IMG/VR virus record: IMGVR_UViG_3300047509_000177
Coordinates: 27,382 to 91,381 of that record
DNA length: 64,000 nt
Reading direction: 5' to 3' (one strand)
Origin: a virus
Numbering within the stretch: position 1 is the first letter of the stretch; the number at the start of each line of letters is the position of its first letter. The position numbers were made by a program, and so were the translations under genes. The notes beneath the pieces are model-generated. The model saw only the letters and a program-made list of their open reading frames with translations. It searched no databases and was not told the DNA's origin. Shown here piece by piece: positions 1 through 64,000 of this stretch.

Positions 1-13
1 TGCTCCACAAGGT

Positions 14-3000
14 TTGTCTACTGTAACTGGGTTTACCGGGGCAGTAAAAAGCGCTACCGAATGGGTCAAATCTCATGGACCAGAGGTAACTAAATTTTTC
101 AAGGAAGCGCGTGAAGGTTTAGAGACTATAGGAGGTCTATTATTTACTATAGGGAAGGATTTTCTTGAAGCTTTCAGTTTAAGTTCTTTAAGAGCTTTAA
201 GCGGATTTCTTTCTCAATTCCTTTTGCCAGGTCTTAGAGATGTTATAAATATAATAGGCAAAATAACTACAGCAGTTCTTGATTTCTTTAATCTATTCGG
301 TTCTGCTGGTAGAAAGGCTTTAGAGGTTCTTGCTGCTTTTGTGTTGGGGACTTTGGGTTTAATCAAAGTTATTGCTTTTATAAATGAGCTTCGAAAAGCT
401 ATTATTGAGTTATGGGCTACGATTGTTGCTTTAGAGGGATTAGCTTTTTGGACAGCTATTGGTGCAGGGATAGTTGCTGCCGCCGCAGCTTTAGGATTGT
501 TTGATAGTGCTCAGAAGAAGACTAAAATTACCACTGAAGAAATTAACAATGCTCTTGAAAGGCAAGCTGAAGCTTTAAGAACTATAAAGAGTTTAAATGA
601 TGAATATGCGAGTTCTAAGCTTTCAGTAGAAGAAGCCAACCTAAGAGTAACGCAGTCAGAACAAACTTTGGCTAGGGCAAAGCACAGTTTAGCCCATCCT
701 GAAAGACCTTTATCGCGCGAAGAGCGCGCTGAAGCTGTTATAGGAATTAAGCAAGACGAACAATCTGTTACTAGAGCTAGATTAAGCGCAAGAGAAGCAC
801 AAGAAAATTTTGAAAAGCTTCCAGAACAACAAAGAGAAACAGCAAAGAAGGAAACTTCTGTTGCGCGTAAGAGCGCCGCTGAAGCTCGTGCCCTGAATAA
901 GCAAAACACTGAAGAACTTAGGTCTCTTGAAAAGGAAAGAACTGAAGCAGAGCAGAAGATTAGTAAGGGTAGGGAAGTAGGAGGGTCAATAGGACATGAA
1001 ATTGAAGTAAATGCAAAGTCTGAAGTAGTAAAGATAAATGAAAAGATTGTGTCTAGCAACAAGAAGTTAAAGGAATCACAAGAATCTCTTGGAACAGCAG
1101 TTCTTAGAGAAAATGAAGCAATAAACTCCTCTAATGCCTTAACTTCTCAAGGTGCTTCAAAGTATAGTACTGCGTTTGCAGAAGCATTCTCTAAGTTTGA
1201 AGAGTCTGTTAGAAAGGGCGCTTCTTCTGCGCATGATGGAATGGGCAAGATAAGAAAGCTTGTCGATGATGCTTTAAAGAAGTATGGAGTTACTCCTGCC
1301 GAAATAGCTAGTGGCTCTTCTGCAATAGGCAAGGTATCTAGCGGAATTAGTTCGGCTGGTAGGGCTGTGTCTAAGGGGCTAGAAGGGTTTGCTTCTGGCG
1401 GATATATACCTGCTAAATCAGGGGGGCAGATTGCGCGGGTAGGAGAGGGTGGTCATGATGAGGTAGTTCTTTCTACAGATCCTAAATATGCGGGGAGAAG
1501 TAGAGCTCTTCTCGGCCAATATTTCTCCCGAGCGCCGCATATGGCCGCTGGTGGGTATATATACCCGTTCCACGGTGGAGCGACCAAAGGTAGAACAGAT
1601 CAGGGTATAGATTATGATCTTACTCCAGGTTCACCAATTACTTCGATTGGTGATGCTAAAATAAAGGGTATAATATCTAATTGGTTTAAAGGTCAGTCTT
1701 TCCTTTGGTATGAACTTTTAAGCGGGTTAGATAAAGGGAAAAATGTATATATAGCTGAGCAAATAAATCGTTTATCTCAAGTTGGGTCAACTGTAAGAGC
1801 AGGACAACCTATTGCTTACTATGCTCCTTCTGGAACTGGTTTGGAGATTGGTTGGGCTACTTCTTCCGGGCAAACTCTCGCTCAAGCTACTACCGGATAT
1901 AGAGAGGGGCAAGTAACTCCTGCTGGAGCTTCTTTTGGAGCTTTTATCTCGGGTCTGCAACAAGGAAAAGTAGTTGGAGGACTTCAAGCTTTTAAGGAAA
2001 TTATTGCTCCGAAAGTAAAAGGTGGAGGCATTATTGGGCAAATAAGTCAAAGAGCTTTGAATTTGGCTGCAAAAGCTGCGAATATATATCTTGAAAAACA
2101 TATTTCTTCGGGGGGAGAAGCTAATTTCGCTGGGGTAAGTGGGCATGGTGGTGCGCCGAGTGCCAATGAAGCTTTAGGGAAGCGCATGATGGTTGCTGCT
2201 GGCTGGCCTGTAGGTATGTGGCCTTCTTTGCAAGCTTTGTGGACGCAGGAGTCGGGATGGAACGCGAATAGCGTGAATTCATCCAGTGGCGCTTACGGTA
2301 TTCCCCAATCGCTCGGGCACGGTCATCCCTATAACCTTGGCGATGCTCGTGCGCAGATAGCTTGGGGGCTTAATTATATTCGTGAACGATATGGCTCTCC
2401 TGTCGCTGCTGAGGCTCATGAGCGAGCTTTTAATTGGTATGCCAAAGGTGGTGTAATCCAAGCTGTTAGAGAATTTGCAGCGGGCGGTAGAGCGCCGTGG
2501 GGCGGTAGACCAGTACCAATAATCGCTCACGAGGGCGAGCGCATTATGAATCCTGCTCAATACAATGCTACGGCCAGTTTGGCGGGAATTTCGCCGAGAG
2601 GTTTAGATAAGTATCTTGGTTATGATGGCTCTCCCCGGCAGAACTTCGCTGCTGGTGGTGGCCCTATAGCTATTGGTCAACGTTCTCAGCCTATGAGTGA
2701 ATTTGAACCTAATTTGATAAGCCAGTTTACGAATATAATTTTTGAAATTGGTAATATAAGCAATATTTTAAAATCTTTCAATAAAGTTAAAAAAGCTTTC
2801 TCGAAACTTAAAAAATCTAGTGGAGAGAATTTTGTAAAGAATCTTGAAAAGATTATAAATGAAATTGTCATAGAAACAAATGGAGTTTTGGCTAGATTGC
2901 AAGAAGGAAGAGAATTCTTTAAAGCTCGCTTGGAAAGAAAATCAGTAGAGAAAGAGTATACTGCTAAAGGTGGGAAAATACAATTAGGATCAAAAGGGCA

Positions 3001-4495
3001 GATTGGTATAGCTGAATTTTCTGAAAAAAATCTCGCTGAAGAATCGAAATATCTTCAAACCGAACAAAAAATAATTGATAAAGCTATATCTGAAACTAGA
3101 AAAATAAAACCAAAAAATCAGAAGCAAGCGCAAGCAAAGTCTACCGCATTGAAAACTTTAGCTGTAAAACAAAAAGAACTTCTTGAAACTATAGATCAAA
3201 ATGTAGAAGCTAGATACCAGGCTGAGGCTCAAACTATCCAGGCTAAAATAACTGAAGCTAATAATCAATATCAAGTTTCTTCCCAAGAACAACAAACTAA
3301 AATTTCTAAAGCTCAGGCTTTTGGTAATCTTGGAGAAGTAGGAAAGTTGGAGGAACAAACTGCTACTTCTGCTCAAGCTCAGATTTCTAGGCTAACCCCT
3401 ATGCTGGAACAAGCTCAGAAAATTGGTAATAAGGAACTTGAATCTAGTATAAAACAAGAAATTATTGGTTTACAGCAAACTATAAATACTACAGTAATAG
3501 AAAGAATCTCTAATGCACAGACTTTGATACAGAGAGAATCGGCGCAAGCTGAATCAAAAGTTGGTAGAAGGCTTGGGATTGCAAAGGTATTATCTGCTGA
3601 AGGAAGATATAGTGCTGCAAACGCTGAAGAAGAAGTAGGATTAAAAGAAAAAGGAACCAATTTACTCAATACCAGAGCGGTAGAGGAAAAACTAAAAGAA
3701 CAAGCTTTGCGGGAAGGCGATACTGCTGCTGCTATAACTTTGGGCGAGGAATTGGAAAAGAACAGTGTAGAAATAGCTGAAAATAATCTTGCTCTAAAAA
3801 ACAATGCTGCTGTGACAAGGGAATTAGTTCTTAGTCAAATAGGAAGAGAAACAGGAGTTGGAACAGGTATTTATGGGGCGCTTCGATCCGGGATCGAAAC
3901 AATAGGAAAGACAACTGGATTTACAAATGTTGCTGCTTTGATAACTACTGCAAAGGGCGAAGGCGCTGTGCTTGGGGCGGGCGAGAAAAAATATGAGGAA
4001 ACAGGAACTGAAATGGGATTTCAGACTGTTGGTATGACTGCTCAGCAGGTTCTTCAATATCTTACTTCTCCTGAAGCACAGTCTATAATCTCTAGAATAG
4101 AGACTACGGGCACAGAAGCAGAAAAAGCTGATCTTGAAAAGTGGCTTTTTGGGATAGAGGGCAACTCTGTTGCTATTTTGAAGAATACAGAAGAACTTGC
4201 GAGGTTGAATGGGCAGCTAAATCAACCGCAAAGCTTTTCTACTGCTGCTTTCAATGCCTTCAGGACTTCTTTCTTTACTGGCATGGGAGGGCTATTAGAA
4301 CCTTATTCGGCGGCGCTTCCGCCGGGATCTCGCCCAGAAGGTCTTCCTGTATATGGTTCTGGGCAAGTTGGAGCGCCTATGAGTTCAACTCATATTGAGA
4401 ATATCAATCTTACTCATCCTGTAGAGAAGCTTCATCCGGGTCTGTTGGGAGAAGAATTGTCCTACCATATTTCAGTGACACCGCCTACTTCATGA
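14..4495 (+). CDS. Tape measure protein (probably 5'-truncated by the window edge) with M23-peptidase-like and SLT lytic transglycosylase domains
   Basis: Long Ala/Gly/Lys/Glu helical protein with hydrophobic stretches; GRTDQGIDY (M23-like) and ESGWN...SSGAYGIPQ (SLT) motifs; lies upstream of the tail-tip genes. Confidence 0.9.
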   Translation: MSTVTGFTGAVKSATEWVKSHGPEVTKFFKEAREGLETIGGLLFTIGKDFLEAFSLSSLRALSGFLSQFLLPGLRDVINIIGKITTAVLDFFNLFGSAGRKALEVLAAFVLGTLGLIKVIAFINELRKAIIELWATIVALEGLAFWTAIGAGIVAAAAALGLFDSAQKKTKITTEEINNALERQAEALRTIKSLNDEYASSKLSVEEANLRVTQSEQTLARAKHSLAHPERPLSREERAEAVIGIKQDEQSVTRARLSAREAQENFEKLPEQQRETAKKETSVARKSAAEARALNKQNTEELRSLEKERTEAEQKISKGREVGGSIGHEIEVNAKSEVVKINEKIVSSNKKLKESQESLGTAVLRENEAINSSNALTSQGASKYSTAFAEAFSKFEESVRKGASSAHDGMGKIRKLVDDALKKYGVTPAEIASGSSAIGKVSSGISSAGRAVSKGLEGFASGGYIPAKSGGQIARVGEGGHDEVVLSTDPKYAGRSRALLGQYFSRAPHMAAGGYIYPFHGGATKGRTDQGIDYDLTPGSPITSIGDAKIKGIISNWFKGQSFLWYELLSGLDKGKNVYIAEQINRLSQVGSTVRAGQPIAYYAPSGTGLEIGWATSSGQTLAQATTGYREGQVTPAGASFGAFISGLQQGKVVGGLQAFKEIIAPKVKGGGIIGQISQRALNLAAKAANIYLEKHISSGGEANFAGVSGHGGAPSANEALGKRMMVAAGWPVGMWPSLQALWTQESGWNANSVNSSSGAYGIPQSLGHGHPYNLGDARAQIAWGLNYIRERYGSPVAAEAHERAFNWYAKGGVIQAVREFAAGGRAPWGGRPVPIIAHEGERIMNPAQYNATASLAGISPRGLDKYLGYDGSPRQNFAAGGGPIAIGQRSQPMSEFEPNLISQFTNIIFEIGNISNILKSFNKVKKAFSKLKKSSGENFVKNLEKIINEIVIETNGVLARLQEGREFFKARLERKSVEKEYTAKGGKIQLGSKGQIGIAEFSEKNLAEESKYLQTEQKIIDKAISETRKIKPKNQKQAQAKSTALKTLAVKQKELLETIDQNVEARYQAEAQTIQAKITEANNQYQVSSQEQQTKISKAQAFGNLGEVGKLEEQTATSAQAQISRLTPMLEQAQKIGNKELESSIKQEIIGLQQTINTTVIERISNAQTLIQRESAQAESKVGRRLGIAKVLSAEGRYSAANAEEEVGLKEKGTNLLNTRAVEEKLKEQALREGDTAAAITLGEELEKNSVEIAENNLALKNNAAVTRELVLSQIGRETGVGTGIYGALRSGIETIGKTTGFTNVAALITTAKGEGAVLGAGEKKYEETGTEMGFQTVGMTAQQVLQYLTSPEAQSIISRIETTGTEAEKADLEKWLFGIEGNSVAILKNTEELARLNGQLNQPQSFSTAAFNAFRTSFFTGMGGLLEPYSAALPPGSRPEGLPVYGSGQVGAPMSSTHIENINLTHPVEKLHPGLLGEELSYHISVTPPTS

Positions 4496-4502
4496 GGTAA
4501 TA

Positions 4503-6140
4503 ATGGCACGAGTTCAATATATAGATGTAATAATAAATAATTTAGGTGTGCCGCAGAAAAATGTGATTCTTACTGTAGTTCCTATTGCTGGTACGTCTGC
4601 TACAAACAAATTATGGAAAGAAGAAACTGGTCCTACGGAACTGGCAAATGTTATTACTAATTCTAATGGAGTCTTCTCGGTATGGCTGGATGAAGGAAGA
4701 TATGAAATAAAATTAGAAGGTACTGTTGTTAGAAAAATTGAGTTAATAAATCAATCGTCAGTTATAGTTTCTTCTCATTATGTAAAAGAAGAAAATAATA
4801 ATCTATCATTTGGATCTTCTTTATCAGGTTTGACTACTGGCAAAAATAATACATCTTTTGGAATTGGGGCGCTAGCAGGTGTTACTACTGGAGAATATAA
4901 TGTAGCTATTGGGAGTAAATCTCTTGTATCTATGGCAACTAGTGCTGGATTAGTTGGAATAGGATATAAAGCTTTAGAAGTAAACACTACTGGTATTGAA
5001 AACACAGCAGTTGGATATGAAACATTAGCAAAAAATATTAGTGGTAACTATAACGTTGCTGTAGGTTATATGGCTCTTTCCAAGGCAACTGGCCAAGGTT
5101 TTAATACGGCAGTTGGTAAGAGGGCATTGGAAAGATCTACAAGCGGATCGGGGAATGTTGCTGTAGGTAGTAATGCTTTGAATGCTTTAACAACGGGAGA
5201 AGAACATGTAGCTGTAGGTTGTGAAGCTATGCAAAATCAAACTGAAGGAATTGGTAATGTTGCTGTAGGATTTCAGGCTCTATTATCTTGTACAACTGGC
5301 GCCCCAAATGTAGCTATTGGATATCAATCTGCTCATCTTATTACTACTGGGACTGCAAATATTTCTATAGGCCGCGAATCTCTTAATAAAAATGTAAGTG
5401 GGGAAAAGAATATAGCGATAGGAAGCGAAGCTTTATTTGTATCTACTTCGTCTAATAATATTTGTATTGGCCAGGGGTCAGGAAAGGCTCTCACTACTGG
5501 TAATGAAAATATAGCTATAGGAACTGCTTCATTATTTACTTCTGCTACGAATTCTAGAAATATTATAATAGGTAGAAGTGCTGGGAGAGAAATTACCGGA
5601 GGTGGTAATGTTGCTATAGGAGTAGAAGCTTTATTTAAGACCTCTGGAGAAAAAAATACTGCTATAGGAACTGAAGCTCTAGAAAAACTTCAAACTGCTG
5701 GAGAAAATGTTGCTTTAGGGTATAAGGCTGGAAAGTTCCTCAATGCAGGATCAAAAGGCAATGTATATATTGGGAATGAAGTTGGTCCTACTTCTGAAAA
5801 AGAAGAATCTAATAAGCTTATTATCCATAACAAAGGTGTTACTACACCGACTACAGAATCTCTTATTGTTGGAGATTTTTCGGCGAAAACTGTTACAATA
5901 AACGGGCATTTAACTACTAGCCAAAATACTGTTCCGAGTGAAGTAGGACGGAGCGCTGAAATGGTTGGTGGTGAAATTACTATAGCTGCTCCTGCTGTTA
6001 CTGCTACAGGAGTGATTAATTTGTCTGAGGAGGGAACAGTAGCGGCTGGTTTGGCTTTTACTAGGGAAGTTGGTGTTGGATTTAAAATAAAATCTACAAT
6101 AACTAATACAAATCGAGTGAATTGGGCTGTTTATAATTAA
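4503..6140 (+). CDS. Tail fibre/spike with 14-residue beta-helix repeats
   Basis: Many N-[TV]-A-[VI]-G-x-x-AL-x-x-x-TTG repeats; follows the tape measure. Confidence 0.75.
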   Translation: MARVQYIDVIINNLGVPQKNVILTVVPIAGTSATNKLWKEETGPTELANVITNSNGVFSVWLDEGRYEIKLEGTVVRKIELINQSSVIVSSHYVKEENNNLSFGSSLSGLTTGKNNTSFGIGALAGVTTGEYNVAIGSKSLVSMATSAGLVGIGYKALEVNTTGIENTAVGYETLAKNISGNYNVAVGYMALSKATGQGFNTAVGKRALERSTSGSGNVAVGSNALNALTTGEEHVAVGCEAMQNQTEGIGNVAVGFQALLSCTTGAPNVAIGYQSAHLITTGTANISIGRESLNKNVSGEKNIAIGSEALFVSTSSNNICIGQGSGKALTTGNENIAIGTASLFTSATNSRNIIIGRSAGREITGGGNVAIGVEALFKTSGEKNTAIGTEALEKLQTAGENVALGYKAGKFLNAGSKGNVYIGNEVGPTSEKEESNKLIIHNKGVTTPTTESLIVGDFSAKTVTINGHLTTSQNTVPSEVGRSAEMVGGEITIAAPAVTATGVINLSEEGTVAAGLAFTREVGVGFKIKSTITNTNRVNWAVYN

Positions 6141-6141
6141 A

Positions 6142-6414
6142 ATGAGTAAAGATAATATTAAAAAATTACGCCTTGTTAAAGTGGCTGTACAGCCTTTTTT
6201 TGTTCTGGACGATGGAGAGAATATAAAAGAGATAGAGCATGGAGTTACTATAATTCCTGCTAGTGAGTGGTCTGCTTATTCTTCTGAGAGATTTCCGCGA
6301 GAGGTAAAAGAGTGGCAAAAACAAATTGATGAAGAAAGCATAATTACTCTTCAATCGGATTTTGGTCGTCCAAATCCATCCGAAATAGTTTATGATGAGT
6401 TATCGAGATACTAA
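6142..6414 (+). CDS. Hypothetical tail-module protein
   Basis: Tightly packed ORF in the tail operon. Confidence 0.5.
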   Translation: MSKDNIKKLRLVKVAVQPFFVLDDGENIKEIEHGVTIIPASEWSAYSSERFPREVKEWQKQIDEESIITLQSDFGRPNPSEIVYDELSRY

Positions 6415-6427
6415 TTAGTAAAAATAA

Positions 6428-8071
6428 ATGACATTTGTAATTGAACCAGCAGAAGTTTTATCTCCAGAATTAAAAGAAGAAAAAAATGTTCTGGGTACAG
6501 TAGCTAATGTTAAATACTACCATCAAGCTGCTGCATGGGATTCGCCGCTTTCTTTTGGGGTTCAAGCTTTTATTGAATATAATGGATTAGTTCTAAATGA
6601 TCGTCATCAGGCTGATCTAATTAGAGTCAACCATGTTGGGGGGCTGGATGACGCGGAAGTGAGAGACAGTAGAGAGCCTCGCCCAGGAGAATCAGGGGAA
6701 TACGCATACGACGCCTTCTATGGAGGACGTAATTTAGTTCTAAGCGGCTTTGTTGAAGCCGGCTCTCTGGCGGCTTTGGGCACTCTTTCCCGGAATTTAA
6801 AAGCCGCTTTTGCGTCGCTTAATGAGTCATATCTGAAGTTTAGGTGGTTTGATGTATATGATCCGTTTGATGATCCTAATACTATTTTAGAATATAATCC
6901 GAACGCTAGCTTAGTTGGGGCGCCTAGTGGGAACTATTCTCCAATTATAGGTTCTTTGAATAACTTGAAGATAGAAAATGGTTTGTTATTGTGGTCTAAA
7001 GCTGGGAAAGTTGCTTTTGTAAGATCGTCTGATAAAAGAACTTTTTGCGACACTCAGATGACTATAAAGTGCATTGTTGGAGAAAAAGATTCTTCATATA
7101 TAGGATTTATTTTGTGTGCTAAAAATTCTGAAAATTACTTAGCCGCTGTGTATGAAGAGAATTCTGGATCGCCTACTTTGAAAATAGTATCTGTAATAAA
7201 TAATGAAGAACATAAATTAGTATCTAAAGAAATTACTTCTAGTTTGCGCCCTGTTGTAGGGCAGCCTATATGGATAAGAGGTCGTAAGGAAGGAAATAAT
7301 ATTTATTGTGAGTTTTATAATGCGATTCCTACCGATAATTCTCTTCCAAATTTTTCTGTGAATACAAATCTTTTTGGTGAAGATGAAGAAATATATGGTG
7401 ATGGTATCTTATCCGAGGTAGGTATTATAGGAAACCAAGTAAACACTAATTGGGCTTTTGATGAATATAGAATTGAATCTATTTATCCTGGTGATATTCA
7501 ATTTAAAGCCAGAAAGATCAATTTCTCTATGGCTGATGAGCAGACCAGTTTAACAAAGTTTAAAAGGCCATTCCAAATAACTATGAAGACTTCTGATTTC
7601 AGAGCTTTCTCTTCTGTAAAATTATCTAAATCTATTTATCCTACAAACGCGACTTCTGCTCCTGCGTTGGGGCGTTCTTATCCAAGAAAATATCCTTTAA
7701 GTTATAGAGTTTTTACTTCGTCAACTTTCCCTGCTCAATCTAATTTGCTGAGTATAAATAATAGAGGGTCTGTCTACGTAGAACCAATTTTATATTTATA
7801 TGGTCCTGGAGAAAATATTCTTATTGAGAATTTAGCCAATGGCCAGTCTCTAGAATGGCTCGGTGCTATTTCCGAAGGTGACTATATAGAAATTGATTGT
7901 AGAGAAAAAACGATTGTAAATTCAATAAAATCTAATTTTTTGGAACCGCTTGTTCCTACCACTGAATGGATACGAATAGAGCCTATGTGGAACGATATAT
8001 ATATACAAGGTTCTGGATTTAAAGAAGAAGTTACTAAATTTATTGCGAAATTACGCCATGGATATATGTAG
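6428..8071 (+). CDS. Distal tail protein (Dit) with inserted ConA/lectin-like domain
   Basis: N-terminal Dit-like segment (GLDDAEVR..EPRPG..G...FYGGRNLVLSG) and C-terminal galectin-like NNRGSVYVEP...IEIDC...WNDI, separated by a beta-rich insertion. Confidence 0.65.
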   Translation: MTFVIEPAEVLSPELKEEKNVLGTVANVKYYHQAAAWDSPLSFGVQAFIEYNGLVLNDRHQADLIRVNHVGGLDDAEVRDSREPRPGESGEYAYDAFYGGRNLVLSGFVEAGSLAALGTLSRNLKAAFASLNESYLKFRWFDVYDPFDDPNTILEYNPNASLVGAPSGNYSPIIGSLNNLKIENGLLLWSKAGKVAFVRSSDKRTFCDTQMTIKCIVGEKDSSYIGFILCAKNSENYLAAVYEENSGSPTLKIVSVINNEEHKLVSKEITSSLRPVVGQPIWIRGRKEGNNIYCEFYNAIPTDNSLPNFSVNTNLFGEDEEIYGDGILSEVGIIGNQVNTNWAFDEYRIESIYPGDIQFKARKINFSMADEQTSLTKFKRPFQITMKTSDFRAFSSVKLSKSIYPTNATSAPALGRSYPRKYPLSYRVFTSSTFPAQSNLLSINNRGSVYVEPILYLYGPGENILIENLANGQSLEWLGAISEGDYIEIDCREKTIVNSIKSNFLEPLVPTTEWIRIEPMWNDIYIQGSGFKEEVTKFIAKLRHGYM

Positions 8072-8080
8072 AGATATATT

Positions 8081-8818
8081 ATGATTCCTACTGAATATTA
8101 CAAAGTAATACGTAGAGAGTCTTCGCTTGTATGTTATTGGAGGCTCAATGATTCGGCTGGGACCAGGGCGATAGACTGGGCTGGGAAATATAATTTAAAC
8201 GGTATATATGATGGCTCTCCTTCTTCCGATCAACCGCTTATCAGCAATGATGTGGCTGCGGGGTCTAAATTATTTGGATCGGAAAATCAGAATATGGAAG
8301 TGCCGAATGCTGTGCCTTTGCAAATAGTGTCTGGGATAGGGGTTGAGTTTTGGATTTTGCCGCTTGCTGCTACTCAAACTTGCTCGTTGATAGGAAAGAT
8401 GAATGCGGCTTTTACTTTTCCAAATCCATATAGAGTGGGATTAGAAAATGGAAAAGTAATTTTTTCTTTGGGAAATGGGATAAATAAAACTTCAGTTTCT
8501 TCTAGCTATGTATTGCCTATTTCTATTCCTTCTCATATAATGGTTACTTCTTATAGAAATAAGTTAAGAATTTTTATTAATGGGGTAGAAAATATTTCAG
8601 CTAGTTTAGGTACACAGGAAATAAAAGATGGTGGGCAGCCTGTTTACACGGGCGAACTAGGAAATAATTCTTCTAGGTTCAATGGGATGCTAGGAGAGTT
8701 GGCATTATACTCTGAAGCAATTGGATCTACCGAAATAAAGAATCATTTTAGTATTGGAAGAAATATAATATATAAAAAGCCATATTATACTAATTTTGAT
8801 AGACCTTCTTATTCATAA
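8081..8818 (+). CDS. LamG/ConA-like minor tail protein
   Basis: YWRLNDSAGT...VEFWI...FINGV...FNGMLGELALY LamG pattern. Confidence 0.8.
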   Translation: MIPTEYYKVIRRESSLVCYWRLNDSAGTRAIDWAGKYNLNGIYDGSPSSDQPLISNDVAAGSKLFGSENQNMEVPNAVPLQIVSGIGVEFWILPLAATQTCSLIGKMNAAFTFPNPYRVGLENGKVIFSLGNGINKTSVSSSYVLPISIPSHIMVTSYRNKLRIFINGVENISASLGTQEIKDGGQPVYTGELGNNSSRFNGMLGELALYSEAIGSTEIKNHFSIGRNIIYKKPYYTNFDRPSYS

Positions 8819-10059
8819 TGTCAGAACCGAATGTGAGATGGTCTTGGTGGCTTTGCAAATCTTCTAATTTAGCTCAGATTGCAGATCTGACAAGTGCCCA
8901 TAGTAAACATCTTCAGTTATTTCTCAATCAACCAGGGAGTGCTACGTTTTGGCTTCATTTGGAAGATGAAAGAACTAAATATATAGAGGAACATAAGACT
9001 TGTATTGTGTGCTATAGGAATGGAAAGGCTGTCTGGTCTGGGCCTATTTTTAAGTGTGTTGAGAACGCAGATAATACTTCTAATGCTACTTTACAAGTAA
9101 CTGTTCTTGGATGGTTTGAGTTATTGAATCGTAGAATAGTTCATACTGGCAGAGAGTGGGAAGAAATGGCTGTGCGATATTCTGGCAAAACTCCCTCCTC
9201 TGAAGAAAAAGCTCTAAAGGAACAGTATGAAATAGTTTTATCAGAAAAACTATATACTCCTGCTTCCACTGAATCAGCTTTGCAATTATATTATGGAAAA
9301 ACTTCGGAACCATTTGGAATTCCTAGAAATGAAATTGCAGTTGATTTAATAAATAGAGCGAACATAGATGTACCTACTGGAATCACTATTGGCCTAAATC
9401 CAGAAGTCTCATCGCTGAATTATACTGTGCCCCAATTTCATCCTGTAGGCGAATTAATTACTCAGCTTACTTCTATTGAAAATAGTTTTGATTTTAATAT
9501 AGACCCTATTACTAGAAAGTTTAATATATATTATAACCAGATTAAAGCAAATACTACTATGTATGGGCTGGGGCAGGATCGCGGCCAAGGTGTTAGATTT
9601 ACTTATCCCGGCAACTGTGTACTGGTTAATAGAGCAGCAGACGGAACGAAAACTCAGAATCGTACTGAGGCTCAGGGCCAATTTGGAGTTGGGAAAGCAG
9701 AATCGCTATCTAGTATCTCAGAAAATGGTCTTTTTGAGAAAAGTGAAAGTTTAACGGATGTAGTTAATATAGATATTTTGATAGCCTACGCAAACATACA
9801 AGTAGCCACTTTAGAACAACCATTCAAAATTCTTACTTTCAATCCAAGGCCAGTAAATAACTCAGAATCTTATGGAGTACCTAGACCGTTTGAAGATTAT
9901 GAAATAGGGGATATTTGCTATGCTACAGTTTCTAAAGGTCCACGATTTAAAGTAGGATATCCTAATCCACAGCCTGTCAGAATCTTTGGTATGTCGGTGG
10001 ACATTGGAGATGATGGCGTGGAGCGCGTTAGCCAGATTCAGACTGTATATTCCCAATGA
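8818..10059 (+). CDS. Baseplate hub/Tal-like minor tail protein
   Basis: LNQPGSATF...YRNGKAVWSGPI...YEIGD motifs typical of actinophage minor tail proteins. Confidence 0.7.
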   Translation: MSEPNVRWSWWLCKSSNLAQIADLTSAHSKHLQLFLNQPGSATFWLHLEDERTKYIEEHKTCIVCYRNGKAVWSGPIFKCVENADNTSNATLQVTVLGWFELLNRRIVHTGREWEEMAVRYSGKTPSSEEKALKEQYEIVLSEKLYTPASTESALQLYYGKTSEPFGIPRNEIAVDLINRANIDVPTGITIGLNPEVSSLNYTVPQFHPVGELITQLTSIENSFDFNIDPITRKFNIYYNQIKANTTMYGLGQDRGQGVRFTYPGNCVLVNRAADGTKTQNRTEAQGQFGVGKAESLSSISENGLFEKSESLTDVVNIDILIAYANIQVATLEQPFKILTFNPRPVNNSESYGVPRPFEDYEIGDICYATVSKGPRFKVGYPNPQPVRIFGMSVDIGDDGVERVSQIQTVYSQ

Positions 10060-10319
10060 CCAAACCACTTTTGAAACCTAATTTCCCGGCCGAATATGGA
10101 GCGCTGAGAAGGAAAATAGAAACGTTAGAAAGAGCTTCTCTACAATCTTCAATTCTATTAGAAGTAAATACTACTGGATTGAGCAATGAAGAAATAGATA
10201 AGATAGTGATTGGCGGTGGAGGAGGAGAACCGCCAAATGCAAAGTTAATATCAGATCCTACAAATAAACTATTATTAGTGCGTCAGGCTGGCGTTTGGAG
10301 AAAGGTTTCGGTGACTTAA
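10056..10319 (+). CDS. Small minor tail protein
   Basis: LRRKIETLER coiled coil directly after the hub gene. Confidence 0.5.
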   Translation: MTKPLLKPNFPAEYGALRRKIETLERASLQSSILLEVNTTGLSNEEIDKIVIGGGGGEPPNAKLISDPTNKLLLVRQAGVWRKVSVT

Positions 10320-10320
10320 A

Positions 10321-11451
10321 ATGGCTGTAGGTTCTGGTTTAATATTACAAGCTTCATATACTGAAGATGTTAAGTTCCCTGCATACCAAGATAGGCTTTT
10401 AATGAAGTCTTTAGGTATTCAGGCCGGTGTTGTAGAACCAGAAGATTTCAAAGTATCTGCTGGAACTGGTTTGCAAATTAATGTAAAGAAAGGGAAGTCT
10501 TTTGTAGAACAGACAAAAGCGATAGAGGAATCTAGTAATACATTTTATAATGGATTGTATAACGTTTTAAATCCTATTGAACAAAACCCATATAATAATG
10601 TAGAAGTAAGCGCTGTAAATCCTCAAATCGCTCAGATAATTATTCGAGTATATGACGTTGGGGAGCTGAAAATCGGCGGAGAATCTTATGCCCGGTTAGA
10701 GTGGTTAAACGGTTCTCCTAATGCTTTAGCAACAGAAGCAAAAATGAAAGAAGGCGTATATGAAGGTGCTGCGGCGTTGCCGCAGAGCAGCTTTAGAATA
10801 GCGTATGTGTTAGTTCCTAAAAATGCTACGAAATCTTCTGAATATTATATAGAAGACACTAGAAAATTATCATCTAAATCTTTTTTGCAGTGTAGAGAAG
10901 TGACAGGAAATTATACAGTTTCTAATGGAGAACTTGTTCAAGCTGAAACAGAAAATGCAACTATCACAGCTCCGAAGAATGCACCTGTAAATACTATTGT
11001 TGGAATTTTTGCGGGAGCGAATAATATAAAAATTTCAGCTTTTAATGGTATTATATGGAAAGGGGAATCATTTTCTAGTATAAAATTATCTATAAATCAA
11101 TGCATCATAATGCAAGTGTTATCGTTGGGATCATGGGCTATTATTGCCGGAGAACCTAAGAGGGAAAATAAATATACTAGTACAAGTTATTCAGTCGCCG
11201 AAGCCGAAGTAGGCATAACCCCCAGTGCTGCACGCCCTGCTACTGTAAATCTCGTAGTAACAAGCAAAACCGGAGAAAGTGGATCTGCATCAATTAGTGT
11301 TGGGGGAGAAAATGCTGGGTTTGTTCATTCGCTTTCTGCAACGAGTGAACCTGGGATTCCGTTGACGGTTTGGACCAACCCCGGCGAGAAATGGAATCTA
11401 AGTGCGGCTAGTCACATTGAACGAATTTTTGCTTACACAAAGATACTTTGA
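10321..11451 (+). CDS. Minor tail/baseplate protein
   Basis: FKVSAGTGLQINV...RIAYVLVP...IEDTR pattern of actinophage tail proteins. Confidence 0.65.
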   Translation: MAVGSGLILQASYTEDVKFPAYQDRLLMKSLGIQAGVVEPEDFKVSAGTGLQINVKKGKSFVEQTKAIEESSNTFYNGLYNVLNPIEQNPYNNVEVSAVNPQIAQIIIRVYDVGELKIGGESYARLEWLNGSPNALATEAKMKEGVYEGAAALPQSSFRIAYVLVPKNATKSSEYYIEDTRKLSSKSFLQCREVTGNYTVSNGELVQAETENATITAPKNAPVNTIVGIFAGANNIKISAFNGIIWKGESFSSIKLSINQCIIMQVLSLGSWAIIAGEPKRENKYTSTSYSVAEAEVGITPSAARPATVNLVVTSKTGESGSASISVGGENAGFVHSLSATSEPGIPLTVWTNPGEKWNLSAASHIERIFAYTKIL

Positions 11452-11462
11452 GGCGCGCCGGC

Positions 11463-11801
11463 CTAACTTATTATTACTTGATTATGAACAAGCCGCGCAG
11501 TAGCAATATAAGTGAGGTTTCCAATAATGGCTTTGCTGTTATCATAGATTAGTGTGTGCGCTCCAATCTCTGCAACGTGGCAGACGATGGTAACTAATGA
11601 GTGTCGGTAACATAATGTCAGTACGACTGATATTGGTTCATCTAGTTCTGCATTAGCACGGATATCCGTCTTGGCTCGGGCCATCGCCAAGCCAACTACT
11701 GGCTTATGTTGAAGCTGTCTTTTGCGAATAGTTCGAGAATGAGCCGATGCTGGCACAGCAAATACAAGTGATACAAATATAGACAGCATTATCCTCTTCA
11801 T
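11463..11801 (-). CDS. Small secreted protein (moron-like)
   Basis: Signal peptide MKRIML...VPASA; opposite strand to the tail operon. Confidence 0.55.
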   Translation of the reverse strand: MKRIMLSIFVSLVFAVPASAHSRTIRKRQLQHKPVVGLAMARAKTDIRANAELDEPISVVLTLCYRHSLVTIVCHVAEIGAHTLIYDNSKAIIGNLTYIATARLVHNQVIIS

Positions 11802-12097
11802 TATATATCCTTAATTAAGTAAGATTTATTGAGAGTATATAAGCTATAAAACAACTAAGTATTATAGCAAATATAGAAAATATTATGTATATAGTAGTAT
11901 AGTTCATAGCTTTCAGCGCAAAACGCGCCGAGAAGAAGATATTATCATAAAGCTCTTAGTTGCGTCAAGCTTCTTCCTATGCTAGACTTCATATGCTCCA
12001 GATGGAGTCCGAGTTCTCCCTTTCCCTCGCTCTGTCTGAGGCTCTTTTACTGCTACGCTATGTCTAGCGGTAGAAGTTGCACATAAAGGGTTTCTAA

Positions 12098-13090
12098 ATG
12101 AGTAGTTCTGGCGCGAAACAAACGGGCGGGGAACCTGGTGAAAAGGGAGAAAAGGGTTCTTCTATTATTACAGAAGAAGGTATCCCTAAAGAAAGTACAG
12201 GGAACATAGGAGATTGGTATATTGATAAATCTACTATGCATATGTATGGTCCTAAGTCTAAAACTGGTTGGACTTTTTATGGAAGCATAGTTGGCCCTAA
12301 AGGAGAACGGGGAGAAATTGGACCTACTGGTCTTGTAGGCTCTCAGGGGGAAAAAGGTGCTGCTGGTTCTGAAGGTCCTCGTGGCCTTGTTGGAGAAAAA
12401 GGCGTAAAAGGAGATACCGGCGCGACTGGCGCGCAAGGCGCTCAGGGCCTGCAAGGAATTCAAGGAGCTAAAGGAGAAGTTGGTTCCCAAGGAGAACGTG
12501 GGCTAGCTGGAGAAAAAGGCTCTACGGGGCTGACAGGGACTACAGGGACTACAGGTGCGAAAGGGGAAGCAGGTTCGGTTGGTGCTACGGGACCAGCGGG
12601 GGAAAAAGGAGCTGTTGGTTCGCAGGGGACTCAGGGAATTGAAGGGCCGAAAGGAGCAACGGGAACTACAGGTCTAACAGGATCGGAAGGTCCTAAAGGT
12701 TCTACAGGCTCTACGGGAGCGGAAGGGCTGAAAGGATCAACAGGCAATACAGGTTCAGCAGCTACTTTGGGAGAATGGAAATCTCTTTCTTTAGAAACTG
12801 GTATTACAAATAAAGGCGAACCTTATAGCAATGCCGAATGTTCAAAAGATTCTTTGGGAATTGTATACCTTCGCGGTGTTGTAAAAAGTTCTGGGTTATT
12901 GTCAAAAGAAGCTACTTTAGCAACTTTGCCAGAAGGATATAGACCAGCTAAGCAACAATCTATTACATCTAATTTGGGTGGAACTTTAGGGAATTTATTT
13001 ATACTCACAAATGGGAAAATTCAAATAAGTTTGGGAGTAAGCTTAGAAACACCTTTTTATTTTGATGGTGTGGTGTTTCCGCTAGTTTGA
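12098..13090 (+). CDS. Collagen-like tail fibre protein
   Basis: Extensive G-X-Y triplets; C-terminal VYLRG...LPEGYRP receptor-binding-type domain. Confidence 0.85.
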   Translation: MSSSGAKQTGGEPGEKGEKGSSIITEEGIPKESTGNIGDWYIDKSTMHMYGPKSKTGWTFYGSIVGPKGERGEIGPTGLVGSQGEKGAAGSEGPRGLVGEKGVKGDTGATGAQGAQGLQGIQGAKGEVGSQGERGLAGEKGSTGLTGTTGTTGAKGEAGSVGATGPAGEKGAVGSQGTQGIEGPKGATGTTGLTGSEGPKGSTGSTGAEGLKGSTGNTGSAATLGEWKSLSLETGITNKGEPYSNAECSKDSLGIVYLRGVVKSSGLLSKEATLATLPEGYRPAKQQSITSNLGGTLGNLFILTNGKIQISLGVSLETPFYFDGVVFPLV

Positions 13091-13288
13091 AATTACACAA
13101 TGGACTTGACATTAGCGTGGTTCTCGATTTTCTAGTAAAATCTTCCTTAGAAGGCTAAAGGCCAGTAAAATGTACGCAGAGCAAGCCGAGCGGGTGCTCC
13201 TGGACAAAAGGACGGCTGCTAATGGGGTTATCGAATGGTATTTGCTCAGATGTTTTTCTGGATCTCTCCGCACGAGGCTTAGCGCCCG

Positions 13289-13597
13289 ATGGAGAGAGCC
13301 ACATCAGCTTGGAATGATGCCAGGCTTGATGACCTTGCGCGGGAAGTAGATCGCTTGCGACCTCTAGCTGTTGAGTTCGAGCGCTTATCAGGGAATATTC
13401 ATGGGCTTAAATCTGAATTAGGTTCGACGCGGTATGAGATGGAAGGTCTTAGAAAAGATATTAGATCTTTTATTGGTAATCCCATTGCGGAAAAGAGACA
13501 GAGAAATTCAGCATTATATGTAAGTTTAGTGGCGGCTATTGGCGGTGGCGCTTTTGTCTATGTTCTTTCGCTGCTTACAGGAGCGCCGGTACATTGA
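13289..13597 (+). CDS. Coiled-coil membrane protein (C-terminal TM)
   Basis: Coiled coil plus one hydrophobic helix. Confidence 0.55.
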   Translation: MERATSAWNDARLDDLAREVDRLRPLAVEFERLSGNIHGLKSELGSTRYEMEGLRKDIRSFIGNPIAEKRQRNSALYVSLVAAIGGGAFVYVLSLLTGAPVH

Positions 13598-14409
13598 TAC
13601 GAACAGTCCTTACAAATTCTTCTGCTACTGCTTACGCTTTAACTAAATCTGGTTTGGCGATCGGGGCGGCATTTTTGGGCGGTGTAGTAGTATCTATTGC
13701 TATAGGATGGTCAGCTTTAAATAACACTCATTCTCTTAATAGCGAAAATAGGCGGTTGGTTTCTAGGTTAGAAAATGTAGTAATGTATCAAAAAACTCAG
13801 ATTAGTGAAGCTAGAGAAGCAAATTGTAAGCTAAAGTTATATGATGTTTTGAGTGGGAGAGCAGGAACAATATTATTTAAAAAGGCTAAGGTTATTAACA
13901 AGACTTTTGAAGAGGGAATTAATCATACTTTGGAAGTTGTGGAATCTATTCCGGCAAAGAAAAATTGTACAGCAATTTTTATTGAATCAAAAGGAAAAAA
14001 GAAAAAGCAAATAGGTGGTTTAACTCCTTCTGATATTAAAAATGCTAATATAGTATTGGGAGAAATTTTAGAAGAACCGCGAGCGCAGAGACATAACGAA
14101 AGTAAAGCTCAGAAAAAATTCGAACATAAGAAATTTACAAATCATAATGCTTTTCGACTTCATAGAGGAGCGCATAAGAAAAAAGTTCCTTCTGTGATTA
14201 CTTCTCCGCCTGCTCCAATTGTTATTTCTGCGCCTACTCAAACTGCTTCATCGCCAGTTACTGCCGAAAGTAGTAAGCACGAAAAGCGTGAAGAAAAGAA
14301 GGAAGAACGCGAAAATATAAAGCAAGAAAAGAAAAACGAAAAGTGTGCCGCAGAAGTAAGTGTGGGGAATAGAATTGGCTTAGAACAAGAATTGAAAATA
14401 TGCTATTGA
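13594..14409 (+). CDS. Membrane-anchored protein
   Basis: N-terminal TM helix; Pro-rich and charged tail. Confidence 0.5.
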   Translation: MIRTVLTNSSATAYALTKSGLAIGAAFLGGVVVSIAIGWSALNNTHSLNSENRRLVSRLENVVMYQKTQISEAREANCKLKLYDVLSGRAGTILFKKAKVINKTFEEGINHTLEVVESIPAKKNCTAIFIESKGKKKKQIGGLTPSDIKNANIVLGEILEEPRAQRHNESKAQKKFEHKKFTNHNAFRLHRGAHKKKVPSVITSPPAPIVISAPTQTASSPVTAESSKHEKREEKKEERENIKQEKKNEKCAAEVSVGNRIGLEQELKICY

Positions 14410-14436
14410 GCGTTTTCAATAGAATGTAGTGAGATA

Positions 14437-14976
14437 ATGGCTAAATCTACATGGACGCTTGAATCGCTTAAGGAGATGCATGATCATGATTTAGCCGCAA
14501 AAGAGAAATTATTCCTAGCTGAAATTCATAGATTAGATGAGGGAGTAAAAGCGGCTCAGGTAGCGCTTGAATTATTAGCTGATGAGCGTCGTAGAGCACA
14601 AGATAAGTTTGAAGATACAGTTACGGCTAGATTTGTGCAAATTAATGAGTTTCGCGGCGCTCTCGATGATCTTGGAAAAGATATGGCTACACGGCGTGAA
14701 CTCGAAGCGTCAATGGAAGCTGTAAGAACTGAGCGTGCATCTTTGGTCACAGCAAATGATGCTAGATTGTCTGAACATAGCAAACAAATAATTGATTTAA
14801 GAAGTAGGCTAGATGTTGGCCCTATAGAGCTACGAACTTTACAAGATAGATCTAACCAATCTATCGGTGCAGAAAGAAAGGAGAGGAACGTAGGTCTGGA
14901 TATTAGATCCAATATCGGATTGATTATAGCTTTATTGACTTTAGCATATTTAGTAGCTAGCGGTCACTTGCATTAA
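14437..14976 (+). CDS. Coiled-coil membrane protein
   Basis: Coiled coil plus C-terminal TM helix. Confidence 0.55.
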   Translation: MAKSTWTLESLKEMHDHDLAAKEKLFLAEIHRLDEGVKAAQVALELLADERRRAQDKFEDTVTARFVQINEFRGALDDLGKDMATRRELEASMEAVRTERASLVTANDARLSEHSKQIIDLRSRLDVGPIELRTLQDRSNQSIGAERKERNVGLDIRSNIGLIIALLTLAYLVASGHLH

Positions 14977-15007
14977 GGCGTCGAGCGGTAGCAGGCTGTG
15001 GGCCAAC

Positions 15008-15037
15008 TTGACAGAATGTAGTTTTGTGTGGTATGAT
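15008..15037 (+). promoter_or_regulatory. Sigma70/SigA-type promoter, likely leaderless transcript
   Basis: TTGACA-18 bp-TATGAT with extended TG; GTG start 6 nt downstream and no Shine-Dalgarno. Confidence 0.7.
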
Positions 15038-15043
15038 ATCTAA

Positions 15044-16477
15044 GTGGAGTCTATAAATATAATTATTGATAGTTCGATAAGATTTAATCCACAAGATCTT
15101 CCAAAGCAAGTTTTAGACGAGATCTTTAATCAATTAAGAGTTCCTAATCCGCAGAAGTCAATTGCGGAACGAGAGATGTTATGGAATGCTGATGATATTC
15201 CTGAGTATCTTGAGATATGGAAGTATAATGGGCATAATGAATTGATATTACCTAGAGGATTTTTATTTGATCTAGATGAAATATTTAAAAATGAAGATAT
15301 AAAATACAACAATATAGATAAAACTTTATCTAATAATACGAATTATGAAGTTTCTCAAATTGATTTGAGAGATTATCAATGGAAGGCTTTCCACCAATTG
15401 ATGATGTATGGGTGTGGTATTTACAAGGCTCCAACCGGAGCAGGTAAGTCTCATGTGATGTTGGAGGTTATAAGACAAGCTAAACAAAAATCCTTGATTA
15501 TATGTGAAAAGAGAGATATAGCTCAGCAATGGTATAGAACTGCTAATATGTTGGGGTTTAATTCAAGTCTTGCTAGTGGGCATCACTTTAATGATAACTG
15601 TGATTTAGTTATAGTTCTTAGACAAACACTTTGGCATAAAGAATTAGATCAAGAATGGTATAACCAATGGGGACTAATTGTGTGGGATGAGATGCATCAT
15701 CTCCAGAGCGCGGAGACGGCTTTCGAGCTGATCCAGCGATTCCCTGCATATTATCGTTATGGCTGCTCAGCGACGCCAGATAGCGATCGTGAGTTATTTC
15801 CAATTGCTCGGGCGGTAATCGGCCCGGTGGTCCATGAGACTAAATTAGAGGAAATAGGAGACCATTTAGTAATTCCCTCCGTGAAAGTGGTGAAGACGGA
15901 TTTTGAGTTTCCCTACCGGCCGACTGTGCGTGCCGGTAGGAAGGTAGTTCGTAATAACTACAATGATATGATGCAAGCCTTGGAAGAAGATAAAAATCGT
16001 AATATAGAAATAATGTCTAAAGCTCATGTATCGGCTCAGGCACAAAGATCGTGTTTAGTAGTTTCTAAAAGAAAGAAACATTTAAATAATTTATATAATA
16101 TTTGGAAAAGCGTAATGGAGCATGCTGCGCCACCTAACTATGGAATCTATTTTCTTACTGGAGATAATTCAAAAGAATTTAATAAAATAAAAGAAGAAAT
16201 AGAGAATAGTTATGGTTGTATTGTATTTTCTACTTTAGCTGACGAGGGTACTGATATTCCTAGATTAGATAGAATATTCCTAGCTTATCCTGGAAGAAAG
16301 CTAAGAGGGTTTGAGCAAACTATTGGCCGCATCATGAGACCGCATCCAAAGAAGAAGGATGCTATAGTATACGACTTTAGAGATTACAAAGTACCAATCT
16401 TAAATAGTCAATATAGATTTAGAGCCCAAAACATATACAATAAAAAGGGATATAAAGTAGAAACTATAAATGGCTAA
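15044..16477 (+). CDS. SF2 DEAD/DEAH-box helicase
   Basis: LRDYQ Q-motif, APTGAGKS, DEMH, SAT, EGTDIP, QTIGRIMR. Confidence 0.92.
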   Translation: MESINIIIDSSIRFNPQDLPKQVLDEIFNQLRVPNPQKSIAEREMLWNADDIPEYLEIWKYNGHNELILPRGFLFDLDEIFKNEDIKYNNIDKTLSNNTNYEVSQIDLRDYQWKAFHQLMMYGCGIYKAPTGAGKSHVMLEVIRQAKQKSLIICEKRDIAQQWYRTANMLGFNSSLASGHHFNDNCDLVIVLRQTLWHKELDQEWYNQWGLIVWDEMHHLQSAETAFELIQRFPAYYRYGCSATPDSDRELFPIARAVIGPVVHETKLEEIGDHLVIPSVKVVKTDFEFPYRPTVRAGRKVVRNNYNDMMQALEEDKNRNIEIMSKAHVSAQAQRSCLVVSKRKKHLNNLYNIWKSVMEHAAPPNYGIYFLTGDNSKEFNKIKEEIENSYGCIVFSTLADEGTDIPRLDRIFLAYPGRKLRGFEQTIGRIMRPHPKKKDAIVYDFRDYKVPILNSQYRFRAQNIYNKKGYKVETING

Positions 16478-16739
16478 AAAGGGAAAGCATTCAGGATATA
16501 CAGAGCTAGGAGCAATCCAATTTAGAAGACTTAGGAAAGGAGATATTGAGTGGTGTTCTAACGAACATTATATTCCTAAGCATAAAGATAAGAGAAGTCC
16601 TAATGCAGGATCAGGATCAAGAAAAAATGCTACTCATACAGTATTTATATTAGGACTACATTCTGCTTATGTATGCGCTAAGTGTAGAAAAGAATGGATA
16701 GATACTTGGAAAAAATATTCACCAATAGAGTATGCATAG
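16470..16739 (+). CDS. Hypothetical protein, possibly Zn-binding
   Basis: CxxxH and CxxC; overlaps the helicase stop. Confidence 0.5.
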   Translation: MAKKGKHSGYTELGAIQFRRLRKGDIEWCSNEHYIPKHKDKRSPNAGSGSRKNATHTVFILGLHSAYVCAKCRKEWIDTWKKYSPIEYA

Positions 16740-16835
16740 TGCGCCTGGGGAGAATTGAACTCCCGACCTCCTGTTTGAAAGACAGGCGCTCTTTGAGACC
16801 CCGAAGGTTCTCGTTTACCACTGAGCTACAGGCGC
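16740..16835 (-). tRNA. Atypical tRNA: anticodon UUC, Val/Lys-like body, extra hairpin in the D-loop
   Basis: GCGCCTG/CAGGCGC acceptor, A73, GCTC/GAGC D-stem, CCTGT-CTTTCAA-ACAGG anticodon arm, GGGAG-TTCAATT-CTCCC T-arm. Confidence 0.8.
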
Positions 16836-16841
16836 ATGAAG

Positions 16842-16924
16842 TGCGGGAGACAGGATTCGAACCTGCAAGCCCTTTCGGACAGACCCTCTTAAGGGGTCCG
16901 CGTCGCCAATTGCGCCACTCCCGC
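16842..16924 (-). tRNA. tRNA-Leu(UAA)
   Basis: GCGGGAG/CTCCCGC, A73, GACCC-CTTAAGA-GGGTC, long variable arm. Confidence 0.92.
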
Positions 16925-16983
16925 AAGAAATCGGCCGAGAAGAATATCATAATAGATTCTCCCCGGCCGAGTAAATCTACTTA

Positions 16984-17334
16984 TTAACCGCTATAGCCAT
17001 CATCCTTGTTACCAGAAATGACGCCAGTACCAGCCAGCTTAGACAGCTTACGAGCCACGTTACGAGCATCGACACCAAGAGCCTTGGCGATGTCCGTGGT
17101 CTTCACGGCGGCAGAACCTGGCGCAGAGGTAAGCTTACCAACAGTCTCTATAACCTGCTCATCAGTAACAACAGAAGTTGACACTCCCTTGCCGCTTTTC
17201 TTGAGCTTCTTGAGAAGTGCGGCAAGTTCATCGCGCTCATCAACTAGGCCAGCAACCTTCGACTTGATCTCATCTTCAACCTTCTGAAGCTTGCCCTCAA
17301 TTTCTTGGGCTAGCTTATCTGCAACTGCGCTCAC
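16984..17334 (-). CDS. Coiled-coil plus winged-helix DNA-binding protein
   Basis: TTDIAKALGVDARNVARKLSKL wHTH; good RBS; GC-richer codons. Confidence 0.75.
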   Translation of the reverse strand: MSAVADKLAQEIEGKLQKVEDEIKSKVAGLVDERDELAALLKKLKKSGKGVSTSVVTDEQVIETVGKLTSAPGSAAVKTTDIAKALGVDARNVARKLSKLAGTGVISGNKDDGYSG

Positions 17335-17379
17335 GATATTCTCCTCTGATTAGATTTGGGGTATAAAGAACGTAAGAAC

Positions 17380-17409
17380 ACAATAGCATACATAGAAAGT
17401 GAATGTCAA
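17380..17409 (-). promoter_or_regulatory. Promoter for the wHTH gene and the two downstream tRNAs
   Basis: TTGACA-18 bp-TATTGT with extended TG on the minus strand. Confidence 0.6.
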
Positions 17410-17761
17410 GGACTTTCTGAAAGAAGTTCTAGATTCTAGTTCTTAGGGGGCGTTTTTGGCTTGGATGCTAGAATATACGGCGGTTTGTGTGGACTGAAAC
17501 AAACAATTTAGAATATGAATCTAAAAGGAGATTATAAAAAAGAATGTCTTTAGTAGTGGATAATAGAAATAGATTACATGCTGTTGAGCAATTGAAAAAG
17601 GGACTTAAGAATAAGGATAACCTAGATGAGGGCGTTGAGGAGCTGAGGATGCTTGCAGCAATAGCCAACTCTTTAATATATGTAGGGGATACTTTGAAAG
17701 AATTAAATGATAATATGAAAGAAGAAGATTGGTCTAATTCAGATAATAGAATAGGAGCCTA

Positions 17762-18106
17762 ATGGCTGCGGAGACTCCCCAATTAAAATTAGCAAGAGAA
17801 GAGGGAGAGAAGAACTTAGTAGAACAAGATATTCCTCTAGATCCTAATGGAAGACCATTCATTAGAATATCTTGTTCGGCAGCAGAGTTGATTCCTACAG
17901 TCCAATATGGAAATGTTACGGTGGGACCTACAAGTGTTGTTGTATGGGTTCCATTTGGTTTTAAAGGTTTTAATGATGAAGAAACAAATAGTATAAAGAT
18001 TGCTATTAGAGCTACTCAAACTCTTTGTGAGGAAGCTATAGCAGAAGATCGTCAGTCAGTTCATGCTTTAACACGCCAATCTACAGAAGGAAGATACCAA
18101 GATTAA
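17762..18106 (+). CDS. Hypothetical protein
   Basis: IPTVQYGNV motif; packed in the operon. Confidence 0.55.
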   Translation: MAAETPQLKLAREEGEKNLVEQDIPLDPNGRPFIRISCSAAELIPTVQYGNVTVGPTSVVVWVPFGFKGFNDEETNSIKIAIRATQTLCEEAIAEDRQSVHALTRQSTEGRYQD

Positions 18107-18107
18107 T

Positions 18108-18899
18108 ATGAGCGCTATAGAAGATCTACAGACATTTCCTATAGATAAGGCAGCAGAACTAATTTCAGAAATCAATGGCAGAAATTCTTATTATGAAGCA
18201 AAGCAATTATATGAATATGCAAAGAGTTCTGAATGCAGCTTTAGTGAACTAGTAGATAGAAGAATCAATCATGAGCCTGTAGCATATATTACTAACCATT
18301 GCAAGTTTAGGGGATTAGATTTATTTATCGATAACAGAGTTTTAGTCCCTCGTAGTGAGACTGAACCTTTGGTCGAAGTTGCCGTGGAGTCTCTTCCAAA
18401 AAATTCAAGTGTTATCGATGTGGGAACTGGAAGCGGCGAGGTAGCGCTTGCAGTAAAGAATGAGCGTCCTGATTTAACTGTTCTTGGAACTGATATTAGT
18501 AAAGATGCTCTCGATGTTGCTTCTATCAATTCAACTACTCTTGAGCTTGATGTTGATTGGCATGAAGCCGATTTGCTGGAAGGAATTAAGGGAGAATATA
18601 ACGCAGTATTAGCCAATTTGCCTTATTTGCCTACGACTAAGCGCGATTCGTATGAGCCTGAGATGGTGGATTATGAGCCGCAGGTGGCGCTGTGGGGCGG
18701 GAAGGATGGCTACGATCTCATCCGGCGGCTTCTCGTTGGCGTGGCTAAGCGTTCTGCTGTATCATTTGTAGCCTTAGAGATAGGGCTCACGCAAGAGAAG
18801 GATGTGGCGGAGTTTGTACGCAAAGCAGGTTTCCCCACAGTCTTTTGTACAACTGATAAGAAATCTCAAATAAGATGCGTAGTCGGTAAAAGATTTTAA
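18108..18899 (+). CDS. prmC: Release-factor glutamine methyltransferase (PrmC/HemK)
   Basis: RRINHEPVAYI, VLVPRSETE, DVGTGSG, NLPY, EPQVALWGG.DG, LEIG. Confidence 0.9.
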   Translation: MSAIEDLQTFPIDKAAELISEINGRNSYYEAKQLYEYAKSSECSFSELVDRRINHEPVAYITNHCKFRGLDLFIDNRVLVPRSETEPLVEVAVESLPKNSSVIDVGTGSGEVALAVKNERPDLTVLGTDISKDALDVASINSTTLELDVDWHEADLLEGIKGEYNAVLANLPYLPTTKRDSYEPEMVDYEPQVALWGGKDGYDLIRRLLVGVAKRSAVSFVALEIGLTQEKDVAEFVRKAGFPTVFCTTDKKSQIRCVVGKRF

Positions 18900-18912
18900 T
18901 TAAGGAGATAAG

Positions 18913-20160
18913 GTGGATCATGAGCGCGCCGTTCTTTCAAGTGCCTTGCAAACAGGTAATATATCCACTTTATTAGCGAAAGGTATCGAAAGTCGGCATT
19001 TCACTTCTACTAAATCTGGAGAAGAAGTAAAAGATGTTTTTGAGTTTTCCACTCATCATGCACGAAAATATGGTGTCTCGCCTAGTTTGCAGATAGTTAA
19101 AAGTAATTTTCCTAATTGGCGCGGAGAACCTTCGTCAGATCCGTTAGAAGCTTTAGCAGATCAGTTTTTAAATGATGTACGTAGAAGATTTTTTGCAGCG
19201 AAGGTATTGGAGTTAGCCCAAGCAGAAAGCAATCCAGCTAACTGGTCTAAATTAGATGAGATTATGCTTGATGCGGCACGGGATTTGGCGGGAGTAATTC
19301 CTTCCGGTCAAGTTTCTCGTGTAAGAGCAGAAATGCAAGAACGTATCGACCAGTATGAAATTGATAAGGCGGAAGGTAAAATCGCAGGAATAAAATGCGG
19401 TATCCCTCTATTTGATGATTTGACTGATGGTTTCCAACAGGGAGATATCGTCACTGTGGCGGGGTATTCAGGTCGCGGGAAGTCTTTTACTTCCCAGAGT
19501 TTCCTTGCTAATGCTATAGACCAAGGTAAAAATGCCTTACTTATGTCTCTTGAGATGAGCACAAAACAGATAATGGATCGTTTTGATACTATGACTATGA
19601 ACTTTAGCCATAGAGATTTACGAAAGCGACAATTGCCAGACAGTGAGATTGAGAACTGGCGACGAGCGGCACAGAAATTTAAAGATGCTAAAAATGATTT
19701 AGTTGTGGTTGATAAATTAGGAAACTGTACTGTAGATAGGGTATATGCTGAGATTAATCGTTATAAACCAGATATCACTTGTGTGGATTATGTGCAATTG
19801 ATGAAGGGGTCTAAATCATCTATGTCGAAGTGGGAGGGGCTTGTAGAGATAACGAATGAATTGAAGTCTGTCGCTCTTGCTACTGACTCAACAATAATTA
19901 TGGTTAGTCAAGATCAGAGAAATTCGGCGCAGGAGGGATCAACAGAAAGCAATATGGGAGGATCAATCTCAGTTCTTCAGGCTGCTGATATTTATATTGG
20001 AATGATGCAAGATGAAGAAATGCGTCAGCAGAAGAAAATTCTGATGAGACTTATTAAGAATCGTAATGGATCTCCTGGCGAGTCGGATGTACTTTGCGAC
20101 CCTGAATTCGGAAAGTTCCAACCTTGGGAACGTCAAAGCGAGTTCTTCGATAAAGGATAA
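18913..20160 (+). CDS. dnaB: Replicative DnaB-like helicase
   Basis: GYSGRGKS, SLEM, VDYVQLM, VSQ, KNRNG. Confidence 0.9.
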   Translation: MDHERAVLSSALQTGNISTLLAKGIESRHFTSTKSGEEVKDVFEFSTHHARKYGVSPSLQIVKSNFPNWRGEPSSDPLEALADQFLNDVRRRFFAAKVLELAQAESNPANWSKLDEIMLDAARDLAGVIPSGQVSRVRAEMQERIDQYEIDKAEGKIAGIKCGIPLFDDLTDGFQQGDIVTVAGYSGRGKSFTSQSFLANAIDQGKNALLMSLEMSTKQIMDRFDTMTMNFSHRDLRKRQLPDSEIENWRRAAQKFKDAKNDLVVVDKLGNCTVDRVYAEINRYKPDITCVDYVQLMKGSKSSMSKWEGLVEITNELKSVALATDSTIIMVSQDQRNSAQEGSTESNMGGSISVLQAADIYIGMMQDEEMRQQKKILMRLIKNRNGSPGESDVLCDPEFGKFQPWERQSEFFDKG

Positions 20161-20392
20161 ATATGAGTTGGGAATTGGTTTTACAGATTATTGTAATTCT
20201 ATTTACGGTTAGAATATTCTTTCCGATTACTGGCAGGTCTTAATATGCAACTTGACGAGCAAATTGAGCTTGCTTTTAAAGCAGGAGTGTCGTGGGCTAT
20301 GGAGAATGCTTATTGTCGTGATATGACAGGAGTTAGTTATGCAGATGTGGATTTAGATAGGAATATAGAGGAAGGTATACAGGAATATATAA

Positions 20393-20803
20393 ATGGAAAT
20401 TCAAAACCCAGCAAGAGTGCTTCGATTTTGGACCAAAGTCATGGCGGGTCTATCTGATGAATGTTGGAACTGGATAGGTGCTAAGGATACAGAAGGATAC
20501 GGAAATCTATATATAGGAAAGAGCAAATATAGTAAGGCCCATATCTTCTCTTATATATATCATTACGGATCAATTCCTGCTGATATGCAAGTTCATCACA
20601 AATGTGTAAATACTAGCTGCGTTAATCCAAATCATCTACAGTTGTTAACTGGGTCTGAGAATAATGAAAAATCTAATTCTCCTTCTGCTATAAATAAAAG
20701 AAAAACGTATTGCAAATATTTTCATCCTTTCGATGAGGAGAACACAATCAGAAAAAATGGTAGACGCATATGTATTGCTTGTGAGAAAGAAAGAAAGAGG
20801 TAG
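20393..20803 (+). CDS. HNH endonuclease
   Basis: CWNWIG...GYG...VHHKC.N..CVNPNHL. Confidence 0.85.
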   Translation: MEIQNPARVLRFWTKVMAGLSDECWNWIGAKDTEGYGNLYIGKSKYSKAHIFSYIYHYGSIPADMQVHHKCVNTSCVNPNHLQLLTGSENNEKSNSPSAINKRKTYCKYFHPFDEENTIRKNGRRICIACEKERKR

Positions 20804-20809
20804 GTTAAT

Positions 20810-21253
20810 ATGACAAGAATTAATTCTCAAAAAGCTCCATTCCCAGACGAGCTTGATGATCTAGTAAAGAATATGAATTATCGCCCAGGATGGAAATTTG
20901 AATTAGAACATATGGATCGTGGACAAGGTAGCGAGGGTCTGACTTTTAAAATTCTCTCGCTTGGATATGATTCTTATCATCCAGATCGTGGTGAAACATA
21001 TCGTGTATGGCATTATATGCTTGTTCCTCCTGCCGCGTTTGATCGCCGTGCTTGGCAGCGATGGATATTGGAGCAACTTCTATTGGTAGAGCAGCATGAG
21101 GCATGCGAGTTTTTTCAAATTGGTGATAAACGTCCCTTCGCGCCAAATCATGGGCCAGGAAGAGATCCATATACAGTTCTTGAGTTAGGCACAGTCGATG
21201 ATGCTGAGACTAGATTCACTGGTGAGCATAAAGCTGGTACTCAAAGTTCATAA
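20810..21253 (+). CDS. Conserved actinophage-type hypothetical protein
   Basis: YRPGW...VEQHEACEFF...PFAPNH. Confidence 0.6.
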   Translation: MTRINSQKAPFPDELDDLVKNMNYRPGWKFELEHMDRGQGSEGLTFKILSLGYDSYHPDRGETYRVWHYMLVPPAAFDRRAWQRWILEQLLLVEQHEACEFFQIGDKRPFAPNHGPGRDPYTVLELGTVDDAETRFTGEHKAGTQSS

Positions 21254-21255
21254 AA

Positions 21256-22368
21256 ATGCTTGAGGATCTTTCTTATATTAAGTGTAGAGACTTATTAGAG
21301 TCTACGGGCATCAAAAATATCTCTGAAAGTTCTGGCGAGATTTCCTTCTCGTGCCCTAGCTCGGATCACTTTCATGGGGATACTTCTCCTTCTGCGCGAA
21401 TGAATGCTCGTACTTCAGCGTTCCTATGCCATTCTTGCGGGGTTAGAGGTAATGGAATTACTTTTCTTTCTTGGCATAAATCAATTCCAGAGACTGTAGC
21501 TAGGCGTTTGATAGAAGAAAGATATGGCGGAGGCAGAATCTCGGCCGGAGTAGGAAGCTTAGAACAGGAAGTGAAAAGAATTATGAATCCAGAGATTATA
21601 GAAGAGGAGAAGAGAATTCCTCCCGTTGAGTCTTGGCTCGAAGCGTTTTATCTCGACTGGGAAAATAAGAATTGGTGCCAGGGCTGTTCACCTGACCCTG
21701 AGAATAAAAACGAGCATGCTTGTAGTGGTTGTGCTCAACCTCCTCCTTATAAGCAATATATGTATGATAGAGGTTTTAATCCTAGTATTTTAAATATGTG
21801 GGAAATAGGATATGACCAAATTTCAGATCGTATTACTATTCCTATTAGGGACCATGAAGGAAGGCTTGTAGGGTTTAAGGGACGCGCTTGGCGAGAGAAT
21901 ACGGTTCCTAAGTACATGATACTTGGAGATTATGGGAATCAGAAAAGATATGGATTTCAACCATATAAGAAGTCTCATTATGTGTTTGGTTTAGATAGAT
22001 TCATTAAAGAGTATAGCTGGCGAGAAGATAATGTAAGTGCAGTCATAGTTGAGGGAGAGCTAAATGCTATAGCTATGGATCAACATGGGTACGGTTATCA
22101 TGCTATCGCTATTGCTGGTAGCGAGTTTTCTGATAAACAAAGAGACTTGATTGTAAGAAATTGTAGCTCAGCTGTTATATTCTTGGATAAAGGCAGAGCG
22201 GGGGAAAATGGAACTAAAAAAGTTGTAGATATGCTGGCATCTTATATGGGATTAAGAGTTATTTTAAATCCTCCAGGAGATGCAGCAGATTTAGATGCTT
22301 CAACAGTAAAAGATCTTATTGACAATGCGCAACCTTATTTGTCTTTGCAGGTTGAAGGCAGACTATGA
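21256..22368 (+). CDS. dnaG: DNA primase (CHC2 Zn finger plus TOPRIM)
   Basis: CP..H.DTSPS...CHSC, RITIPIRD, VEGELNA. Confidence 0.88.
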   Translation: MLEDLSYIKCRDLLESTGIKNISESSGEISFSCPSSDHFHGDTSPSARMNARTSAFLCHSCGVRGNGITFLSWHKSIPETVARRLIEERYGGGRISAGVGSLEQEVKRIMNPEIIEEEKRIPPVESWLEAFYLDWENKNWCQGCSPDPENKNEHACSGCAQPPPYKQYMYDRGFNPSILNMWEIGYDQISDRITIPIRDHEGRLVGFKGRAWRENTVPKYMILGDYGNQKRYGFQPYKKSHYVFGLDRFIKEYSWREDNVSAVIVEGELNAIAMDQHGYGYHAIAIAGSEFSDKQRDLIVRNCSSAVIFLDKGRAGENGTKKVVDMLASYMGLRVILNPPGDAADLDASTVKDLIDNAQPYLSLQVEGRL

Positions 22369-22732
22369 ACTTCAGATGTGGATATTGCGGATCTCCTGGT
22401 GAGAATGGCAGATGCAAGGTGTGTGGGTCTGCTATGGAGAAGGAGTATAAATCTTTAGAAGGTGCTAAATATCCAAGTTTAATAAGGAGATGGTTAAAAA
22501 GTAGAGATAGAGGATGGGAACTAGTTGATTCTATGAGGAGTGAGCTTAAGCTCAGACAATATGAGGATTATAAAGAAGGTAGAAATTGGAAAAGATTTGA
22601 TGGAGTAATATTTGAGTATGAGGAAGATTGTGATAAGATGTAGGGGTTGATTCGCGCGGCAACTAGGCTAGAGCACTCGGATCGCGCACAGAATCGGCAC
22701 GTAAATTAAAACGAATTAGAAAGTAGGGCATA

Positions 22733-23539
22733 ATGGCCCCATCGGGTTTAGACGCATTTCAGCGTCATTCAGATGTCATATCAGCACGACGTAGCGGAGG
22801 GGAATTTCAGCGGATCGATTATTTCCGTCTCAATGACGGGGAATCGGCGCGGGTTAGGTTCCTAGAGCAAGGAGAGAATCTTACTTGGGCTACTTCTCAT
22901 CGTATTAAAACTCCTGGCCTGACTTTCCCCCAGGATGTTCTTTGTTTAGATCAGGAAGATGACGGTACTCCTTGTCCAGCATGCATGTCAGATAATAGAG
23001 AAGTAAAGTCTCGTTCTACTAAGGGTTATCTAAATATTATTTGGAGAGGTACCGAGGAGTCTGATCTTTCTCGTGCTCCTATTTATAAAAGAAATGATAA
23101 AGGATCTCCTGAGAAATCCCCCAATGGGCAGAAGATAGTTACTGGTTTTGAAGATTCTACTTGGCTTTGGAAGTGTTCTAAGACTGTATTTGAACAGATC
23201 TTAGCTAAGGACAAAGCTTATAAAGGTCTCATGTCGCGCGATTTCCTCGTGAGCAGAAAAGGCGCGGGGTTGGAGAATACTACTTATTTCATTGAGCCAG
23301 CAATAGTGGACGGTGGGCCGGAACCCCTTACTGTTGCGGATCAGAATCTCGCGCAGGGAAAGTTAGATGTAGTATCAGTTACTACTCCAGGATCATTCTC
23401 CGAGATGCAAGCTCTAATTGCTGGTCTCCCTGTTCCCGGAAAAGAAGGACCACAACCGACTTTCTCCCGTGGTGGAGAGCCGAATGCTGAAGATGTTTTC
23501 TCTGGAACTCCCATGCGCTCGTCTGCTTTCCAGAAATAA
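22733..23539 (+). CDS. Single-stranded DNA-binding protein (gp32-like)
   Basis: FRLNDGESARVRFL, CP.C, RKGAGLENTTY; between primase and polymerase. Confidence 0.7.
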   Translation: MAPSGLDAFQRHSDVISARRSGGEFQRIDYFRLNDGESARVRFLEQGENLTWATSHRIKTPGLTFPQDVLCLDQEDDGTPCPACMSDNREVKSRSTKGYLNIIWRGTEESDLSRAPIYKRNDKGSPEKSPNGQKIVTGFEDSTWLWKCSKTVFEQILAKDKAYKGLMSRDFLVSRKGAGLENTTYFIEPAIVDGGPEPLTVADQNLAQGKLDVVSVTTPGSFSEMQALIAGLPVPGKEGPQPTFSRGGEPNAEDVFSGTPMRSSAFQK

Positions 23540-23770
23540 AATGTACGAGTACAGAATACGTTGGAAAAGAAAAGGTTTAAAAAGTAGATTAAAGATATAT
23601 CAAAATATAGGCAATGCAGAAAAATTTATAGAGACTTTGAAAGGAAATTATTATAGAGATGATCCAAATTATGACGGCGAGAATGGAATTGATTATTATG
23701 AGAAAGTTCCTGAGCTAGAAAATGATCCTGTTATAGAAAAAAGATCAGTAGGTACATGGTCTAGATATAG

Positions 23771-26700
23771 ATGATACATTTACATCATCATGACAGCGAT
23801 TCTATTTTAGATGGTTTAGGAACTCCACTTCAATGTGCAGAAATTGCTGCCGAATTAGGTCAGACATCTTTAGCTCAATCAAATCATGCAACTTTAAGCG
23901 GGTCACTGAAGCATATAAAGGCTTGTAATAAAGTAGGAATACAACCCATATGTTCCGTGGAGGGATATTTTCGCCCAAATCGCCTCGTAAGAGATAAAGA
24001 TTGGAGATTCCGTAAGTGGCATTATCTTCTTCATGCTAAAAACCTCAAGGGCTGGCATAACTTAATTAAGATCACCAGTGCCGCTTTTGCAGATGGAATG
24101 TATCAATTCCCATGCTTTGACTGGGAGTTATTAGAAAAGCACCACGAGGGCCTAATCGCCAGCACGGCTTGCATATTAGGCCCGCTACCATTTCTAATTG
24201 AGAATGGTTCTGAAAAAGAAGTAGATGATTTTGTTGTAAGAACTAAGAAGATATTTGGTGAGGATTTCTATATAGCGATCATGCCTCACGATTTTGACCG
24301 TCAGAGAGCAGTAAATTTAGAGCTAATATCGATAGCAAATAAACACGGAGTTCCAATTGTATATGAGGGTGACTCACATTACCCTAAAAAAGGTTGGGTA
24401 GATACTCAAAAGATAGCCATTCTCATTGGAACTAATTCTACAGTCGCAGATGCAGATGCGCAGAATAAAGAGAGACTAGAAAATAATGAAGAGATTTATG
24501 AGCTTTGGCACGATGGTCTTCATATTATGGGAGAGGGCGAGGTAAGAGAAACCTTTGCGCGAAATCATCCCGACATTCCTAGCAATATAATTGACGAATC
24601 TATCTCGAATACTGATTACATTGGATCAAAAATTGAACCCTTTCTCATGAATAGGTCAGTCAAGATGCCACGGGCAGGAAAATCGCCGAGAGAAGCTGAG
24701 GATAAAGTAATTCAATGGTGCTGGGCAGGAATGGAGGATAAAGGATTAAGAGGAAATAAAGTATATGAGGATAGGTTGAAGTATGAGCTAGAAGTAATTA
24801 GAACAAGAGGCAATTTCGATTATTTCTTCATTACGATTGATTGGGTAAAGTGGGCTCGTAGCGCTGATCCTCTCCCTGGCGATTCTGCGCCGAAGAAACC
24901 TATGCGTATTGGATCAGGGCGTGGATCAGTAGCTGGGTCTCTTGTTTCATATCTTTGTGGTATTACTACGCTAGATCCTATCGCTTATAAGCTGAAGTTT
25001 GAGAGATTTCTGAACCCTGAAAGAAAGGGGCTGCCAGATATAGATGTAGATTTTCCTAGTAAAAGAAGAAACGAAGCAAAGGAATATCTTGCTAGGAAAT
25101 ATGGGGAGAAAAATATTGCCGATGTAATAGCTCAGCAGCATTTCCAGCCGAGAGCTGCTCTGAAGAATGTTACTAAGGTAATAAATGGTTTTGATAGCGA
25201 AGCATACAATGAAATTGCTGATATATGCCATGAAAAATCAGGTCTGATAGATCCTGTTCATGATACTAATTTGGAAGTTATGAGAGGAAGAATTGCTGAG
25301 CTAGACCAATGGGCTGGAAAATGGCCCGAGGAGTGGAAACAAGCTGTCAGATTAGAGAACGGTGGAGACCCATTCTGCCTGCGTATCAGTAAGCACGCGG
25401 CGGGAGTGGTTATTACCCCCGGAGAAATAACAGATTTTATGCCTACGCTTCGTTCCGATGAGAAGGAGGTAGGAGCTAGAACAGCTTGGTCAGAGACTCC
25501 AAAGATCTCTATCGTTGAGGATTTCGGATTTGTGAAGTGGGACGCGCTTGGCCTTACTGGCATGGATCAGCAGCAGATGATAGTAGATCAGATTTATGAT
25601 AGAAGCGAAGAATATATTGATTTAGATAATCTACCTATATTAATTGATCCTATGAAAGTAGATTCTAAAGTTATGCAAGCTTTTCAAGATAAAAGGACAC
25701 TAGGAACAAACCAGTTCCCAGGAAATGGTGTGACTTCTTTTATGGCTAGGGCTAAACCTGAAAATGTTATTGATCTTGCTGCTGTTAATGCCTTGTATCG
25801 TCCTGGTCCTATGGGGAAACAAGGACATTTTCATTATGCAGATAGAAAGAATGGTAGAAAAGAATATAATATACCTGATATTTTAAAACCATATCTTTCT
25901 GATACTTATGGATCTTTATGTTTTCAAGAGTCTGTAACCGATCTTTTTGAGATTTTGGCAGATTATACTCCTGGTCAATCAGATGGTATTAGAAAGATCA
26001 TCGCTAAGTTATATCGCGAGAAGGGGCCGGTAGCTGAGGAAGAGCTTGATAAACATAAAGAAAAATTTATTCAGAAAGCTTCTGAAAAGATAGGGCTAGA
26101 AGAATCTGAAAGATATTGGGAGGAAATACTTCCTTACACTGATTATTCATTCAACAAGGCACATTCTTCTGGGTATGCAGTTCAAGCTTATCAAGATCAA
26201 TGGTTGAAGGTGAATTATCCTCTTGATTTCTATTCAGTTATTATGACTTTAGACCCGAAGATTTCTTTACAAGCTATAAAGGAGGCTAGATATTTTAACA
26301 TAAAAGTTCTTCCTCCTGATGTAAATATTTCTAATTCAGATTATACTCCTGACTTTGAAAATAATGCTTTACGTTATGGTCTTTGTGGCATTAAAGGAAT
26401 TGCGCAAACGTCAGCGGATCAAGTAATGAAACTCCGGCCATATTTCTCCCTGGAAGACTTCAATAAAAAGCATGAATTTAAATACTCTAAAGTTAATAAA
26501 GGCCACCGAGACAAGCTACTTAGAGTTGGTGCTTTGGATTCATTGGGTGGCAGAAAAGACTGGTCGGACAGTGAAAAATCGGCGGAGGAGATTGAGTTGT
26601 TAGGCATAAGTCTCTCTGATGGAGGAACATTTGGTGATGATGAGAAGTATATAAGAGAAAAAGTTCATTCTGAAGAAGAATATAATAATCTTAATGTGGG

Positions 26701-27064
26701 TGATAAGGTAGTTGCGGCAGGACAACTTGTAGAGATAAAGAAAATAAAAACTAAGAAAGGAAAGAATCCCGGACAAGATATGGCATTTGCGAAAATATCT
26801 TTTGGTTTAGATTCTTTTTCTTGTACTGTATTCCCAAATGTATTTTCTTCTTATAAGGATTTGTTATCTAGCGGCAACAAGGTTGTTATAAGCGGCAATA
26901 AGGACGAAAGAGGAATCATTGTAAATGATATAATTGCAGTTGATGATTTTGATCATTGGACAATTTGTCCTCACGATAGATTTAAAGCTTCTCAGTCTGT
27001 AAAAGAAATGCAGGATAGAGGAGAACTTCGACAGGATTCTGGCCCAGAGGGAGACCCGCATTGA
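23771..27064 (+). CDS. dnaE: DNA polymerase III alpha subunit
   Basis: PHP domain (HLH..SILDG), GRGS, FERFLNPER, PDIDVD, HAAG, RPGPM, YSFNKAHS. Confidence 0.95.
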   Translation: MIHLHHHDSDSILDGLGTPLQCAEIAAELGQTSLAQSNHATLSGSLKHIKACNKVGIQPICSVEGYFRPNRLVRDKDWRFRKWHYLLHAKNLKGWHNLIKITSAAFADGMYQFPCFDWELLEKHHEGLIASTACILGPLPFLIENGSEKEVDDFVVRTKKIFGEDFYIAIMPHDFDRQRAVNLELISIANKHGVPIVYEGDSHYPKKGWVDTQKIAILIGTNSTVADADAQNKERLENNEEIYELWHDGLHIMGEGEVRETFARNHPDIPSNIIDESISNTDYIGSKIEPFLMNRSVKMPRAGKSPREAEDKVIQWCWAGMEDKGLRGNKVYEDRLKYELEVIRTRGNFDYFFITIDWVKWARSADPLPGDSAPKKPMRIGSGRGSVAGSLVSYLCGITTLDPIAYKLKFERFLNPERKGLPDIDVDFPSKRRNEAKEYLARKYGEKNIADVIAQQHFQPRAALKNVTKVINGFDSEAYNEIADICHEKSGLIDPVHDTNLEVMRGRIAELDQWAGKWPEEWKQAVRLENGGDPFCLRISKHAAGVVITPGEITDFMPTLRSDEKEVGARTAWSETPKISIVEDFGFVKWDALGLTGMDQQQMIVDQIYDRSEEYIDLDNLPILIDPMKVDSKVMQAFQDKRTLGTNQFPGNGVTSFMARAKPENVIDLAAVNALYRPGPMGKQGHFHYADRKNGRKEYNIPDILKPYLSDTYGSLCFQESVTDLFEILADYTPGQSDGIRKIIAKLYREKGPVAEEELDKHKEKFIQKASEKIGLEESERYWEEILPYTDYSFNKAHSSGYAVQAYQDQWLKVNYPLDFYSVIMTLDPKISLQAIKEARYFNIKVLPPDVNISNSDYTPDFENNALRYGLCGIKGIAQTSADQVMKLRPYFSLEDFNKKHEFKYSKVNKGHRDKLLRVGALDSLGGRKDWSDSEKSAEEIELLGISLSDGGTFGDDEKYIREKVHSEEEYNNLNVGDKVVAAGQLVEIKKIKTKKGKNPGQDMAFAKISFGLDSFSCTVFPNVFSSYKDLLSSGNKVVISGNKDERGIIVNDIIAVDDFDHWTICPHDRFKASQSVKEMQDRGELRQDSGPEGDPH

Positions 27065-27287
27065 GTGAGTATTTAAATTTTGAAGAGGATGACCATTATG
27101 ATGGGAAGACTAAAAGAATTATAGTAGTTAGTAAGAGACATCTAAACATCTTAGGTGCGATAAAGTGGTATGGAGCTTGGAGACAATATACATTCTATCC
27201 AGAATCTGACACTATATGGAATAAACAATGTTTGAATGATATTCTAGACTATATAAATAATTTAATGCAGGAAAGAAAGAAATCTTA

Positions 27288-28373
27288 ATGTCTCCAGTTA
27301 TGACCGAGAATCTTGAGCGCGACATTGAGATAATAAGGAAAAAGCGTGGTCCAAAGGCTATATACACAACGTATGAAGAACCTCCTATATATCGTATCCC
27401 ATTTGATTCTCCTGGACTAAATAGAATTACTTCGGGAGGGATACCCTTGGGTCGGATTACTCGTTTTTGGGGAGGTCCGATGAGTTCCAAGAGTCTTTTG
27501 GCATGGCAAATTGTTCGTAAAGCTAGAGAGATGGACCTTGCTGCTACTTGGTGGGATATTGAGCGGCAAGTATCAAAAGAATTTGCGGAGAAAATGGGAT
27601 GTAAAGGAATTCATATAGAGACAGCTAGGATTATTGAGGATATAACTAGAGAGTTACAGCTGTTACTAGGATCGGTGCATCTCCATGTTCTGGACTCATG
27701 CTCGGAGGCTATACCCCAGGATAGATGCAATAAGGACCCTGCTGATTGGCATATAGGGTTAGACATTCGTGTATGGAATAAGTGTTGGGAATATATAATG
27801 AGTGCTATGGATAAGAATGAAAATTCTATTATTGCGATAGACCACGCAAAGAGTACTTTTTCTCCAAGCTCGCCAGGCGGGCGTATATCAGAAAAACCCT
27901 TGGGAGGGAAGGAGATTGAGCATCATTCATCGCTTTCCCTACATATGAAAAATACTAAGTGGTTATATTATGATGAAGAAGGGATGCTTCAGACTGAGGA
28001 TAAGTTAAAAGATAAAGGAATAATTGGTTTTGCTGGGAAGCCTGAGCCTGATGGAATGGAAGTAGTAGTTAGAACTTCTAAGAGTAGGGTTTGCACACCT
28101 TTTAAAATTGCTAATCTTAGGCTTGATTTTAAAGATCTAGAATTCGATCATACTTTTGAGCTTATGCAAGGTGCAGAATATTTTGATAAAATGGGTGGAT
28201 TAGCACATAGGTCTGGGCAACCTGCAATTGCTCATCGGGCAGCAAAGCAGGGCGGATGGGTTTCCCTTCCATCCGGCGAGAAAATTCAGGGAGAAAGAGC
28301 ATTAAGACAGAGAATAGAGCAGGATATAGACCTTCAGCGCCTTATCCGCCGTGCAATGCTTCAAGGTAATTAA
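27288..28373 (+). CDS. recA: RecA/UvsX-like recombinase
   Basis: GGIPLGRIT, Walker A-like GGPMSSKS, DIE, VLDS, GG...H.SS, KSRV..PFK. Confidence 0.85.
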   Translation: MSPVMTENLERDIEIIRKKRGPKAIYTTYEEPPIYRIPFDSPGLNRITSGGIPLGRITRFWGGPMSSKSLLAWQIVRKAREMDLAATWWDIERQVSKEFAEKMGCKGIHIETARIIEDITRELQLLLGSVHLHVLDSCSEAIPQDRCNKDPADWHIGLDIRVWNKCWEYIMSAMDKNENSIIAIDHAKSTFSPSSPGGRISEKPLGGKEIEHHSSLSLHMKNTKWLYYDEEGMLQTEDKLKDKGIIGFAGKPEPDGMEVVVRTSKSRVCTPFKIANLRLDFKDLEFDHTFELMQGAEYFDKMGGLAHRSGQPAIAHRAAKQGGWVSLPSGEKIQGERALRQRIEQDIDLQRLIRRAMLQGN

Positions 28374-28540
28374 ATGGGATATGATTCTATAAAATTATTT
28401 GAGATCTACGTTCAGGTTTCTAGACATAATAGCGATAGAGATAAAGAAGACGATATGCTGGTTAGGAATTTAGAAATAGAAATAAAAAAAATACTTGAAA
28501 GCAAGAAATATGAACAAATAATGGTTAGTTGGTGATATAA

Positions 28541-29614
28541 GTGGGGCTTACACGCCAACAACTTTGGGGTTTGCTCTCGAACATCACTCCTGTAGAGGCA
28601 ACTCTTTTATCTGCATATGAAAACGAAGAGGAGAAGATTTGGCGGGAAGGTTTAGGAGATTCTCCTCATGGTCATAAGTGGGCAAGCTCCTTCCACGGCT
28701 CAAGCTTCCCCGGGGATGATGATTCTGTATGTGGTAGAGCTTTAGTATATGGGTTGACTGATCCTGCGCCGGAATCTCCGCTGGCTCCTAAAACTAGAGC
28801 TATATTCGATGTAGGAACACAGCACGAGCATAATTGGGTAAAGAGACTATCTAACTACGGAGTACTTCTTTCTGCCGATGTAACAGGAAAAGATGAATAT
28901 CAAACTAATTTTTCTGATTCTGAAGTATGGTTGTCTGGTAGCCCTGACGTAATTATGCTCCCTCCCTTCTGGAATAAAAGTCATGTAGCTGAGATAAAGA
29001 CTACTAAGCATGAAAATGTAATTAAGATGCAGCAAAATCCAGAGGATACGCCTTATTCGCATTCAAAGTACGTTAGACAGACTAAACTATATATTGGAGA
29101 AGCACGAGATAACAATTTTTCTCCTACAGTAGTAGTTTGTGAACTAGGCGGTGTATTGATAAAGAATGGGAAAGATAAATGTTCTATGCCGCATTCTGGT
29201 TCTTGCATTCCTAAGCTTCTAAAAGTACTGCCTCCCGATGATGGAACTCTAATTTATTCTTCTCGCGAAGAACCATTTTGTATTGCTAGTTATTACATAC
29301 CTTATGATAGAGAATTTATGATAAAAGGAAAGAAAAAGCTTAAAGAATTAAGAGGATACTTTGAAAGGGGTGAGATCCCGCCTCATGTTAGAGAGGGCGA
29401 GAGCGCGAAGTGGAGCGTTGGTCAATGCCAGTATTGTTCTGAAAAGAAAAGATGTAAAGTTGACTATAAAGAGAAAAGAAAACACCTTTCTGAATCTGAG
29501 GTAGTAAATTTTACAAAGACCATACGACCCTGGTATAATTATCAAGACGCTCGAGCGGCGGTATTCAACAGATGGGGAGTTAAAGATCCTCTTAAAGAGA
29601 AAGAATTAGTATGA
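28541..29614 (+). CDS. Cas4-like PD-(D/E)XK exonuclease
   Basis: GT..H, SGSPD, EIKT, Q..LY, C-terminal CQYC...C. Confidence 0.75.
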   Translation: MGLTRQQLWGLLSNITPVEATLLSAYENEEEKIWREGLGDSPHGHKWASSFHGSSFPGDDDSVCGRALVYGLTDPAPESPLAPKTRAIFDVGTQHEHNWVKRLSNYGVLLSADVTGKDEYQTNFSDSEVWLSGSPDVIMLPPFWNKSHVAEIKTTKHENVIKMQQNPEDTPYSHSKYVRQTKLYIGEARDNNFSPTVVVCELGGVLIKNGKDKCSMPHSGSCIPKLLKVLPPDDGTLIYSSREEPFCIASYYIPYDREFMIKGKKKLKELRGYFERGEIPPHVREGESAKWSVGQCQYCSEKKRCKVDYKEKRKHLSESEVVNFTKTIRPWYNYQDARAAVFNRWGVKDPLKEKELV

Positions 29615-29999
29615 GTATAATTGGAGAATGTAGGATAGAAGAAAATAAGATTTATCTTGATAAAGATTATGATGACGAAACTAAAATAAGATTATATATA
29701 ATTCCTAATTGTTCCATGCGTAGTGAGCTTAGAGACGGAGATAAAATAGAATTAAGAGTTCATAGAGATTTCAAGAAAGATTCTTCAGTTTTATTTGATG
29801 GTAAGCTAACTAATCTTGATAAGGGAAAATATGGATGGATATATGAGCTAGAACAACCAGTTAGAGAACGCTTGGATCACAGAGGATCTTACAATTTTTG
29901 GCAAACTTTTGAGGACGGAGAAGGAAAAGGAGATCTAACTCCAGATCCAATTTTGGGCGAGTGGTTAGAGGTAAGGGTTCATGTAATAGAAAGAGCACA

Positions 30000-31943
30000 A
30001 TGACAGATATCAGTTTAAACGACGATCAAGCGACGGCCATCTTAACTGAGGGTCTGAATAGAAATTTATATGAGGGGCCTATTCCCTCTGATTCAGCAGA
30101 TAAGATGAAAGATGCTGAAGATCTTACAAAAGCTGCACAGTTAGCATTCAATAATGGGAACCGCAGCGATAACGTTCAAACTATCTTATTCATATCTCAA
30201 GTCGATCAAAAACCTCCGCTGCCTGAAGAACAAGTTTCTGAAGCACCTATGGCGGAAACCGCGCCGGAAGTTACAAATAATATTCACAACGGTATAGATC
30301 TATCTACTCTTTCAGATGGGGTTATTGATGGATTAATCGTTGGGCTTGATAAATATCCTAATTCTGAGCAGGTAGAAGAAGACCGTAAAGCCTATCTAGC
30401 AGAGAAAGAGAGGCGTAATGAAAAAGCCGGTAAAAGCCAAGATGAGCCACAGGGCACGACGGCGCAGGCGCCTGAAGAAAAAGCCGGAGAAGCTGCGCCA
30501 GAGGACTCTCCTGCACAGACTGAAGTGGGAAGCCAATTACCTGGAGAAGCTGGAGACCAAGAGCGAGCCGGAGGAGAAGGAACGGCTAGTGGGCCTGGAG
30601 ACGTTGAGCAGCAGAATTCCGCGCAAGGAGAAGATGCCGGAGCTTTTGCAAGAGCACAAACTCCAGAGACGAGCCCAGAAGGGAAACAAATTAAAGCCAA
30701 AGCGCCAAAAGAAGATGGAAGCCGCCTTGAGCTAGAAGAACAGCTTACTTTTGATATTCTAAAAGCTCATGAAGCTGATATAACTAAAATTAATAATCTG
30801 ACTGTAGATCAGATAAAGTTTATGCTTGAAAATCCTGATGGTTCTGGAGATAAAAAAGTGCCAATTACAGACGGAGAGGCAGAAGCAGCGGCGGTAACAA
30901 ATGCGGAAGTAAAAGCTGTAACAGGGATTTCTGCGCAGGAGTCTTCCCCGGAAAGAGTAGTGTCTAAAGAAGATTTAGGTATAAAAGTAGAGGAGATTCC
31001 AGCGCAAAAAGCCGCCGAAGAAATAGACAGAGAGTCTCTAGAAGCACAACTAACTGGTCCTACTTTAAAAGCTTATGGCCAGGGTAGAAAAAGCGTTCCT
31101 GGTCTTGGGATCAATGAGCTTCGCTTTATGGTTGAGCATCCTGACGGGAAGGTATATCCGGCGGAATTGGAAGCTGCTCGCGCCTTAGATAATTTAGATA
31201 GCGAGTCTCCTGCTGATAGATTAAAAGCAGTTGAGAAAATAAATGATTTAAAAAAATATGCAGAAGGGGGTTTAGTAGAAAATCCTAATATTAAATTAAA
31301 TAATTCTGAGACTTTATTTCTTGTCGAATCAGAAACTATAATTAAAGGTCCTCCTATTGAAGAAGTAAACAGATCAGAAATATCTGATATTGAGGATGCA
31401 GAAGAAGTTAATAAGAGGGACAATATTCAAAGAGCTGATAAGGTTTTTTCTGAAATAGACGCGGAGGAATCTCGGCGGCGAAATCGCGCGATGGAGATCG
31501 TTGCTCAAGAGGGGATGCCTATTCCTCCTGCATATTCAGATGAGCAAGCGCCTGTATTTCCAGTAGATGTTTCTAAGTGCTCTCGTGAGGAGCTTTATTC
31601 TTTCCACGCCGAATATCATGCCTACGAGACAAGAATAAATTATGTTTTGATTGAACATGAAGACAGATTAAATGATTGTATTCATTATAAAAACTATAGA
31701 GAAAACGTAGTAGCTAAAGAAGTTCCATTTATGGGAGAGGATGGTAAGCGTAATACCAATGAGTTTCGAGAGGCTCAAGTTAAAGGAGATCCAGAAGTTC
31801 TTGAGTTAAGCAATAAAGAGCATGAAGCTAGAAAAATAGTTAGTGGTTTAAAGGCTTTTCAGAAGAATTTTCATCTTTCTTGCGAGAGATTGTCTAGACA
31901 AATTAGCAAATATGAAACTGAGAGGCAAGATGCGCCGAGATAA
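30000..31943 (+). CDS. Large acidic protein with an internal repeat and UvsY-like C-terminal coiled coil
   Basis: Better ATG start at 30000; two ~40-aa repeats ending FM(L/V)E(N/H)PDG; C-terminal helical region. Confidence 0.5.
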   Translation: MTDISLNDDQATAILTEGLNRNLYEGPIPSDSADKMKDAEDLTKAAQLAFNNGNRSDNVQTILFISQVDQKPPLPEEQVSEAPMAETAPEVTNNIHNGIDLSTLSDGVIDGLIVGLDKYPNSEQVEEDRKAYLAEKERRNEKAGKSQDEPQGTTAQAPEEKAGEAAPEDSPAQTEVGSQLPGEAGDQERAGGEGTASGPGDVEQQNSAQGEDAGAFARAQTPETSPEGKQIKAKAPKEDGSRLELEEQLTFDILKAHEADITKINNLTVDQIKFMLENPDGSGDKKVPITDGEAEAAAVTNAEVKAVTGISAQESSPERVVSKEDLGIKVEEIPAQKAAEEIDRESLEAQLTGPTLKAYGQGRKSVPGLGINELRFMVEHPDGKVYPAELEAARALDNLDSESPADRLKAVEKINDLKKYAEGGLVENPNIKLNNSETLFLVESETIIKGPPIEEVNRSEISDIEDAEEVNKRDNIQRADKVFSEIDAEESRRRNRAMEIVAQEGMPIPPAYSDEQAPVFPVDVSKCSREELYSFHAEYHAYETRINYVLIEHEDRLNDCIHYKNYRENVVAKEVPFMGEDGKRNTNEFREAQVKGDPEVLELSNKEHEARKIVSGLKAFQKNFHLSCERLSRQISKYETERQDAPR

Positions 31944-32315
31944 TTTAAAGATATCTGTTAAGGTAGATGATTTTATTGATGCTTTAGCAGCTAAGAGAGA
32001 CAAAGAAATAAAAGATTTTGAGAGATATAAGAAAAAGTATAAAAATGAATCTTCGAAACATTATAAGATAACGGCCGATAAGATAAGAAGGTTAGCAGAT
32101 AAAATAGAATCAGGAATAATTCCTCAAGGAGTAGATAGAAATTCTTATCGTGAAAAGGAAACTCTAGTTATCCCAGTCAATCTTATGAAGCTACCTCATG
32201 AACCGGATACGAATTCTATTAATAGTTTGATAAAGGCTTTAAAGATTTCGTCTTCTAAAACTATATCTCTAGAAAAATGGGAATATGAAAACTATTTTTC
32301 TGACAATTTAGATGA

Positions 32316-32789
32316 ATGAAAATAGCAGGAATTGATCCGTCGTCTTCTATAACAGGTGTTGCGTTAGTAGAAAATAATAATCTTCTTTTGACCGATGCTT
32401 GGTATAAACCTAAAAATGGATCTTCTTCTGATCGTCTTGTAGATTATTTCTTATGGCTACAATCATGGTTGTCAGCTAATAAACCAGATATAGTTGTTAT
32501 TGAGTTTCTCAGTGTGGTTAGAAACGCAGAAGCTGTGAGAGTTATATCACATTACCAGGCAGCTTCTGCATTAGTATGTAAGCTTAGAGGATTATTAATT
32601 ATAGAAGGAAGAGTTACTTCGGCGCGAAAAGCGGCGCTGGGAAAGGGGAATATGTCTAAGGAGGAAGCTTATAAGAAAGTCAAAGCCATGTATCCTTCTC
32701 ATAACTGGGGCCGTATAAACGACGGGGGAGCAGATCGCGCGGATGCTTTAGTTCTTGCTCTTGCAGGACCAGCGATAGCTGAAAGATAG
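32316..32789 (+). CDS. ruvC: RuvC-like Holliday junction resolvase
   Basis: AGIDP...TG, VVIE, G.GN.SK, DRADA. Confidence 0.88.
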   Translation: MKIAGIDPSSSITGVALVENNNLLLTDAWYKPKNGSSSDRLVDYFLWLQSWLSANKPDIVVIEFLSVVRNAEAVRVISHYQAASALVCKLRGLLIIEGRVTSARKAALGKGNMSKEEAYKKVKAMYPSHNWGRINDGGADRADALVLALAGPAIAER

Positions 32790-33156
32790 GAGGTGATGCC
32801 AATGCTGAATTTCAAAGAGGCTTTTGAAAAAGATCTTGAGAGATTAGGCGGGAAATAGATAGGGCCATCTTTTGCGCGAGATTTGCGCCGAGGGTGGCCT
32901 TATTTCATGTATAATTTAATGGTATGGAGGGATTTCAACCTATTCTGGTCTTTGACTCCAATTCGGCGGATTTCGCGCGTGGGGTAGAGGTTGGACGTTT
33001 ATGGGAGCAGATAAAAGATCCAGAGCCATTTGAGCAGACTATTCATTCTTCTAATATTGAGATGGTAATGAGAATGATAGAAGCAACGGGACGAGAAATG
33101 CGCGTAGAAGATTCTTCAGATGATAATTGGTGCTATTTATATGTAGGTTCTGAAGT

Positions 33157-33648
33157 ATGAGCGAGCAGGAAAACGGCGCGGGTAGTAATGGAAATCTTCC
33201 TTCCCGGAGAAGATCTGGATTCGGTGATCCCTCCTGGTGGAATACTACGGGGCCTCAAGGGCTAACTCGGCGCGAGGAAAAAAGCATTGAAGCTAAACGA
33301 ATGGTCGCCGAAGGCAGGATCGGAGGGGCTAGACCCGGCGCAGGGAGACCCCGTAAAAACAAACCAGTAGCAGAGATAGTAACTGAGAAAGCTTCTGAGA
33401 AAGGCGAGAGGATCGCCAGTAAGCTATTAGACCTTGCTTTGAATCATAAGGCTCCTTCTGTGAACCTCGGTGCGATTGATCGCCTGAATAAGTACGAACA
33501 AGACTATGAGAAAAATCTTCGCGATGACGAGAAAGAGTTGAGAAAACTTTCTAGTCCAGATCTTGAAAAAGTTCTTAAAGAAGAATTATCGAATCATCTT
33601 GGATACGATTATGAGATACCTCCAGAAGATATAGAAGATGATGACTGA
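33157..33648 (+). CDS. Putative terminase small subunit
   Basis: GGARPGAGRP motif; upstream of TerL. Confidence 0.5.
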   Translation: MSEQENGAGSNGNLPSRRRSGFGDPSWWNTTGPQGLTRREEKSIEAKRMVAEGRIGGARPGAGRPRKNKPVAEIVTEKASEKGERIASKLLDLALNHKAPSVNLGAIDRLNKYEQDYEKNLRDDEKELRKLSSPDLEKVLKEELSNHLGYDYEIPPEDIEDDD

Positions 33649-34380
33649 TTTACCTCCTATGGAAATTAGCGATGACGGGTGGGAGCTAATGCAGGATCTT
33701 GCGCGCCGTTCGGAGTCTGGGCGAGCGCAGATCAATGATAATTGGCTTCCTCATACGCCGTCATATAAGCCACTTGTATGGCTGAAACTGATTGAGGAGC
33801 GAGAGCGCGCGGGTGGTGGAATTGAGATTCGTCTTACAGACTTTGGTTGGAAAATGTTGATTGATGGTATGGAGCGTGTATAAAAGATGAGACGTAAATA
33901 TAGAAATTGGCGAAAGAGGTGGGCTTGCAGATTGCAGGGATGTTTGCGGGAGGTTGCATATATGTACGATGGCAGATGCCCTAGATGTGGTAAAGATGTA
34001 TAAAGTCAATGAAGAAAAGTTGAAATCTGATTGGGATGCAGAAAGAAAACCAATTGTAAATTGGGAAATTAAATCTACCAGCTCTCCTGTGAAGGATTTA
34101 AGAAGTTGGCAAACATCTCTTGGCTATTTATGCGGCACTTATGGAAATTTGATAGAATTTAATTATAAGACTTTTATTTCTATCCAAGAATCATTTGAGT
34201 ATAGAACTCTTGGTTATGACAGGATAGTAACTATATCAGATTTAATAAATTTGTTATGGGGAGTGGATACAAAAATTATTATAAATGATATGCGTGATGG
34301 CAAGGTTGTAATGAAATCAGTGAGTGGATGGCTCCCTGATTATTATAGTGATTTAGAAGCTACTGTATATTAGGCAGGAA

Positions 34381-36267
34381 ATGGCGCAAGAAGAGAAAAA
34401 TAAATTAGAAAATGTAGATCTTTCTACTCTCTCTGATAAGGAGAAAAGAGATCTAATTCTCTCTATGCGCAGATTAGGCGGCAAAAGGGGGTCTCAAAAG
34501 AGGGCTATTCCTACTACTGATGATGAGTTGTGGTGGTTAATTAAAGAAGAGATCGGGGATGAGATCCCGCGAGTTTCTGTCTGCGACGATCATAATGCAC
34601 CTTTTGATTTTGTTTCTGATTATTATTTTGAAAGAAAAAGAGCTATTCTTGTCATGGCTAACAGAGAAGGCGGCAAGACGAGATCTGTAAATATAGCTAA
34701 TTATTTAAATTGTGAGTATAAGCCTGGCTGTGAGGTTTGTGTCTTCGCGGATATCGAAGCTCAATCAAACAAGTCTTATAACTATATTAAATCTTTTGTT
34801 TATGCTAAAGATGATACTGGGAAGAAAATCCCTAAACCCAGTATTGAAGGAGACCCTTTAAGAAAAGAAACTAGATGGAAGAATGGCTCTAAACTAGAAG
34901 TAATTATCGCATCCCCCTCTGGCGTAAACTCCCCTCATCCTCACAAGGTTCACGCTGATGAGATCGACTTGATGGAGCGTCCGATCTGGGCCGAGAGTCG
35001 GTCGATGGCGTCGTCAGGTAAAGGTTCTGACGGTAATATGATTAAATCGCAAGATATAGCTACTTCTACTAGGAAGTCGGCTAAAGGTTTAATGCAAGAG
35101 ATAATAGATGAATCAGACAAAGCTATAAAACTTGGAGTAGAACCTCCTTGGCATGTATTTAAATTTTGTTTGTTTGAGTGTGCAAAAGAGGTTCCTACTT
35201 GCGAATCAGTTCCGGCAGACAAACGAGAAGCAAGATTAATTGAGCTTGGTAAAGATCCTAAAGAATTATGCGGATGTAAAAAAATTATTAAAGGTGAGTG
35301 GGCCGAGGGGTCTCCTAGAACATTAGAGTCTGTTTGTAAAGGAAAGCTTTTTAAATCAAGAGGATGGATGGAATATGATGATATAAAGCATAAATTTACT
35401 CAGAACTCTCCCAATGTATGGGTAGCTCAGCACGAATGTAGAAGACCAATGGCCGATGGTCTTTATCTTCCTACATGGTCTAGAGAAAGATATGTAATTA
35501 AGGATTATGAACCAAGACCAGAGTTTGGATATATTTGGCAAGGTATTGATTGGGGGGGCAGTAGTAACTCGACTTCGGCAGTTTTATGGATACAAGGTCC
35601 TTTACATCAACCTATTCAAGTAAATAATTTTCAAGGAACTAAAACTGTTATACCTCAAGGTGCTTATGTAATCTTTAAAGAGATATATGAGGTTGCTATT
35701 GGCGCGACTCGCCTTGCAGATAAAGTAGTTAGAGTAGAGATCCAATATAAGAATAGATACGGAGCAGCTTGGAGAGTAAAAGGAAGGTTTGCTGATAAGG
35801 CTGGGGCTCAACAGCGCGCAGATTGGCGCGAACATAATCCTCCATTAAGAACTCATTGGTATCTATCAGGAAAATATTTTGATCCAACAGTAGAATGTGT
35901 ACAGTCTTTAGTAGCTGATAGTTTATTATATGCTGATGGAACTAGCGCCCCTGGAATCTGCGATGATTTTGAGAGTTGGAGATCCGAGAATGGGAAAGAA
36001 ATTCATGACGAATCATCTCACGGACCTTCTGGAGTTAGATATTGTTTAAAGAACGTTCAGGGTATTGTGAAGAGATATAGGAACCCTCGGCCGACTTTGC
36101 AGCCGATGGTGGCGGCGCGAGATTCGGCGGTGGGTCCTACAGCAGCTCTGGTTGGTGTAAGCTCCCCTTCCTCTGCCGACTATACAAGCGAAAAATGGCG
36201 TGAGGCTATGGGCCAAGAAATCGGCGGAAATAATGGAAGAGGAGGGCGTGAACCTTGGATGCCATAG
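34381..36267 (+). CDS. terL: Terminase large subunit
   Basis: Walker A REGGKT, Walker B HADEID, nuclease GIDWG and H..SGVRY. Confidence 0.85.
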   Translation: MAQEEKNKLENVDLSTLSDKEKRDLILSMRRLGGKRGSQKRAIPTTDDELWWLIKEEIGDEIPRVSVCDDHNAPFDFVSDYYFERKRAILVMANREGGKTRSVNIANYLNCEYKPGCEVCVFADIEAQSNKSYNYIKSFVYAKDDTGKKIPKPSIEGDPLRKETRWKNGSKLEVIIASPSGVNSPHPHKVHADEIDLMERPIWAESRSMASSGKGSDGNMIKSQDIATSTRKSAKGLMQEIIDESDKAIKLGVEPPWHVFKFCLFECAKEVPTCESVPADKREARLIELGKDPKELCGCKKIIKGEWAEGSPRTLESVCKGKLFKSRGWMEYDDIKHKFTQNSPNVWVAQHECRRPMADGLYLPTWSRERYVIKDYEPRPEFGYIWQGIDWGGSSNSTSAVLWIQGPLHQPIQVNNFQGTKTVIPQGAYVIFKEIYEVAIGATRLADKVVRVEIQYKNRYGAAWRVKGRFADKAGAQQRADWREHNPPLRTHWYLSGKYFDPTVECVQSLVADSLLYADGTSAPGICDDFESWRSENGKEIHDESSHGPSGVRYCLKNVQGIVKRYRNPRPTLQPMVAARDSAVGPTAALVGVSSPSSADYTSEKWREAMGQEIGGNNGRGGREPWMP

Positions 36268-37225
36268 AAAAGAAATCAGTATCAGATCAGAGCAGTTTTT
36301 GCCCGGTAGTTCCTCGCTGGAATGGTGATCGTCTTGAGCTTCATTGGTATGGTTGGGGAGGGCCAATAGATGAGCTTGAGCCTTTATGCGATTTAACCAA
36401 AGCTCAGGGAATAGCATTGATACAGATGTTAAATTCAGCTATATATAAAAAAGATAGTTATAATGTATAGCGATAGAGAGATAAAAATTATTATAGATAC
36501 AATGAAAAATCTTAGTGAATATATTTCCAAGAAAAAAAAAGAAGAGTATGATAAAAGTATTGAATCCATAATACAGGCTAGAAGATGAGCAATTGGTCTG
36601 ATAATTCTACTGCGAACCCTATTGTTGATCTAAGAAAATGGGCAGATTATATTTATAGAGATTTTGGAAGATATGGAAAACATTCTTCTAGATGTGTCTA
36701 TATAAATAGTTATATAAAGGGCAATAGTAAAATTGAGTGGTGCTGCTCTAATGACTGTGAAATGAAATGATATTAGATAAGCCATATGATTGGTCTACTT
36801 CCGGCGATTTTCCTGCCGTGAAATGGAAAAGGTGCAATTTTGTCCCCGTAATCACCTCTATTTTAGATGGTCGGGGTGGTCCTCATCCCGATGTAAGATA
36901 TGTTGACGAGATAGAGATGTTTCCTAAAAAAGATTTTGAAGAACTAAAGAAAAAGCTAGACATATAATGTTTAAACCAGGATATAAATGGCGTACTTTAG
37001 CTAAGACTGAAAATAGAGATGTTTATGCAGAGAATTCGGGATCTCTACAAAGAGATCATAAAGGAAAAAAGAATTTTTATTTTGATGAGCTTGTTATAGA
37101 TCAATGGTTTCATCTAGAGATGATGGATGAGAATTCATATTGGATGCGTGTAGGAGAATATAGAATTGATATTAAGTTCATAGATGGCAGCGATAAACCA
37201 GAAGTTTATGTAGAAAAGGAATAAA

Positions 37226-39907
37226 ATGGCTGAAGGTGAAAAGTATTCTGAAGCAGGGTTCTTAAATAGAACAGAAGGAAATAAGACAAGTACGGACCCA
37301 TTAGCCATAGACGAGTATCCCCAGCCCAGCCCAGAACAAGAGCGCCTTTTTGAAATAGATATAGATAAAGGGGTTTCCCAAAGATTAAGGGAAGCTCGCG
37401 CGATCGGTCCCTCTGTTCGGCAGCAAACTCAGGCCGAGGTTTTAAATCTAGTTCTTCTATATAGAGAGCTTGGAGGAAATCCTTTCAGTGTAAGGAGATT
37501 ACCTTTCTCCATTATGCGCGATATGAGCGCCGATCCTACTATAGCTTTTGCTTTATATTATACAGAAACTCCACTAATTAACGCTACGTGGTCCGTGGCC
37601 TGTGAGGACGCCCAGATAGCTGCGGCAGTTGATGCTGCTTTTAGGCCTATCAATACAGACTTTAAAATAAAATCATGCAATAAACTTCGCATGGGGTACC
37701 AACCCCTTGTTAAAAGATGGAAGCTAGGAAAATTAGACGGAAAATATAGAGATAAAAATTCAGACAAACCAGATGAAGATCTTCTTGTTTGGCCTTCTAA
37801 GAATGTAGATGCTTTATTGTGGAAGAATGTTTTAGCTTTACCTCCTGAGAATTGCCTTCCTAGATGGAACGAAATGGGAAACTTTAATGGATTTATGTAT
37901 TCTCCTGTTCCAATTCCTAATCCTATGATGCTAGGAGTTGCTCAGACTTATGGCCCACAAATACTTAGTGGATATCCTATTCCGTTAGAGCGGTCGATGT
38001 GGTTAGTTAATGAAAGATCACAAAATTTCGGAAGCTTGTACGGACAACCTAGATTAAGACGGGCATATCGCTACTGGTGGAGTTTTTGGTATAGGTGGGC
38101 GTTAGCTGATAGATCATATGAGAATAAGGCAGATCCAGCTAAACAAATTTATTATCCCACTAATGTTGCTGATGCTTTAGATGTAAATAGACCTGAATCT
38201 GAAACTGCTTACAGTCTTCAGCAAAAAGCTATTCAAACTGGTAACAATGCGCGTTCTGGTTCGACTGTGGCTTTCCCTGGTGACTTTATGGTTGATGAGG
38301 AAGGTAAAACAACTAACCAACGTCAATGGGAACTTAAATATCTTGAGGGTGGAGAGAACTTTAATCAATTAGAGCAATGTTTCGCAACTCTACAATCTTA
38401 TATGCTTCGCGCAATGTTCCTTCCTGAACAAGCCTTTATTGATGCTACTTCTGCCGCTCAAACTTCTAGCCAGAGATATATTGCTGCTCAGCAAGGTGAG
38501 ATTTACCAAGAAGCACAGCAACTTCTTGCTAACGAGGATGATGAATATGTAAATAAGTATATGATACCTGAATTTATTGCTGCTAATTTTCCTGACAAAG
38601 CTGGAATACCATGTAGGAAAGAAACCAGAAAGATTCGTAATCCTGAATTTATTAAACAGCTTATAACTATTGCTGGTCAAAAAAATCCTGAGAATTTAGG
38701 AGTCGATATAAGAGCGCTTCTTGAAGAAGAAGGAGTGCCTACTAATTCGGAAGCACAGCAAAAGATTATAGACGAAAAGCATAAAGCGGAACAGGATAAT
38801 AGTAAACCTCCCATTACTGCTTCTACAAAGAAAGAAGGAGTGGCAGGATATAACGCGGGAGTGGAAAAAACGGAGACTGGAGAGCATGTTTACTTCCAGC
38901 CTGGAGGAGAGATTTATCTGGGAGCAGATTCTATAACTGTTCCTGGAGCAGAAGCTAAAAATTTCTTAGAAAAATTGCCCAAAATTCCTGCCTATCAAGA
39001 TGCAACTGTTCGTACTGCTGCTGTTCAGATGCGCAAATTTTTAAGAGATAGATATCAGAATCAAATTACTTCTTTCGTTAATCAAATTAGAAATAAGACA
39101 GTATTAAAATTGGCTCAGCCTGAAGAAGTGCAGCCGTCCAAACCAGGGCTGGGCAAAGGGGCCGCTAAAATAGCCGCAGCAGGCGCTATAGCGGCGTGGG
39201 GAGTCGATCAAGCTAAATCCCTACCTCCGGCCAACTTGCGCCTTAGAGAAATTCTCAGTAGAATTGCAGGGGCCGCAGGGCGGCGGGAATTGAAATTAGC
39301 TCAACTTGATCCCGAGATATTTAATCCCAGTGTAGTAGAAGACTGGATTAATAGCTATGTAGAGGAAAATCTCGGCCTAATGGATCAGACAGTCCAGGAA
39401 GAGTTTAAAATTTTTCTTGAGAACCAACTTACTGAGAATTCTCATCCTGATGTAGTTGCTCAAGCTATAGAAGACCATTTTGCTGAAATGCCTGATACTC
39501 ATACTCTTCGCGTGGTTCGCGCTCAGACGAGAGACGCATATAACCAAGGTATGTTGCAGGCGGCAGAAGATGCTGGAATATCACAGGTAATGGCGCATGA
39601 TGCTTCTAGTGGAACTAATTTAAATACTGATAAACGTTGCATACTCCGTAATGCTAAAGTATTTGATATAAAAACAGCTAGAAAAGAATCTCAAGATACG
39701 CATCCGAATTGTACCTTATGGTTTAGCTATTTAAATACATCTAATTTATCTGTAAAAGTAACTGATGAAATACCAGATAGACTAGAACTATCAGATAATA
39801 TGATGGCTGCTTATGATGAACAGACTGAGACATTATTTATCAAGCCGACAGCGAAATCATCAGAAGAAAAATATTTACTTACTCTCGGAGAGAGATTGTG
39901 CTTTTAA
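37226..39907 (+). CDS. Portal protein fused to a MuF/SPP1 gp7-like head morphogenesis domain
   Basis: GSLYGQPRLRRAY..W portal motif; C-terminal RAQT..AYNQG...C..RN...HPNC. Confidence 0.75.
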   Translation: MAEGEKYSEAGFLNRTEGNKTSTDPLAIDEYPQPSPEQERLFEIDIDKGVSQRLREARAIGPSVRQQTQAEVLNLVLLYRELGGNPFSVRRLPFSIMRDMSADPTIAFALYYTETPLINATWSVACEDAQIAAAVDAAFRPINTDFKIKSCNKLRMGYQPLVKRWKLGKLDGKYRDKNSDKPDEDLLVWPSKNVDALLWKNVLALPPENCLPRWNEMGNFNGFMYSPVPIPNPMMLGVAQTYGPQILSGYPIPLERSMWLVNERSQNFGSLYGQPRLRRAYRYWWSFWYRWALADRSYENKADPAKQIYYPTNVADALDVNRPESETAYSLQQKAIQTGNNARSGSTVAFPGDFMVDEEGKTTNQRQWELKYLEGGENFNQLEQCFATLQSYMLRAMFLPEQAFIDATSAAQTSSQRYIAAQQGEIYQEAQQLLANEDDEYVNKYMIPEFIAANFPDKAGIPCRKETRKIRNPEFIKQLITIAGQKNPENLGVDIRALLEEEGVPTNSEAQQKIIDEKHKAEQDNSKPPITASTKKEGVAGYNAGVEKTETGEHVYFQPGGEIYLGADSITVPGAEAKNFLEKLPKIPAYQDATVRTAAVQMRKFLRDRYQNQITSFVNQIRNKTVLKLAQPEEVQPSKPGLGKGAAKIAAAGAIAAWGVDQAKSLPPANLRLREILSRIAGAAGRRELKLAQLDPEIFNPSVVEDWINSYVEENLGLMDQTVQEEFKIFLENQLTENSHPDVVAQAIEDHFAEMPDTHTLRVVRAQTRDAYNQGMLQAAEDAGISQVMAHDASSGTNLNTDKRCILRNAKVFDIKTARKESQDTHPNCTLWFSYLNTSNLSVKVTDEIPDRLELSDNMMAAYDEQTETLFIKPTAKSSEEKYLLTLGERLCF

Positions 39908-40000
39908 TTGGGACTATTATTTTGATCTTGATATGGATAATTTTAGGTCTTATATTCTTACACTATGAGTAAAATGAGATTCTTGGAGAGAGGTTGAGCT

Positions 40001-40264
40001 TTGCCTAAATATAGAAAGAAACCTGTTGTTATTGAAGCTTTACAATTTAAAGATAATCCTGATGAGGTAGTATTATTTCTAGGTGGGTACCATGCGGTTG
40101 ATACACATCGAGTAAAGTCTAATACATTTGAAGGTGGATATATTAAAACGCTTGAGGGTGAGATGGAATATTCTACTGGTGATTGGATTATTAAGGGAAT
40201 TAAGGGGGAGTTTTATTTCTGCAAACCAGATATTTTTGATGCTACATATGAATTATGCGACTAG
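40001..40264 (+). CDS. Conserved phage protein (YRKKPVVIEA family)
   Basis: YRKKPVVIEA...TLEG...GDWIIKG..GEFY.CKPDIF..TYE. Confidence 0.85.
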   Translation: MPKYRKKPVVIEALQFKDNPDEVVLFLGGYHAVDTHRVKSNTFEGGYIKTLEGEMEYSTGDWIIKGIKGEFYFCKPDIFDATYELCD

Positions 40265-40708
40265 AACGCGATAATTTAAATCCATTGCCAGTTGATAAAC
40301 TGCTGCTGAATGAGAAAGAGAGAGAAGGATATAAATTGGGAAAAGGCCAGCAGGTCCAAGACGTTCTTGCCGTGGAAGCCGAGCTGCTTCGCAGCGAGGG
40401 TATCGATCCCGCTTGGCCAGGATTCGAGGAGATAGAGAAAAATAAAGTCCAAGAGTAAAAGAAAAAAATCTTTTTTAGAAAAGAATATTAGATGGGGAGT
40501 ATACTATGGAGATTGTGTAGATCCTCGCCCAATTTTATCTCAAGCAAAACTTTTAGGGTGGAATAATAAAAAAATATCTGAAGCTGCTGGGGTTGATTCT
40601 AGAAGTACATATGATTGGATAAAGGGTAAGAGAAAAATGAGTAGGTATGCAGCTGACAATCTGTGTACAAATTTAGAAATTCCTATGACACTTTTGTATG
40701 ATGATTGA
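40255..40708 (+). pseudogene. XRE-type HTH regulator split by a one-base frameshift (or using an ATA start at 40442)
   Basis: Frame 40442-40708 encodes ...GWNNKKISEAAGVDSRSTYDWIKGKRKMS...LCTNLEI with no ATG/GTG/TTG start upstream of the HTH; absent from the ORF track. Confidence 0.6.
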
Positions 40709-41171
40709 TAAACCGCATATTGGAACTACTTATTACGATTTTGAAGGTAGAGAGCTTTTTGTAACTCAAACAGAAATAGGTGATCTTTCAGGAAGAGAAG
40801 TTAGAGGAATTTTAGATAATAGAAATGATTACAGTTGTGATTTAAAGATTTGGAGAGAAGTTTGGTTAGAACAAAAGCCTCCAACAGATCCTTTGAAAAT
40901 GAAAGTATGATTTTAGATAAAGTTTTTTTAGAGTATATAGATTGGTCTAAGGGAATGGGAGAGAAAATATACTTTATTGAAGCTTTAGAAGATCTGGATA
41001 GAGAAAAAGAACTAATAGAAGTTAAAGAGCAATATAAAATTAAATTGAATTATACTTTTCAAAATTCTTTGCAAGAGCATGCATGAGAAATTTATTTGAA
41101 CAAAATCCTCATTTTTGGGCGCACTAAAAGTATATCCAAGATATAGACGAATAAAATTTGAAAGGAAATTA

Positions 41172-41507
41172 ATGAATAATAAAGTTTCAGTAGGAGTTAC
41201 ATCGGTTATAGGATGGGCAACTGCTGTTCTAGCATTGCTTCCTACGATTATTAAAGCAGTAGAAGAAGGGCAAGTAGCTTTTACTGGTCCTGAAAAGTAT
41301 CTTGCAATCTTTGGTATTGCATCTGGATTGATAACTAATGTTGCTCGTTACTTACAAGCTCATAAGCTAATTGGAGAAACAATTAATGAATTTGTTCCAT
41401 TTCATGAAGATGTTCCTGCGCCGGGAACTTCAATTGCAGATGCTAGTAACCCAGCCAATGTTGTAGATGCTAAAGATAATCCGAATGTTCCTTTGTCTGG
41501 TGCATGA
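41172..41507 (+). CDS. Putative holin
   Basis: Two TM helices; RBS plus ATG at 41172; directly before the lysin. Confidence 0.6.
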   Translation: MNNKVSVGVTSVIGWATAVLALLPTIIKAVEEGQVAFTGPEKYLAIFGIASGLITNVARYLQAHKLIGETINEFVPFHEDVPAPGTSIADASNPANVVDAKDNPNVPLSGA

Positions 41508-41983
41508 TGTCTGTTTCAGGTCTATCAAATAAGCATGTTCATACGGCAGTAAATTTGACGCTACAAGCTGCTGTATTGGGATACCATCGTGCTTCTCAGT
41601 GTAGATATACACAGGGGCCACAGCGCTGGGAAGGTATTCAGAAGAATAAGAAAGCTTGGCGTGGAGAATTTCCTGTGTATAGTGATTGTTCTGCGTATGC
41701 TACGTGGTGCTTATGGAATGGTTTAGGCCATTTTCATCATTCAGATACGGTAAATGGGCAGCATTGGCTTGGGGGGTATACAGGAACTCTCCTTCAGCAT
41801 GGAAAGCGCGTAAATAATCCTATTCCCGGTGATCTGATAATCTACGGAACTTCTTGGCCTGGAGAGCATGTCAGTATCTATACTGGTGGTGGTCTTGTAG
41901 TATCTCATGGTGGTGACCCTGGTCCGCTTTTGCTGCCGTGGCGCTATAGAAGTGATGTTCTTTCAATTAGAAGATATATTTAA
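41504..41983 (+). CDS. NlpC/P60 endolysin
   Basis: DCS, GYTGT, PGDL, HV..Y, SHG. Confidence 0.85.
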   Translation: MMSVSGLSNKHVHTAVNLTLQAAVLGYHRASQCRYTQGPQRWEGIQKNKKAWRGEFPVYSDCSAYATWCLWNGLGHFHHSDTVNGQHWLGGYTGTLLQHGKRVNNPIPGDLIIYGTSWPGEHVSIYTGGGLVVSHGGDPGPLLLPWRYRSDVLSIRRYI

Positions 41984-42082
41984 TAATGTTTAATGGACCA
42001 TTTAGATATAAACATTATAAAATAGGGAAAGTAGATGTTAAAATTCAGTCATCAGTAAGAATGTGGTTAAAAGGAAAATTAA

Positions 42083-42768
42083 ATGAGCTTTGAAATAACA
42101 CAGGCAGAAGGAACGGCGCAGGAATTAAGTGTTGATCTTTCTAAACCAGAGCAGCATGAACGAGAAGAAGCTGTAATGCCTGTTATTACTAAGGCTATTA
42201 CAGAGATTGTAGAGTCTCTTGGCGGATATCTATCAGTCTCAGCGAATGGAAATATTAATCCTGTTTCTGGCGAGACTGGCGATGTAGTACAGATTTATAT
42301 TACTTCTTTACCTGCTCCTACTGTTGCTGCTACTCCGGCGCAAACTTCTCCGGTAGAAGAAAACCCTAGCCTTCTTAATCCAGAAAATAAGACTAATGAG
42401 GAAATAGAGAAGGAGGCACGGGAGAATATAGTTGCGGAGCAAGAAGTTTCCGAGAAAGTTGAACCTACCTATTATCCTCTTCCTCCTCCGCTCTTTTTCC
42501 ATTAATAAAATATACAGTAAATTTCTTCATCTAAACGGCAGACTCGACCGGCGGAGTAGCTTGAGCAATTTCCTGTGCTTCTGCTTGACCGGGAGTGACT
42601 TCTGACGCAATTTCTGCCGAATTTTCTGGAGCGACTGGAGGAATTAGTGCTCGTAGGGATTTTCCTGAATCGCAGAAGGCGTTTCTACGGTCGCTTTTGC
42701 CTCTGCTGCTGTTTTTGGTTCGCCTGGTGGGATAACAGAAGGTGTTTCTGTACTGGCAGGATTTTCAT
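42083..42768 (+). pseudogene. Pro/Glu/Thr-rich protein gene broken by an inversion
   Basis: Its continuation (YENPASTETPSVIPP...) is on the minus strand at 42768-42531. Confidence 0.65.
42471..42768. other. 298-bp inverted segment
   Basis: Reverse-complementing it puts both flanking genes in frame across the junctions. Confidence 0.75.
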
Positions 42769-42943
42769 ATAGACATTGAAACTATAAATGGTTTTGATTA
42801 TTCTAGAGAGAATAACACTCTTGTAGCTAAGATTATTTTATATGAAAGTTCTGATAGAAAAATAGGTTATAAGACTATAGTAAATGAAACTAAAAGAGAT
42901 GTTCATATAAATATGGAGAATGTATTATACATGGTAAGCAAAA

Positions 42944-43333
42944 ATGCCTGACCAAGATGCAATTAAAAGAGGGAGAGATTTCGAGAAACGTATAGCAGAT
43001 GTCTTAGGAGGAGCTCTACAGCCTGGAAGTGGTAATAAGTTCTATGCTCAAGGGGATGTAGTAGCAAACGGAATGACTATTAGTTGTAAGTCAGAAGTAA
43101 ATCTATCTTGGGCGAAAATACTTAGACATTTATATGAAGCGATTGAGATATCATATCAGGCAGGTAATATACCTGTTTTAGCTTTAGACGGTATAGAGAA
43201 TGAAGACTTGATCGTAATGAGACTGGAGGATCTAATCAAAGCTTTTCAAGAGGAAGTAAAAATTCCAGAGCATCATGATTCAAAAGGACTCCAGAAAAGA
43301 TCTACAGCAGAAATACCATTAATGCTGCGATGA
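42944..43333 (+). CDS. PD-(D/E)XK Holliday-resolvase-like nuclease
   Basis: GRDFEKRIA...PGSG...GDV...ISCK. Confidence 0.7.
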   Translation: MPDQDAIKRGRDFEKRIADVLGGALQPGSGNKFYAQGDVVANGMTISCKSEVNLSWAKILRHLYEAIEISYQAGNIPVLALDGIENEDLIVMRLEDLIKAFQEEVKIPEHHDSKGLQKRSTAEIPLMLR

Positions 43334-43474
43334 AAAGGAGTAAAAATGACTTTAGTAGGAGCTTTGGTTGTTATTGCAATAATAGTAGGAGTAATATATA
43401 TAGTGAGTAGAATCAGGTGAAATAATAATAAGAATTGGCACAAACATACATGACTCACCCACAGAACAGAGGGC

Positions 43475-43885
43475 ATGAAAGAGCGTGGAGGGCAAGTTCG
43501 CGCGGAAGTTATTCCTAACGCGAAAAGCGACACGCTCAAGCCCCGTGTTCGCAAGGCCGTACAAGCCGATTCAACTCTTTACACGGACCAGTGGAAGGGC
43601 TACCACGGCCTCGATGAGAACTTCGACCACCAGACCATCAACCACGCGGAACATTATGTTGACGGTCGAGTCCACACAAACGGAATTGAGAACTTCTGGT
43701 CACTACTAAAGAGAAGTTTGCATGGAACTTATGTATCAGTAGATCCTTCTCATCTTTTTAGATATCTTGACGAGAGAGTATTTGCTTTCAATCAAAGATA
43801 TCTCAGTGATTACGGACGTTTCGAGACTGTGCTACTGGCCGTGACCGGCCGCCGCTTGACGTACCTGGAATTGACTAGCACCTAA
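43475..43885 (+). CDS. IS1595 (ISXO2-like) transposase, C-terminal fragment
   Basis: YTD...Y...H..INH...HTNGIENFWSLLKR...HL.RYLDE; lacks the Zn ribbon, HTH and first catalytic Asp. Confidence 0.85.
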   Translation: MKERGGQVRAEVIPNAKSDTLKPRVRKAVQADSTLYTDQWKGYHGLDENFDHQTINHAEHYVDGRVHTNGIENFWSLLKRSLHGTYVSVDPSHLFRYLDERVFAFNQRYLSDYGRFETVLLAVTGRRLTYLELTST

Positions 43886-43964
43886 TTGTGCTACAGAGCG
43901 ACGTGCAGTAGCTGCTATTAACGAGCGAGCCCCGGCCGGAGGTCAGTCCGAACCGGGGCTCTAT

Positions 43965-44038
43965 GGTGGCGGTAGTTCAATTGGAAGAACTCCCGACTTA
44001 AAATCGGGATCGTGCGGGTTCGAGGCCCGTCCGCCACC
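43965..44038 (+). tRNA. Atypical tRNA: anticodon UAA, short variable loop, His-like G-1:C73 acceptor
   Basis: G-GTGGCGG/CCGCCAC-C, GTTC/GAAC D-stem, CCCGA-CTTAAAA-TCGGG, GCGGG-TTCGAGG-CCCGT. Confidence 0.85.
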
Positions 44039-44200
44039 TTTCTTTCAATCAAGAGGTTATCGAAAGAAAGAATTTTTTGGGAAAGTATCAATGATTTTCT
44101 TTGCTTCGCTGTTGCGGATGCTTTGGGTGAGTCATGTATGTTTGTGCCAAAGGATTTGCAGTCCTTTCCCTATCAATCTCGGGCATCGCCATACGCAGCT

Positions 44201-44764
44201 TTACGCTGCTGGTGTTTCTGGTGTCGGGGTAACTTCCGGCGCGGGTTCTGCCGGGTGTTCCTGTTCTACTGGAGGAGTAGGATTAACTGGAGGCTGTTCG
44301 GGAGTTTCACTCGGCGGAGTTTCTGCCGGAGGAGTCACCGCAGGAGCAGGAACTAGGCTCTTAGCCTTTTCTACTACGGGACCAAGGCTTTCCTTGACGC
44401 TGCGAATTGCGGCTAATTCTGCGTTATTTTCTGCCAGCTTGGTGGAGTCGGCAGCAAGCTCAGAGTTGGCCTGCGTGATTGATGCTTCCTTTTCAGTAAG
44501 AGAGGTCTGTAGAGAAGTAATCTCAGTAGCAAGCCGAGGGACAACTTCGGCTAGAGTAGTCTCCTCTACGCCCAATTCTTCTGCAAGTGTAGTCATTTTG
44601 TTTAACCTTTCGTTGAGTTCACAAAGTTTATTTTTGATATCATATAGTGTATCATTAAATGCAATATGATTAGTTAGTTCTCTATTATATTGAAGCTTAA
44701 ACTGTCTTTCTACATAATGCTCAAATTCTTCACCATTATTTCTAGCTATATTGTTTACATTCAT
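44201..44764 (-). CDS. Coiled-coil protein with Pro/Glu/Thr-rich tail
   Basis: RBS GGAG before the ATG; heptad pattern; PAETPP repeats. Confidence 0.6.
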   Translation of the reverse strand: MNVNNIARNNGEEFEHYVERQFKLQYNRELTNHIAFNDTLYDIKNKLCELNERLNKMTTLAEELGVEETTLAEVVPRLATEITSLQTSLTEKEASITQANSELAADSTKLAENNAELAAIRSVKESLGPVVEKAKSLVPAPAVTPPAETPPSETPEQPPVNPTPPVEQEHPAEPAPEVTPTPETPAA

Positions 44765-45630
44765 TTAATTCTCCATCTCAAAAATTCCTCCAACGGAAAA
44801 TTTCCTAGTGTGCTACAAATGTTCTACAAGTAGCTATCTTATCCGAGACTTTGATAGCTGATAGTGGCGATCGACCGGGAATTAGCATGTTATATATATT
44901 AGTTATGCTAATGCCTTCTCAGACCACAATTCACAAGTTTATAGCTGTACTACCCATTCTACTTGGTTTACGTTTACTAATGCTTTTATCGGCGAGTTTT
45001 GTCCGCCAGTGGGTTTTTCTTCTACTTCAACAAATCCTGCACCATCTTCTTTAGTTGCTTCTTTTGCTAATGTTTTCCATTCTGTTAAAGAAGTTGGTAT
45101 AGAACAATCTTTCTTTTCGGTATCCCCAGGAGAACCATAGGAATTTAGATATATTCGCACGCCTGCCATAATTAATATTCTATCACTGAACTAAGATCAT
45201 TTACATTAAGAGCAAATTTCTGTGTAGAAGTATTAGGGATTTCTAGACCTTGAGGGTCTTTAGTTCCAACAGCTAATTCAAATTCAAGAAATCCTGATTC
45301 TTCATGCACGGCAGTTTTTGCTTTTTCGAGATAATGGGCTAGGGTTGCAGATACCCCACCAACTTTAGAAGCATATTTTCTTTCTACATTGCCTGGAGCA
45401 GCAAATGTTTTGTAGTTCAGCAAGAGCTTTTCAGCCATTTGTAATATCTCCCATGAGAGTATTTTCTTTGTTCTATTTCGGCGCAAATCGCGCCGAGAGT
45501 GTCATGACAGGAGACAGTATACAGATAAATTGAGGGCTCTACTCATAGCGGCTACTACAGATAGAGCCCTCTGGCGGGAACGTTGATGGAGCGGGCTTTA
45601 ACGTGCCCATGGTGAGTATATCAGAATTTC

Positions 45631-45648
45631 GGTAGTGGGTCAGTTTGA
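45631..45648 (+). repeat. Solo IS1-family-like terminal repeat
   Basis: GGTAGTGGGTCAGTTTGA near the start of a GC-richer segment; no partner copy seen. Confidence 0.35.
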
Positions 45649-45697
45649 AATCTCAGCCTACAGCAGGTTGTAGTTCGCGCATGTCGAATCGAGAGCT

Positions 45698-46051
45698 ATG
45701 GCCTGGTTCAAGACTCATGGATGGCGCGTGCTCCTCGCGGCTGCTGTGCTCGCTATCGCGTTCTGGGCAAGCAATGAACACGGGGTACCGAAGAATCTCC
45801 CGGCCCCTGCTCTCGGCTGGCGGCTGCTCTTCCATGTAGAGCGTGCCGTAGTCTTGCTGACGGCCATTGGCGCGGTGCTTTTGGTCGGTTGGCGAGCACT
45901 ACACGGAGAGTTTCCCATCAAGTTCGGACAACTAGAATATGCTGCTAAAGAGACGGCCGATAAGACCGACAGTCTAACTGGAGTTTTTGAGCAAAGACTT
46001 CAACTCGTAGAGGGTTTGATCGGTATTGCGGACCCGGCCCCTAAGGAGTAG
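45698..46051 (+). CDS. Small two-TM membrane protein (GC-rich, host-like)
   Basis: Hydrophobic helices; codon usage unlike the phage core. Confidence 0.55.
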   Translation: MAWFKTHGWRVLLAAAVLAIAFWASNEHGVPKNLPAPALGWRLLFHVERAVVLLTAIGAVLLVGWRALHGEFPIKFGQLEYAAKETADKTDSLTGVFEQRLQLVEGLIGIADPAPKE

Positions 46052-46338
46052 AATGAGGACTTAATGACGACAGAGCAAAACAAATATTCGTACACCGGTG
46101 TCAACCTAACCCCTACTTCGTCTGAGCATGATCAACGTCGTGCAAAGCTTCTGGAGCAGGCCCGCAGAGAAGTTCCAGCACTACGTGAACAGGTGGCAGC
46201 AGATCGAGCCGCTCTGCGTCGTATCGCTAAATCGTAAGAACGCAGCTAGGAGGGAAAGACGAAACTAACTACGAAACGCCGGGCAAACATTGTGACGTAT
46301 AGCACAAAGACACCCTTGTGCTACAACTTCGCTAGATG

Positions 46339-46422
46339 TGCGGCAGACGGGACTCGAACCCGTAATCCGTGGTGGGAACCCGGGCTCTAGCCGGGCGCGT
46401 TTGCCAGTTTCGCCACTGCCGC
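46339..46422 (-). tRNA. Leu-type tRNA body with anticodon AGA (Ser)
   Basis: GCGGCAG/CTGCCGC, A73, D-arm GCGAAACTGGCAAACGC, CCCGG-CTAGAGC-CCGGG, long variable arm. Confidence 0.8.
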
Positions 46423-46520
46423 ATGTAGTGCTCTACCCCCTCCAGAGCAGTCGAGAAATACCCCAACCACCAAGTAACGATTGATACTAGAAATCTAATG
46501 ATGCTTGTGCTACAAATATG

Positions 46521-46605
46521 TGCGGCGGACAGGATTCGAACCTGCACGGTGCGATGCACCCCGACTTGATGAGGGCCGGTGCGTCTACCATTCCGCCACC
46601 GCCGC
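46521..46605 (-). tRNA. Leu-type tRNA body with a 9-nt anticodon loop centred on CAU
   Basis: GCGGCGG/CCGCCGC, A73, GCGGAATGGTAGACGC, CCGGC-CCTCATCAA-GTCGG, V-arm GGTGC-ATC-GCACC. Confidence 0.8.
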
Positions 46606-46761
46606 GAGTCCCGGCCTGATCCGCCGGGACTCCGCGCATTCTAGCCGCCTACTTCTGACCTTCTGCTCGCTCAATCAGCTGCTATCAGGCGGTTCGGACG
46701 GAACTTCTATCCGCTGCTGATCGAGGACTTATGCACAGTGCTCGGCTAAGATCGGCTGCAC

Positions 46762-46855
46762 GGAGGGCGCTCCTAAGTGGTGTGTGGGGCCGGGCCTTCA
46801 TCCCGGTGACCCGTCTGAGACACGGCGGCGATTGGTTCGATTCCAACGCCCTCCG
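46762..46855 (+). tRNA. Allo-tRNA-like gene (8/4 fold, selC-like appearance), loop CCUUCAU
   Basis: 8-bp acceptor GGAGGGCG/CGCCCTCC, G73, 4-bp T-stem TTGG-TTCGATT-CCAA, long variable arm. Confidence 0.7.
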
Positions 46856-47001
46856 CAAGCTTCAGCCGAGCTTGTAGAACAACAGCCTATCATTAGATTA
46901 TTTGTGCGGTACGTTACAAACTATCTTTGTGCTCTATGCCACTATCTAGTTTCGTCGTTAGTTTCGTAGATGCTGATTCTGTTGATTGATATTGTCTGGT
47001 C

Positions 47002-47247
47002 GTGTCACGCGACTTCAAAGCTCTCGCCGAAGTCCTTGAAAGAAAGGCGAGCGACCGATGCCCATCCTGTGGTGGGCACCAATGGGCTGACTTCCGCGCG
47101 GTAGCTCTCCTGCAATACGTTGACGCCCACGAGCCGATAACCGAGTGCTATGGGCTCCCTGTGCTGCCCTTCGCCTGCCTCAACTGCGGCTTCGTTCGGC
47201 TGCATTCGACCCGCATCCTCGAAGACCAGTTCAAGCCCGAGGTCTAA
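47002..47247 (+). CDS. Small Zn-ribbon protein
   Basis: CPSC...CLNCG; GC-rich; flanked by direct repeats. Confidence 0.65.
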   Translation: MSRDFKALAEVLERKASDRCPSCGGHQWADFRAVALLQYVDAHEPITECYGLPVLPFACLNCGFVRLHSTRILEDQFKPEV

Positions 47248-47533
47248 GTAGACTTTGTGTTTGATATCACGTACATTCATGAACTAAATCGTTTCGTAGG
47301 TCGTTTCGTGGATGCTGAGATTTTAAAGGCTCGAATCATGGTTGGTATGCTTGTGGCTTTCCTAATAGGGCACAGGCCGGGAAGTGGAGCGGGCAGCACC
47401 CGGCCAGGAGAGCCCTTGGAAAAGGCCCTGTAGTATCTGGCCGGGTGTCCGCTTTAGCGTACATCTGTGTGGTATTACGTTTCGTAGTTAGTTTCGTCTT
47501 TCCCTCCTTTAGACCCTAAAACAGATTTTATCA

Positions 47534-47605
47534 CGCCCCTGGCAAGAGTCGAACTCGCATCTCTCGGGTAGAAACCGAGTGCCTTTTCCGTTGGGCCACA
47601 GAGGC
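47534..47605 (-). tRNA. tRNA-Arg(UCU)
   Basis: GCCTCTG/CAGGGGC, A20, CTCGG-TTTCTAC-CCGAG, G73. Confidence 0.88.
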
Positions 47606-47711
47606 TAAGTTTGCGCTGGATAGTTTCAGCGCAGTTACATAGGTCTAAATTTTTATATATATCAATTTCGGACGGCATATAGCATCACATCCTATTCTCT
47701 AAATTGTGTTT

Positions 47712-48872
47712 TCAAAGAAAAGAAGATAAAACTGAGAATGAAGGCTTATGCGTTCTATTTTCCTTCTCTATACCATAATAAGCGTTTGATCCGTAATCTA
47801 CATAATTGAAGATTATAACCATATTGATATATTCTTTACTTTGACACCATTTTATGAAGTTAGAGATATTTTCTGCTTGCTGTTGTTCATTCCACTGTTG
47901 AGAATCACCAGTCGATGACTTTCCAACCGCAGTAGGCCATCCCACCTCTGTTATATATACTGGCTTTCCTGAAAGGTTATGAGCATCTTCTACTTGCTTT
48001 CTATCTCCCAGCGCGCCGCCGTGCTGACCGTTAGAACCACCATATGGATGTACAGTAACTCCATCGCAATAGTTGTATCCACCAAGCTTCTTTATTTCTT
48101 CTCCAAACTTATTTCCTACTCCGCCGCCGTCCCAGCTTGCCAGAATCTTCGGACGGATTTCCGCCGGGAAGTTATTTGCTAGTTCTTCGTGAACAACCTT
48201 TAAAAGATTAGTATATCCACTGTAGTTAGTAGGATCAGACCAGAACCAGCTTCCACCAGGCTCATTCAACACCTCCACACATTGCCCACCAAGATCTGTT
48301 TTTCCTGTCCAGAAAGTCCAGAAAGTTCCTCCCTTACCATACTTCTTGAAATGATTGACAATATTTTGAGCATATTCTTTGGTAGGAATTCGGCCGATGG
48401 TTCCACCTTCCCCAAATAGAGCACAAGCTAAAGTAATTCCGGCAGCAGAAGAATCTAGCATGTGCTGTTCGGTTACATAGGCATGAGAAAAACGCACATT
48501 TTTTACGGCCTTCGTAATATCGCTGTAAGATGAGCCTCCCCAACCGCCTGAGTCGAGCCCGATGATTAATTTAGAGGGGCTGGGAGCGGGCGTAGGAGTT
48601 GGTTCAGGGGCAGGAGTCGGCGCGGGGAGAGGAGTATTCTTAGTTTCCTTAGCAGCACCAGCAATAAGGGGCCGTACCCGGAATGCTGTTGGTAAAGTAG
48701 TTGATATTGTATATTTGTAATTCTTTGTAATTGTCTCAGACCATGCGGTAACTCCTTCTGGCTTCCATGCAATTAAGAACTCATAAAGATTTGTTGTTTC
48801 ATTTACTTCCCAAGTTAATTCAATTTCATTTACTTTGGGAATAGATTTCAAATTCTTTATTTCGATACTCAT
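47712..48872 (-). CDS. Clan GH-A glycoside hydrolase with N-terminal FN3-like domain and Pro/Thr linker
   Basis: EVLNEP acid/base, VHPYG, VYITEVGWPT nucleophile. Confidence 0.8.
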   Translation of the reverse strand: MSIEIKNLKSIPKVNEIELTWEVNETTNLYEFLIAWKPEGVTAWSETITKNYKYTISTTLPTAFRVRPLIAGAAKETKNTPLPAPTPAPEPTPTPAPSPSKLIIGLDSGGWGGSSYSDITKAVKNVRFSHAYVTEQHMLDSSAAGITLACALFGEGGTIGRIPTKEYAQNIVNHFKKYGKGGTFWTFWTGKTDLGGQCVEVLNEPGGSWFWSDPTNYSGYTNLLKVVHEELANNFPAEIRPKILASWDGGGVGNKFGEEIKKLGGYNYCDGVTVHPYGGSNGQHGGALGDRKQVEDAHNLSGKPVYITEVGWPTAVGKSSTGDSQQWNEQQQAENISNFIKWCQSKEYINMVIIFNYVDYGSNAYYGIEKENRTHKPSFSVLSSFL

Positions 48873-49295
48873 AGTATCTCCATTTATTGAGGATTCTTTA
48901 TTTCTTTATGAATTTTATGGTTATACTGTTCTCTGGGAAATATATTATGCCATTTACTTATTTTAGGATCGCATTGTGAACATAACAAAGATCTTTTCTT
49001 ATTAACTAGTCTATAATTAGACCAGAAATTACAAAGAGCAGTATTCTCTATACAATTGCATTTTTCACATCTAAACAGGCTCATTTAATATTTCTATTAT
49101 CAAGTTGATGAACTACAGCGAGAAGAATTCGCGCAGGATTGATTTGCCATTTATTATCCATTGATATAAATATACCATTCATCTTGTGGCATTCTTTTTA
49201 GCTCGCCAACCACGAGCTATAGGGGCTCTTGGTAAGATCAGCCAAGATGTAGGTAGTGCCATGGCACCCAATAATTTCGATAGTATAATTCATAT

Positions 49296-50603
49296 TTATA
49301 CCTTAGTTTTCAATAAAGGAAACATTATAACATCTCTAATATTCTTCTTTCCCAAGAGTAGCATACAAAGACGATCTATTCCAATACCAACTCCGGCCCA
49401 AGGCAGTGCTCCCATTTCTAGAGCTTCGATGTAGTTTTGATCGTATGGGTCATATTCTCGTATATTTTCTCCAAATTCATTTGTGAAAAACTTTTTGCTT
49501 TCTGGTTCCTTTAGGCGCGTTTCCTGCTCATGTGGGTCATTCAAGTCTGATGCTCCAGAAGCAATCTCCATATCATCTATATATAGCTCCCATGCCTCTG
49601 CTCTGTTTCTATGTCTACCTTTTCCAATTGATTTTCTACTCAAGGGCCAATCAGACGATGGTAAGTCTGCATCGAAAATCATAGGATACTCATGAGGGCA
49701 TTTTATTGAACATGACACATTTCTAATTAAATCTTCAGTAAAACAAATCATATCTAGGTCAGTCTTACAACTCTCAAATATCTCTAGATTAGTGAACTCT
49801 GGGTTGTGTTCGGGACTAATTCCCTCATTTCTAAAGCACCTTGAGAAAGCATATACTCTATCGAACCCGCCAACGAGTGCGCGCTTAAGGTATAGCTCTG
49901 AGGAAATAGATAGGAAAAATTGTTGTCCAAGAGTATTGTGTTGTGTTGTAAATGGCTTCGCAGTTGCTCCACCATAGATGGGTTGGAGTATGGGAGTTTC
50001 AATCTCAACGAAGTCTCTTTCATTCAGATACTTCCTTATCTCAAATACTATTTCTGCTCTCTTCTTAAATACCTCGCGCGAATCCGCGCTGGACATCAGA
50101 TCCTGCTCGCGGTGCCTGTACTTATGCTCAGGGCTTTTCAGGCCATTTCGCTTATCGGGAGGCTCTCGTAGTGCCTTGGCTAAAAGCGTGAAATTAGAAA
50201 TTAAAAGAAGGGGCTTCCCACGCGGATTCTGGCCTAGTGCCCCTTCTACTCCGACCATATCTCCAAGATCGCATTTTATAACGCTATCAAGGACTATTTG
50301 AGATTTTGCGAAATCTAGTTTTCCTGACTCTATGGGGCCATAAATTAGTTGGATTGATCCCGTCTGGTCAAATAAGTCAAAGAATATAGTCTCTCCGTGA
50401 TGCCTTCGAGCAGATATTCTTCCTGCTATCTTACAAAAATTATCTGAAGGAACATCAACTTTTTCTCTAGTAAGGATTTCATGGAGAGTTACGGTTGATG
50501 GTCGATTTAAAACATATTGAATTGTTTCTCGGCCAGGAAAATCGCGCGGGTAGGGGTTAGAATTATTCTGTATCTTCTTTAGTCTCTCTATAGAATTACT
50601 CAC
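49296..50603 (-). CDS. lysS: Divergent class II lysyl-tRNA synthetase paralog
   Basis: OB-fold anticodon domain, EIETP..Q..GGA, ELYLKR, FRNEG..HNPEFT, GIGIDR; pocket residues altered. Confidence 0.85.
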   Translation of the reverse strand: MSNSIERLKKIQNNSNPYPRDFPGRETIQYVLNRPSTVTLHEILTREKVDVPSDNFCKIAGRISARRHHGETIFFDLFDQTGSIQLIYGPIESGKLDFAKSQIVLDSVIKCDLGDMVGVEGALGQNPRGKPLLLISNFTLLAKALREPPDKRNGLKSPEHKYRHREQDLMSSADSREVFKKRAEIVFEIRKYLNERDFVEIETPILQPIYGGATAKPFTTQHNTLGQQFFLSISSELYLKRALVGGFDRVYAFSRCFRNEGISPEHNPEFTNLEIFESCKTDLDMICFTEDLIRNVSCSIKCPHEYPMIFDADLPSSDWPLSRKSIGKGRHRNRAEAWELYIDDMEIASGASDLNDPHEQETRLKEPESKKFFTNEFGENIREYDPYDQNYIEALEMGALPWAGVGIGIDRLCMLLLGKKNIRDVIMFPLLKTKV

Positions 50604-51342
50604 TACTTACCTCGGCGTTTTTAGCCTGGCAAATATCTGGTATTACTTTGTCATGCATTGCTGTAAAAATATTTGGTTGCTCGTCGTAATAATGGCACCA
50701 AAATCTTTTACAGTCTTTGCATTCATAAAAAGTTCTCTTTGAATTATCTTGAGGAGTTTCTCCTACCCAATTATGGCTGCTTCCCCATCCGTTACCAATT
50801 ATTTGGCTCATTAATTGTCACCATAATTTTGGATGGCAGCTAGAAACTCATCGTCAGTAATGTATGTGAGATAAACTGGCTTGTATTCCCTCTCTAAAAT
50901 TGCTGCAATAATTTCACCTAGAGTTCTTTCTGGATTTTTATTCCATACTTTTCTTAGTTCCTCCAAAATACAAGTGATACGGTAAGGGTCAGTAGGTTTA
51001 TCTACAATTTCTATAGGTGTAATTAGATTATTCATTTATATTCCTTTTTTATAGTTAGGGTCGCAATGTCCGCAACAGCCGTGAATTCTGGCCGAGGTAT
51101 CCTCTTCATATTCAACTTCATGTTTCAGTGCATCTGGATCTGGATGGCCTACGCCACAGGGGCAAATTCGCTCGAAAATTCCTCTATCTTCGCGCCAAAT
51201 TAGTGGCCAATCTTTCATATGATGGTTAGAAGGATTATGGATCACACAATATTTTCCTGTGCATTCTTTCGCAGAATGTATGTTATAAAGTATTTGTCCG
51301 TTAGGAAGAGTGAATATATTTTTTAGATTATTCATGATATCA

Positions 51343-51627
51343 CTACATTCGCCATGGATATGTTCTGCGCGCTAATTCAAGATGATTAGGATTAACGCAT
51401 ATTTTATTCGCGCATATAGCTTTTACTATAAATCCTTCGGGCACGAGTTCGCCGTGAAAAATTTCCCAAGCAGCGGCAGCTACATATTTAGTAGATCTAT
51501 TGATTCTGATTGTGCCATATCCTTGCGCATCTTTCTTCCCTGTAAACCACCAGCAACCAGCCGTCTTCTGAGTTGAAGAATCTAACTTATCTTTATTGTT
51601 TATTATATCTTCAAGCGTTATAGTCAT
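51343..51627 (-). CDS. Degenerate HNH endonuclease
   Basis: CWWFTG...GYG...C.N..CVNPNHL, but His residues before the Cys are lost. Confidence 0.65.
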   Translation of the reverse strand: MTITLEDIINNKDKLDSSTQKTAGCWWFTGKKDAQGYGTIRINRSTKYVAAAAWEIFHGELVPEGFIVKAICANKICVNPNHLELARRTYPWRM

Positions 51628-52397
51628 TTAGAACTTTATGTTAACCGGCATCGGTTTTATCCACAAAAGTGGATTGATGATTTGATTGAGGAGAAATAGC
51701 GATAAGAGTATCCATTACGATACTTTCAATCTCTCCCAATGTCAAGGGGTACTCGCTACAAACTCCAGTCTTGATTTCCTCTAACGCCTCTCGTAGCGCT
51801 TGCTCACGCTCGCCACAGGTTATGCAATACACGGGGTTTGTGTAGTAGTCGCGAGCAACGAGCCAGCCCTCCCATATTCCCTTATTAAAAAGACTATTAG
51901 ATGGAGATATAAAAATTCTCTCTATGGCTTCGTACTCATCTTTGGAAAAATCGGTCATTTCTTGTCCTTAGGAATAAAATCAGAATCTTGCTCACCTATA
52001 TCTGGTTTGGGTTGTTCCTTAGTATATTTTAGTATTTTGCGTTCTCTTTCGCGCAAAATTCTGTCCATTAAATTATGGTAATGTTCTTTGTAATAAGAAC
52101 TTCTTGTTTGTCTAGGACGTTGCATTACTAGTCTATGTTATATCTTAGGCAGCTCGCTGTTCAAGGCAATGGCGCGTGCTCGTGCTTCTGACATTGCTTG
52201 ATGAAACTCCTTGCCTATAACCCATTTAAATGTACAAGATGTCCCGTCGGGCATTATAGCTACACATAGATTCCTATCGTTGTGGGCCATAATTGGAATT
52301 TCTTGATTATCAGGGTGATAAGAAGACATAAAAGTCTCAGTACGATAATAGCCTAAATCTTCAATAGAATCTATAGCTTGTTGCTGATTATTGTAAA

Positions 52398-53183
52398 TCA
52401 TGCTGCTTGCCTCTCTTGCCAATAGACTTGGTCTTGCCAGAATTTCACCACGGCGCTGATCTCCTCTGAATCCACGTATGGAGTCTGGATGCGGAACGGA
52501 GTACGACCTTGCGACGAGAACAGAGCGTCGCCAGCGCCGATTAGGTCTTGCGCCCCTCCTTGGTCCAATATGATACGACTGTCGAGCGCTGATCCTACGG
52601 CGAAAGCTAGTCTGCTTGGCAGATTGCTCTTTATAAGACCAGTAACTACCTCTCGGCGCGGGCTCTGCGTGGCGAGCACGAGATGGATGCCAACAGCCCT
52701 TGACTTCTGGGCCAGTCGAGTAATTGATTCCTCTATCTCATGCTTAGAGAGCATCATAAGGTCTGCCATCTCATCGACTACTACCAATATATATGGCCTT
52801 TTTTCATGCTGAGGAAGCTTTTCATTCAACTCATCTAGATCTTTTGCGCCATATTCCTGCGCAAGTTTATATCTGCTCTCCATAAATGATACTAGAGCCT
52901 TGAAACTAGTAATGGCCTCCCAAGCGTCGGTTATTACTGGGCATAGAAGATGAGGAATACTATCATATATTGGCAACTCGACCATCTTGGAATCAACCAT
53001 CATAAACTGTAGTTGATCTGGAGTTGTCTTCATAAGTAGTGAGCAGATCATTGAATGCAAGTACGAAGTCTTCCCGCTTCCAGTCGTGCCTGCTATCAAC
53101 AAATGTGGAAAATCTTTAATGTCAACATGAACTACTTCATTTGATGGATTAACTCCGAGAGGTATATTTAGTATATTGTTCAT
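52398..53183 (-). CDS. ftsK: FtsK/SpoIIIE motor (beta) domain; no gamma domain
   Basis: PHLLIAGTTGSGKT, VDEMADLM, RAVGIHLVLATQ, SRIILD.GA..L.G.GD. Confidence 0.9.
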   Translation of the reverse strand: MNNILNIPLGVNPSNEVVHVDIKDFPHLLIAGTTGSGKTSYLHSMICSLLMKTTPDQLQFMMVDSKMVELPIYDSIPHLLCPVITDAWEAITSFKALVSFMESRYKLAQEYGAKDLDELNEKLPQHEKRPYILVVVDEMADLMMLSKHEIEESITRLAQKSRAVGIHLVLATQSPRREVVTGLIKSNLPSRLAFAVGSALDSRIILDQGGAQDLIGAGDALFSSQGRTPFRIQTPYVDSEEISAVVKFWQDQVYWQERQAA

Positions 53184-53746
53184 TTTAGATATTTCCCAGT
53201 GACCTTCTTATAACGCTTCTGAGCCTCATAGATATGTTCTTCTGCTTTGTTCTTAGATTCTCTAGAGGAACTAGATTCATGCCACAATAGTCACAATATC
53301 CTGTATTGAACTTCCTCAGCTCTATCTCGCGCCGAGTAGCGCGCTTGAAGCATGAAGTACAGACAAAGATATCCTTGTGGCTTTCGTATGGCATTAATTT
53401 CCCTCAGCAGTCATGCGATCTACACCATATAGTTCTTCCATTTCATCTTCAGACATAGGTTTTGAACCTGCATGTGGTGGTTGGTGATTTGCTGGAAGAG
53501 AACATCGTATTAGACCCTCGGCAGTGGGCCATGTTGATTTACATCTATCAAATATAATTTGTTGGTAATTAGAAATTTCTATATTAAAATCTTCTATTGC
53601 TTTAATTGTTTTTTGTTCTATTCTAATTCTTTCAGGAACTAAATCTTCATCTTCTTCGCGTTGTTCTCTACGCTTTCTCATAGAATCGAGAGTAGGAAAT
53701 TTCATTATATTGTAAAGAGGATATTCCCAAGTATTATAGTAAGTTC

Positions 53747-54103
53747 TCATATTACATCTCCCAAGGTAACTATCCGGCGCGAATCTGTCCGAGAAACATA
53801 AACTCCCACCACTTTCTCCCCTCGTACAGGGCATTCAATAGAGACAGAATCACAGCCTAGCTCATAAGCGATCTCCTCGCGCAGCTTCGTGGCCAGAGAC
53901 CTAATTGGGATTTTTTCTGCGGGGACTCCGGCGAAGAAGGTGACCTGAGGGCCTATTTGGATATTCTCAATATTCAGAGGAATTCCTAGCTCGTCTGTAC
54001 GGCTTTCTATGAGCGCCGCTTCGCGCCAGGCAGCTTCCATCTCTTCCTCTTCATTATAAGTAGATGAAGTTTTAAGTAGTGTCTTTGGCGGTAGGTTCCA
54101 CAT
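53747..54103 (-). CDS. FtsK alpha domain as a separate ORF
   Basis: WNLPP..LL, GPQVT, EIAYEL...SV.IECP.RG..VVGV.V...IVTL. Confidence 0.75.
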   Translation of the reverse strand: MWNLPPKTLLKTSSTYNEEEEMEAAWREAALIESRTDELGIPLNIENIQIGPQVTFFAGVPAEKIPIRSLATKLREEIAYELGCDSVSIECPVRGEKVVGVYVSRTDSRRIVTLGDVI

Positions 54104-55184
54104 TTAGAATATCCAATATAGTGTCAATAATAGTTACGCACACAAGATACTTATCATGACCTACCCATCGGGCATTGTATGCTGCTCCTGCAAGAAGGCC
54201 GTAAGTCTTATTTATTCTTTCTCTATCGGTCATGATTTTGCTTTTTCAAGTGCATTAATAAGAGACTTCAAAGTAGGATAAGATTTAAAGAAATATGGAG
54301 TGTCAATGTAAAATTTACCGTCTAACATTCTTTTATAGGCATTCCATTCTCTATCTTTTGGTGTATTTCTTTTCCCATCCACATACATTTCGTAGAATTG
54401 CCAATTGCCATCGCTAGATTCGTATAGCCCTGGTTCGATTTTATGTAGTGGTCTAATCTTCATTCCAATATTATAATGAGATACATACAGGTTACTAGAC
54501 CGCAGAAGTATCCGATAAGAAACATAAGGAACGCCCATGAGTAAGGAATTTCTTTTATTGATTGCTTCATAGATATCATATCAGAGAGATTTCGTCCTGG
54601 AAGAATCTCTATCAATTATTCTTACACTGGAAAGAGGATGGGAATTTTCTGCGCACTGAGTCTCTGTTAAAGGAGTTTGCCTATCGTCTAGCTCCAGCCA
54701 GCGCATAAACAATTTGAAATAATATTTAATCTTGTTCATTATATGACAGTCTTTTCATGCGTTCTAGAGTTTCTATAGAATCGTTTAGCCAAGTTTCTAG
54801 AACTTCCGGGCTATATTCGTCAGGGAGGAAGTCTAAAGTTATAACACCAAGTATTCTAAGTATATCCTCTTTTGTATATAGCTGTTCAAATGGTTGCGGC
54901 CAGGTATTGATCTCCTCAGTAGCACGCTGGACCATATCGCTAATTTTCCCATCATAAGTGGCCATACGAGTAGAATCTTTCATAGTAACCTTCCATTTAT
55001 ATCATATTTCTCAATTATATTATGATTAAATACTACCATTATCCCTCTATCATATCCTACTATCTTCGCATAAGTATTCTTACCTGATGCTTCCTTTTTT
55101 ATTCTCTTCCACTCTAAAAGTTGCCGTGTAGAAACTATATATGTTTTTCTATTTTGTATAATTGGAGGCATAATTTAAATTGTA

Positions 55185-55228
55185 GGGGCTGAGAAGGCAA
55201 AACCCTTAGAACTTCTTGACTCAGCCCC
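55185..55228. terminator. Stem-loop
   Basis: ggggctgag/ctcagcccc inverted repeat just downstream of the tRNA-like element. Confidence 0.4.
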
Positions 55229-55230
55229 AG

Positions 55231-55308
55231 TGGACGCTCTTGGTATCGAACCAAGCTGAACCATCTACCCTTTCTACCGGCGGTTGCTACCGGAGGGGAT
55301 AAGCGTCC
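55231..55308 (-). ncRNA. tRNA-like element (acceptor and T-arm intact, D/anticodon region aberrant)
   Basis: GGACGCT/AGCGTCC-A and CTTGG-TTCGATA-CCAAG. Confidence 0.55.
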
Positions 55309-58237
55309 TTATTTATTCAGTCTAGATTTTTCTGATATAACACCAATTATTATCATAAAAAGTACTATAAAAGTATACAAAAATATTGTAGATGGAACTC
55401 CTATCATATGATCTACTGGATGATTATCTATATGCTCTGATGCAAAATGTATTGCTTGTATCAAACATTATATATAAAAATTAACCGAGGACTATCTGGA
55501 GAGGCTTATCCGCGGCCGAATATGGCGCTGAGGAGGTAGGGAAGATACCCCACTCCAGACCATGCTATTTTTCTCCACTTCCATTCTCTAACAATTCTTG
55601 GAAGGTACCGGGAATAAACTTTTTGTCATATATAAACCATCCGCCTGCTTCTTCTACGAGCCATTTAAATGTATTTGTTTCGTCATTAAATCCTTTAATT
55701 GCCATTACATCAGCAAGCTCTTCAAGCCATCCAGCACAATGTGTATTCTCGCTCCACCATTCCATATAAACCAGTAGAGCTTTTCTTGCTGCTTGTATAT
55801 TATTAGTCATAATTTTTAGTAAATAGTTTCTGAATCTATCCTAGACTTCAATTCAGAATATAGGCGCTGAATTTGCGTAACCAATTGGCGCGGTGTTCGC
55901 TCATCATCAGAATCTTTGTGCATGAGATTTCCAGAACCTATCCTCTGCGCGCTTCTGGCGTCGAAGGAGGATATCAAATTAGACGGAGCAGATCAACTGA
56001 TGAGTAGAAGCACATCTATTTTTATTATTTTAGATATACAATCGATCAATCTGCTCCACTTATAAGTGTATCATACATCTTCTGATTCGTCAAGGGGGTC
56101 TTTTCTACATCGGGGACAAATATCTAGTTTGTCTCTATATATATAACCGTTTTCGTGCTTAGCATATTCTCGTGCGACTTTTGCTCCTTCTGTAGAAATA
56201 GGAGCCGGATCCCCGCACTTATCACACATCACATAGCAAGCTCTATGGATCATATCTCAATGACTCCATACTCCAAAATAGAAGTCTTCTTTGCGAGATC
56301 ATGCGCGGCTACCAGCGCTGCTTCGCGCGTGGGAAAAGAATTATCATATTTCGTATTATTTTCGATGGAATTCTTCCAAATTTTTTCTGCCAAAGGATCT
56401 TCTATGTTAGGCATCATTCCTTTGGCAACGTACCAGCGCACTGGCCTACAGAGTACATCGAAAGAACTAAAAACCGCTATGAAATTATCGGCGGAAATGT
56501 TAATCTCCAAAGTCAGTTTTGATTTCGGGAAGAGATTCTACTTCGCGCAAAGTCCTGTCGAAAGCAGCATATTCTTTTAGTTTTTCATGTTCTCTTTTAT
56601 ATACTTCATATAGTTTATTTACGCTCTCATTACGCGTACTTTGCTTCGCTAGTTCTTCTGTATTTTCTCTATAATCCTCATACCTCATTTGAATACCAAG
56701 CTCTCATTAGGCGCTCTAGCTCAACCCAAATATCTCCTGAGAATCTAGTTCTTATTTGCAATTTATAAACTACCTTTCTCAAATCGTATACGCGCGGCTC
56801 ACGGGTGCGTGGTGTCTCAGTGCTCATAGCCCCTCTATTCTTTCGATCCATTGGCTGGCCAGATAAGCCACAGCTTCAACCTTGTGCTCATGCTTCGGCG
56901 CAAAAGAGCCCTGGATCGCTTGCAAATGTCTTATCATAGATTCCCCATCGATTCCATCCTTCATAAAGAACTTTATATCTGCTGGAAGTCCCTCGTGGAA
57001 CCAACGACGTTGGAAATCAAGCCATTTATTTCGCTTCGTTTCACTCAAGGCTGCAAGACCAGCTTTGCATTCCTCGCGCGATGGCATTAGCTCCAGAATA
57101 TTCGCAGGGAAAGCCAAAGTTATATCGTTAATTGTCGTTGGCTTGGCCCAACGATCTTCTTTCTCTTTCTTAGGCAATTTTCAGTCCTCCCAATTTCCCC
57201 TGCGCGCGAATTTGCGCGAGGAAGTAGTTTTCCTCCCGATTACTTTCAATAGGTCTAATAAAATCCGTAATTGGCTTCTCCGGCGATTTCTGCGCTGATG
57301 GCTGCTGGCTCATTCTTCGATCTCCCAATCAACTGTTGTTTCATCATTGATATGACCACTCTCTATATGGTCATCTATAATTTCTTCTACAGCCCCTATT
57401 GATCCTGATCGTAGTAACTCTGCGTCTTTTAGGTTATCACATATAATTTCTATTACCAAACTAGGCATAATTAGTTCTCATTTCTAACCCAATTTTGCAA
57501 AAGTTCCATGCAGTTTTTAATTCCTTCTGTCCAAAATATTACGTCTGCCTTATTTATAGAGCAGATTGTTATACTTTCATCTTTCTTATCTATTCCTATT
57601 TCTCTAGCGCAAAATTCTCTGTCAAAACTCCAGAAACCATCAAGTTCCTCTATTTCCTCTACTTCGACTGGATTCTTAGAATAAAGGCCACTAAGATTAA
57701 TCATATTGGCATAATATTTTACATTCTTCATATTACATCTCCAAGAGTATTTACTGGGCGGTAATCTGCGCCGGTAGAGGTTCTCCCGATATAGGATCTA
57801 CCCAATGGCATATTTTTACTGCTAGCACCATATTACGCCTGAAATAAGTAACGCATTGATTAGGTTCTAGAAAAAAATAATCTCCTTCTGTGGCGCTAGC
57901 CGTTGCCTCTGTAACAATATCTAGCGCAACAACGCTGGGAATGTCCTTGCACTTTTCCATATTTTCAGGTGTTGCTAGAAGCATTATGCGTACCACTTAT
58001 CTATTTGATTGAACTCTTCCACGATTTTCCTGCCGTTGGGAACATATTGGCGTACTAGACGGCATAGCAAATGATCTGCGTCCCAGTGGTTGGCTTCCTC
58101 ACCATCCTCGCTGGCGCGAATCTCGCGCATAAGTTCTAGAGGTGTCTTCTTCTTCTTATTCATAACATTCCCTTTCAATTCGTGCGTGTTCCTGCCACAG
58201 CATAGTAATGAAAGCCCATATATCTAGAATCATAATT

Positions 58238-58486
58238 TTATTCTTCCAGTAGAGTTTGCTCTACTTCTTGACCTCGGCGTGTAAGACAATATGTGCGTCG
58301 ATTTTCCTTCCAACCTGCCATATCTACCAGGCCACGCTCCGCAAGTCGCTGTACGGCGCTGTAGGCTGCACTCTCGCTGAGATTTGGCCAGTCGTATGCT
58401 AGACGCCTACAGTCCTTTGCTTCTTCAGCAAGAAGAAGCAAAACCAGCTTTTGAGTACGGCCTAGATTCTTCATTGGGTTATTCAT
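58238..58486 (-). CDS. Winged-helix (MarR/PadR-like) protein
   Basis: SAVQRLAERGLV...YCLTRRG. Confidence 0.75.
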   Translation of the reverse strand: MNNPMKNLGRTQKLVLLLLAEEAKDCRRLAYDWPNLSESAAYSAVQRLAERGLVDMAGWKENRRTYCLTRRGQEVEQTLLEE

Positions 58487-59441
58487 AAGATCACTTCACG
58501 AACTGGAAAAACACGCTTACAGGACCACCATCTGACTTCTCTACACGAGTCTTGACCTCTACGCCCAGCTTCTCTGCGCGCGTCTTGAGCTGTGTCTTGA
58601 ACACGGCGAAATTAGCGGCAAAGTCTTCGCCTTCAATCGCTTGCCATACCTCACCGTTCGTCCACTCATCCCACGGGAATTTCCGCCGAGTAGTAGGCTC
58701 ATCCCACTCCAAATGAGTCCTTTTATCAATTACAGTTGCCATATAGATCAAATCCTTTCAGCCGATATATAGAGAAGTATTAGCAATCTTATGGGGACAT
58801 ACAAAATTATTATTGTTTTCTATTATTGGTTCTAGAACATTCCCTTCGTCGTCAGTCTCTATATCTAGCTCAAGCTCATAAAACCACTTGTTTGCCAAAG
58901 AGGAATCATGCTGTATAGCTATTCCTGAAATAAATTTACCTGTCATTTTATTCCCTTCTATAGAACTTCAGTACATAACTAGTAAAACATACTTCTAAGG
59001 TAACTTCAATAAGTAGTATACCACAGAATATATATGTTTATGCAACTATTTTCTTTGTTCTAAAATAATCTACATTACGTATTCTAATTTGTCTTCGTTT
59101 ATACTCTTCTTTTATCAGGGGCAGCTCGCGCCGAGATTCCTCCCGAATAGCTCTTTGTAGAAATCCTCTAAGCTCTCTAGCATCCAGCAGGTGAAGGCTA
59201 TGAGACAAGTCGGTTCTCATGTGTGAGCCTCCTTTGGCCTTCGCGAGTGAGGCATAGTTTTAGCGATGTTTCAATAGGGCTTACTCGCTCTCTTGTTTCG
59301 CAAAGTCCTTTTTCATATACACGCGTAATAACATCTCGTCGGGATCTAGCGCTCCACTCGCACCAAGGCTTCCCTGTGGCGGGAGACCAGCGCCAAAAGT
59401 CGCCGTCGATCTCTAGCAATGGGGTATCCACTTAGATGACC

Positions 59442-60419
59442 TCACAAGAGTTTGATCTGCGGCGTGAGCAGATTCCGGTAGGGATGAGGTTCGGTCACGA
59501 CTCCCTGCTCGATCAGCCGGTAGAACAGCAGGCCGCGAGAGCGGCTTGCGCGGCGGTTGAAGCGGAACACGTACTCGTCGCAGTAATAGTCCAACTGCTC
59601 GCGCGACATGCCGCCCTGATGCGTGCCGAGCAACCACCGCTTGAGCAGACTGGCGACGCGGTGAGCGTGCGGCATCGTGACGTGCGCGTCCGCTGCCTCG
59701 GGGTCGCTCATGTTCGTAACTTCATGCTGGTAGCCGTAGCGGCTGATCGAGCTGTAGCTCCCGAAGGCGTCCGTGTGGATGATCGAGCCACGCGCCACGT
59801 TGTCGAGGATGAACTCGATGAGCGTCTCGGCCTTAGTGTCCGGCACGCGAGCAAGTCGAAGGCGTCCAGCCTTGAGACGTTCGCCAGTGCGGCCGTGAGC
59901 CTCGACCGCGATCACAACGATCGCCTTCCCGTGTGGCGAGCGACCACCCGCCTTCTTGGTCTTGATCCCGCCGATAAACGTCTCATCCACCTCGACCACA
60001 ACACCGGGACCACCGATCATGTCCCGGCCAGGGCGCACCATCGCACGGCGCAGCTTGTGCATCCACGCCCACGCCGTCTGGTAGGAGCCGAAGCCAAGCT
60101 CACGCTTCAACCCGAGCGCGCTCACACCGTTCTTCTGACTAACGACGTGCCACATGACGTGGAACCACACACGCAGCGGATAGCGTGTCTTGTCGAAGAT
60201 CGTGCCAGCCGTCACGCTCGTGCGCTTGCGACACGCCGTGCAGCGCATAAGGCCGCTGCCCATGCGCCAATAGTCGCCTATGACACCGCAATGCGGGCAC
60301 ACAAAGCCGTTGGGCCATCTGATCTTCTCGACGTACGCGAGACACGCCTCCTCGCTATCGAACCGCTCGATGAACTCGCTGAAGGTGCGGGGGTAATCCG
60401 CGCTCGCAGCGGGGGTCAT
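59442..60419 (-). CDS. IS1595-family transposase, apparently intact
   Basis: RWPNGFVCPHC Zn ribbon, SVTAGTIF, EVDET, HTD, SLLKRWLLGTHQG, EYVFRFNRR. Confidence 0.95.
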   Translation of the reverse strand: MTPAASADYPRTFSEFIERFDSEEACLAYVEKIRWPNGFVCPHCGVIGDYWRMGSGLMRCTACRKRTSVTAGTIFDKTRYPLRVWFHVMWHVVSQKNGVSALGLKRELGFGSYQTAWAWMHKLRRAMVRPGRDMIGGPGVVVEVDETFIGGIKTKKAGGRSPHGKAIVVIAVEAHGRTGERLKAGRLRLARVPDTKAETLIEFILDNVARGSIIHTDAFGSYSSISRYGYQHEVTNMSDPEAADAHVTMPHAHRVASLLKRWLLGTHQGGMSREQLDYYCDEYVFRFNRRASRSRGLLFYRLIEQGVVTEPHPYRNLLTPQIKLL

Positions 60420-61941
60420 GTCGCCTCACACTGAGAGCGGGTTTCCCGGCAGAGCCGTGCGCCGCACTGGTCAAAGGGATCGGAGTGGACCGACTCTGCA
60501 TAGCCGCGTGCCACTTCTCGGCGGTGAAGCATCTCGGCCAGCTCCCACGCCCACACGGCGAGCGCATCGTAGGCCACCGCGTCTACCACCTCGGTCCCGC
60601 TGCTGACCTCGGGACCGCTGAGGATTATGCCGCCGGTGAGCTGTTGCTCCGGTCGCGCCAAGTCAACGCGTGGTAGCGATTGCACCGTCCATCGCCGCAC
60701 GCTAGCAGCAGGCGTCATGAGCGGAGCGACGGGACCGTCCTTGAGGGTACGCTTGACGAACTTCTGACAACAAGCCGCGGAGACCCAGGCGTCGCAGTCC
60801 CAGCAGAACCCCACGTTGTCCTCGTGGGCCACACGCGCGTGGCCGCAGGTGCACTGCTCGGCCTCTTCTAGTTCGGCGCGTGTCTGAACGTTCTTCCCTC
60901 CGTCCCAGCTCATGACCGCTCCTTGGAGCCATAGCCGAACCGTTGACGATCCCGTTCGATCAGGTGTGCCATTGCTGGGGCCGTGCCGCGAGGGTAGGCG
61001 TGCGGGTCCTCTTCCGCTAGGCGCTGGATCTCCGTGGCGGCGATCCAGTCCAGCTCCAGCGCGTTCGTCGCCAGCCTGTCGGCTACACGGTTCTCGTGGT
61101 CCAGCGCGGCTGCTTCAAGCTTGCTGCGTGTCTCGACGTGATCCCCGAAGCTCATGACTCTTCTCGCTCAACTAGACGGAACTGCTCCAAAAAGCGAGGG
61201 ACGGGGATGGAGTCGGGCAGCTTCGGATCAGCGTGGCCACCCGACTGCCAGACCCCCGTTACCTCGGGCGGATCGTGATGTCCACACACATGCAGGACCA
61301 CGAACCGCCCACGCGGCGAACGACTGCCCTCCCTCATCGGCACCTGCTCCCACACGTCGCCGTGGCAAGGGCGCTCAGTGTCGGTCATGATTGTGCCTTC
61401 TCACGGACAGCGACAAAGCGCCAGACCTTCTCCTGCCCCTCGAATCGCTGCGTATGACTGCGAATATCGCACTTGAGAGCTCCGCCCTGCTCGTGCCTAA
61501 TCCTGTGGATCTTCCGCTCAAGATCCCAGAAGATGATCGTGTCACCCTCCCGAAGCGCGGATGCACTGATGCGTTCTACTTGCCGCACCGGAGCGTCGCT
61601 GTCGCTGAAAGGTGTCTCGTCAGCCTCCAGGAACGCTTCGACGATCCAGCGCACCTGCTCACTGGTGACGTCGCTGCCAATCTTCCACGCGTAATCGCAG
61701 GCGGCGAGCAATGCTGGAGAATCAGGCTTGAGTTGATGCCTCATCATCGTGCCACCTCCTCGACCCGGCCGTCCGGCTTTATGAGGTAGGTAGCCATCGT
61801 GCAGGTCCGGACTTCCACCTTCGCGCAATCAGAGTCCTGCATCCATGTGGTTCCCGCCACGCCGACGGTCCGATCCAGCTCGTCGCATACGGCTTTCTGC
61901 TTGGCGTTGCCGGGAAACTTATCTGTAGGCTCAAGCTGCAT
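60416..61941 (-). CDS. Operon of five small passenger ORFs (61744-61941, 61385-61747, 61152-61388, 60910-61155, 60416-60913)
   Basis: Successive ATGA stop/start overlaps running into the transposase. Confidence 0.65.
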
Positions 61942-62949
61942 CAGGGGTTCCTCCTGGTGTCGTGCCCCGGCCGTTCACGCGGTGCGGGGCGATTTCGTTC
62001 TGTGCCCACAGTGTACCACAGATCGGGTCATCTAAGTGGATACCCTATCTCTAGCAAAGCAGTTATTTGTGGCTTGGTTAGCTTGGATGTTTTCATAATT
62101 TTGTAAGGTGGAGACTGTTTGGCAGATTCGTTCTCATAGTCTTATTCCATAGCTATCAAGACATACCTGCTTTAGCTCGCTCCCAGACAGATCGCCAAGC
62201 GAGCCTACTTCGCCTTCTCCAAGCTCTCGAAATTGGATTCCTTCATCGCGCAGATAGTTTGTATCGCCCTCCATGATCCATAGGCCACCACTGATATACG
62301 TGCAGTTAGCTTTCAGGATCTCAGCTTGGCGCGTAGTAGGTTCAACCGTAGTTTCGATCAATGTTGTCCAAAATCTCATGGCTTTATAGGTTTCCAATCT
62401 GAGATTAGGCGTATTTGATCGCGCACTTTGCGTTCCTCTCTCAACCCAAGCTCATCAAAGACTGCTTGGATGGCTGCTTCCATATGCGTGTGACCACTCT
62501 CGGGGATTGGGACGTCCAACGCTGTCAATGCTATCTCAACCAACTTAGGATCTATATTTAGATTAACTCATAGAGATTTTATTCCTCGCATATATTCTTT
62601 CTCTGATATCTCCTTTACGGCGCATTTAGCGCCGATAGAAAGCTCATATCTAAGTTGTTTACATATTCTATCAAAGTTTTTATAGTAGAAGTGGATGGTT
62701 TTTCTAGTATATTTACCAAAGTTTGTCTTATATCTAAACGTAGACTCTAGCTTATAGAATGTCATAGGCTTCTTATATCCAATAGTGTTTGGTGCCATTC
62801 CTTACGTACCATTCCCATGTCTGTAAACCAATAAATTAGATCCTCTGTACTCATAATTCTTTTAACTTTCTTTGATCCCAGAAGATATGAATAGACTGAT
62901 TCATTTTCTTTATAGTCCTGCAAGTAGCAAGTAGGATAATCTTTAGTCG

Positions 62950-63492
62950 TCATAGCTCAACCAGCTTTCTTTCTCTAGCTCGTAGAGATTCAACCTCATG
63001 CAAAAGCACTGTATTTATTCTTAGCCATATCGTGTACTCCTCATCGGCCTTATTCACGCCTCCAGCGGCTTCCAACTTGTTCATTGCATCTCGATCTACG
63101 ATCTCCGCATCCTCCACACGGGCGGAAAGTCGCGCGATATCGTCCTGTAGGCTTTTCTTAGCCTTTTCCTTTTTCTCCTGGTCCAATTCCCCTTTGCGCT
63201 CAATTGCGCCGCTTACAGCGTGTTCTTTGCAACTCCTGGGCGGCTTCCCTCGGCGTATTGGCGCTTGATACTCATGGTTACCGCCATGACAGTACAAAGT
63301 ACGTGTTAGCTCAAAGTTAGAAGCCTCAAGATTGTTATGGTCGCCGTCCTTCGGCGTTAGCTGTAGAGAAGTATAAGAACTAATATAGGGTTTGGAAGGT
63401 TTTTCAGGGCGATGCTCGGGGCATGACTTTGGTGGTCTTCCCCTTCCTTCCTTCTCCCAATAATGTTTTCCACCTTCGCAAAAAAGTCTCAT
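62950..63492 (-). CDS. Hypothetical protein with duplicated C-x2-G-x-H...RG(R/K)PP.SC..H motif and coiled coil
   Basis: Two copies of the Zn-type motif. Confidence 0.6.
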   Translation of the reverse strand: MRLFCEGGKHYWEKEGRGRPPKSCPEHRPEKPSKPYISSYTSLQLTPKDGDHNNLEASNFELTRTLYCHGGNHEYQAPIRRGKPPRSCKEHAVSGAIERKGELDQEKKEKAKKSLQDDIARLSARVEDAEIVDRDAMNKLEAAGGVNKADEEYTIWLRINTVLLHEVESLRARERKLVEL

Positions 63493-63947
63493 AGACCTAA
63501 ATCCCTCTGTGAATAGATCATATTTTCTTTTCTAAAGTTTTCAGCAACATGCGCTGCTTCAATCTCATTCTCATAATATCCTAAAGAATGTAGCTTGCCT
63601 TTGATCCGGCAATAAGCGCGCCATTTATGTCCATTTCTAGAAACCCCTCTATATCTAGAGCTACTTCCTTTGTAAGAAGGTAAGTTTTGTTGGCCATCGA
63701 ATCCACTGTCTAATATTCTTAGGTTCGACCTTCTGTTGTCGAGTTTGTTCCTATTTATGTGGTCTACAAATCTTTTGTCGCCATGAACAAGACCCGATAT
63801 AAGTCTGTGCATCTTATAGCTTTTATATTTACCATTTCCTAAGTTTTCTGAACGTTGAGCATAACCCCATGAATCTAGGAGCCTTTGGCGAAACCCTTGG
63901 CGAAACGGCTTGCGCCCATCGCCACGGAAGTCTAGCGTCGGCCCCAT
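63489..63947 (-). CDS. HNH-AP2 homing endonuclease; N-terminus probably replaced by an inserted element
   Basis: MHRLI...VDHINRNKLDNRRSNLR, SSRYRGV...W.A...LG.Y..E.EAA. Confidence 0.8.
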   Translation of the reverse strand: MGPTLDFRGDGRKPFRQGFRQRLLDSWGYAQRSENLGNGKYKSYKMHRLISGLVHGDKRFVDHINRNKLDNRRSNLRILDSGFDGQQNLPSYKGSSSRYRGVSRNGHKWRAYCRIKGKLHSLGYYENEIEAAHVAENFRKENMIYSQRDLGL

Positions 63948-64000
63948 CCTAGAAATTGGCCCCAGCGACAGCGCGAACTGTCCTGGGGCCGTGGCACCGA

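Follow-up and report, generated by a model that had tools for sequence, protein, structure and literature searches.

The 96-nt gene on the minus strand at the locus described here raises the question of what use a phage could make of a tRNA that bears a glutamate anticodon on a body without glutamate marks and carries an additional hairpin in its D-loop. To our knowledge, the four-armed cloverleaf with a small D-loop is among the most constant shapes in biology, and the sole accepted extra arm is that of the variable region. The gene was found in a phage record of 91,381 bp from IMG/VR, estimated to be 98% complete, of which the last 64 kb (the window) were analyzed. Gene products encoded in the window include a tail fibre, helicases, a primase, a DnaE-type polymerase and FtsK-like proteins. 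The answer that we favour, and to which we assign a probability of roughly 70%, is that the gene provides a codon-supply tRNA-Glu(UUC) of host design whose fifth arm would be retained, acting by the mechanism given below.

Structure of the five-armed tRNA gene and its cassette

The first-pass annotation had described a tRNA with a UUC anticodon and an extra UUCG hairpin in the D-loop, and this was confirmed by a full-length match to Rfam RF00005 (67.7 bits against a gathering score of 29, model positions 1-71), by direct reading of the strand and by the homologues. The RF00005 alignment placed a 25-nt insertion within the D-loop. ARAGORN called the same gene at 16739-16835, labelled it 'tRNA-???' and left the isotype unassigned. 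As read directly from the strand, the acceptor stem is GCGCCUG/CAGGCGC with discriminator A73, the D stem is GCUC/GAGC and the D-loop consists of AGUGGUAAAC followed by GAGAACC-UUCG-GGGUCUC and AAA, while the anticodon arm is CCUGU-CUUUCAA-ACAGG, the variable loop has 5 nt (AGGUC) and the T arm is GGGAG-UUCAAUU-CUCCC. The coordinates of these and the other features are presented in Table 1.

Table 1. Positions of the five-armed tRNA gene, of neighbouring and related features, and the basis on which each was called.
Feature	Sequence	Position	Strand	Basis or remark
Five-armed tRNA(UUC), 96 nt, no encoded CCA	window	16740-16835	minus	Rfam RF00005, 67.7 bits; own covariance model R1, 109.2 bits
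Anticodon loop CUUUCAA, anticodon UUC at 16779-16777	window	16775-16781	minus	shared by each of the 18 UUC members in the alignment
Extra arm, 7-bp stem (one A.G mismatch), cUUCGg tetraloop	window	16795-16812	minus	strand reading, homologue covariation, RNAalifold
tRNA-Leu(UAA), 6 nt upstream of five-armed tRNA	window	16842-16924	minus	ARAGORN; Rfam, 49.8 bits
Weaker promoter-like site before tRNA-Leu, TTTACT-18-TATGAT, 9/12	window	16946-16975	minus	consensus match only
HTH-like ORF, 116 aa, heading the minus-strand cassette	window	16984-17334	minus	Pfam HTH matches all below curated cut-offs; phrog_37426
Best promoter-like site, TTGACA-18-TATTGT with TG extended, 10/12	window	17380-17409	minus	consensus match only
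Class II LysRS, 435 aa	window	49296-50603	minus	Pfam PF00152 and PF01336
GluRS of G001	L321	1501-2853		insertion at residues about 206-212; likewise L320, L322, L386
Scaffold copies with UUC	nine viral contigs
Scaffold copy with UUU	L382	11813-11922		viral
Scaffold copies with UUU	L339 (three copies), L340			host genomes
Scaffold copy with CCU	L376	2151-2248		viral
Scaffold copy with CCU	L378	3503-3600		viral
Scaffold copy with UGC	L381	2235-2329		G412, closest IMG/VR relative of the window phage

Including the 18-nt hairpin, the D-loop of the window tRNA measures 31 nt, compared with an ordinary size of about 7-11 nt. The hairpin stands after G18, G19, U20 and AAC and before AAA(21), and the insertion point, 3' of G18G19, is the length-variable part of the loop (region 20a/20b). 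All of the bases that build the L shape and the elbow (U8, A14, G18, G19, A21, U54, U55, C56 and A58) were kept, and they did not vary in alignment A2, T-loop position 57 being the exception. The hairpin sequence occurred once within the window, and the idea that it is a repeated mobile palindrome was rejected on that ground.

The body under the glutamate anticodon is not that of a tRNA-Glu, as had been claimed at first reading. E. coli GluRS determinants comprise U11-A24, U13-G22..A46 and the lack of residue 47 (PMC9976931). In place of this augmented D helix, the window tRNA has C11-G24, C13-G22 and the 5-nt variable loop AGGUC, residue 47 being kept. The anticodon-loop determinants of the same set (U34, U35, C36 and A37; PMC9976931) are present in its loop CUUUCAA.

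The cassette that spans 16740-17410 has a GC content of 50% and lies on the minus strand, and it is flanked by plus-strand genes of 36-40% GC. Because the spacer between them is 6 nt on the same strand, the five-armed tRNA and tRNA-Leu(UAA) are very likely co-transcribed, as the first-pass annotation had supposed. The 'near-consensus promoter' that it placed before tRNA-Leu was overstated, since the site matches consensus at 9 of 12 positions and three sites of this class were found against 1.3 in shuffles. Both tRNAs are preceded by the HTH gene, and the best promoter-like site (17409-17380) is upstream of that gene.

Two further tRNA-like genes of the window were noted. One (46762-46856, plus strand) was called by ARAGORN as a 95-nt 'tRNA-Glu(ttc)', falls below the Rfam threshold, combines a long variable arm with C at position 33, and looks like an allo- or Sec-type tRNA; it lies within a 54% GC island alongside other unusual tRNAs. 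The other (46521-46605, minus strand; Rfam 45.2 bits) has a CAU anticodon in a loop enlarged by an insertion, on a Leu-like body with a long variable arm.

Distribution of the family and the reading of GAA in the host genus

Contigs and genomes were scanned with a degenerate pattern of the D-arm and CUUCGG. Three viral contigs contained the same architecture with a UUC anticodon and with hairpin stems that differed but compensated, and ARAGORN failed to call any of the three. A stricter scan of viral contigs, with the D-arm and anticodon arm of the phage as exact pattern, gave no match. The 96-nt design was found in at least 120 species-level Solirubrobacterales/Solirubrobacteraceae genomes and in at least 120 soil or peat metagenome contigs. 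There were 26 distinct pattern matches, five of which were false positives (L054, L208, L232, L240 and the contig-end fragment L225), and nearly all true members measured 96 nt. Three of these false positives (L054:2656-2759, L208:356-448 and L225), from Verrucomicrobiota-labelled and other contigs, are tRNAs with a duplicated start, in which a tRNA 5' half (GCCAGUGUAGCUCAGUGGUAGAGC...) is followed by a GC hairpin and then by a second start of the same tRNA.

A covariance model of the five-armed tRNA (R1) was then scored on genome samples. In one Solirubrobacteraceae genus, that of the complete reference chromosome G001, exactly one copy, at about 119 bits, was present in 132 of the 151 genomes sampled (131 of 150 without G411, an unpublished genome among the 132). 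Across the family sample a copy was found in 4 of 121 genomes, and across the class sample in 1 of 151, namely the starting genome, with 0 of 150 others. With R1 and a wider viral scan, the viral contigs with the five-armed scaffold numbered 13. The host locus is of a housekeeping kind: genes for FGGY kinase and polysaccharide deacetylase flank the tRNA on one side, those for an alpha/beta hydrolase, a transketolase and a transaldolase on the opposite side; hydrolase and transketolase again adjoin the tRNA in the divergent member L114. Judged from these genomes, the five-armed design is not private to the phage and appears to be the standard GAA tRNA of one soil actinobacterial genus.

Covariation of the hairpin in homologues had been named as a check on the structure, and 18 distinct homologues kept the hairpin with compensatory changes. 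Over these 18 sequences the five-helix structure was paired in 98.8% of cells and the four standard helices in 100%. The extra helix was the most variable one, with five of its seven pairs changed on both sides and 95% of cells paired, and the sole unpaired class in it was A.G at one position. No shuffle of 500 reached the observed values, and slid registers dropped to 38-52% paired. RNAalifold recovered the D-loop hairpin when no structure was given; for the invariant D stem it favoured another pairing, which the two phage copies in the alignment break. The phage copy was 76% identical to the commonest host form and 84% to the closest (L114). It differs from the commonest form at 23 positions, 19 of them in stems, and 10 of the 11 pairs touched still pair, 8 having changed on both sides, a pattern that marks a gene maintained in working order.

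In the complete genome G001 a Glu-type tRNA body was found only with a CUC anticodon. This host tRNA-Glu(CUC) has a Glu-type D arm and a 4-nt variable loop, and its gene gave one full-length match per genome in 5 genomes. In the RF00005 search of G001, the UUC anticodon was carried by the five-armed gene and by a 71-nt tRNA (L284, G001:C1:419040-419110) with a 6-nt D-loop without GG and a non-Glu body. The 71-nt tRNA, which is probably on a mobile element, was rejected as the true GAA reader, being sporadic (3 of 41 genus genomes, one full length). When the canonical tRNA-Glu(UUC) of a sister genus was used as query, no match was obtained in the 41 genus genomes. Since the RF00005 whole-genome search, which returned 46 tRNAs in G001, missed tRNA-Val(UAC) (L338, G001:C1:2855573-2855646), the failure of three approaches to find a canonical host tRNA-Glu(UUC) falls short of proof of its absence. 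The five-armed tRNA would be the only conserved candidate GAA reader found in the host genus. At 8.5 kb from the tRNA-Glu(CUC) gene, its 3' end recurs as a 25-nt copy of 96% identity (G001:C1:1448868-1448892), which resembles the distal end of an element inserted into that tRNA.

To establish the meaning of GAA, 4589 ortholog alignments of ORFs from host loci were used. Host GAA stood against ortholog codons for Glu at 62.8%, D 8.6, A 6.8, Q 5.3 and K 2.3, and the profile of GAG in the same alignments was indistinguishable (Glu 65.3, D 10.6, A 6.8, Q 4.5, K 1.8), indicating that GAA is glutamate in the host genus. The host genus has one PF00749 gene (a GluRS, with no GlnRS) as well as GatB. 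One GluRS must therefore serve the five-armed tRNA, the canonical tRNA-Glu(CUC) and tRNA-Gln, and this enzyme is presumably non-discriminating.

Probable role in codon supply and competing explanations

The GC content is 41% in the phage and 69% in the host loci. The codon GAA occurs 52.5 times per 1000 codons in the phage compared with 8.3 in the host, and makes up 65% and 15% of Glu codons, respectively; the corresponding frequencies are 23.7 and 0.27 for TTA and 24.9 and 1.9 for AGA. The window tRNAs include UUC, two UAA and UCU, by which the phage covers GAA, TTA and AGA, and the codons served by the other named tRNAs of the window are scarce in the host but abundant in the phage (Leu UAA/TTA, Arg UCU/AGA and Ser AGA/TCT). 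With its cognate GAA far commoner in the phage than in the inferred host, the five-armed tRNA has the property of a codon-compensating tRNA, and the gap in GAA use supports what the first-pass annotation had listed as its third alternative, a Glu supplement for GAA-rich genes. No GluRS gene was found in the phage. At GAA positions of the phage LysRS, 63% of close homologues have Glu and 5% Lys (GAG positions, 69% Glu), and at those of the phage helicase the values are Glu 43%, Asp 13% and Lys 9% (GAG positions, 62/17/4); these alignments are small, with 13-16 positions per protein, and neither protein points to Lys.

The codon-supply reading follows from the canonical UUC tRNA not having been found, from GAA being glutamate, from the gap in GAA use and from the phage having no GluRS. 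Transcription would most likely be joint with that of the upstream HTH gene and tRNA-Leu(UAA), and the five-armed transcript would then be trimmed by host enzymes. Because CCA is not encoded, it would be added after transcription. As the phage has no GluRS, glutamate would be attached to the tRNA by the one GluRS of the host, and the phage copy would supply decoding of GAA, a codon that this 41% GC phage uses about six times as much as the host. All of the elbow-building nucleotides being kept, the mature tRNA most likely retains the hairpin as a fifth arm that projects away from the elbow. Against the codon-supply reading, two complete relatives of the phage do without the five-armed tRNA, and the same host GluRS must also charge the canonical-bodied tRNA-Glu(CUC), which leaves no evident need for an arm on the UUC isoacceptor.

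The large uncultured soil Solirubrobacteraceae genus is the probable host of the phage. This assignment was inferred mainly from the tRNA itself, and it is supported by the origin, in Solirubrobacterales, of the nearest named cellular relative of the phage LysRS; phage and host differ by 28 points in GC content, an unusually wide gap that speaks against it. An IS1595-family transposase gene (59442-60419, minus strand; DDE_Tnp_IS1595 and zinc ribbon) lies in an island of 55-65% GC at 59-62 kb of the window. Comparison of this GC-rich IS with the presumed host genus gave one weak match in 101 genomes, and the element was uninformative as a host link.

The 3' half of the window tRNA is 86% identical to tRNA-Val(UAC) of two Streptomyces phages. 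The proposal that the host lacks tRNA-Val(UAC) and that a Val-like body replaced it was rejected, as tRNA-Val(UAC) exists in G001. The best hairpin-less matches of R1 were tRNA-Arg(UCU) genes of sister genera, at about 74 bits. In-situ remoulding of an ancestral tRNA-Arg(UCU) was not supported, the five-arm locus having no synteny with the Arg(UCU) loci of the sister genera. Because the body lacks Glu marks and these nearest hairpin-less relatives share no synteny with it, it looks from the sequences as if the five-armed gene replaced an ancestral tRNA-Glu(UUC) by a tRNA of foreign body.

For the arm itself, our best guess, which we rate at less than even odds, is that host machinery recognizes it, either as a positive mark for GluRS on a body without the usual ones or as a feature that blocks GatCAB or other synthetases; the chief alternative is that the insertion is tolerated and needs only to fold on itself. 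ArgRS reads position 20, and the arm could keep off ArgRS or GatCAB. It could also compensate for the missing GluRS determinants. GatCAB has been reported to use D-loop features as antideterminants (PMC9976931). An insertion of 7-12 residues, about 20 residues upstream of the KLSKR loop of GluRS, was present in all four arm-bearing genomes examined, whereas none of 27 arm-less family members had it, nor did the two solved GluRS included in the alignment (8i9i and 7k86); the unpublished genome G153 was omitted from this alignment. As the arm-bearing genomes form one clade, the insertion is a lead and does not constitute evidence of co-evolution.

The wider viral scan with R1 revealed this scaffold with four anticodons (Table 1), in every case with a hairpin of 17-51 nt in the D-loop; its consensus consists of a GCGCNNG acceptor, a GCUC D stem and AGUGGUNAA followed by the hairpin and AAGAGC. 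The presence of the arm on UUU, CCU and UGC copies speaks against a purely glutamate-specific role for it. The UGC copy of G412 has G3-C70 and no G3.U70, and should therefore not be a substrate of AlaRS, although the GCA positions of the G412 helicase align with Ala. It is conceivable, but doubtful, that the fifth arm is the identity handle of an Arg-like scaffold which phages re-aim by changing only the anticodon, the GluRS insertion being the reader of the arm, and that at least some members are charged by way of arm or body rather than anticodon. If this were so, such members would represent natural arm-directed recoding or mistranslation. A viral contig was also noted to hold, beside a five-armed tRNA(UUC), a 123-nt tRNA-like gene (L377:1003-1125; 53 bits to R1) with apparent insertions in the D-loop and the anticodon arm.

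That the hairpin stays in the mature tRNA is probable, as judged from the features of the gene. It could instead be a short intron that is excised, the halves being ligated to give an ordinary tRNA of about 73 nt. The fixed insertion site and the varying length (17-51 nt) and sequence of the insert recall some archaeal and red-algal tRNA introns, and covariation would equally be expected of an intron recognized by its structure. However, there is no bulge-helix-bulge: the unpaired AAC and AAA both adjoin the base of a single 7-bp helix, and two 3-nt bulges 4 bp apart are not present at the junctions. The splicing endonuclease (PF01974) was found in none of four genomes (the phage and three of the host genus), whereas it was detected in four archaeal controls. 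The insert matched no Rfam family of introns or ribozymes, and 18-25 nt are far too small to self-splice. Stem length stays at 7 bp, and among chromosomal copies the cUUCGg cap hardly varies; together with the conserved AAC and AAA flanks, these features fit a structural element, and we consider excision improbable.

An anti-defence role, in which the phage copy replaces, or acts as a decoy for, a host tRNA-Glu(UUC) that is cleaved or depleted during infection, is likewise unlikely. Phage tRNAs that rescue translation after anticodon-nuclease cleavage are a known pattern, so that such a role has precedent in other systems, and the gene is patchily present among related phages and sits in a small, GC-richer cassette with the look of an acquired one. 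The anticodon loop CUUUCAA, however, is identical to that of the host and would therefore offer no escape from a nuclease that reads this loop. Simple supply explains the other tRNAs of the window, whose codons (TTA, AGA and TCT) are host-rare and phage-common, and no defence or nuclease gene was linked to the five-armed tRNA in this analysis.

We think it very unlikely that the gene is a relic that is in decay or has no part in translation, for instance a fragment captured from a host tRNA, the remnant of an integration site or a processing signal. ARAGORN gave no isotype, two complete relatives lack the tRNA, and the arm-bearing copy of G412 has a UGC anticodon unsuited to its acceptor stem, all of which such a relic might display. 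Against this, the five helices are intact with eight pairs changed on both sides relative to the host form, all bases of tertiary interactions are kept, the anticodon loop is invariant and the R1 score of 109.2 bits is the highest among viral copies.

The first-pass annotation had favoured the five-armed tRNA as the dedicated partner of the phage LysRS, with the arm as handle; on this reading, GAA would be decoded as Lys or some other residue. In its favour, a class II LysRS is indeed encoded in the window, the body of the tRNA is of a generic Lys/Val/Arg kind, and scaffold copies with a UUU anticodon exist. This LysRS family is kept in about 30 related contigs, many of about 90 kb, at 56-66% identity, and its nearest named cellular relative (Solirubrobacterales) is 46% identical over the core. 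The helicase as single-protein query found no relatives in viral contigs, and an alignment of 30 helicase homologues as query found three; about ten other relatives of about 90 kb are known from the protein database only. Both genes are present in the window phage (UUC) and in G412 (UGC), LysRS is present without the tRNA in G413 (complete) and G414 (98% complete), and the tRNA (UUC) is present without LysRS in G415 and G416. Since each gene occurs without the other and chromosomal copies of the tRNA exist in more than 130 host species, a dedicated pair is ruled out. The anticodon UUC, moreover, is neither UUU nor CUU (U35, U36) as a LysRS cognate would have, C36 not being a Lys anticodon base, and GAA positions in the phage LysRS and helicase align with Glu and not with Lys, which leaves this reading with hardly any probability.

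Significance and comparison with known systems

It thus appears that in a large genus of soil bacteria the working GAA tRNA bears an extra helix in its D-loop, and that their phages copy it faithfully. If the arm is retained, then a bulky appendage on the elbow side is tolerated by the ribosome, EF-Tu, RNase P, the CCA-adding enzyme and GluRS, and the family offers a natural test case for the rebuilding of tRNA identity after replacement by a foreign body. Because standard finders miss or mislabel five-armed genes, tRNA complements and analyses of phage codon supply are incomplete. The five-armed motif is a sharp host-prediction marker for uncultured phages, and the naturally tolerated insertion site in the D-loop may serve tRNA engineering. 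A literature search that missed most subscription journals turned up no publication describing a bacterial or phage tRNA with an arm in its D-loop.

With the canonical bacterial tRNA-Glu(UUC), the five-armed tRNA shares U33, the UUC anticodon, A37, G1-C72 and, by inference, the task of reading GAA as Glu; it differs in having C2-G71, C11-G24, C13-G22, residue 47 and the 18-nt hairpin. Phage-encoded tRNAs that offset codon usage are familiar from the tRNA sets of T4-type phages and actinobacteriophages. The present gene resembles them in serving a codon six times commoner in the phage and in having neighbours for A/U-ending codons (Leu UAA and Arg UCU), but unlike them it copies an architecture specific to the host lineage and is missed by standard finders.

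Natural and active departures from the standard cloverleaf are also seen in tRNA-Sec and the allo-tRNAs, which have altered helix lengths, with a 6-bp D stem and an 8/4 or 9/3 acceptor/T arrangement, and the unusual D-arm of tRNA-Sec is read by its partner enzymes (PMC7609411). None of these adds a separate D-loop hairpin, and no such case is given in that review (PMC7609411). The tRNA-Arg(UCU) of the sister genera has a UCU anticodon, retains A20, lacks the hairpin and has no synteny with the five-arm locus, but its acceptor stem (GCGCCCG/CGGGCGC), D stem and A73 are identical and its anticodon stem is very similar.

Archaeal and red-algal tRNA introns occur at non-canonical sites, including the D-loop. 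The hairpin resembles these introns in being short and structured and in occupying a constant site of the D-loop; unlike them, it has no bulge-helix-bulge, it belongs to a bacterial lineage, and no endonuclease was found in phage or host. The class II tRNAs (Leu, Ser and bacterial Tyr) have a long variable arm that is tolerated by the ribosome and elongation factors and serves as an identity element. They share with the five-armed tRNA a natural fifth helix, which in class II tRNAs leaves the variable region (44-48) and in the five-armed tRNA leaves the D-loop (20a/20b).

Follow-up and report, generated by a model that had tools for sequence, protein, structure and literature searches.

How do four tRNA genes whose bodies and anticodons name different amino acids come to lie together in the genome of a soil phage, and whom could they serve? 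The genes, t3 to t6, fall within positions 43965-46856 of the window, by which we mean the whole stretch of 64,000 nucleotides that was analysed. Their carrier (G000) is a near-complete AT-rich soil phage of 91 kb and ~40% GC, a siphophage with a probably virulent lifestyle. An earlier note on this DNA had proposed a mobile toolkit for codon sabotage, with a role in defence or in competition between phages. The features discussed below are collected in Table 1.

Table 1. Coordinates of the cassettes, tRNA genes and associated repeats and ORFs in the window.
Feature	Positions	Strand	Description
t1 and tRNA-Leu(UAA) pair	16739-16924	-	related irregular/ordinary pair elsewhere in the window
Cassette A	43435-44150		716 bp; 30-nt inverted repeats 43435-43464/44121-44150, 97% complementary
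5′-truncated IS1595-family transposase	43475-43885	+	PF12762, E 5e-30
t3	43965-44039	+	class-I; encoded G-1 paired to C73 (His-type acceptor); loop CUUAAAA; anticodon UAA (reads UUA)
MITE/IS terminal repeat of Acidobacteriota, GGTAGTGGGTCAGTTTGAAA	45631-45650	+	left part of second GC-rich insertion (about 45500-47508)
Two ORFs	45698-46237	+	117 aa (45698-46051) and 57 aa (46064-46237); GC 0.52-0.56
Cassette B	46248-47508		1261 bp; perfect 31-nt inverted repeats 46248-46278/47478-47508
Phage-clade motif TGTGCTACA (TTGTAGCACAA on tRNA strand)	46317-46325	+	~12 nt beyond the 3′ end of t4
t4	46338-46422	-	class-II; A73; Leu-type D arm; loop CUAGAGC; anticodon AGA (reads UCU)
Phage-clade motif, further copy	46506-46514		after t5
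t5	46520-46605	-	class-II; A73; Leu-type body; 9-nt loop CCUCAUCAA containing CAU
t6	46762-46856	+	8/4 allo-tRNA/tRNA-Sec-like; G73; loop CCUUCAU; UUC in register
Phage-clade motif, one-mismatch variant TGTTCTACA	46873-46881		after t6
Zn-ribbon ORF (CxxC...CxxC), 81 aa	47002-47247	+	inside cassette B; Zn-ribbon profile matches only sub-threshold
tRNA-Arg(UCU)	47534-47605	-	ordinary backbone gene, conserved in relatives; contrast to t3-t6

All four tRNA genes are real. ARAGORN calls them at the positions and on the strands listed, and Infernal scores t3, t4 and t5 against the Rfam tRNA model at 59.9, 54.7 and 45.2 bits (E 1e-11 to 1e-7), in each case above the gathering score of 29 bits. Their stems are intact, as had been described: t3 has a 7-bp acceptor plus G-1:C73, with D, anticodon and T stems of 4, 5 and 5 bp, and t4 and t5 have 7/3/5/5 bp, with variable stems of 3 and 5 bp. 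In t6 the D stem has one mismatch. Its acceptor stem is 8 bp, its T stem 4 bp and its anticodon stem 6 bp, and the variable arm has 5 bp closing an 8-nt loop, so that the ARAGORN fold has the 12-bp acceptor branch (8 + 4 bp) of an (8/4) allo-tRNA. The Infernal tRNA-Sec alignment likewise has a 4-bp T stem, and a ninth acceptor pair would need the base preceding the gene. We rejected t6 as a bacterial tRNA-Sec: it scores 45.1 bits against the RF01852 gathering score of 47, UCA lies one base out of register and the T stem is 4 bp rather than that of an 8/5 branch.

The claimed disagreement between body and anticodon is real, and homology to reference tRNAs backs the Leu bodies of t4 and t5 and, less clearly, the His-type body of t3. 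The G-1 of t3 is the G at 43965 before GUGGCGG, and the 3′ side ends CCGCCAC-C, with no encoded CCA. This gene is 76% identical to two acidobacterial tRNA-His(GUG) genes, the differences falling mostly in the anticodon arm; against the tRNA set of a complete acidobacterial genome (G332), His ranks fourth at 0.67, behind Val at 0.72. It is not a cognate tRNA-His, its anticodon being UAA and not GUG. Both t4 and t5 carry the bacterial Leu identity set (class-II fold, A73 and a D arm GCG...CGC with G18 and G19), and their nearest canonical tRNAs in G332 are Leu; the Ser tRNAs of that genome (4/4) have G73, a D stem GCC/GGC or similar and variable regions ~4-10 nt longer. Whilst t4 is 77% identical to an acidobacterial tRNA-Leu(UAG), t5 shares 73% identity, and its entire acceptor stem, with a Dormibacterota tRNA-Leu(CAG), and its nearest reference tRNAs are Leu. 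With AGA and CAU on Leu-type bodies, neither can be placed as a cognate Leu, Ser or Met tRNA. Lastly, t6 combines the long variable arm and G73 recognised by SerRS with a non-Ser anticodon, and its nearest reference tRNAs are Ser (0.63). LeuRS, SerRS and HisRS do not read anticodons.

One explanation would make them pseudogenes in decay: dead host tRNA copies that insertion sequences had brought along. The transposase fragment beside t3 is truncated, the loops of t5 and t6 are irregular (t6 has an atypical C33 instead of U33, and the t5 loop could alternatively be drawn with 7 nt, C37 and a closing C.A mismatch), and no close homologue of t6 was detected in 401 Acidobacteriota genomes. We nevertheless consider decay highly improbable, given intact stems (the one t6 mismatch aside) scoring 45-60 bits with Infernal, the three substitutions that separate the t3 anticodon from that of His in an otherwise canonical loop, and the history of the t4 family. 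In Acidobacteriota chromosomes the t4 body is found again, combined with AGA, AUC or UUA as anticodon; the UUA homologue is an irregular Leu-bodied tRNA 84% identical to t4. Among the family members (anticodons AGA, UUA, AGA and AUC), 9/22 pairs show compensatory change and 0 are broken, and AGA is repeated in independent genomes. One copy adjoins an IS1595 transposase. The earlier expectation that anticodons vary while bodies are kept is thus realised in the t4 family, but no variant-anticodon close homologue was found for t3 or t6.

The t4 family also bears on function. The canonical tRNAs of G332 form a complete set, in which four are Ser (with G73) and five Leu, and beyond that set the genome has two Leu-bodied tRNAs with anticodons AGA and AUC. 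Position 34 is A in both AGA members of the family and in AUC, which would restrict reading to the U-ending codon, rare in GC-rich genomes. In a GC-rich bacterium with a full canonical set, Leu-bodied AGA and AUC tRNAs cannot serve to supply codons to an AT-rich genome.

The inverted repeats and the mobility that had been proposed for the surrounding elements are both confirmed. The four genes sit in two inverted-repeat-bounded segments of 50-60% GC (cassette A ~50%) against 36-40% in the backbone, and a complete sister phage, G002, lacks both: the counterpart of cassette A is absent between its RusA-like gene and its homologue of 44201-44764, and where cassette B would lie tRNA-Arg follows directly after the homologue of 45172-45486. 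An IS1595 element is recognised by a transposase with the DDE_Tnp_IS1595 domain, by inverted repeats at its ends and by duplication of 8 bp at the target site. Cassette A resembles this family (DDE_Tnp_IS1595, Zn_ribbon_IS1595), or its deletion derivatives, in that inverted repeats bound it and in its fragment of DDE_Tnp_IS1595, which matches only positions 43-153 of the 153-position profile (111 positions, C-terminal), has no Zn-ribbon and is 37% identical to the transposase adjoining the acidobacterial tRNA(UUA) and 42% identical to that of a related phage, G003. Moreover, IS1595-type genes, whole or in part, lie beside irregular tRNAs in four genomes (G000, the related phages G001 and G003, and acidobacterial genome G175). 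Unlike that family, the cassettes have a tRNA gene as passenger, and cassette B has no transposase at all. Two observations count against a reading of the genes as mobile cargo: neither inverted-repeat pair is flanked by a target-site duplication, and the only transposase nearby is the truncated one.

The MITE end in the second insertion points to an acidobacterial source. Present once in the window where chance would give none, it has 93-100% matches over 22-33 nt in at least 16 acidobacterial genomes, and genome G238 has 18 copies, with inverted pairs 134-258 bp apart. The host itself appears to be acidobacterial rather than actinobacterial. The 117 aa ORF has a hydrophobic N-terminus, and neither it nor the 57 aa ORF matched any Pfam or PADLOC family; the 81-aa Zn-ribbon ORF has one homologue among 5.8 billion proteins. 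Cassette B also contains a nested repeat, GTTTCGT-N5-GTTTCG, at 46277 (-), 46949, 47291 and 47479 (+).

Two further relatives carry different irregular tRNAs together with IS1595-family transposase genes at the identical junction; t3-t6 themselves are absent from G002 and G003, and those of G001 are different. Irregular tRNAs occupy one shared junction in 3/4 related phages, each then followed by the phage-clade motif. The order of the repeated unit, tRNA, TTGTAG[A/C]ACAA and GTTTCGT-N5-GTTTCG, is common to G003. Arrays of the motif also occur in the G000, G002 and G003 backbones, and the empty G002 junction contains one copy. The recurrence of irregular tRNAs at one junction is less suggestive of random hitchhiking than of repeated selection, or of site-specific capture by the phage, and counts against a reading of the genes as cargo. 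A bolder possibility is that the clade keeps an integron-like landing site (motif TTGTAGCACAA) where its two transcription arms meet, which collects IS1595-mobilised cassettes of purpose-built missense tRNAs (His, Leu, Ser or Ala bodies; A34 or U34 anticodons; only codons rare in GC-rich hosts). These would form a translational weapon or switch made of RNA alone, its timing or dose sparing the carrier, and its targets could be, for example, AT-rich phages in the same cell or host defence genes that are AT-rich. We rate this as improbable.

What the anticodons would read is the next consideration. The earlier note held the codons to be rare in high-GC hosts and common in AT-rich phages, which is true of TTA, TCT and ATA (1%, 7% and 7% in Acidobacteriota vs 27%, 41% and 37% in the carrier); GAA, however, is not rare, making up 44% of Glu codons in Acidobacteriota, the likely host group. 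Across t1 and t3-t6 (anticodons UAA, AGA, CAU and, twice, UUC) the codons account for 27-62% of their families in the phage against 1-7% (GAA 44%) in Acidobacteriota. All five irregular anticodons thus match heavily used phage codons, as codon supply would predict and against a reading of the genes as cargo. On that account any tRNA body may be recruited to decode favoured, host-rare codons, possibly unrecognised by host anticodon nucleases, with correct charging or tolerance achieved through host-specific or other rules. The same reason accounts for the Leu(UAA), Arg(UCU), Ile(UAU), Thr(UGU) and Gln(UUG) tRNAs that the clade already carries, the irregular tRNAs recur at one junction beside a phage motif, and phage tRNAs that evade tRNA-targeting defences are described in the available text of PMC10264068 and PMC11555353. 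Phage tRNAs for codon compensation or for such evasion have anticodons that fit phage-rich, host-poor codons, a match that t3-t6 share, if weakly for GAA, and the backbone Leu(UAA) and Arg(UCU) genes of this clade fit that class. However, tRNAs of that class retain the identity of their cognate amino acid, with differences chiefly in the anticodon loop, whereas in t3-t6 the whole body is another amino acid's and the genes, rather than being conserved among related phages, are recent insertions missing from the sister phage. Against correct charging, the synthetases concerned are blind to the anticodon, the G-1 and C73 of t3 rule out Leu, and in t4 both A73 and the shortness of the variable stem speak against Ser. 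Furthermore, the phage already has an orthodox tRNA-Leu(UAA), Leu-bodied AGA and AUC tRNAs also occur in the GC-rich bacterium above, and t3-t6 are not needed for the phage's own decoding, because G002 has the same codon bias and manages with Arg(UCU), Leu(UAA) and Gln(UUG) only. We therefore think that decoding on behalf of the phage is unlikely.

Nor does the phage use an altered genetic code. In orthologue alignments TTA, TCT, ATA and GAA fall opposite L, S, I and E (0.66, 0.49, 0.48 and 0.54, respectively), as their synonymous codons do. As these codons keep their standard meaning, mischarged tRNAs would mainly harm the carrier. This weighs on the proposal that the phage, or a defence element that it carries, mistranslates AT-rich competitors or invaders. 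In its favour, the target codons are rare in GC-rich genomes, the cassette ORFs are nearly free of TTA and TCT (0-1 each), and the mismatch involves just those synthetases that ignore the anticodon. Mobility and mismatch, two elements of the proposed sabotage toolkit, stand; the sabotage does not follow so readily, because the carrier is itself AT-rich and would be poisoned first, TTA, TCT and GAA making up ~10% of the codons in its long ORFs. No self-immunity was found, nor an antisense copy ("antidote") of any anticodon arm, and neither PADLOC nor Pfam places any cassette ORF in a family linked to defence or toxin-antitoxin systems. There is also no tyrosine or serine recombinase or integrase in the phage clade; a lysogen-protecting (moron) role is therefore unsupported. 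Taken together, these points make such a weapon very unlikely. A LysRS-like gene near the cassettes is conserved in relatives without t3-t6.

To our knowledge, irregular tRNAs of mismatched identity are a rare class from soil Acidobacteria, with a single description in 2017. The available text of that description (Mukai et al., Nucleic Acids Res 2017; PMC5389517; reviewed in PMC7609411) reports allo-tRNAs (8/4, 9/3) and 'polycistrons of irregular tRNAs' from acidobacterial soil metagenomes, with allo- and G-1 tRNAs near transposon-related and toxin-antitoxin genes. In E. coli, Ser was inserted by allo-tRNAs whose anticodons were not those of Ser, and the HisRS of this species charged G-1 tRNAs that had a Thr anticodon, with no His insertion in vivo (PMC5389517, same text). 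The locus resembles this class in the 8/4 arrangement, long variable arm, G73 and non-Ser anticodon of t6, in the G-1 and non-His anticodon of t3, and in the clustering of several irregular tRNAs with a link to Acidobacteria and transposon genes. It differs, as far as that text goes, in its carrier, a near-complete AT-rich phage, in its inverted-repeat-bounded, IS1595-associated cassettes with no adjacent toxin-antitoxin genes, in t4 and t5, ordinary 7/5 Leu-bodied class-II tRNAs of a kind not found there, and in its A34 anticodons. We tentatively favour, over the alternatives above, the reading that t3-t6 are mobile-element cargo belonging to the published class and probably charged according to body.

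On this favoured reading, two small cassettes from a GC-rich, most likely acidobacterial, gene pool would have brought t3-t6 as cargo into a variable hot spot in the genome of a probably virulent soil siphophage of ~40% GC. Each body would present identity marks to a synthetase that ignores the anticodon, HisRS reading G-1:C73 of t3, LeuRS the class-II fold, A73 and Leu-type D arm of t4 and t5, and SerRS the 8/4 fold, long variable arm and G73 of t6, and every anticodon would be another amino acid's, pairing with an A- or U-ending codon. Transcription would be followed by an RNase P cut and 3′ processing, CCA addition and charging according to body. With canonical U33-NNN-R37 loops, t3 could put His at UUA and t4 Leu at UCU; t5, with its 9-nt loop, and t6, with C33, are doubtful as decoders. 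The unit of selection would be the cassette or IS1595-type element with its bacterial pool, where the codons are rare, and not phage codon supply. In the phage the cassettes would be tolerated passengers, and tolerance implies that decoding activity must be low, conditional or absent.

Absent decoding is itself an alternative, in which the RNAs would be processed and perhaps charged yet excluded from the ribosome, acting as processing punctuation, recombination or landing signals, anticodon-nuclease decoys or synthetase sinks. The loops of t5 and t6 fit this, each tRNA heads the repeated unit with its motif and repeat, and the genes are tolerated by a lytic phage. The G-1 tRNAs of the available Mukai text indicate that charging need not mean decoding, and of the allo-tRNA(UAU) variants reported there six were inactive and two toxic (PMC5389517). 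Against this, t1, t3, t4 and the acidobacterial homologues have textbook seven-membered loops with U33 and purine-37, the bias to A- and U-ending codons and the A34 anticodons are hard to explain without codon reading, and the bodies are confined to anticodon-blind identity sets. This too we regard as unlikely.

The locus gives irregular tRNAs a concrete genetic setting, in IR-bounded, IS1595-linked cassettes at a recurrent hot spot of a phage clade, and reveals a Leu-bodied family common to phage and Acidobacteriota chromosomes in which the anticodon changes while compensatory substitutions keep the fold. Streptomyces tRNA-Pro variants with Ala, Thr and Asn anticodons, used with a dedicated ProRS paralogue for deliberate mistranslation, are likewise natural tRNAs of GC-rich soil bacteria in which anticodon and identity disagree; unlike them, t3-t6 would need no special synthetase, their bodies fitting housekeeping, anticodon-blind enzymes. 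Whether such genes are missense tRNAs or tRNA-shaped non-decoders is now directly testable on a defined gene set. If decoding occurs, the genes would be mobile sources of mistranslation at specific codons and would also offer ready-made, orthogonal-looking scaffolds for genetic-code engineering; if not, they would represent a new kind of function for tRNA-derived elements. A further irregular tRNA of the window, t1 (16739-16835), combines the anticodon UUC with a non-Glu body that has A73 and, inserted in its D-loop, a hairpin of ~24 nt; an ordinary tRNA-Leu(UAA) (16841-16924) lies 5 nt from it. The homologue of t1 in G001 has an identical acceptor stem and retains the hairpin, with the anticodon UGC.

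Seven tRNA genes were identified by ARAGORN in the entire phage genome, all of them within the window. Infernal confirmed six of the seven as tRNA, the remaining one being a tRNA-Sec match at 45.1 bits against a threshold of 47. The four atypical genes picked out in the earlier note, t3 to t6 (Table), are therefore real tRNA genes with every stem intact, although the anticodon loops of t5 and t6 are irregular. A sigma-70 promoter scan gave no convincing promoter for the tRNAs. We also considered stop-codon suppression, as UUA, CUA and UCA triplets occur in the loops, albeit out of register; we set this reading aside, since the phage has long ORFs under the standard code and uses every one of the three stop codons.

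The disagreement between tRNA body and anticodon is supported by homology, the case being firm for t4 and t5 and weaker for t3 and t6. Acidobacterial tRNA-His(GUG) genes share 76% identity with t3, the differences lying mostly in the anticodon arm, whilst t4 is 77% identical to an acidobacterial tRNA-Leu(UAG) and t5 has its acceptor stem and D arm in common with a tRNA-Leu(CAG). Set against all 46 tRNAs that ARAGORN called on the acidobacterial chromosome G332, t4 and t5 group with Leu and t6, weakly, with Ser; the backbone tRNAs t2 and t7 group with Leu and Arg(UCU). The Ser tRNAs of G332 have G73 and long variable stems in 4/4 cases, unlike t4.

Moreover, the anticodon varies between relatives whose identity elements are kept, as the earlier note had proposed to ask of homologues. 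Closest to t4 (84% identity) is a gene of the acidobacterial genome G175 with the ochre anticodon UUA, ~235 bp away from a transposase gene of the IS1595 family. G332 has a complete canonical tRNA set plus two extra tRNAs on the t4-type body, with anticodons AGA and AUC. In an alignment of these four sequences 22/22 predicted pairs hold, nine of them changed on both sides, and the family is, judged by its pairing, a constrained one in which the anticodon alone is exchanged. It is thus very improbable that we are dealing with decaying pseudogenes, given the intact stems and compensatory changes. The same holds for t1, a fifth irregular tRNA 5 nt from an ordinary tRNA-Leu(UAA): its homologue in the related phage G001 has an identical acceptor stem and a D-loop hairpin at the same position but of other sequence, with UGC in place of UUC. 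A34 is repeated in the t4 family (AGA twice, AUC), which fits selection for reading only the U-ending codon, rare in GC-rich genomes. These searches sampled ~400 Acidobacteriota genomes, with only the best candidates scored per genome. BLAST of t6 against 401 Acidobacteriota genomes returned no tRNA homologue, and an exact-pattern scan of IMG/VR returned no match to the t3 body. A Leu D-arm pattern, tried as a family probe in the same kind of scan, was unspecific, recovering mostly ordinary phage tRNA-Leu(UAA).

Two further elements adjoin the acidobacterial genes. Between the irregular tRNA(UUA) of G175 and the IS1595 transposase is a mini tmRNA-like element consisting of tRNA-like ends only (G3:U70, A73, CCA), possibly what is left of an island that integrated at ssrA. 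The irregular tRNA(AUC) of G332 has a small ORF ending 3 nt away, which by eye resembles a GIY-YIG-type nuclease.

Positions of tRNA genes and associated features. Positions are those of the window unless a genome or locus is named (G000, the phage itself; G001-G003, related phages; L160, G001; L167, G003; L174, acidobacterial G175; L361, acidobacterial G332).
Feature	Position	Strand	Description
t1	16739-16835	-	UUC, non-Glu body, A73, ~24-nt hairpin inserted in D-loop
t1 homologue	L160:4325-4419	+	anticodon UGC
t3	43965-44039	+	class I, encoded G-1 paired with C73; loop CUUAAAA, anticodon UAA
t4	46338-46422	-	class II, A73; loop CUAGAGC, anticodon AGA
t5	46520-46605	-	class II, A73; 9-nt loop CCUCAUCAA, contains CAU
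t6	46762-46856	+	8-bp acceptor, 4-bp T stem, 6-bp anticodon stem, long variable arm, G73
t6 anticodon loop			CCUUCAU, UUC in register with C33
G001 class-I tRNA	L160:6552-6625	+	8-nt anticodon loop CGUGGAAA, then TGTAGCACA motif
G003 degenerate tRNA-like gene	G003:953-1019 (L167)	+	Ala-type acceptor (G3:U70, A73), loop CUUAAAA as in t3
Inverted repeats around t3	43435-43464/44121-44150		30 nt, 97%
Inverted repeats around t4-t6	46248-46278/47478-47508		31 nt, perfect
MITE/IS terminal repeat	45631-45650		20-mer
IS1595-family transposase	59442-60419	-	complete (Zn-ribbon + DDE domain); 63% GC segment
TGTGCTACA/TGTTCTACA arrays	44809-44831; G000 3038-4103; G002 80496-81085; G003 71601-72388		
GTTTCGT-N5-GTTTCG	46277 (-), 46949, 47291, 47479 (+); G003:1290		
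LysRS-like class II synthetase	49296-50603	-	435 aa, short
Glycosyl-hydrolase-like protein	47712-48872		386 aa
Mini tmRNA-like element	L174:1698-1770	+	73 nt
Small ORF	L361:2630-2911	+	

The virus record is 91,381 bp long (IMG/VR completeness 98%; the window is bases 27382-91381), with a window GC of ~41% and two gene arms that converge near 44-46 kb, where GC skew turns. It encodes siphovirus-like genes, among them a DnaE-type polymerase, an SF2 helicase, a Sipho_Gp37-like tail protein, a RusA-like resolvase, an FtsK-like ATPase and a LysRS-like synthetase. Megablast found no close relative among cultured phages, and the polymerase is at most 32% identical to that of any of them. Neither this phage nor its relatives yielded a tyrosine or serine recombinase, and therefore we have nothing to suggest that it integrates.

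The LysRS-like protein led us to three relatives: G001 (a 60-kb fragment), the complete 93.6-kb G002 with its terminal repeats, and G003 (91 kb). Our comparison comprises these three and the phage itself; ~25 further contigs encode the protein. Backbone tRNAs Leu(UAA) and Arg(UCU) are common to all four phages, whereas t3 to t6 are present in 0/3 relatives. Against the gene order of G002, t3 and t4-t6 fall in insertions of 50-60% GC, compared with 36-40% in the flanks. Both inverted-repeat pairs bounding the proposed elements are present, one enclosing t3 and a truncated IS1595 transposase and the other t4-t6, although neither element has a target-site duplication; the repeat around t4-t6 gave no match in an exact-pattern scan of IMG/VR. 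At the junction where this phage holds its insertions, G001 and G003 have GC-rich islands of their own. In G001 the island holds a Zn-ribbon fragment of IS1595 type, the t1-like tRNA(UGC) and a tRNA whose anticodon loop has 8 nt, and which could be a frameshifting or non-decoding tRNA. In G003 it holds both a complete transposase of IS1595 type and a degenerate tRNA-like gene, the latter seen with relaxed ARAGORN settings only and without an Infernal match. Four independent genomes thus have irregular tRNAs in the company of IS1595-family genes.

The earlier note had proposed expression in an actinobacterial or E. coli host. Acidobacterial genomes hold up to 18 copies each of a MITE/IS family whose terminal repeat is a 20-mer present in the window; in G332 a copy lies 1.4 kb from the tRNA(AUC). 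Therefore the insertion DNA, and probably also the host, is acidobacterial rather than actinobacterial. The GC-rich stretch at 59.4-62 kb, with its complete IS1595-family transposase, is a third mobile insertion, in which Rfam found no tRNA-like RNA. This transposase has multi-copy relatives in a Bryobacterales MAG, but at 51-65% its identities to Bryobacterales, Dormibacterota and Anaerolineales MAGs are not decisive for the host.

Each irregular tRNA is followed, 13-25 nt downstream, by TTGTAG[A/C]ACAA, and in t4, t6 and the G003 gene GTTTCGT-N5-GTTTCG comes next; TTGTAGCACAA and GTTTCGT-N5-GTTTCG are the motif pair of the tRNA-associated units. The latter closes the units, flanks the Zn-ribbon ORF on both sides and recurs in a G003 cassette, at a protein identity to G003 of just 38-54%; a site of protein binding or of recombination is one possibility. 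In the phage backbones of the clade, the 9-mer TGTGCTACA and the variant TGTTCTACA occur as tandem or clustered arrays that look like operator or iteron sites; single copies follow every irregular tRNA, and one lies at the empty junction of G002 (13238). Irregular tRNAs occur at one junction in 3/4 relatives, each then with the shared motif. This recurrence, the shared unit and the backbone arrays hint at site-specific capture or phage-level regulation, and they keep two alternatives alive, that t3 to t6 serve the phage's own decoding and that they are non-decoding tRNA-like RNAs. We consider both unlikely, and equally so.

Codon use bears on who might be affected. Across 101 orthologue pairs, phage TTA, TCT, ATA and GAA codons align with L (0.66), S (0.49), I (0.48) and E (0.54), in line with their synonymous codons, ruling out an altered code. 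TTA, TCT and GAA together make up ~10% of codons in the long ORFs of the phage; in an acidobacterial ORF sample TTA accounts for 1% of its codon family, TCT for 7%, ATA for 7%, AGA for 4% and GAA for 44%. If active and mischarged, the tRNAs would therefore do much more damage to the phage that carries them than to a GC-rich cell. The phage neither needs t3 to t6 nor reads its code differently, and G002 is a clade member that lives without them. Nor do the tRNAs seem to serve the rare codons of the elements, whose ORFs each contain 0-1 TTA or TCT codons.

The earlier note had inferred, as one option, a mobile mistranslation or codon-sabotage toolkit for defence or phage-phage competition. We regard this as improbable, more so than either alternative above, there being no sign of self-immunity or a defence context: the window holds no complementary copy of any anticodon arm that could act as antisense antidote, and the cassette ORFs have no PADLOC match and nothing over Pfam thresholds for defence or toxin-antitoxin content.

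Our preferred, if tentative, reading is that t3 to t6 are cassette cargo of a known class of irregular tRNAs, membership of which suggests charging according to body. Mukai et al. 2017 (PMC5389517) described this class from acidobacterial soil data. Its members are allo-tRNAs of the 8/4 and 9/3 types whose anticodon is not one for Ser, together with G-1 tRNAs whose anticodon is not one for His, and they lie close to transposon-related genes and to toxin-antitoxin genes. In E. coli, that study reports, allo-tRNAs put Ser at Leu codons, and G-1 tRNAs were charged by HisRS with no insertion of His. With canonical loops, t3 and t4 might decode UUA and UCU as missense tRNAs; t5 and t6 would be doubtful decoders. 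Beyond gene structure, the transcription, processing, charging, decoding and beneficiary of t3 to t6 are what we infer from sequence.

Lastly, the LysRS-like protein scores 377 bits against NCBIfam NF001756 (lysine--tRNA ligase subfamily, PRK00484; cut-off 468 bits), is ~75 residues short between motifs 2 and 3 and differs from the usual pocket motifs. It has ~30 homologues, several on ~90 kb contigs, and is kept at 42-60% identity in G001-G003 and L061. As none of these encodes tRNA-Lys, the gene is not tied to t3 to t6. The glycosyl-hydrolase-like protein has a single IMG/VR relative, on a 66% GC fragment (L005, IMGVR_UViG_3300036652_002697) that also encodes a tRNA whose anticodon, ACC (Gly, A34), is unusual.

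Follow-up and report, generated by a model that had tools for sequence, protein, structure and literature searches.

An AT-rich soil phage of about 91 kb carries, within the remnant of an IS1595 insertion sequence, a tRNA gene that joins the acceptor end of tRNA-His to the anticodon UAA of tRNA-Leu. The reading that we tentatively favor is that of an intact dual-identity tRNA, which would be charged with histidine and would cause low-level Leu-to-His mistranslation at UUA and UUG codons. Natural tRNAs in which charging identity and anticodon are in conflict are rare, and such mismatched tRNAs bear on the fixity of the genetic code, on adaptive or weaponized mistranslation, and on the supply of parts for synthetic recoding.

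A G-1:C73 tRNA with a leucine anticodon

The window, by which we mean the whole stretch of 64,000 nucleotides that was analyzed, comprises bases 27382-91381 of a 91,381-bp IMG/VR virus record with a CheckV completeness of 98%. The G+C content of the window is 41.7%, and the phage genes include those for tail proteins, a helicase, and a DnaE-type polymerase. ARAGORN found seven tRNA genes in the window. The G-1:C73 tRNA with its flanking hairpins, and two further tRNA genes, are located as follows:

43927-43961, + strand: G+C-rich hairpin, 3 nt before G-1 (fold)
43965-44038, + strand: G-1:C73 tRNA with the anticodon UAA at 43999-44001 (ARAGORN, Rfam, fold, alignment)
44039-44078, + strand: A+T-rich hairpin followed by a T run, terminator-like, directly after C73 (sequence, fold)
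16842-16924, - strand: canonical type-II tRNA-Leu(UAA) with A73 (ARAGORN; Rfam, 49.8 bits)
16740-16835, - strand: tRNA(UUC) with a hairpin of about 25 nt inserted in the D loop (Rfam, 67.7 bits)

ARAGORN reported a 75-nt tRNA (43965-44039) with the anticodon taa and drew its acceptor helix with 8 bp. The Rfam model RF00005 aligned with 43966-44038 over its full length at 59.9 bits (gathering score 29), giving a 7-bp acceptor stem and a discriminator C at 44038. A first-pass annotation made from the sequence had claimed that an encoded G in front of GTGGCGG pairs with C73, that the variable loop is short, and that A73 is absent. All of this was confirmed: G-1 (43965) pairs with C73 (44038), the variable loop has 5 nt, and the Rfam alignment likewise places a C at position 73. 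The tRNA is of type I, and its gene does not encode CCA. The anticodon loop, CUUAAAA, contains U33 and A36-A37-A38, and its anticodon is UAA rather than the GUG of bacterial tRNA-His, which sets the decoding role and is a minor determinant for HisRS. The tRNA also keeps U8, A14, G18, G19, the T-loop bases 54-58, and C61.

The minimum-energy fold of 43920-44095 is a cloverleaf with an 8-bp helix (z = -3.8; none of 200 shuffled sequences folded as well), and the same fold draws the G+C hairpin on the 5' side and the A+T hairpin with its T run on the 3' side. A consensus terminator scan, which needs at least three G-C pairs, misses the hairpin at 44039-44078, and a consensus promoter scan found no + strand site inside the IS unit.

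The phage host is probably a GC-rich, Thermoleophilia-like bacterium, because the tRNA-His match and the IS relatives described below fall in this class and because the tRNA(UUC) with the D-loop hairpin is shared by the phage and a Solirubrobacteraceae MAG (L219, 97 nt). The inserted hairpin looks like a lineage-typical feature rather than a defect. A related phage, G001 (IMGVR_UViG_3300043787_000063; 71% identity over an 893-aa protein), probably has one too (G001:C1:44325-44419).

The tRNA has a His body and a Leu(UAA) anticodon arm

We searched for the parents of the tRNA in the 401 genomes of the class (Thermoleophilia) of one Solirubrobacteraceae MAG. BLAST with the 74-nt gene returned 56 full-length matches with 73-79% identity; 30 of the 56 were examined, and all 30 were tRNA-His(GUG) genes. 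Compared region by region with the closest tRNA-His gene of the class, the phage tRNA showed the following numbers of identical positions:

Whole gene: 55/74
Acceptor stem with G-1 and C73: 16/16
T stem: 10/10
T loop: 6/7
Anticodon loop: 1/7
Variable loop: 0/5

The 5' end had earlier been described as similar to tRNA-His, and the similarity turned out to be stronger than this, extending through the acceptor stem, the T stem, and most of the T loop. The proposed His acceptor identity likewise stands, the stem with G-1:C73 being that of real tRNA-His genes.

The 17-nt anticodon arm has a different match. It is identical to that of the type-II tRNA-Leu(UAA) of three class genomes (L298-L300), and the tRNA-His of the same three genomes has an acceptor stem identical to that of the phage tRNA. 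Judged from these identities, the phage tRNA is a mosaic whose acceptor and T half match tRNA-His and whose anticodon arm matches tRNA-Leu(UAA). It could have arisen by grafting of the arm, or by eight substitutions in a His arm that shares four of the five stem pairs.

The D arm and the variable loop have diverged, yet all secondary pairs and the tertiary pair 15:48 are retained. We aligned the phage tRNA with a second IS-borne tRNA and 15 tRNA-His genes of the class. G-1:C73 was invariant, and the phage tRNA formed all 23 specified pairs. Where it alone differs, at 11:24, 31:39, and the tertiary pair 15:48, both partners have changed and compensate each other, which argues for selection on the tRNA shape and against decay.

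We further built a His covariance model from the class tRNA-His genes and compared its scores with those of the tRNAs of genome G003. True tRNA-His scored 99.1 bits, the IS-borne tRNA with the anticodon UGU 77.2 bits, and the phage tRNA 70.3 bits; the best of the 45 non-His tRNAs of G003 reached 67.2 bits, so that the margin over this tRNA, a tRNA-Gly, is only 3 bits. C73 occurs in one of the 46 tRNAs of G003, which is the His one. No tRNA gene of this genome encodes CCA, and several genuine class tRNA-His genes have a T right after C73.

Searches for further copies gave little. Exact searches with the 5' 20-mer matched only Gly-rich coding sequences, the 3' 22-mer had no match in IMG/VR, and the whole gene with the anticodon arm left free had none in 185,579 species genomes. 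No other IMG/VR gene combined the His skeleton with a first anticodon base other than G, against at least 119 genes with GUG. Among the matches listed for the 401 class genomes there was one His skeleton without G34, in genome G241.

The tRNA gene lies in an IS1595 remnant

The tRNA gene sits in a 716-bp remnant of an IS1595 element that has 30-nt inverted repeats at both ends:

43435-43464: left inverted repeat, 30 nt, 97% complementary to 44121-44150
43475-43885, + strand: truncated IS1595 transposase ORF, 136 aa, C-terminal part only (Pfam DDE_Tnp_IS1595)
44121-44150: right inverted repeat, 30 nt, 97% complementary to 43435-43464

The 136-aa ORF matches DDE_Tnp_IS1595 (E = 5e-30) at profile positions 43-153 of 153, and its start corresponds to an internal Met of the full-length transposase. 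Full-length relatives have about 309 aa, and the best of them (P0001) is 96% identical. The nearest transposase relatives in genomes belong to Solirubrobacteraceae, Solirubrobacterales, and Gaiellales MAGs (66-77%), followed by Acidobacteriota. The core motif of the inverted repeat is conserved in the family; in most loci examined it lies about 40-60 bp upstream of the IS1595 transposase gene. We found no target-site duplication: the 8 bp that flank the unit on its left differ from those on its right.

In this family the right repeat lies 0.9-1.8 kb past the transposase stop, and the IS1595 subgroup therefore has a cargo slot. The usual cargo is a protein gene, for example one for a trypsin-like peptidase or a DUF3800 protein. 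The commonest cargo (L013, L016, L017, L093, and L094) encodes a trypsin-like peptidase protein of 313-352 aa and is oriented opposite to the transposase. We considered whether a tRNA is a standard part of the element and rejected this, as only one of 160 loci with transposases of 52-77% identity, L091, had a tRNA in the cargo slot.

L091, from a Solirubrobacteraceae MAG, is the closest genomic copy of the element (77%). The type-I tRNA in its cargo slot (L091:2554-2628; 61.4 bits) has the anticodon GCU. Its body is 82% identical to the tRNA-Arg(UCU) of its own genome, and A20, C35, U36, and G73 are kept. With the ArgRS marks A20, C35, and U36 in place, it could insert Arg at AGC and AGU. A segment of its D stem and anticodon arm has a perfect 14-nt inverted copy 152 nt downstream (2578-2591 and 2744-2757).

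A second tRNA was found in a complete IS1595 element of genome G241 (L294:1269-3612) that is more distant from the phage copy. This element comprises the transposase, a hairpin with a tRNA, and a 293-aa cargo ORF without a Pfam match. The tRNA (2474-2547; 62.4 bits), which lies within the inverted repeats, has G-1:C73 and the Thr anticodon UGU; its acceptor is of the His type and its lower half resembles tRNA-Thr(UGU). The hairpin lies 2 nt before the G-1 tRNA and differs in sequence from the phage hairpin. tRNA cargo in IS1595 elements is thus exceptional but recurrent.

Two viral contigs have less regular sequences near IS1595. One (L345) carries an allo-tRNA-like gene with UAU (2455-2540) upstream of an IS1595 transposase, which the tRNA-Sec model scores at 38.9 bits, below the cut-off. 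The other (L346) has beside IS1595 a degenerate His-acceptor tRNA-like sequence with UGC (2276-2350), which has a non-canonical T loop and is negative with Rfam.

The syntenic site was also inspected in the related phage G001. There (G001:C1:46513-46625, that is L531:4425-4537), the hairpin found at 43927-43961 in our phage precedes another irregular tRNA of type I, which has the anticodon GGA, A73, and a single mismatched pair in the anticodon stem. Neither IS1595 repeats nor a transposase were found near this site in G001. A 26-nt leader upstream of the irregular tRNA of G001 matches 46681-46706 of the window.

Other irregular tRNAs and a synthetase in the phage

The window holds further irregular tRNA genes in a cassette at 46248-47508, which has perfect 31-nt inverted repeats at its ends, internal GTTTCGT repeats, and a G+C content of 55% against the 41.7% of the phage. 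These genes, a small ORF, and a nearby synthetase gene are:

46339-46422: Leu-like type II tRNA with the loop CUAGAGC, in the cassette
46521-46605: Leu-like type II tRNA with a 9-nt loop containing CAU, in the cassette
46762-46856: 8/4 allo-like tRNA with UUC, on the same strand as the G-1 tRNA and 2.7 kb away from it
47005-47280: small ORF, in the cassette
49296-50603, - strand: class II aminoacyl-tRNA synthetase of the Lys/Asp/Asn type, 435 aa (Pfam tRNA-synt_2, 1e-65)

The 435-aa synthetase is closest to LysRS, with a score below the NCBIfam cut-offs (376.7 vs 468 bits). One of the unusual tRNAs might be its partner. We found no HisRS gene in the 98%-complete phage record.

TTA is a leucine codon in the phage

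The phage has 495 TTA codons in 74 ORFs, or 22.7 per 1000 codons; for DNA of the class, a rough count that includes a 3-kb locus of genome G348 gave about 1 per 1000. The commonest Leu codons of the phage are those that the G-1 tRNA would misread. In alignments with G001, phage TTA codons corresponded to Leu at 138 of 195 positions, the same share as for CTT, and His was outside the eight commonest residues. A reassignment of TTA in the phage was rejected on these grounds. Since TTA stands for Leu throughout the phage proteome, any insertion of His would be mistranslation and not recoding. We also rejected a private recoding, in which an IS-borne tRNA would rescue a His or Arg codon of its own transposase, because, in the transposase genes, the codons that match the three IS-borne tRNAs fall in columns of conserved Leu, Thr, and Ser.

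Proposed function and rival explanations

In the mechanism that we propose, the tRNA would be co-transcribed with the transposase remnant, and RNase P would cleave 5' of G-1, as it does in tRNA-His, because position -1 pairs with position 73. After CCA had been put on behind C73, the host HisRS, reading mainly G-1:C73, would histidylate the tRNA. The resulting His-tRNA(UAA), with its His-tuned T stem, would compete at UUA and UUG with Leu-tRNA(UAA), whose cognate gene (16842-16924, - strand) is present in the same phage, as the first-pass annotation had stated. A low level of Leu-to-His mistranslation would be the outcome.

The steps of this mechanism differ in how probable they are. We consider it probable, by analogy, that G-1 is retained and that the host enzyme histidylates the tRNA. 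G-1:C73 is the major determinant for HisRS and can be transplanted, with the anticodon in a minor role (PMC9976931). In vitro, E. coli HisRS histidylated natural G-1 tRNAs bearing a Thr anticodon, and did so better than tRNA-His itself (PMC5389517); it is these identity rules together with the in vitro precedent that make histidylation likely. As HisRS also contacts the anticodon, charging may drop. Decoding by the ribosome, which the first-pass annotation had inferred as insertion of His at UUA, is the least certain step, and a biologically meaningful reading of UUA and UUG as His strikes us as possible, with more doubt than confidence. The identical T stem should give an EF-Tu binding appropriate for His, and the UAA loop with U33 and A36-A38 has the appearance of a proper UNN-reading loop. 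The GGU tRNAs that were charged by HisRS gave no insertion of His at ACC in E. coli (PMC5389517). An efficient inserter of His would harm its carrier phage with its 495 TTA codons.

The tRNA might instead be made, and perhaps histidylated, without taking part in decoding, as a passenger of the mobile element that is inert or acts outside translation. We are inclined to doubt this but give it real weight. Such a tRNA could serve, for example, as an RNase P/Z processing signal for the hairpin-capped 3' end of the upstream transcript or as an HisRS-binding RNA, or it could be neutral cargo. The GGU tRNAs, which are the sole natural G-1 tRNAs with a non-His anticodon to have been tested, behaved in just this way, being charged and unused in translation. 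A hairpin lies directly 5' of the tRNA in three contexts (our phage, L294, and G001), and the syntenic slot of G001 holds the same hairpin with another irregular tRNA, so that the slot is kept and the anticodon is not. Mistranslation at all the TTA codons of the phage would be costly, and the position of the codons read by IS tRNAs, at conserved columns of their own transposases, also fits a tRNA that does not decode. What speaks against it is that the anticodon loop has not drifted; with U33 and A36-A37-A38, loop and stem are exactly those of a working tRNA-Leu(UAA). Moreover, the anticodon stem, the D stem, and 15:48 were kept by compensation, which a cleavage signal alone would not need.

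An ordinary second tRNA-Leu(UAA), charged with Leu and aiding the translation of TTA codons of an AT-rich phage in a GC-rich host, would explain the origin of the anticodon arm from a real tRNA-Leu, and it would agree with the excess of TTA over host-class DNA and with a phage tRNA set that reads A-ending codons. We nevertheless hold it to be quite improbable. Position 73 of the tRNA is C and not A, G-1 is paired, the body is of type I with a variable loop of 5 nt, and the acceptor stem is that of tRNA-His, whereas the Leu(UAA) genes of the host class and of the phage are of type II; the phage also has its canonical tRNA-Leu(UAA) already. A73 is a key LeuRS determinant in bacteria, as E. coli identity studies have established, and its absence supports the earlier suggestion that the tRNA is not a substrate of the LeuRS type. 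It is very improbable that we are looking at a decaying pseudogene, a tRNA-His copy that mutates within a dead IS. The truncated transposase, the lack of a recognizable target-site duplication, and the degenerate tRNA-like sequence beside another IS1595 (L346), which fails the Rfam model, would suit such a history. However, the nineteen differences from the nearest tRNA-His break no pair, three of the changes are compensated double changes, the conserved bases and the Rfam score are those of an intact tRNA, and the loop has turned into a specific functional consensus instead of degrading. Hardly credible is a fold with eight true acceptor pairs and U 44039 as discriminator (an 8/5 fold resembling tRNA-Sec), which would be no HisRS substrate. 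The first-pass annotation had offered an 8-bp stem with U73 as an alternative, and the ARAGORN drawing agrees with it. It fails because genuine class tRNA-His genes have the identical helix in the same 3' context, many with T next and without an encoded CCA. The long variable arm, the 6-bp D stem, and the UCA anticodon that would go with such a fold are also missing.

A bolder extension of the dual-identity reading, which we regard as unlikely, is that the IS1595 elements of GC-rich Actinomycetota from soil disseminate dual-identity tRNAs that were built for the purpose and act as weapons against particular codons. If this were true, a His or Arg acceptor half would have been joined to anticodon arms that read codons seldom used by the host. 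The host, with about one TTA per 1000 codons, would barely be hit, and AT-rich invaders or rival phages, with 20 times as many, would be corrupted. On this view the phage would have captured its copy as a weapon to use against co-infecting phages, with its own canonical tRNA-Leu(UAA) as a buffer, or else the copy would be a scar left when a host element jumped into the phage genome.

Comparison with known systems

Dual-identity tRNAs are already known as a kind, from tRNAProX and from the G-1 tRNAs of irregular-tRNA polycistrons. The latter were described by Mukai et al. (2017, NAR 45:2776; PMC5389517), who found a G-1 'tRNA1' with the Thr anticodon GGU in irregular-tRNA polycistrons of soil metatranscriptomes, near allo-tRNAs, and linked these to transposable elements and toxin-antitoxin loci. 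Compared by description, 'tRNA1' and the phage tRNA are both natural tRNAs with the His acceptor mark and a sense anticodon of another amino acid. The phage tRNA differs in having the Leu anticodon UAA, a standard 7/5 fold plus G-1, parents that can be named, an IS1595 remnant as its carrier, and a location in a phage. The allo-tRNAs (8/4 and 9/3 folds; PMC5389517) are likewise irregular, with an anticodon mismatched to identity, but their variable arm is long and of the Ser type and their T stem is shortened, and the phage tRNA shows neither trait.

The tRNAProX (tRNAProA, tRNAProN, and tRNAProT) of Streptomyces and Kitasatospora, which mistranslate when expressed in E. coli (PMC10404621; PMC11415595), are actinobacterial tRNAs that likewise carry the identity elements for one amino acid and the anticodon for a different one. 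They have Pro identity, a dedicated ProRSx, A33, and A15-A48 (PMC10404621; PMC11415595), whereas the phage tRNA has His identity, no dedicated synthetase, and the canonical U33 and A15:U48. Engineered tRNA-His(CUA) amber suppressors (PMC3875453) share the design of a tRNA-His body with a foreign anticodon and work with HisRS through G-1:C73; they are laboratory constructs that read a stop codon, whereas the phage tRNA is natural and has the anticodon of a sense codon. With the Thermoleophilia tRNA-His(GUG), the phage tRNA shares the acceptor with the encoded G-1:C73, the T stem, a length of 74 nt (-1 to 73), and the lack of CCA; it differs in the exchanged pairs 11:24 and 15:48 and in having the anticodon UAA instead of GUG.

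A 2024 review of tRNA-driven mistranslation has no cases of the tRNA-His type and none from phages or transposons, and our literature search found no paper that ties IS1595 cargo to tRNAs. Both parents of the phage tRNA can be named almost base for base, and the gene travels on a defined mobile element, other copies of which hold a His/Thr mosaic or an Arg-derived tRNA with the anticodon of Ser. This raises the question whether mobile elements spread mistranslating tRNAs and, if so, whether the host, the phage, or competitors are harmed. Relative to the known dual-identity tRNAs, what is new here is the Leu(UAA) anticodon, the identification of the parents at base level, the carriage on IS1595, with two more cases from bacteria, and the location in a phage.

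Follow-up and report, generated by a model that had tools for sequence, protein, structure and literature searches.

The DNA analysed here, a window of 64,000 nt, raises the question of how a compact group of structurally irregular tRNA genes, lying between two inverted repeats at 46248-47508, came to be placed in the genome of a tailed phage. The window represents bases 27382-91381 of the IMG/VR record G000 (91,381 bp, estimated to be 98% complete). The G+C content of this genome is approximately 41.7%, and its gene set comprises a tape-measure protein, terminase, DNA polymerase, helicase, a class-II aminoacyl-tRNA synthetase and several tRNAs; genes in the window are directed along the plus strand up to about 44 kb and along the minus strand beyond. 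An island at 45640-47510, which contains the segment bounded by the inverted repeats, has a G+C content of 54-55%. The explanation preferred here, to which a probability of roughly 55% is given, is that the segment 46248-47508 forms a mobile, non-autonomous cassette delimited by terminal inverted repeats, with a new family of ends and with irregular tRNA genes as cargo. It would be comparable to a mobile insertion cassette (MIC) or a large MITE, and would be a member of a small element family, rich in G+C, that is present in a single lineage of ~91-kb phages. The argument is built on what the sequences establish, namely the repeats and their conservation, seven ends of the family, one broken gene, an empty site and differing loci; counting against it are the failure to find an autonomous copy, the unpaired ends and an inserted block that exceeds the unit bounded by the inverted repeats.

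Three relatives were found in the searchable collections. The synthetase gene was used to find L134 (record G001, 65% complete) and L135 (record G002, complete, with terminal repeats), and a motif from the tRNA flanks was used to find L145 (record G003, 91,255 bp). In L135 the sequence equal to window position 45571 lies within 2 nt of tRNA-Arg(UCU), which makes this locus an empty site and window 45572-47533 (1.96 kb) an insertion; G002 has no heptamer site (see below) at all. The insertion locus is marked in the window by the phage tRNA-Arg(UCU) at 47534-47605 (minus strand). The bounds 46248-47508 assigned to the cassette by a sequence-only reading of this locus hold as the limits of the inverted repeat, but the GC-rich foreign DNA extends further when compared with L135. 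An adjacent foreign GC-rich segment outside the inverted repeat (45698-46237, plus strand) encodes a 117-aa two-TM protein (ORF117, 45698-46051) and a 57-aa ORF (46064-46237). ORF117 has 42 homologs, some of them on bacterial-size (Mb-scale) contigs, and no relatives were found in viral contigs; these matches place it in a family of small bacterial membrane proteins, in which Actinomycetota would be the phylum most often encountered according to an atlas look-up (a lead only). At the DNA level, the island yielded no matches in GenBank phages or PLSDB plasmids. A model with a tRNA-targeting integrase was dropped, as neither an integrase nor an att-like direct repeat of the tRNA-Arg 3' end was found, and a 16-nt direct repeat (45617 and 47656) was identified as a recurring promoter-like motif of the phage.

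The two 31-nt arms of the inverted repeat, 46248-46278 and 47478-47508, are 100% complementary (31/31). The left arm reads inward A-GGAGGGAAAG-ACGAAAC-TAACT-ACGAAAC-G and is directly preceded by C-T, so that the left tip reads CTAGGAG; the right arm, its perfect complement, is followed by TT-TAG and then by 25 nt up to the phage tRNA-Arg. An AGGAGG in the terminal repeat was considered as a ribosome-binding site and rejected, since no start codon follows it. Within each arm lies a pair of heptamers in direct orientation (7+5+7 nt). The pattern GTTTCGT-N5-GTTTCGT has four exact matches in the window versus 0.00 expected (100 shuffles), and the same four sites are all the exact matches in the complete 91,381-bp record. 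Site L (46259-46277, minus strand, GTTTCGT-AGTTA-GTTTCGT) lies 3' of tRNA1. Site 2 (46949-46967, plus strand), in which the heptamer pair is followed by AGATGCTGA, lies 3' of tRNA3 and about 35 nt upstream of the start codon of the Zn-ribbon gene; site 3 (47291-47309, plus strand), in which the pair is followed by GGATGCTGA, lies 3' of the Zn-ribbon ORF and upstream of the unit termed D. Site R (47479-47497, plus strand) is the pair within the right terminal repeat. A fifth, degenerate site at approximately 46449-46479 (minus strand), 3' of tRNA2, showed an identity of about 61% to the 31-nt arm in an alignment read by eye.

When the degenerate site is counted, each unit of the cassette is followed by a site in that unit's own orientation, the order being tRNA2, tRNA1 and site L on the minus strand, and tRNA3, site 2, Zn-ribbon ORF, site 3, unit D and site R on the plus strand. 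Sites 2 and 3 sit in 36-nt direct repeats (81% identical) that flank the Zn-ribbon ORF, and the internal sites lie 188-530 bp inside the cassette ends. An ACGTACA is found 23 nt upstream of site 3; the comparable spacing at true ends (the right end in the window and that in G003) is 16-17 nt. Single heptamers occur 12 times in the genome (about 12 expected), eight of them in the cassette; outside the cassette they are at chance level. Over the four sites, none of the 14 heptamer columns is variable, versus 25 of the 29 columns of spacer and flank (Fisher p = 4e-8), which marks the heptamers as the selected part. A 19-nt inverted match between 45644 and 47309 was dropped as consistent with chance.

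It is very improbable that the inverted repeat lacks a function and arose as a by-product, be it of gene conversion, of an inverted duplication or of a 31-mer shared in the metagenome assembly. An arm of 31 nt does equal a common assembly k-mer size, and the start of the G003 contig, with its duplicated and inverted pieces, means that assemblies of these islands are not clean; against this, the motif is seen again at other loci and in assemblies made independently, phage sequence is present on both flanks of the island, and the heptamers are selectively conserved.

The proposed cargo of the cassette is made up of three tRNA genes of irregular structure, a gene for a small Zn-ribbon protein and a short unit that would specify a peptide or small RNA and would end in a terminator. 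tRNA1 (46339-46422, minus strand) is class II with a Leu-like body, A73 and the anticodon AGA. tRNA2 (46521-46605, minus strand) is likewise class II with a Leu-like body and has an enlarged anticodon loop with CAU; its 3' half showed 93% identity to the phage's own tRNA-Leu(UAA). tRNA3 (46761-46855, plus strand) was folded by ARAGORN into an allo-tRNA-like structure with an 8-bp acceptor stem, a 4-bp T-stem, a long variable arm and G73, and in this predicted fold it has the 8/4 structure that defines allo-tRNAs; the Rfam tRNA-Sec model scored 45.1 bits, which is under the gathering score of 47. The 3' flanks of the tRNAs have in common TTGTAGMACA, ATCATTAGATT and TCTTTGTGCT... Seven further copies of the first lie in the phage backbone, often a short distance before a start codon, so that the tRNA units of the cassette share a regulatory word with the phage.

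The Zn-ribbon ORF (47002-47247, plus strand) encodes 81 aa with CPSC...CLNCGFVRLH and has a GTG start and no Shine-Dalgarno sequence. That it is a real gene is indicated by a homolog that is 64% identical and has the same start residue. Its family counts 217 representatives at E<=1e-3, which are small stand-alone proteins; the protein had no match to a Pfam, PHROG or PADLOC family, a structure search with its model yielded generic zinc-ribbon similarity only, and one metagenome scan with the alignment returned two unrelated high-GC loci. Unit D (47322-47460, plus strand) consists of a conserved 69-nt head, with 91% identity to L134:13128-13196, and a GC hairpin at 47396-47448. The head may encode a hydrophobic peptide of 31 aa (ORF at 47339-47434) or else specify a small RNA; the hairpin, which is kept in the window and in L134 with a different sequence, suggests a terminator. 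No Rfam family was found in unit D or in the other islands. The sequence-only reading had described the terminal 31-bp inverted repeats with their paired heptamers, the two further direct-orientation copies that bracket the Zn-ribbon gene, and the sequence shared 3' of the tRNAs, and all of these were borne out. The same applies to its description of the cassette as free of a recombinase, as none is encoded there according to the ORF list and to Pfam and PHROG scans of the island.

Tandem 7-bp direct repeats about one helical turn apart are typical of some regulators. The heptamer pairs could accordingly be operators or promoter-proximal transcription-factor sites of the individual units, with the 31-bp repeat resulting from outermost units that face in opposite directions, although we regard this as unlikely. 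Every unit has a site before or after it in its own orientation, sites 2 and 3 end about 34 and 29 nt upstream of two ORF starts and both carry RGATGCTGA, and the homology between the unit D copies of the window and L134 begins ~13 nt past site 3, all of which would suit a regulatory role. The two terminal sites, however, point outward with no gene downstream, a consistent -10/-35 arrangement was not found, and the distance to an upstream TGTG.. element ranges from 0 to 23 nt. A regulatory role also does not account for other phages in which the end motif is situated at several junctions between GC-rich and AT-rich DNA and at the breakpoint of a transposase gene.

This end motif, GTTTCG(Y)-N6-CTCC-TAG, corresponds to the outer 18-20 nt of the inverted repeat. 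GTTTCG(Y)-N6-CTCC was found at seven places in three of the four related phages: window 46248, 47508 and 63875, G000:108-127, G000:5598-5617, G003:1302-1321 and L134:16375-16394. None was found in G002, which is a complete genome with terminal repeats. TAG follows directly at six of the seven ends, the exception being the right end of the cassette with TT-TAG, and the CTCC-TAG tail is confined to outer ends. The strict end pattern occurs four times in G000, compared with 0 in 300 shuffles. Four of the seven ends lie at a clear transition from GC-rich to AT-rich DNA, where the G+C fraction falls from inside to outside, from 0.62 to 0.35, from 0.66 to 0.38 and from 0.56 to 0.39 (drops of 0.17-0.28) and from 0.53 to 0.43; at G000:108-127 it changes from 0.57 to 0.47, and there is little or no drop at window 46248 (0.57 to 0.51) and at L134:16394 (0.49 to 0.52).

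The end at 63875-63906 (minus strand) reads GTTTCGC-CAAGG-GTTTCGC-CAAAGG-CTCC-TAG and lies at a boundary between GC-rich and AT-rich DNA. Its inverted partner is at genome positions 95-127, across the contig ends of G000, and this second inverted pair of the genome is flanked by C-TA ... TA-G. The flanks of the cassette are ...C-TA on the left and TT-TA-G on the right, and a clean target-site duplication is absent. For the ends at G000:5617, G003:1321 and L134:16394, no inverted partner was recognisable in the available sequence. Window 47443-47496 has 78% identity to the right end of the G003 island, in which a terminator, an ACGTAC motif, a heptamer pair and the tail are combined. In G001, residues 1-191 encoded by an ORF for an IS1595-family transposase match the full-length G003 protein with 72% identity, and the match stops exactly where CTAG-GAGACTCTAGCGAAAC begins; on this sequence evidence the boundary is a true recombination junction with its breakpoint exactly at the motif tip. 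The recurrence of the motif, the G+C transitions, the second pair and the gene breakpoint together identify the motif as the end of a family of mobile DNA, and 46248-47508 is therefore a member with two intact ends.

Searches beyond these phages returned little. The bare 14-base motif yielded chance singletons only in viral contigs and the longer motif yielded no matches there; nine matches of the longer motif in GTDB genomes were rejected as chance, none of them having the terminal tail. A scan of 185,579 reference prokaryote genomes did not reveal the double-heptamer end; its pattern had GTTTCGT in both heptamers, and GTTTCGC-type ends fell outside it.

A comparison of the relatives showed that the cassette differs in both content and locus; the lack of variation that the sequence-only reading had named as part of a refutation was thus not observed. 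The related array of L134 is situated at a different locus (13078-13960, after a 187-aa gene). Besides unit D and four degenerate sites, this array has a tRNA whose anticodon loop measures 8 nt, together with the 3'-flank motifs seen in the window. Its neighbours are an IS1595 fragment, genes for a DDE_Tnp_1 transposase and an HTH protein, and another irregular tRNA, this one with 24 nt inserted in the D-loop. Between the window and L134 the identity is 91% for unit D and 83% for the flank of site 2; the framework (sites, tRNA 3' flank, unit D) is common to both, while the tRNA and the middle units differ, and the L134 cassette homologous to the window has no terminal site after unit D. Related islands are present at different loci in the window, in L134/G001 and in G003, and none is present in G002.

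Such a pattern could also be produced by an array resembling an integron or Xer modules, in which units of gene plus site are captured by a site-specific recombinase supplied in trans and segments between inverted sites flip. The periodic layout of unit and site, the 36-nt direct repeats that bracket the Zn-ribbon gene, the homology breaks beside the sites within a framework shared by window and L134, and an inverted-orientation site pair in L134 (120 nt apart) are in line with such an array, but we consider it improbable. Tyrosine and serine recombinases are absent from G000, G001 and G002; the sites are direct repeats without the inverted core halves that such enzymes need; the CTCC-TAG tail is present at outer ends only; and there is no attI-like site or integrase-proximal end. 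In an integron cassette the site is an attC imperfect palindrome, unlike the direct heptamer repeats seen here, and an IntI-type integrase (PF00589) was not found in G000, G001 or G002. Xer dif/pdif sites (28 bp, with two inverted 11-bp arms and a 6-bp spacer) likewise differ from the 7+5+7 nt direct arrangement. As the terminal motif is inverted at junctions, it is read as transposon ends rather than as integron-style capture sites. Of the repeated site-specific capture by a recombinase in trans that the sequence-only reading had inferred, the variable content and the action in trans were retained, and capture of the integron type was not. Repeated capture is possible as an accretion of elements at each other's ends.

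The cassette lacks a recombinase, and its content and location vary among the relatives; any enzyme that moves it must therefore act in trans. A motif scan of the whole of G000, suggested by the sequence-only reading as a way to find the cognate enzyme, recovered the four sites only. The resident IS1595 repeats of G000 (59413-59441 with 62026-62054, and 43435-43464 with 44121-44150) are unrelated to the cassette ends. In a comparison of all ORFs, one gene alone, for an IS1595-family transposase, was common to all three phages with such ends yet had no counterpart in G002, and no other type of recombinase co-occurs with the ends across these three. The motif-ended island of G003 carries a full copy of this transposase together with cargo; it has the motif at one end only, its left end being without it. 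DDE_Tnp_1 was found in G001 only among the four phages, and an IS630-type DDE_3 transposase (PF13358) is absent from all four records. No 8-bp direct repeat flanks the cassette, and searches of the four phages, of viral contigs and of GTDB genomes yielded no autonomous copy in which matching ends enclose a transposase. The mobilising enzyme may be host-encoded. By their sequence, the C-TA ... TA-G flanks would agree equally well with the CTAG/TA rule of IS630, with CTAG as a 4-bp duplication of the kind known from some IS5-type elements, or with a CTAG that is part of the repeat.

MICs and MITEs are non-autonomous IS derivatives that are moved in trans, an example being MIC231, which is mobilised by IS231A. 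The preferred reading as a mobile cassette shares with them the terminal inverted repeats, the lack of an internal transposase and a polymorphism of presence and absence with kin at several different loci, as well as passenger genes and an enzyme encoded elsewhere. It differs from them in that its cargo consists of irregular tRNA genes, its replicon is a lytic-type phage genome, its heptamer pairs are also internal, and its end family matches no IS seen here. Tn7, Mu, Tn552 and IS21 have several transposase-binding sites per end, 19-23 bp in size and within ~150 bp of the tips. The cassette sites are similar in that they are direct within an end and inverted between ends, with the outermost adjoining the tip; unlike those of the four elements, they reach as far as 530 bp into the cassette, with genes between them.

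IS630/Tc1-mariner elements and MITEs are listed in Table 1 of PMC2577343, which cites Tenzen and Ohtsubo 1991, as targeting CTAG and duplicating TA. The TA-G after six of the seven ends and the C-TA before left tips are what an insertion into CTAG that duplicates TA would leave, whereas the two extra T before TAG at the right end of the cassette and the lack of DDE_3 in the four phages set the cassette apart from these elements. IS1595 elements with passenger genes are resembled by the motif-ended G003 island with its IS1595-family transposase and cargo; in contrast to IS1595, the cassette ends differ from the resident IS1595 repeats, there is no 8-bp duplication, and the G001 end interrupts the transposase gene rather than flanking it. 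Regarding the cargo, an association of irregular-tRNA polycistrons with transposable elements and toxin-antitoxin systems was noted by Mukai et al. 2017 (PMC5389517). The 8/4 fold, the enlarged anticodon loops and the extra D-arm loop in L134 resemble the allo-tRNAs of that study, as does the clustering of tRNAs beside transposon-related genes and small proteins; unlike the systems reported there, for which no terminal repeats or cassette are described, the tRNAs here lie inside a bounded element and in phage genomes.

Under the preferred reading as a mobile cassette, the ends of the family would run outward as (GTTTCGY-N5-)GTTTCGY-N6-CTCC, then TA-G. The invariant heptamer pairs would be bound by a transposase provided in trans, the cleaved tip would lie in the outer 11 nt, and mobilisation would probably follow a cut-and-paste mechanism of the DDE type. 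The pairs inside the cassette, namely site 2, site 3 and the degenerate site after tRNA2, may be extra subterminal binding sites or, alternatively, relics of former ends left when units were joined end to end. A wider proposal, which is put forward tentatively and considered doubtful, is that tRNAs irregular in structure and anticodon (allo-tRNA-like, with an enlarged loop or with an extra loop) and small regulators are moved between phage genomes by phage-borne cassettes mobilised in trans, whose inserted ends recreate CTAG, attract new units and build arrays. New units would then land preferentially at old ends, because each inserted end recreates CTAG. If true, phages would possess a modular set of tRNA cassettes, based on transposons, with which decoding is reprogrammed during infection.

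Irregular tRNAs are known mainly as scattered metagenomic oddities that are loosely tied to mobile DNA. A bounded element without a transposase, the ends of which coincide with real recombination junctions, would provide a concrete vehicle for their spread, and the short end motif offers a handle for finding further tRNAs of this kind and the enzyme behind their movement. The locus also shows that lytic-type phages with a genomic G+C content of about 40% tolerate the repeated entry of GC-rich insertion elements near tRNA genes and where the two transcription arms converge.

The cassette at window positions 46248-47508 (1.26 kb), whose end motif, read outward, is (GTTTCGY-N5-)GTTTCGY-N6-CTCC followed by TA-G, belongs to an end family that is also represented by a second inverted pair, which spans both ends of the contig (window 63875-64000, and positions 1-127 of the whole 91,381-bp record, the latter outside the window). 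The pair is GC-rich (GC fraction 0.57-0.64) and its flanks read C-TA and TA-G. An open frame for an HNH_3 endonuclease (63489-63947, minus strand) adjoins it and continues through the element end, so that this gene may have been interrupted. A 0.6-kb island at genome positions 5040-5617 (numbered on the whole record; 61% GC) has a terminus that is exactly GTTTCGC-TAGTGC-CTCC-TAG, for which no inverted partner end was found. Inside the island are a small membrane-like ORF and a GC-rich non-coding stretch of about 330 nt that has no match in Rfam.

A GC-rich segment with two genes (window 45698-46237) adjoins the cassette and encodes a two-TM protein of 117 aa, with 42 homologs of metagenomic and bacterial origin, and a 57-aa ORF. 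Pfam, PHROGs and PADLOC give no family for the segment, which may have a toxin-like or exclusion role as a small module.

A 716-bp unit (window 43435-44150) with 30-nt inverted repeats (97% complementary) contains a C-terminal IS1595 transposase fragment together with tRNA-Leu(UAA), and is located at the point where the two transcription arms converge. A full IS1595-family element (window 59413-62054, 62% GC) has 29-nt repeats with CTAG as their first bases and several passenger ORFs without a family match.

In related phage G003 (91,255 bp), a 3.6-kb island contains, besides cargo and a tRNA-like sequence, a transposase of the IS1595 family. Of its two flanks (88637-88655 and 1319-1333), one reads (CTA)6G and the other C(TAG)5, which may represent a palindromic target split at the central CTAG, or a piece of the element's repeat. 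Bases 1-95 of this contig are an exact copy of the sequence from 88687 on, and its last 116 bases (91140-91255) recur exactly starting at base 208. By eye, bases ~99-192 resemble an inverted copy of ~88950-89045, which an exact-match search did not confirm. The duplicated and apparently inverted pieces within bases 1-323 indicate either that the population contains structural variants of the island (deletion or inversion) or that they are an artefact of assembly.

Irregular tRNAs are present in the island of related phage G001 (locus L134). One, a tRNA(UGC) at 16003-16097, scores 64 bits against the tRNA model and has a 24-nt D-loop insertion; the anticodon loop of another (13797-13870) is 8 nt long.

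A quasi-palindromic word, TTGTAGMACA (TTGT-N3-ACAA), has 10 copies across the genome, versus about 0.3 expected, with places at window 44809-44831, 46317-46326, 46506-46515 and 46872-46881 and at genome positions 3452-4103. The word is similar to an extended -10 element (TGnTACAAT) or to an operator; the backbone copies have a start codon 7-13 nt downstream.

Follow-up and report, generated by a model that had tools for sequence, protein, structure and literature searches.

The locus described here, in a window of 64,000 nucleotides (the whole stretch of DNA analysed) from a 91-kb soil phage, raises the question of which amino acid and which tRNA are served by a phage synthetase that resembles lysyl-tRNA synthetase (LysRS) and carries a changed lysine pocket. 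To our knowledge, PylRS and SepRS aside, natural synthetases in which the amino-acid pocket has changed while tRNA binding is kept are rare. Such enzymes are raw material for natural and engineered genetic-code change. The original prediction, made from the letters of the window, saw a LysRS paralog altered at its specificity positions, which could charge a different or bulkier amino acid onto a tRNA with U35, such as the unusual UUC tRNA encoded in the same window.

The gene lies on the minus strand (49296..50603), starts with GTG and encodes a protein of 435 amino acids (P0001), as defined by the open reading frame and its profile matches. It overlaps the stop of a small upstream ORF (50596-50811) by 8 nt, and its N-terminus aligns with the methionine starts of homologs, which indicates that the ORF is real. 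Pfam matches are to tRNA-synt_2 (1.1e-65) and the OB anticodon domain (PF01336, 2e-8), and among proteins of known structure the closest matches are LysRS (e.g. 6wbd, 1.9e-75). Nevertheless, the NCBIfam LysRS scores fall under the curated cut-offs (376.7 vs 468 for NF001756 and 333.5 vs 427.6 for TIGR00499). Profile, structure and sequence alignments place the class II catalytic domain, with motifs 1-3 and all ATP/Mg ligands, at residues 159-432 (49308..50129, minus strand). Between motifs 2 and 3 (residues 298-316; 49656..49712, minus strand; structure match and alignment) about 18 residues replace the LysRS insertion of about 85. The insertion domain, whose role is described in PMC11878792, has thus been lost, as had been claimed: it counts 18 residues in P0001 and 16-44 across the phage clade vs 84-91 in full-length LysRS. 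Judged from its sequence, P0001 is a class IIb synthetase, shortened but intact.

The amino-acid pocket was compared with E. coli LysU from NC_000913.3 (published numbering, that is, gene numbering minus 1), and the alignment recovers every substitution listed in the original prediction. RIAPE becomes SISSE, with E240 kept. In motif 2 and the following strand (FRNEG..HNPEFT..EIFESC, residues 257-279; 49767..49835, minus strand), ELYMAY becomes EIFESC (Y280F, Y283C) while R262, E264, H270, N271, F274 and E278 are unchanged. In the aligned strands bearing EAWELY and MEIASGASDLNDP (residues 331-357; 49533..49613, minus strand), DRFEF becomes EAWEL (R412A, F413W) and EIGNGFSELND becomes EIASGASDLND (N424S, F426A, E428D), with the Mg ligands E414 and E421 kept; R480 and G216 are also those of LysU. 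The six replaced pocket sites are 87-100% conserved in 133 canonical LysRS sequences, and three of them (Y280, N424 and E428, the last of which we take to be the equivalent of the AspRS specificity Arg) are 100% conserved. Among the 268 sequences compared, none with D428 is a LysRS resembling a sole housekeeping enzyme. Two acidic residues suited to a cationic side chain, E240 and D428, are nonetheless present in the remodelled pocket. In the account of Ataide 2007 given in PMC12546413, Y280F alone leaves E. coli LysRS functional. The suggestion of a bulkier substrate is weakened by new large residues: a Ser-to-Trp change in the WPLSR loop, F413W, the PWAG motif and P469L may refill the vacated space, as estimated from residue volumes in the alignment rather than from a structure.

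The OB-fold anticodon-binding domain (residues 55-142; 50178..50441, minus strand; Pfam and alignment) presents a mixed picture when read with the residue roles given by the human LysRS-tRNA structure (PMC11878792). The ATP-binding motifs and the U35-reading R/F/Q residues had been described as kept, and so they are; across the clade R62 and F74 are found in 100% of members and Q85 in 86%. In contrast, the U33/U34 contacts differ from those of LysS/LysU, and T130N falls at the site contacting 2-thio-U34. The residue reading U36 is a Lys (K130) in P0001, whereas 83% of the clade has Glu, as LysRS does. The loop between strands 4 and 5 (GQNPRGKPL, residues 124-132; 50208..50234, minus strand; alignment) is indeed altered, to QNPRGKPL, although the E. 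coli loop reads KTQTGELS and not TKTGELS as originally quoted. The changes do cluster at specificity sites, namely the distal amino-acid pocket and the anticodon-loop contacts.

Is this pattern one of adaptation or of decay? The comparison set consisted of 36 full-length metagenomic homologs from phages of about 87-106 kb. Although only 44-68% identical, they share without exception the six pocket states (F280, C283, A412, S424, A426 and D428 in place of the canonical Y280, N424, F/Y426 and E428 and second-shell Y283 and R412) as well as P469L. The ATP/Mg ligands R262, E264, H270, F274, E414, E421 and R480 are likewise invariant, and 86 of the 108 positions conserved in canonical LysRS are retained. 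Estimates of dN/dS among the homologs are 0.13-0.15 (with dS saturated) and give no sign of relaxed selection. Pocket states conserved under purifying selection (dN/dS about 0.14) look like neofunctionalisation rather than decay, as first proposed, and an intact frame and invariant catalytic residues further rule out a pseudogene. In four phages the gene keeps its position in the early/replication arm beside tRNA-Arg(UCU), among small Cys-rich ORFs, an HNH endonuclease and an FtsK-like ATPase; a conserved biosynthetic or partner gene was sought next to the synthetase at these four loci and none was found. A metagenome scan added only one further clade locus, no close relative was found in the GenBank phage collection, and P0122 was not found in IMG/VR.

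The remodelled pocket is not confined to phages. All five of the complete Solirubrobacterales chromosomes examined (G004-G008) encode, beside a canonical LysRS, a second full-length 'LysRS' with the same signature (Y280F, Y283C, R412A, N424G/S, F426G/A, E428D, P469L), which P0001 matches with F280, C283, A412, small residues at 424 and 426, D428 and L469. These bacterial paralogs, annotated as lysine--tRNA ligase (P0043 type), are the full-length proteins most similar to the phage enzyme and share its Ser-to-Trp change in the WP loop. They differ from it in their length of about 500 amino acids, their retained motif 2-3 insertion, E414D, G424/G426, canonical T130 and K81, and a Gln at the U36-reading position. 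Their neighbours are the housekeeping genes OTCase-Lgt-PrmC. That the pocket recurs in a bacterial paralog coexisting with the canonical enzyme is a further argument for functional divergence. Trees that unite phage enzymes and paralogs are 34.5 lnL better when all columns are used (p-AU 0.95) but 20 lnL worse, and not rejected, without the seven pocket columns (p-AU 0.25), so the shared pocket could possibly have arisen by convergence. Still, the phage gene probably derives from the second, pocket-remodelled 'LysRS' of Solirubrobacterales. This actinobacterial lineage is also the likely host. It is tied to the phage by a high-GC IS1595 element with relatives in Solirubrobacteraceae and by the UUC tRNA of the window (97 nt; 16739..16835, minus strand), whose D-loop carries an inserted 25-nt hairpin and which is of a type present in all five paralog-bearing chromosomes. 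We met no account of this pocket-remodelled family in the literature searched; the pocket signature in the Solirubrobacterales paralog and the host link of the phage through IS1595 and the hairpin tRNA(UUC) are new.

The codons of the phage offer an independent, in-genome readout on specificity. The phage has 40% GC vs about 70% in its host, and its codon usage is AT-rich (GC3 0.32): Lys accounts for 6.5% of codons, 60% of them AAA, and GAA for about 4.9% of all codons. The host genes sampled hardly use AAA, with 0-3 occurrences per gene in ten host LysRS genes. Across four diverged phage genomes, critical sites show a genome-wide fixation of GAG, AAG and CAG; universally invariant Lys residues use AAG, and columns fixed on the G-ending codon make up 24% of conserved Lys columns and, at their strongest, 34% of those for Glu. 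At critical sites the two codons of a pair are treated as if non-synonymous only for GAR, AAR and CAR; TTA/TTG, AGA/AGG and all C/T pairs are randomised. The specificity for Glu, Lys and Gln is limited to the G-fixed class; other codon pairs are fitted by a similar A/T-fixed fraction (0.24-0.5), and the GAA-fixed class was for this reason rejected as proof that GAA and GAG have two meanings. Conserved GAA columns correspond to Glu in 77-89% of canonical LysRS sequences. A full reassignment of GAA was also discarded, as these columns align with Glu and exchange mostly with Asp rather than Arg (D 13% vs R 4%). No significant difference separates the exchange partners of AAA columns from those of AAG columns (chi2 16.4, about 11 df), and codon context (Shine-Dalgarno-like GAGG, A-runs) shows only small differences. 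Even though the synthetase is present in every phage, critical Lys sites continue to avoid AAA. Other rare codons ending in A have tRNAs in the phages, but tRNA-Lys(UUU) is never among them; no tRNA-Lys at all was found in G000, G002 (complete) or G003 (98%).

The explanation we favour, with confidence slightly short of even, is that the phage carries a copy of the second LysRS of the host lineage, and that this copy charges host tRNA-Lys on behalf of an AT-rich, Lys- and AAA-rich genome in a GC-rich cell. On this view P0001 is a minimised class IIb aminoacyl-tRNA synthetase, predicted to be active. Its tRNA would come from the host and be recognised at U35 and U36 of the NUU anticodon, i.e. 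tRNA-Lys. E240, E278 and D428 would hold the cationic amino acid to be activated, L-lysine being the simplest candidate. The missing motif 2-3 insertion would leave the entrance of the active site open, as in AspRS. For the phage, the benefit would be a raised supply of charged tRNA-Lys in a host of much higher GC. The intact ATP/Mg and alpha-amino ligands and the U35 readers count in favour of this explanation. On the other hand, the paralog and canonical LysRS have been kept side by side throughout a bacterial lineage, which speaks for a non-redundant role. Also against it are the replacement of all six pocket sites, the NCBIfam scores below cut-off, and the avoidance of AAA in phages that never carry tRNA-Lys(UUU). 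A lysine isomer as substrate was considered and rejected: no lysine aminomutase able to supply one, whether 5,6-aminomutase (PF09043; search run without a positive control) or 2,3-aminomutase (TIGR00238), was found in the phages (G000-G003) or hosts (G004-G008).

One alternative is a new specificity. The enzyme would then load a non-lysine cationic amino acid (arginine or homoarginine, a shorter diamino acid or a modified lysine) on tRNA-Lys, mainly that with UUU, and AAA would be ambiguous in infected cells. This is less likely, in our judgement, but a serious possibility, and several observations point that way. The six pocket residues have been replaced in a coordinated and invariant manner with the negative charge kept, although the bulky new residues may, by alignment, refill the pocket. 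The bacterial paralog with the same signature has in no case taken the place of canonical LysRS; however, the genomes examined contain no supply route for an unusual amino acid, with neither aminomutase present and only housekeeping genes around the paralog. The AAG preference at invariant lysines and the changed contact to the 2-thio group of U34 would also fit, but the codon signal has another explanation in scarce host U34 tRNAs, none of them supplied by the phage, and the exchange partners of AAA and AAG show no significant difference. In a broader version, the paralog and its phage mini-version would not be lysine enzymes but a second system that charges U34-U35 tRNAs (the hairpin tRNA(UUC) and/or tRNA-Lys(UUU)) with a different amino acid from that loaded by the canonical enzymes. 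We regard it as rather improbable; if true, GAA would not be equivalent to GAG, nor AAA to AAG, in the phage and its host, and the freezing of GAG and AAG at critical Glu and Lys positions of the four phage genomes would be accounted for.

The original prediction had singled out the UUC tRNA as the enzyme's partner, and a related possibility is that the bacterial paralog serves the hairpin tRNA(UUC) as its dedicated synthetase, the phage copy boosting the decoding of GAA, a codon hardly used by the host. Paralog and tRNA occur together in G004-G008 and neither was found in 120 other genomes sampled from the class, a pattern that may reflect a single shared ancestry event and that rests on an exact pattern search for the tRNA, which may miss variants. 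No UUC tRNA other than the hairpin tRNA was detected in G004, and the body of the hairpin tRNA is unlike that of tRNA-Glu(CUC) in the same genome. The proposal would account for the phages having an enzyme of the paralog type and no tRNA-Lys; Glu is the strongest G-fixed class, and the ETP codon is a conserved GAA in 5/5 paralog genes and 4/4 phage genes. The U36-reading Glu, replaced by Gln in the bacterial paralog and by Lys in P0001, is nevertheless kept in most phage enzymes. Moreover, GAA columns are acidic in meaning, yet glutamate is a chemically unlikely substrate for a pocket in which D428 remains, R412 is lost and no basic residue has been added. In related phages the expected co-occurrence breaks down: the complete 93.6-kb relative G002 has the synthetase but no tRNAs beyond tRNA-Arg(UCU) and tRNA-Leu(UAA), and the sister phage G001 carries the same tRNA body with anticodon UGC (G35). 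The UUC tRNA is therefore not supported as the partner of the phage enzyme, and we consider the dedicated-synthetase proposal improbable. More doubtful still is a role outside translation or in counter-defence, in which the enzyme would make an adenylate or Ap4A-type signal, pass aminoacyl-tRNA to a non-ribosomal acceptor or substitute for a host LysRS inactivated by defence. LysRS paralogs with such roles are known, LysU producing Ap4A, LysX acting in lipid lysinylation and EpmA on EF-P (reviewed in PMC9437257). An active site opened by loss of the insertion could favour side reactions, and a divergent enzyme could escape an inhibitor or modifying toxin. Yet an anticodon-binding domain with U35 readers is kept in all members, which indicates tRNA charging; no conserved partner gene adjoins the synthetase in four phages, and an MprF-type fusion is absent from the 435-aa protein.

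Under either lysine charging or a changed substrate, the family is of use. It has been kept by a bacterial lineage beside the normal enzyme, and captured and minimised by that lineage's likely phages. It would provide a very compact LysRS scaffold if lysine is the substrate, and a new natural specificity if not; at 435 amino acids and lacking the insertion, the protein should be easy to express. Ultimately, the locus is relevant to the question of why, for lysine, AT-rich phages with GC-rich hosts should bring a synthetase and not a tRNA.

Among known systems, LysS/LysU (TIGR00499, NF001756; PDB 1e1t, 6wbd, 9slz) are the best sequence and fold matches of P0001. They share its plan of N-terminal helix, OB domain and class II core, together with the ATP/Mg ligands, G216, E240, E278 and the U35 readers, and are set apart by their canonical lysine pocket, insertion of about 85 amino acids and U33/U34 contacts. 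EpmA (PoxA/GenX, the EF-P beta-lysine ligase) likewise combines a LysRS-derived core with an altered amino-acid preference, but it lacks an anticodon-binding domain and its substrate is a protein. An EpmA-like EF-P ligase was discarded for P0001, which keeps the OB domain and scores below the TIGR00462 cut-off (143.3 bits vs 286.9), with no KamA/EpmB family gene in G000-G003. The closest precedent had been seen in Streptomyces ProRSx/tRNA-ProA. There is a likeness, in that a paralog is kept beside the housekeeping enzyme and a tRNA with mismatched anticodon and body co-occurs in the host lineage. A mistranslating pair of this type does not hold up in the phages, as G002 is without such a tRNA, the G001 copy reads UGC and GAA columns behave as Glu; the phages have no obligate tRNA partner, and the codon of the odd tRNA still behaves as one for its standard amino acid. 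In ProRSx it is anticodon recognition that has changed, whereas in the phage enzyme it is the amino-acid pocket.

The synthetase P0001 (435 aa) is encoded on the minus strand (window 49296-50603) from a GTG start, and combines a class II D/K/N core (Pfam, 1.1e-65) with an OB anticodon domain. LysRS models from NCBIfam rank top for it, yet stay under their curated cut-offs (NF001756, 376.7 vs 468; TIGR00499, 333.5 vs 427.6). The closest solved structures are bacterial LysRS (6wbd, 1.9e-75), and Foldseek puts only LysRS structures at the top for an AlphaFold model (pLDDT 73.5) computed from the clade alignment. The match to solved LysRS is split into two stretches because residues 300-312 of P0001 replace ~85 LysRS residues. 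With this motif 2-3 insertion lost, the active site should be opened.

The original prediction described a LysRS paralog with a remodelled amino-acid pocket, an observation that we confirm and extend. Aligned to E. coli LysU (from NC_000913.3; published numbering is that of the gene minus 1), P0001 carries all the substitutions named there, and the set gains three more: Y283C, R412A and P469L. Retained are G216, E240, R262, E264, H270, N271, F274, E278, E414, E421 and R480. Across 108 positions with ≥85% conservation among 133 canonical LysRS, the phage clade (the metagenomic homologs of P0001) keeps 86 and replaces 13 throughout (T130N, V205I, R236S, E256S, Y280F, A282T, Y283C, R412A, F413W, N424S, E428D, Q442S, P469L). 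The changes are therefore few, and they cluster around the distal pocket, second shell included.

A word-indexed search returned ~35 relatives (403-477 aa, 44-68% identical), metagenomic without exception, and several lie on 87-106 kb contigs; the window's own source contig measures 91,381 bp. The GenBank phage collection yielded no close relative. The three IMG/VR relatives analysed comprise one complete genome (G002, 93.6 kb, with terminal repeats), one that is 98% complete (G003) and a 60-kb fragment (G001). The arm around the gene is conserved and also contains an FtsK-like ATPase, an HNH endonuclease, small Cys-rich ORFs and tRNA-Arg(UCU). Pairwise dN/dS among the phage synthetases is 0.13-0.15, at dS >2. 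The proposed neofunctionalisation rather than decay is supported in part: P0001 is a LysRS-type synthetase that is conserved and has diverged in function, not a decaying copy.

Next in similarity, after the phage clade, come full-length (~500 aa) 'LysRS' of Solirubrobacterales MAGs. Each of five complete Solirubrobacterales chromosomes (G004-G008) encodes one canonical LysRS (~640-650 bits to NF001756; pocket Y/N/F/E) and one such paralog (~520-540 bits), which PGAP-type models would label lysine--tRNA ligase; class I LysRS is absent from all five. The paralog is the last gene in a housekeeping string, preceded by an OTCase-family gene, lgt and prmC (e.g. locus L023:160-2965 (+), among L021-L100). 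In 49 of these 80 loci a tRNA-Val(UAC) follows 1-3 kb downstream. A paralog-level match is missing from all 120 other genomes sampled in the class (best matches 39-53% identical).

At E240/E278/Y280/E414/E421/N424/F426/E428 the bacterial signature is EEFDEGGD, and intermediates occur (EEFEESCD in P0122, EEFDESSD in P0038). Bacterial paralogs and phage clade have in common Y280F, Y283C, R412A, E428D, P469L and small residues at 424/426. Both groups are monophyletic (support 100 for the phage clade, 99 for the bacterial paralogs), the latter adjoining actinobacterial canonical LysRS in the tree. Constraining the two together gives a tree 34.5 lnL above that of a quick free search (p-AU 0.95); with the seven shared pocket columns removed, the constrained tree is 20 lnL worse (p-AU 0.25) and unrejected. 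A common origin is the economical reading of these sequences, and convergence of the two pockets is possible.

Other features of the phage touch on its host. An IS1595-family transposase gene (window 59442-60419, minus strand) has ~63% GC, against 40% for the phage around it; another metagenomic contig carries a copy 98% identical to it, and its named relatives, at 57-58% identity, come from Solirubrobacteraceae. These relatives agree with the hairpin tRNA described below and support a probable Solirubrobacterales host lineage. Upstream of the window, a 150-codon frame (G000:C1:8404-8856, minus strand) has a weak match to Rpf-type transglycosylases (PF06737, 24.6 bits vs a cut-off of 27), which would be weakly consistent with an actinobacterial host.

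The proposed partner of P0001 was a tRNA with anticodon UUC and a 25-nt D-loop insertion (window 16739-16835, minus strand). It belongs to a family with a 17-25-nt D-loop hairpin, a conserved body, a GCGCCYG acceptor stem and A73 (also L010:1501-1595, L216:9-104 and L257-L260). The whole phage contig has seven tRNA calls, tRNA-Lys not among them, and Rfam confirms six. Odd calls lie at 43965-44039 (+), 46338-46422 (-), 46520-46605 (-) and 46762-46856 (+), the last being a 95-nt 'UUC' call of 8/4-type without Rfam confirmation at gathering score; they include a 75-nt tRNA with a His-like G-1:C73 end and anticodon UAA, and long-arm (Leu-like, A73) tRNAs with anticodons AGA and CAU. The pairing with the UUC tRNA is unsupported: the complete G002 retains the synthetase with tRNA-Arg(UCU) and tRNA-Leu(UAA) as its sole tRNAs, and the G001 hairpin tRNA shares the body of the UUC tRNA but bears anticodon UGC. 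The tRNAs of G003 are Gln(UUG), Thr, Met, Arg and Leu.

In the hosts the co-occurrence of hairpin tRNA and paralog is real. All five paralog-bearing chromosomes have the 96-nt UUC architecture, the hairpin stem showing a compensatory change, and the exact pattern is found in 0/120 other genomes sampled from the class. In G004 it is the sole UUC tRNA found, the remaining set being ordinary and including a single Lys(UUU) and a single Lys(CUU). Given its occurrence in these chromosomes and its distribution in the phages, the hairpin tRNA is a host-lineage trait copied by the phage; a single ancestry event may account for its presence alongside the paralog. An exact copy of the final 42 nt of the G004 gene (G004:C1:2163323-2163418) recurs ~8 kb downstream (2171465-2171506), a scar typical of elements that integrate into tRNA genes.

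Anticodon-contact roles were taken from the human LysRS-tRNA structure (PMC11878792). P0001 retains the U35 readers R62, F74 and Q85. At the U36-reading position, canonical enzymes have Glu in 97% of cases, bacterial paralogs Gln in 94% and phage-clade members Glu in 83%; P0001 itself has Lys. The clade is also altered at the U33 contact (K81, now variable) and the 2-thio-U34 contact (T130N).

Codon use in 30 groups of orthologs drawn from the four phage genomes (G000-G003) carries an unexpected signal. Where a column conserves its amino acid, the synonymous codons chosen are randomised for all C/T pairs, TTA/TTG, AGA/AGG and GGA/GGG. Same-codon columns number 248 for GAA/GAG (72 expected), 151 for AAA/AAG (53 expected) and, more weakly, 46 for CAA/CAG (24 expected), and a mixture fit gives G-fixed classes of 0.34 for Glu, 0.24 for Lys, 0.12 for Gln and zero elsewhere. 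In the synthetase, nine Glu residues invariant in the phage clade, six of them also in canonical LysRS, are all GAG (eight of nine in all four phages), and the invariant K10, K143 and K240 are AAG. Ambiguous charging of U35 tRNAs by the LysRS-like enzyme fits this pattern. So does a reading in which these are the three split boxes served by scarce host U34 tRNAs, with not every phage carrying a tRNA of its own for them; for TTA and AGA, whose tRNAs every phage has, the effect vanishes.

As for what GAA means, the P0001 GAA columns are Glu in canonical LysRS (E202 89%, E290 88%, E396 80%, E383 77%), the rare GAA codons of host genes likewise fall on Glu-rich columns, and exchanges at GAA columns in the 30 groups run to Asp (13%) far above Arg (4%). 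From this alignment and exchange, GAA is Glu-like. Judged from its residues, the P0001 pocket would be a poor fit for glutamate, with D428 kept, R412 lost and no basic residue gained. The Glu of the motif-1 ETP (codon E202, window 49998-50000) is GAA in 5/5 bacterial paralog genes (L106-L110) and 4/4 phage genes (including L003, L004 and L005); GAA makes up only ~7-16% of Glu codons in paralog genes, and the pattern is not shared by the canonical LysRS genes of those genomes.

Searches of the four phages and five hosts turned up neither lysine 5,6- nor 2,3-aminomutase, the 5,6 search having no positive control. Phage codon usage is Lys-rich and AAA-rich, and sampled host genes almost never use AAA. 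The likeliest mechanism, if a little short of probable, is that P0001 is the second LysRS of the host lineage, carried by the phage, and would keep tRNA-Lys charged. We could find no characterised precedent for the six-change pocket set; lysine activation is compatible with Y280F on its own (Ataide 2007, as cited in PMC12546413). The LysRS duplicates in a review of synthetase duplications are LysU, PoxA and LysX only (PMC9437257).
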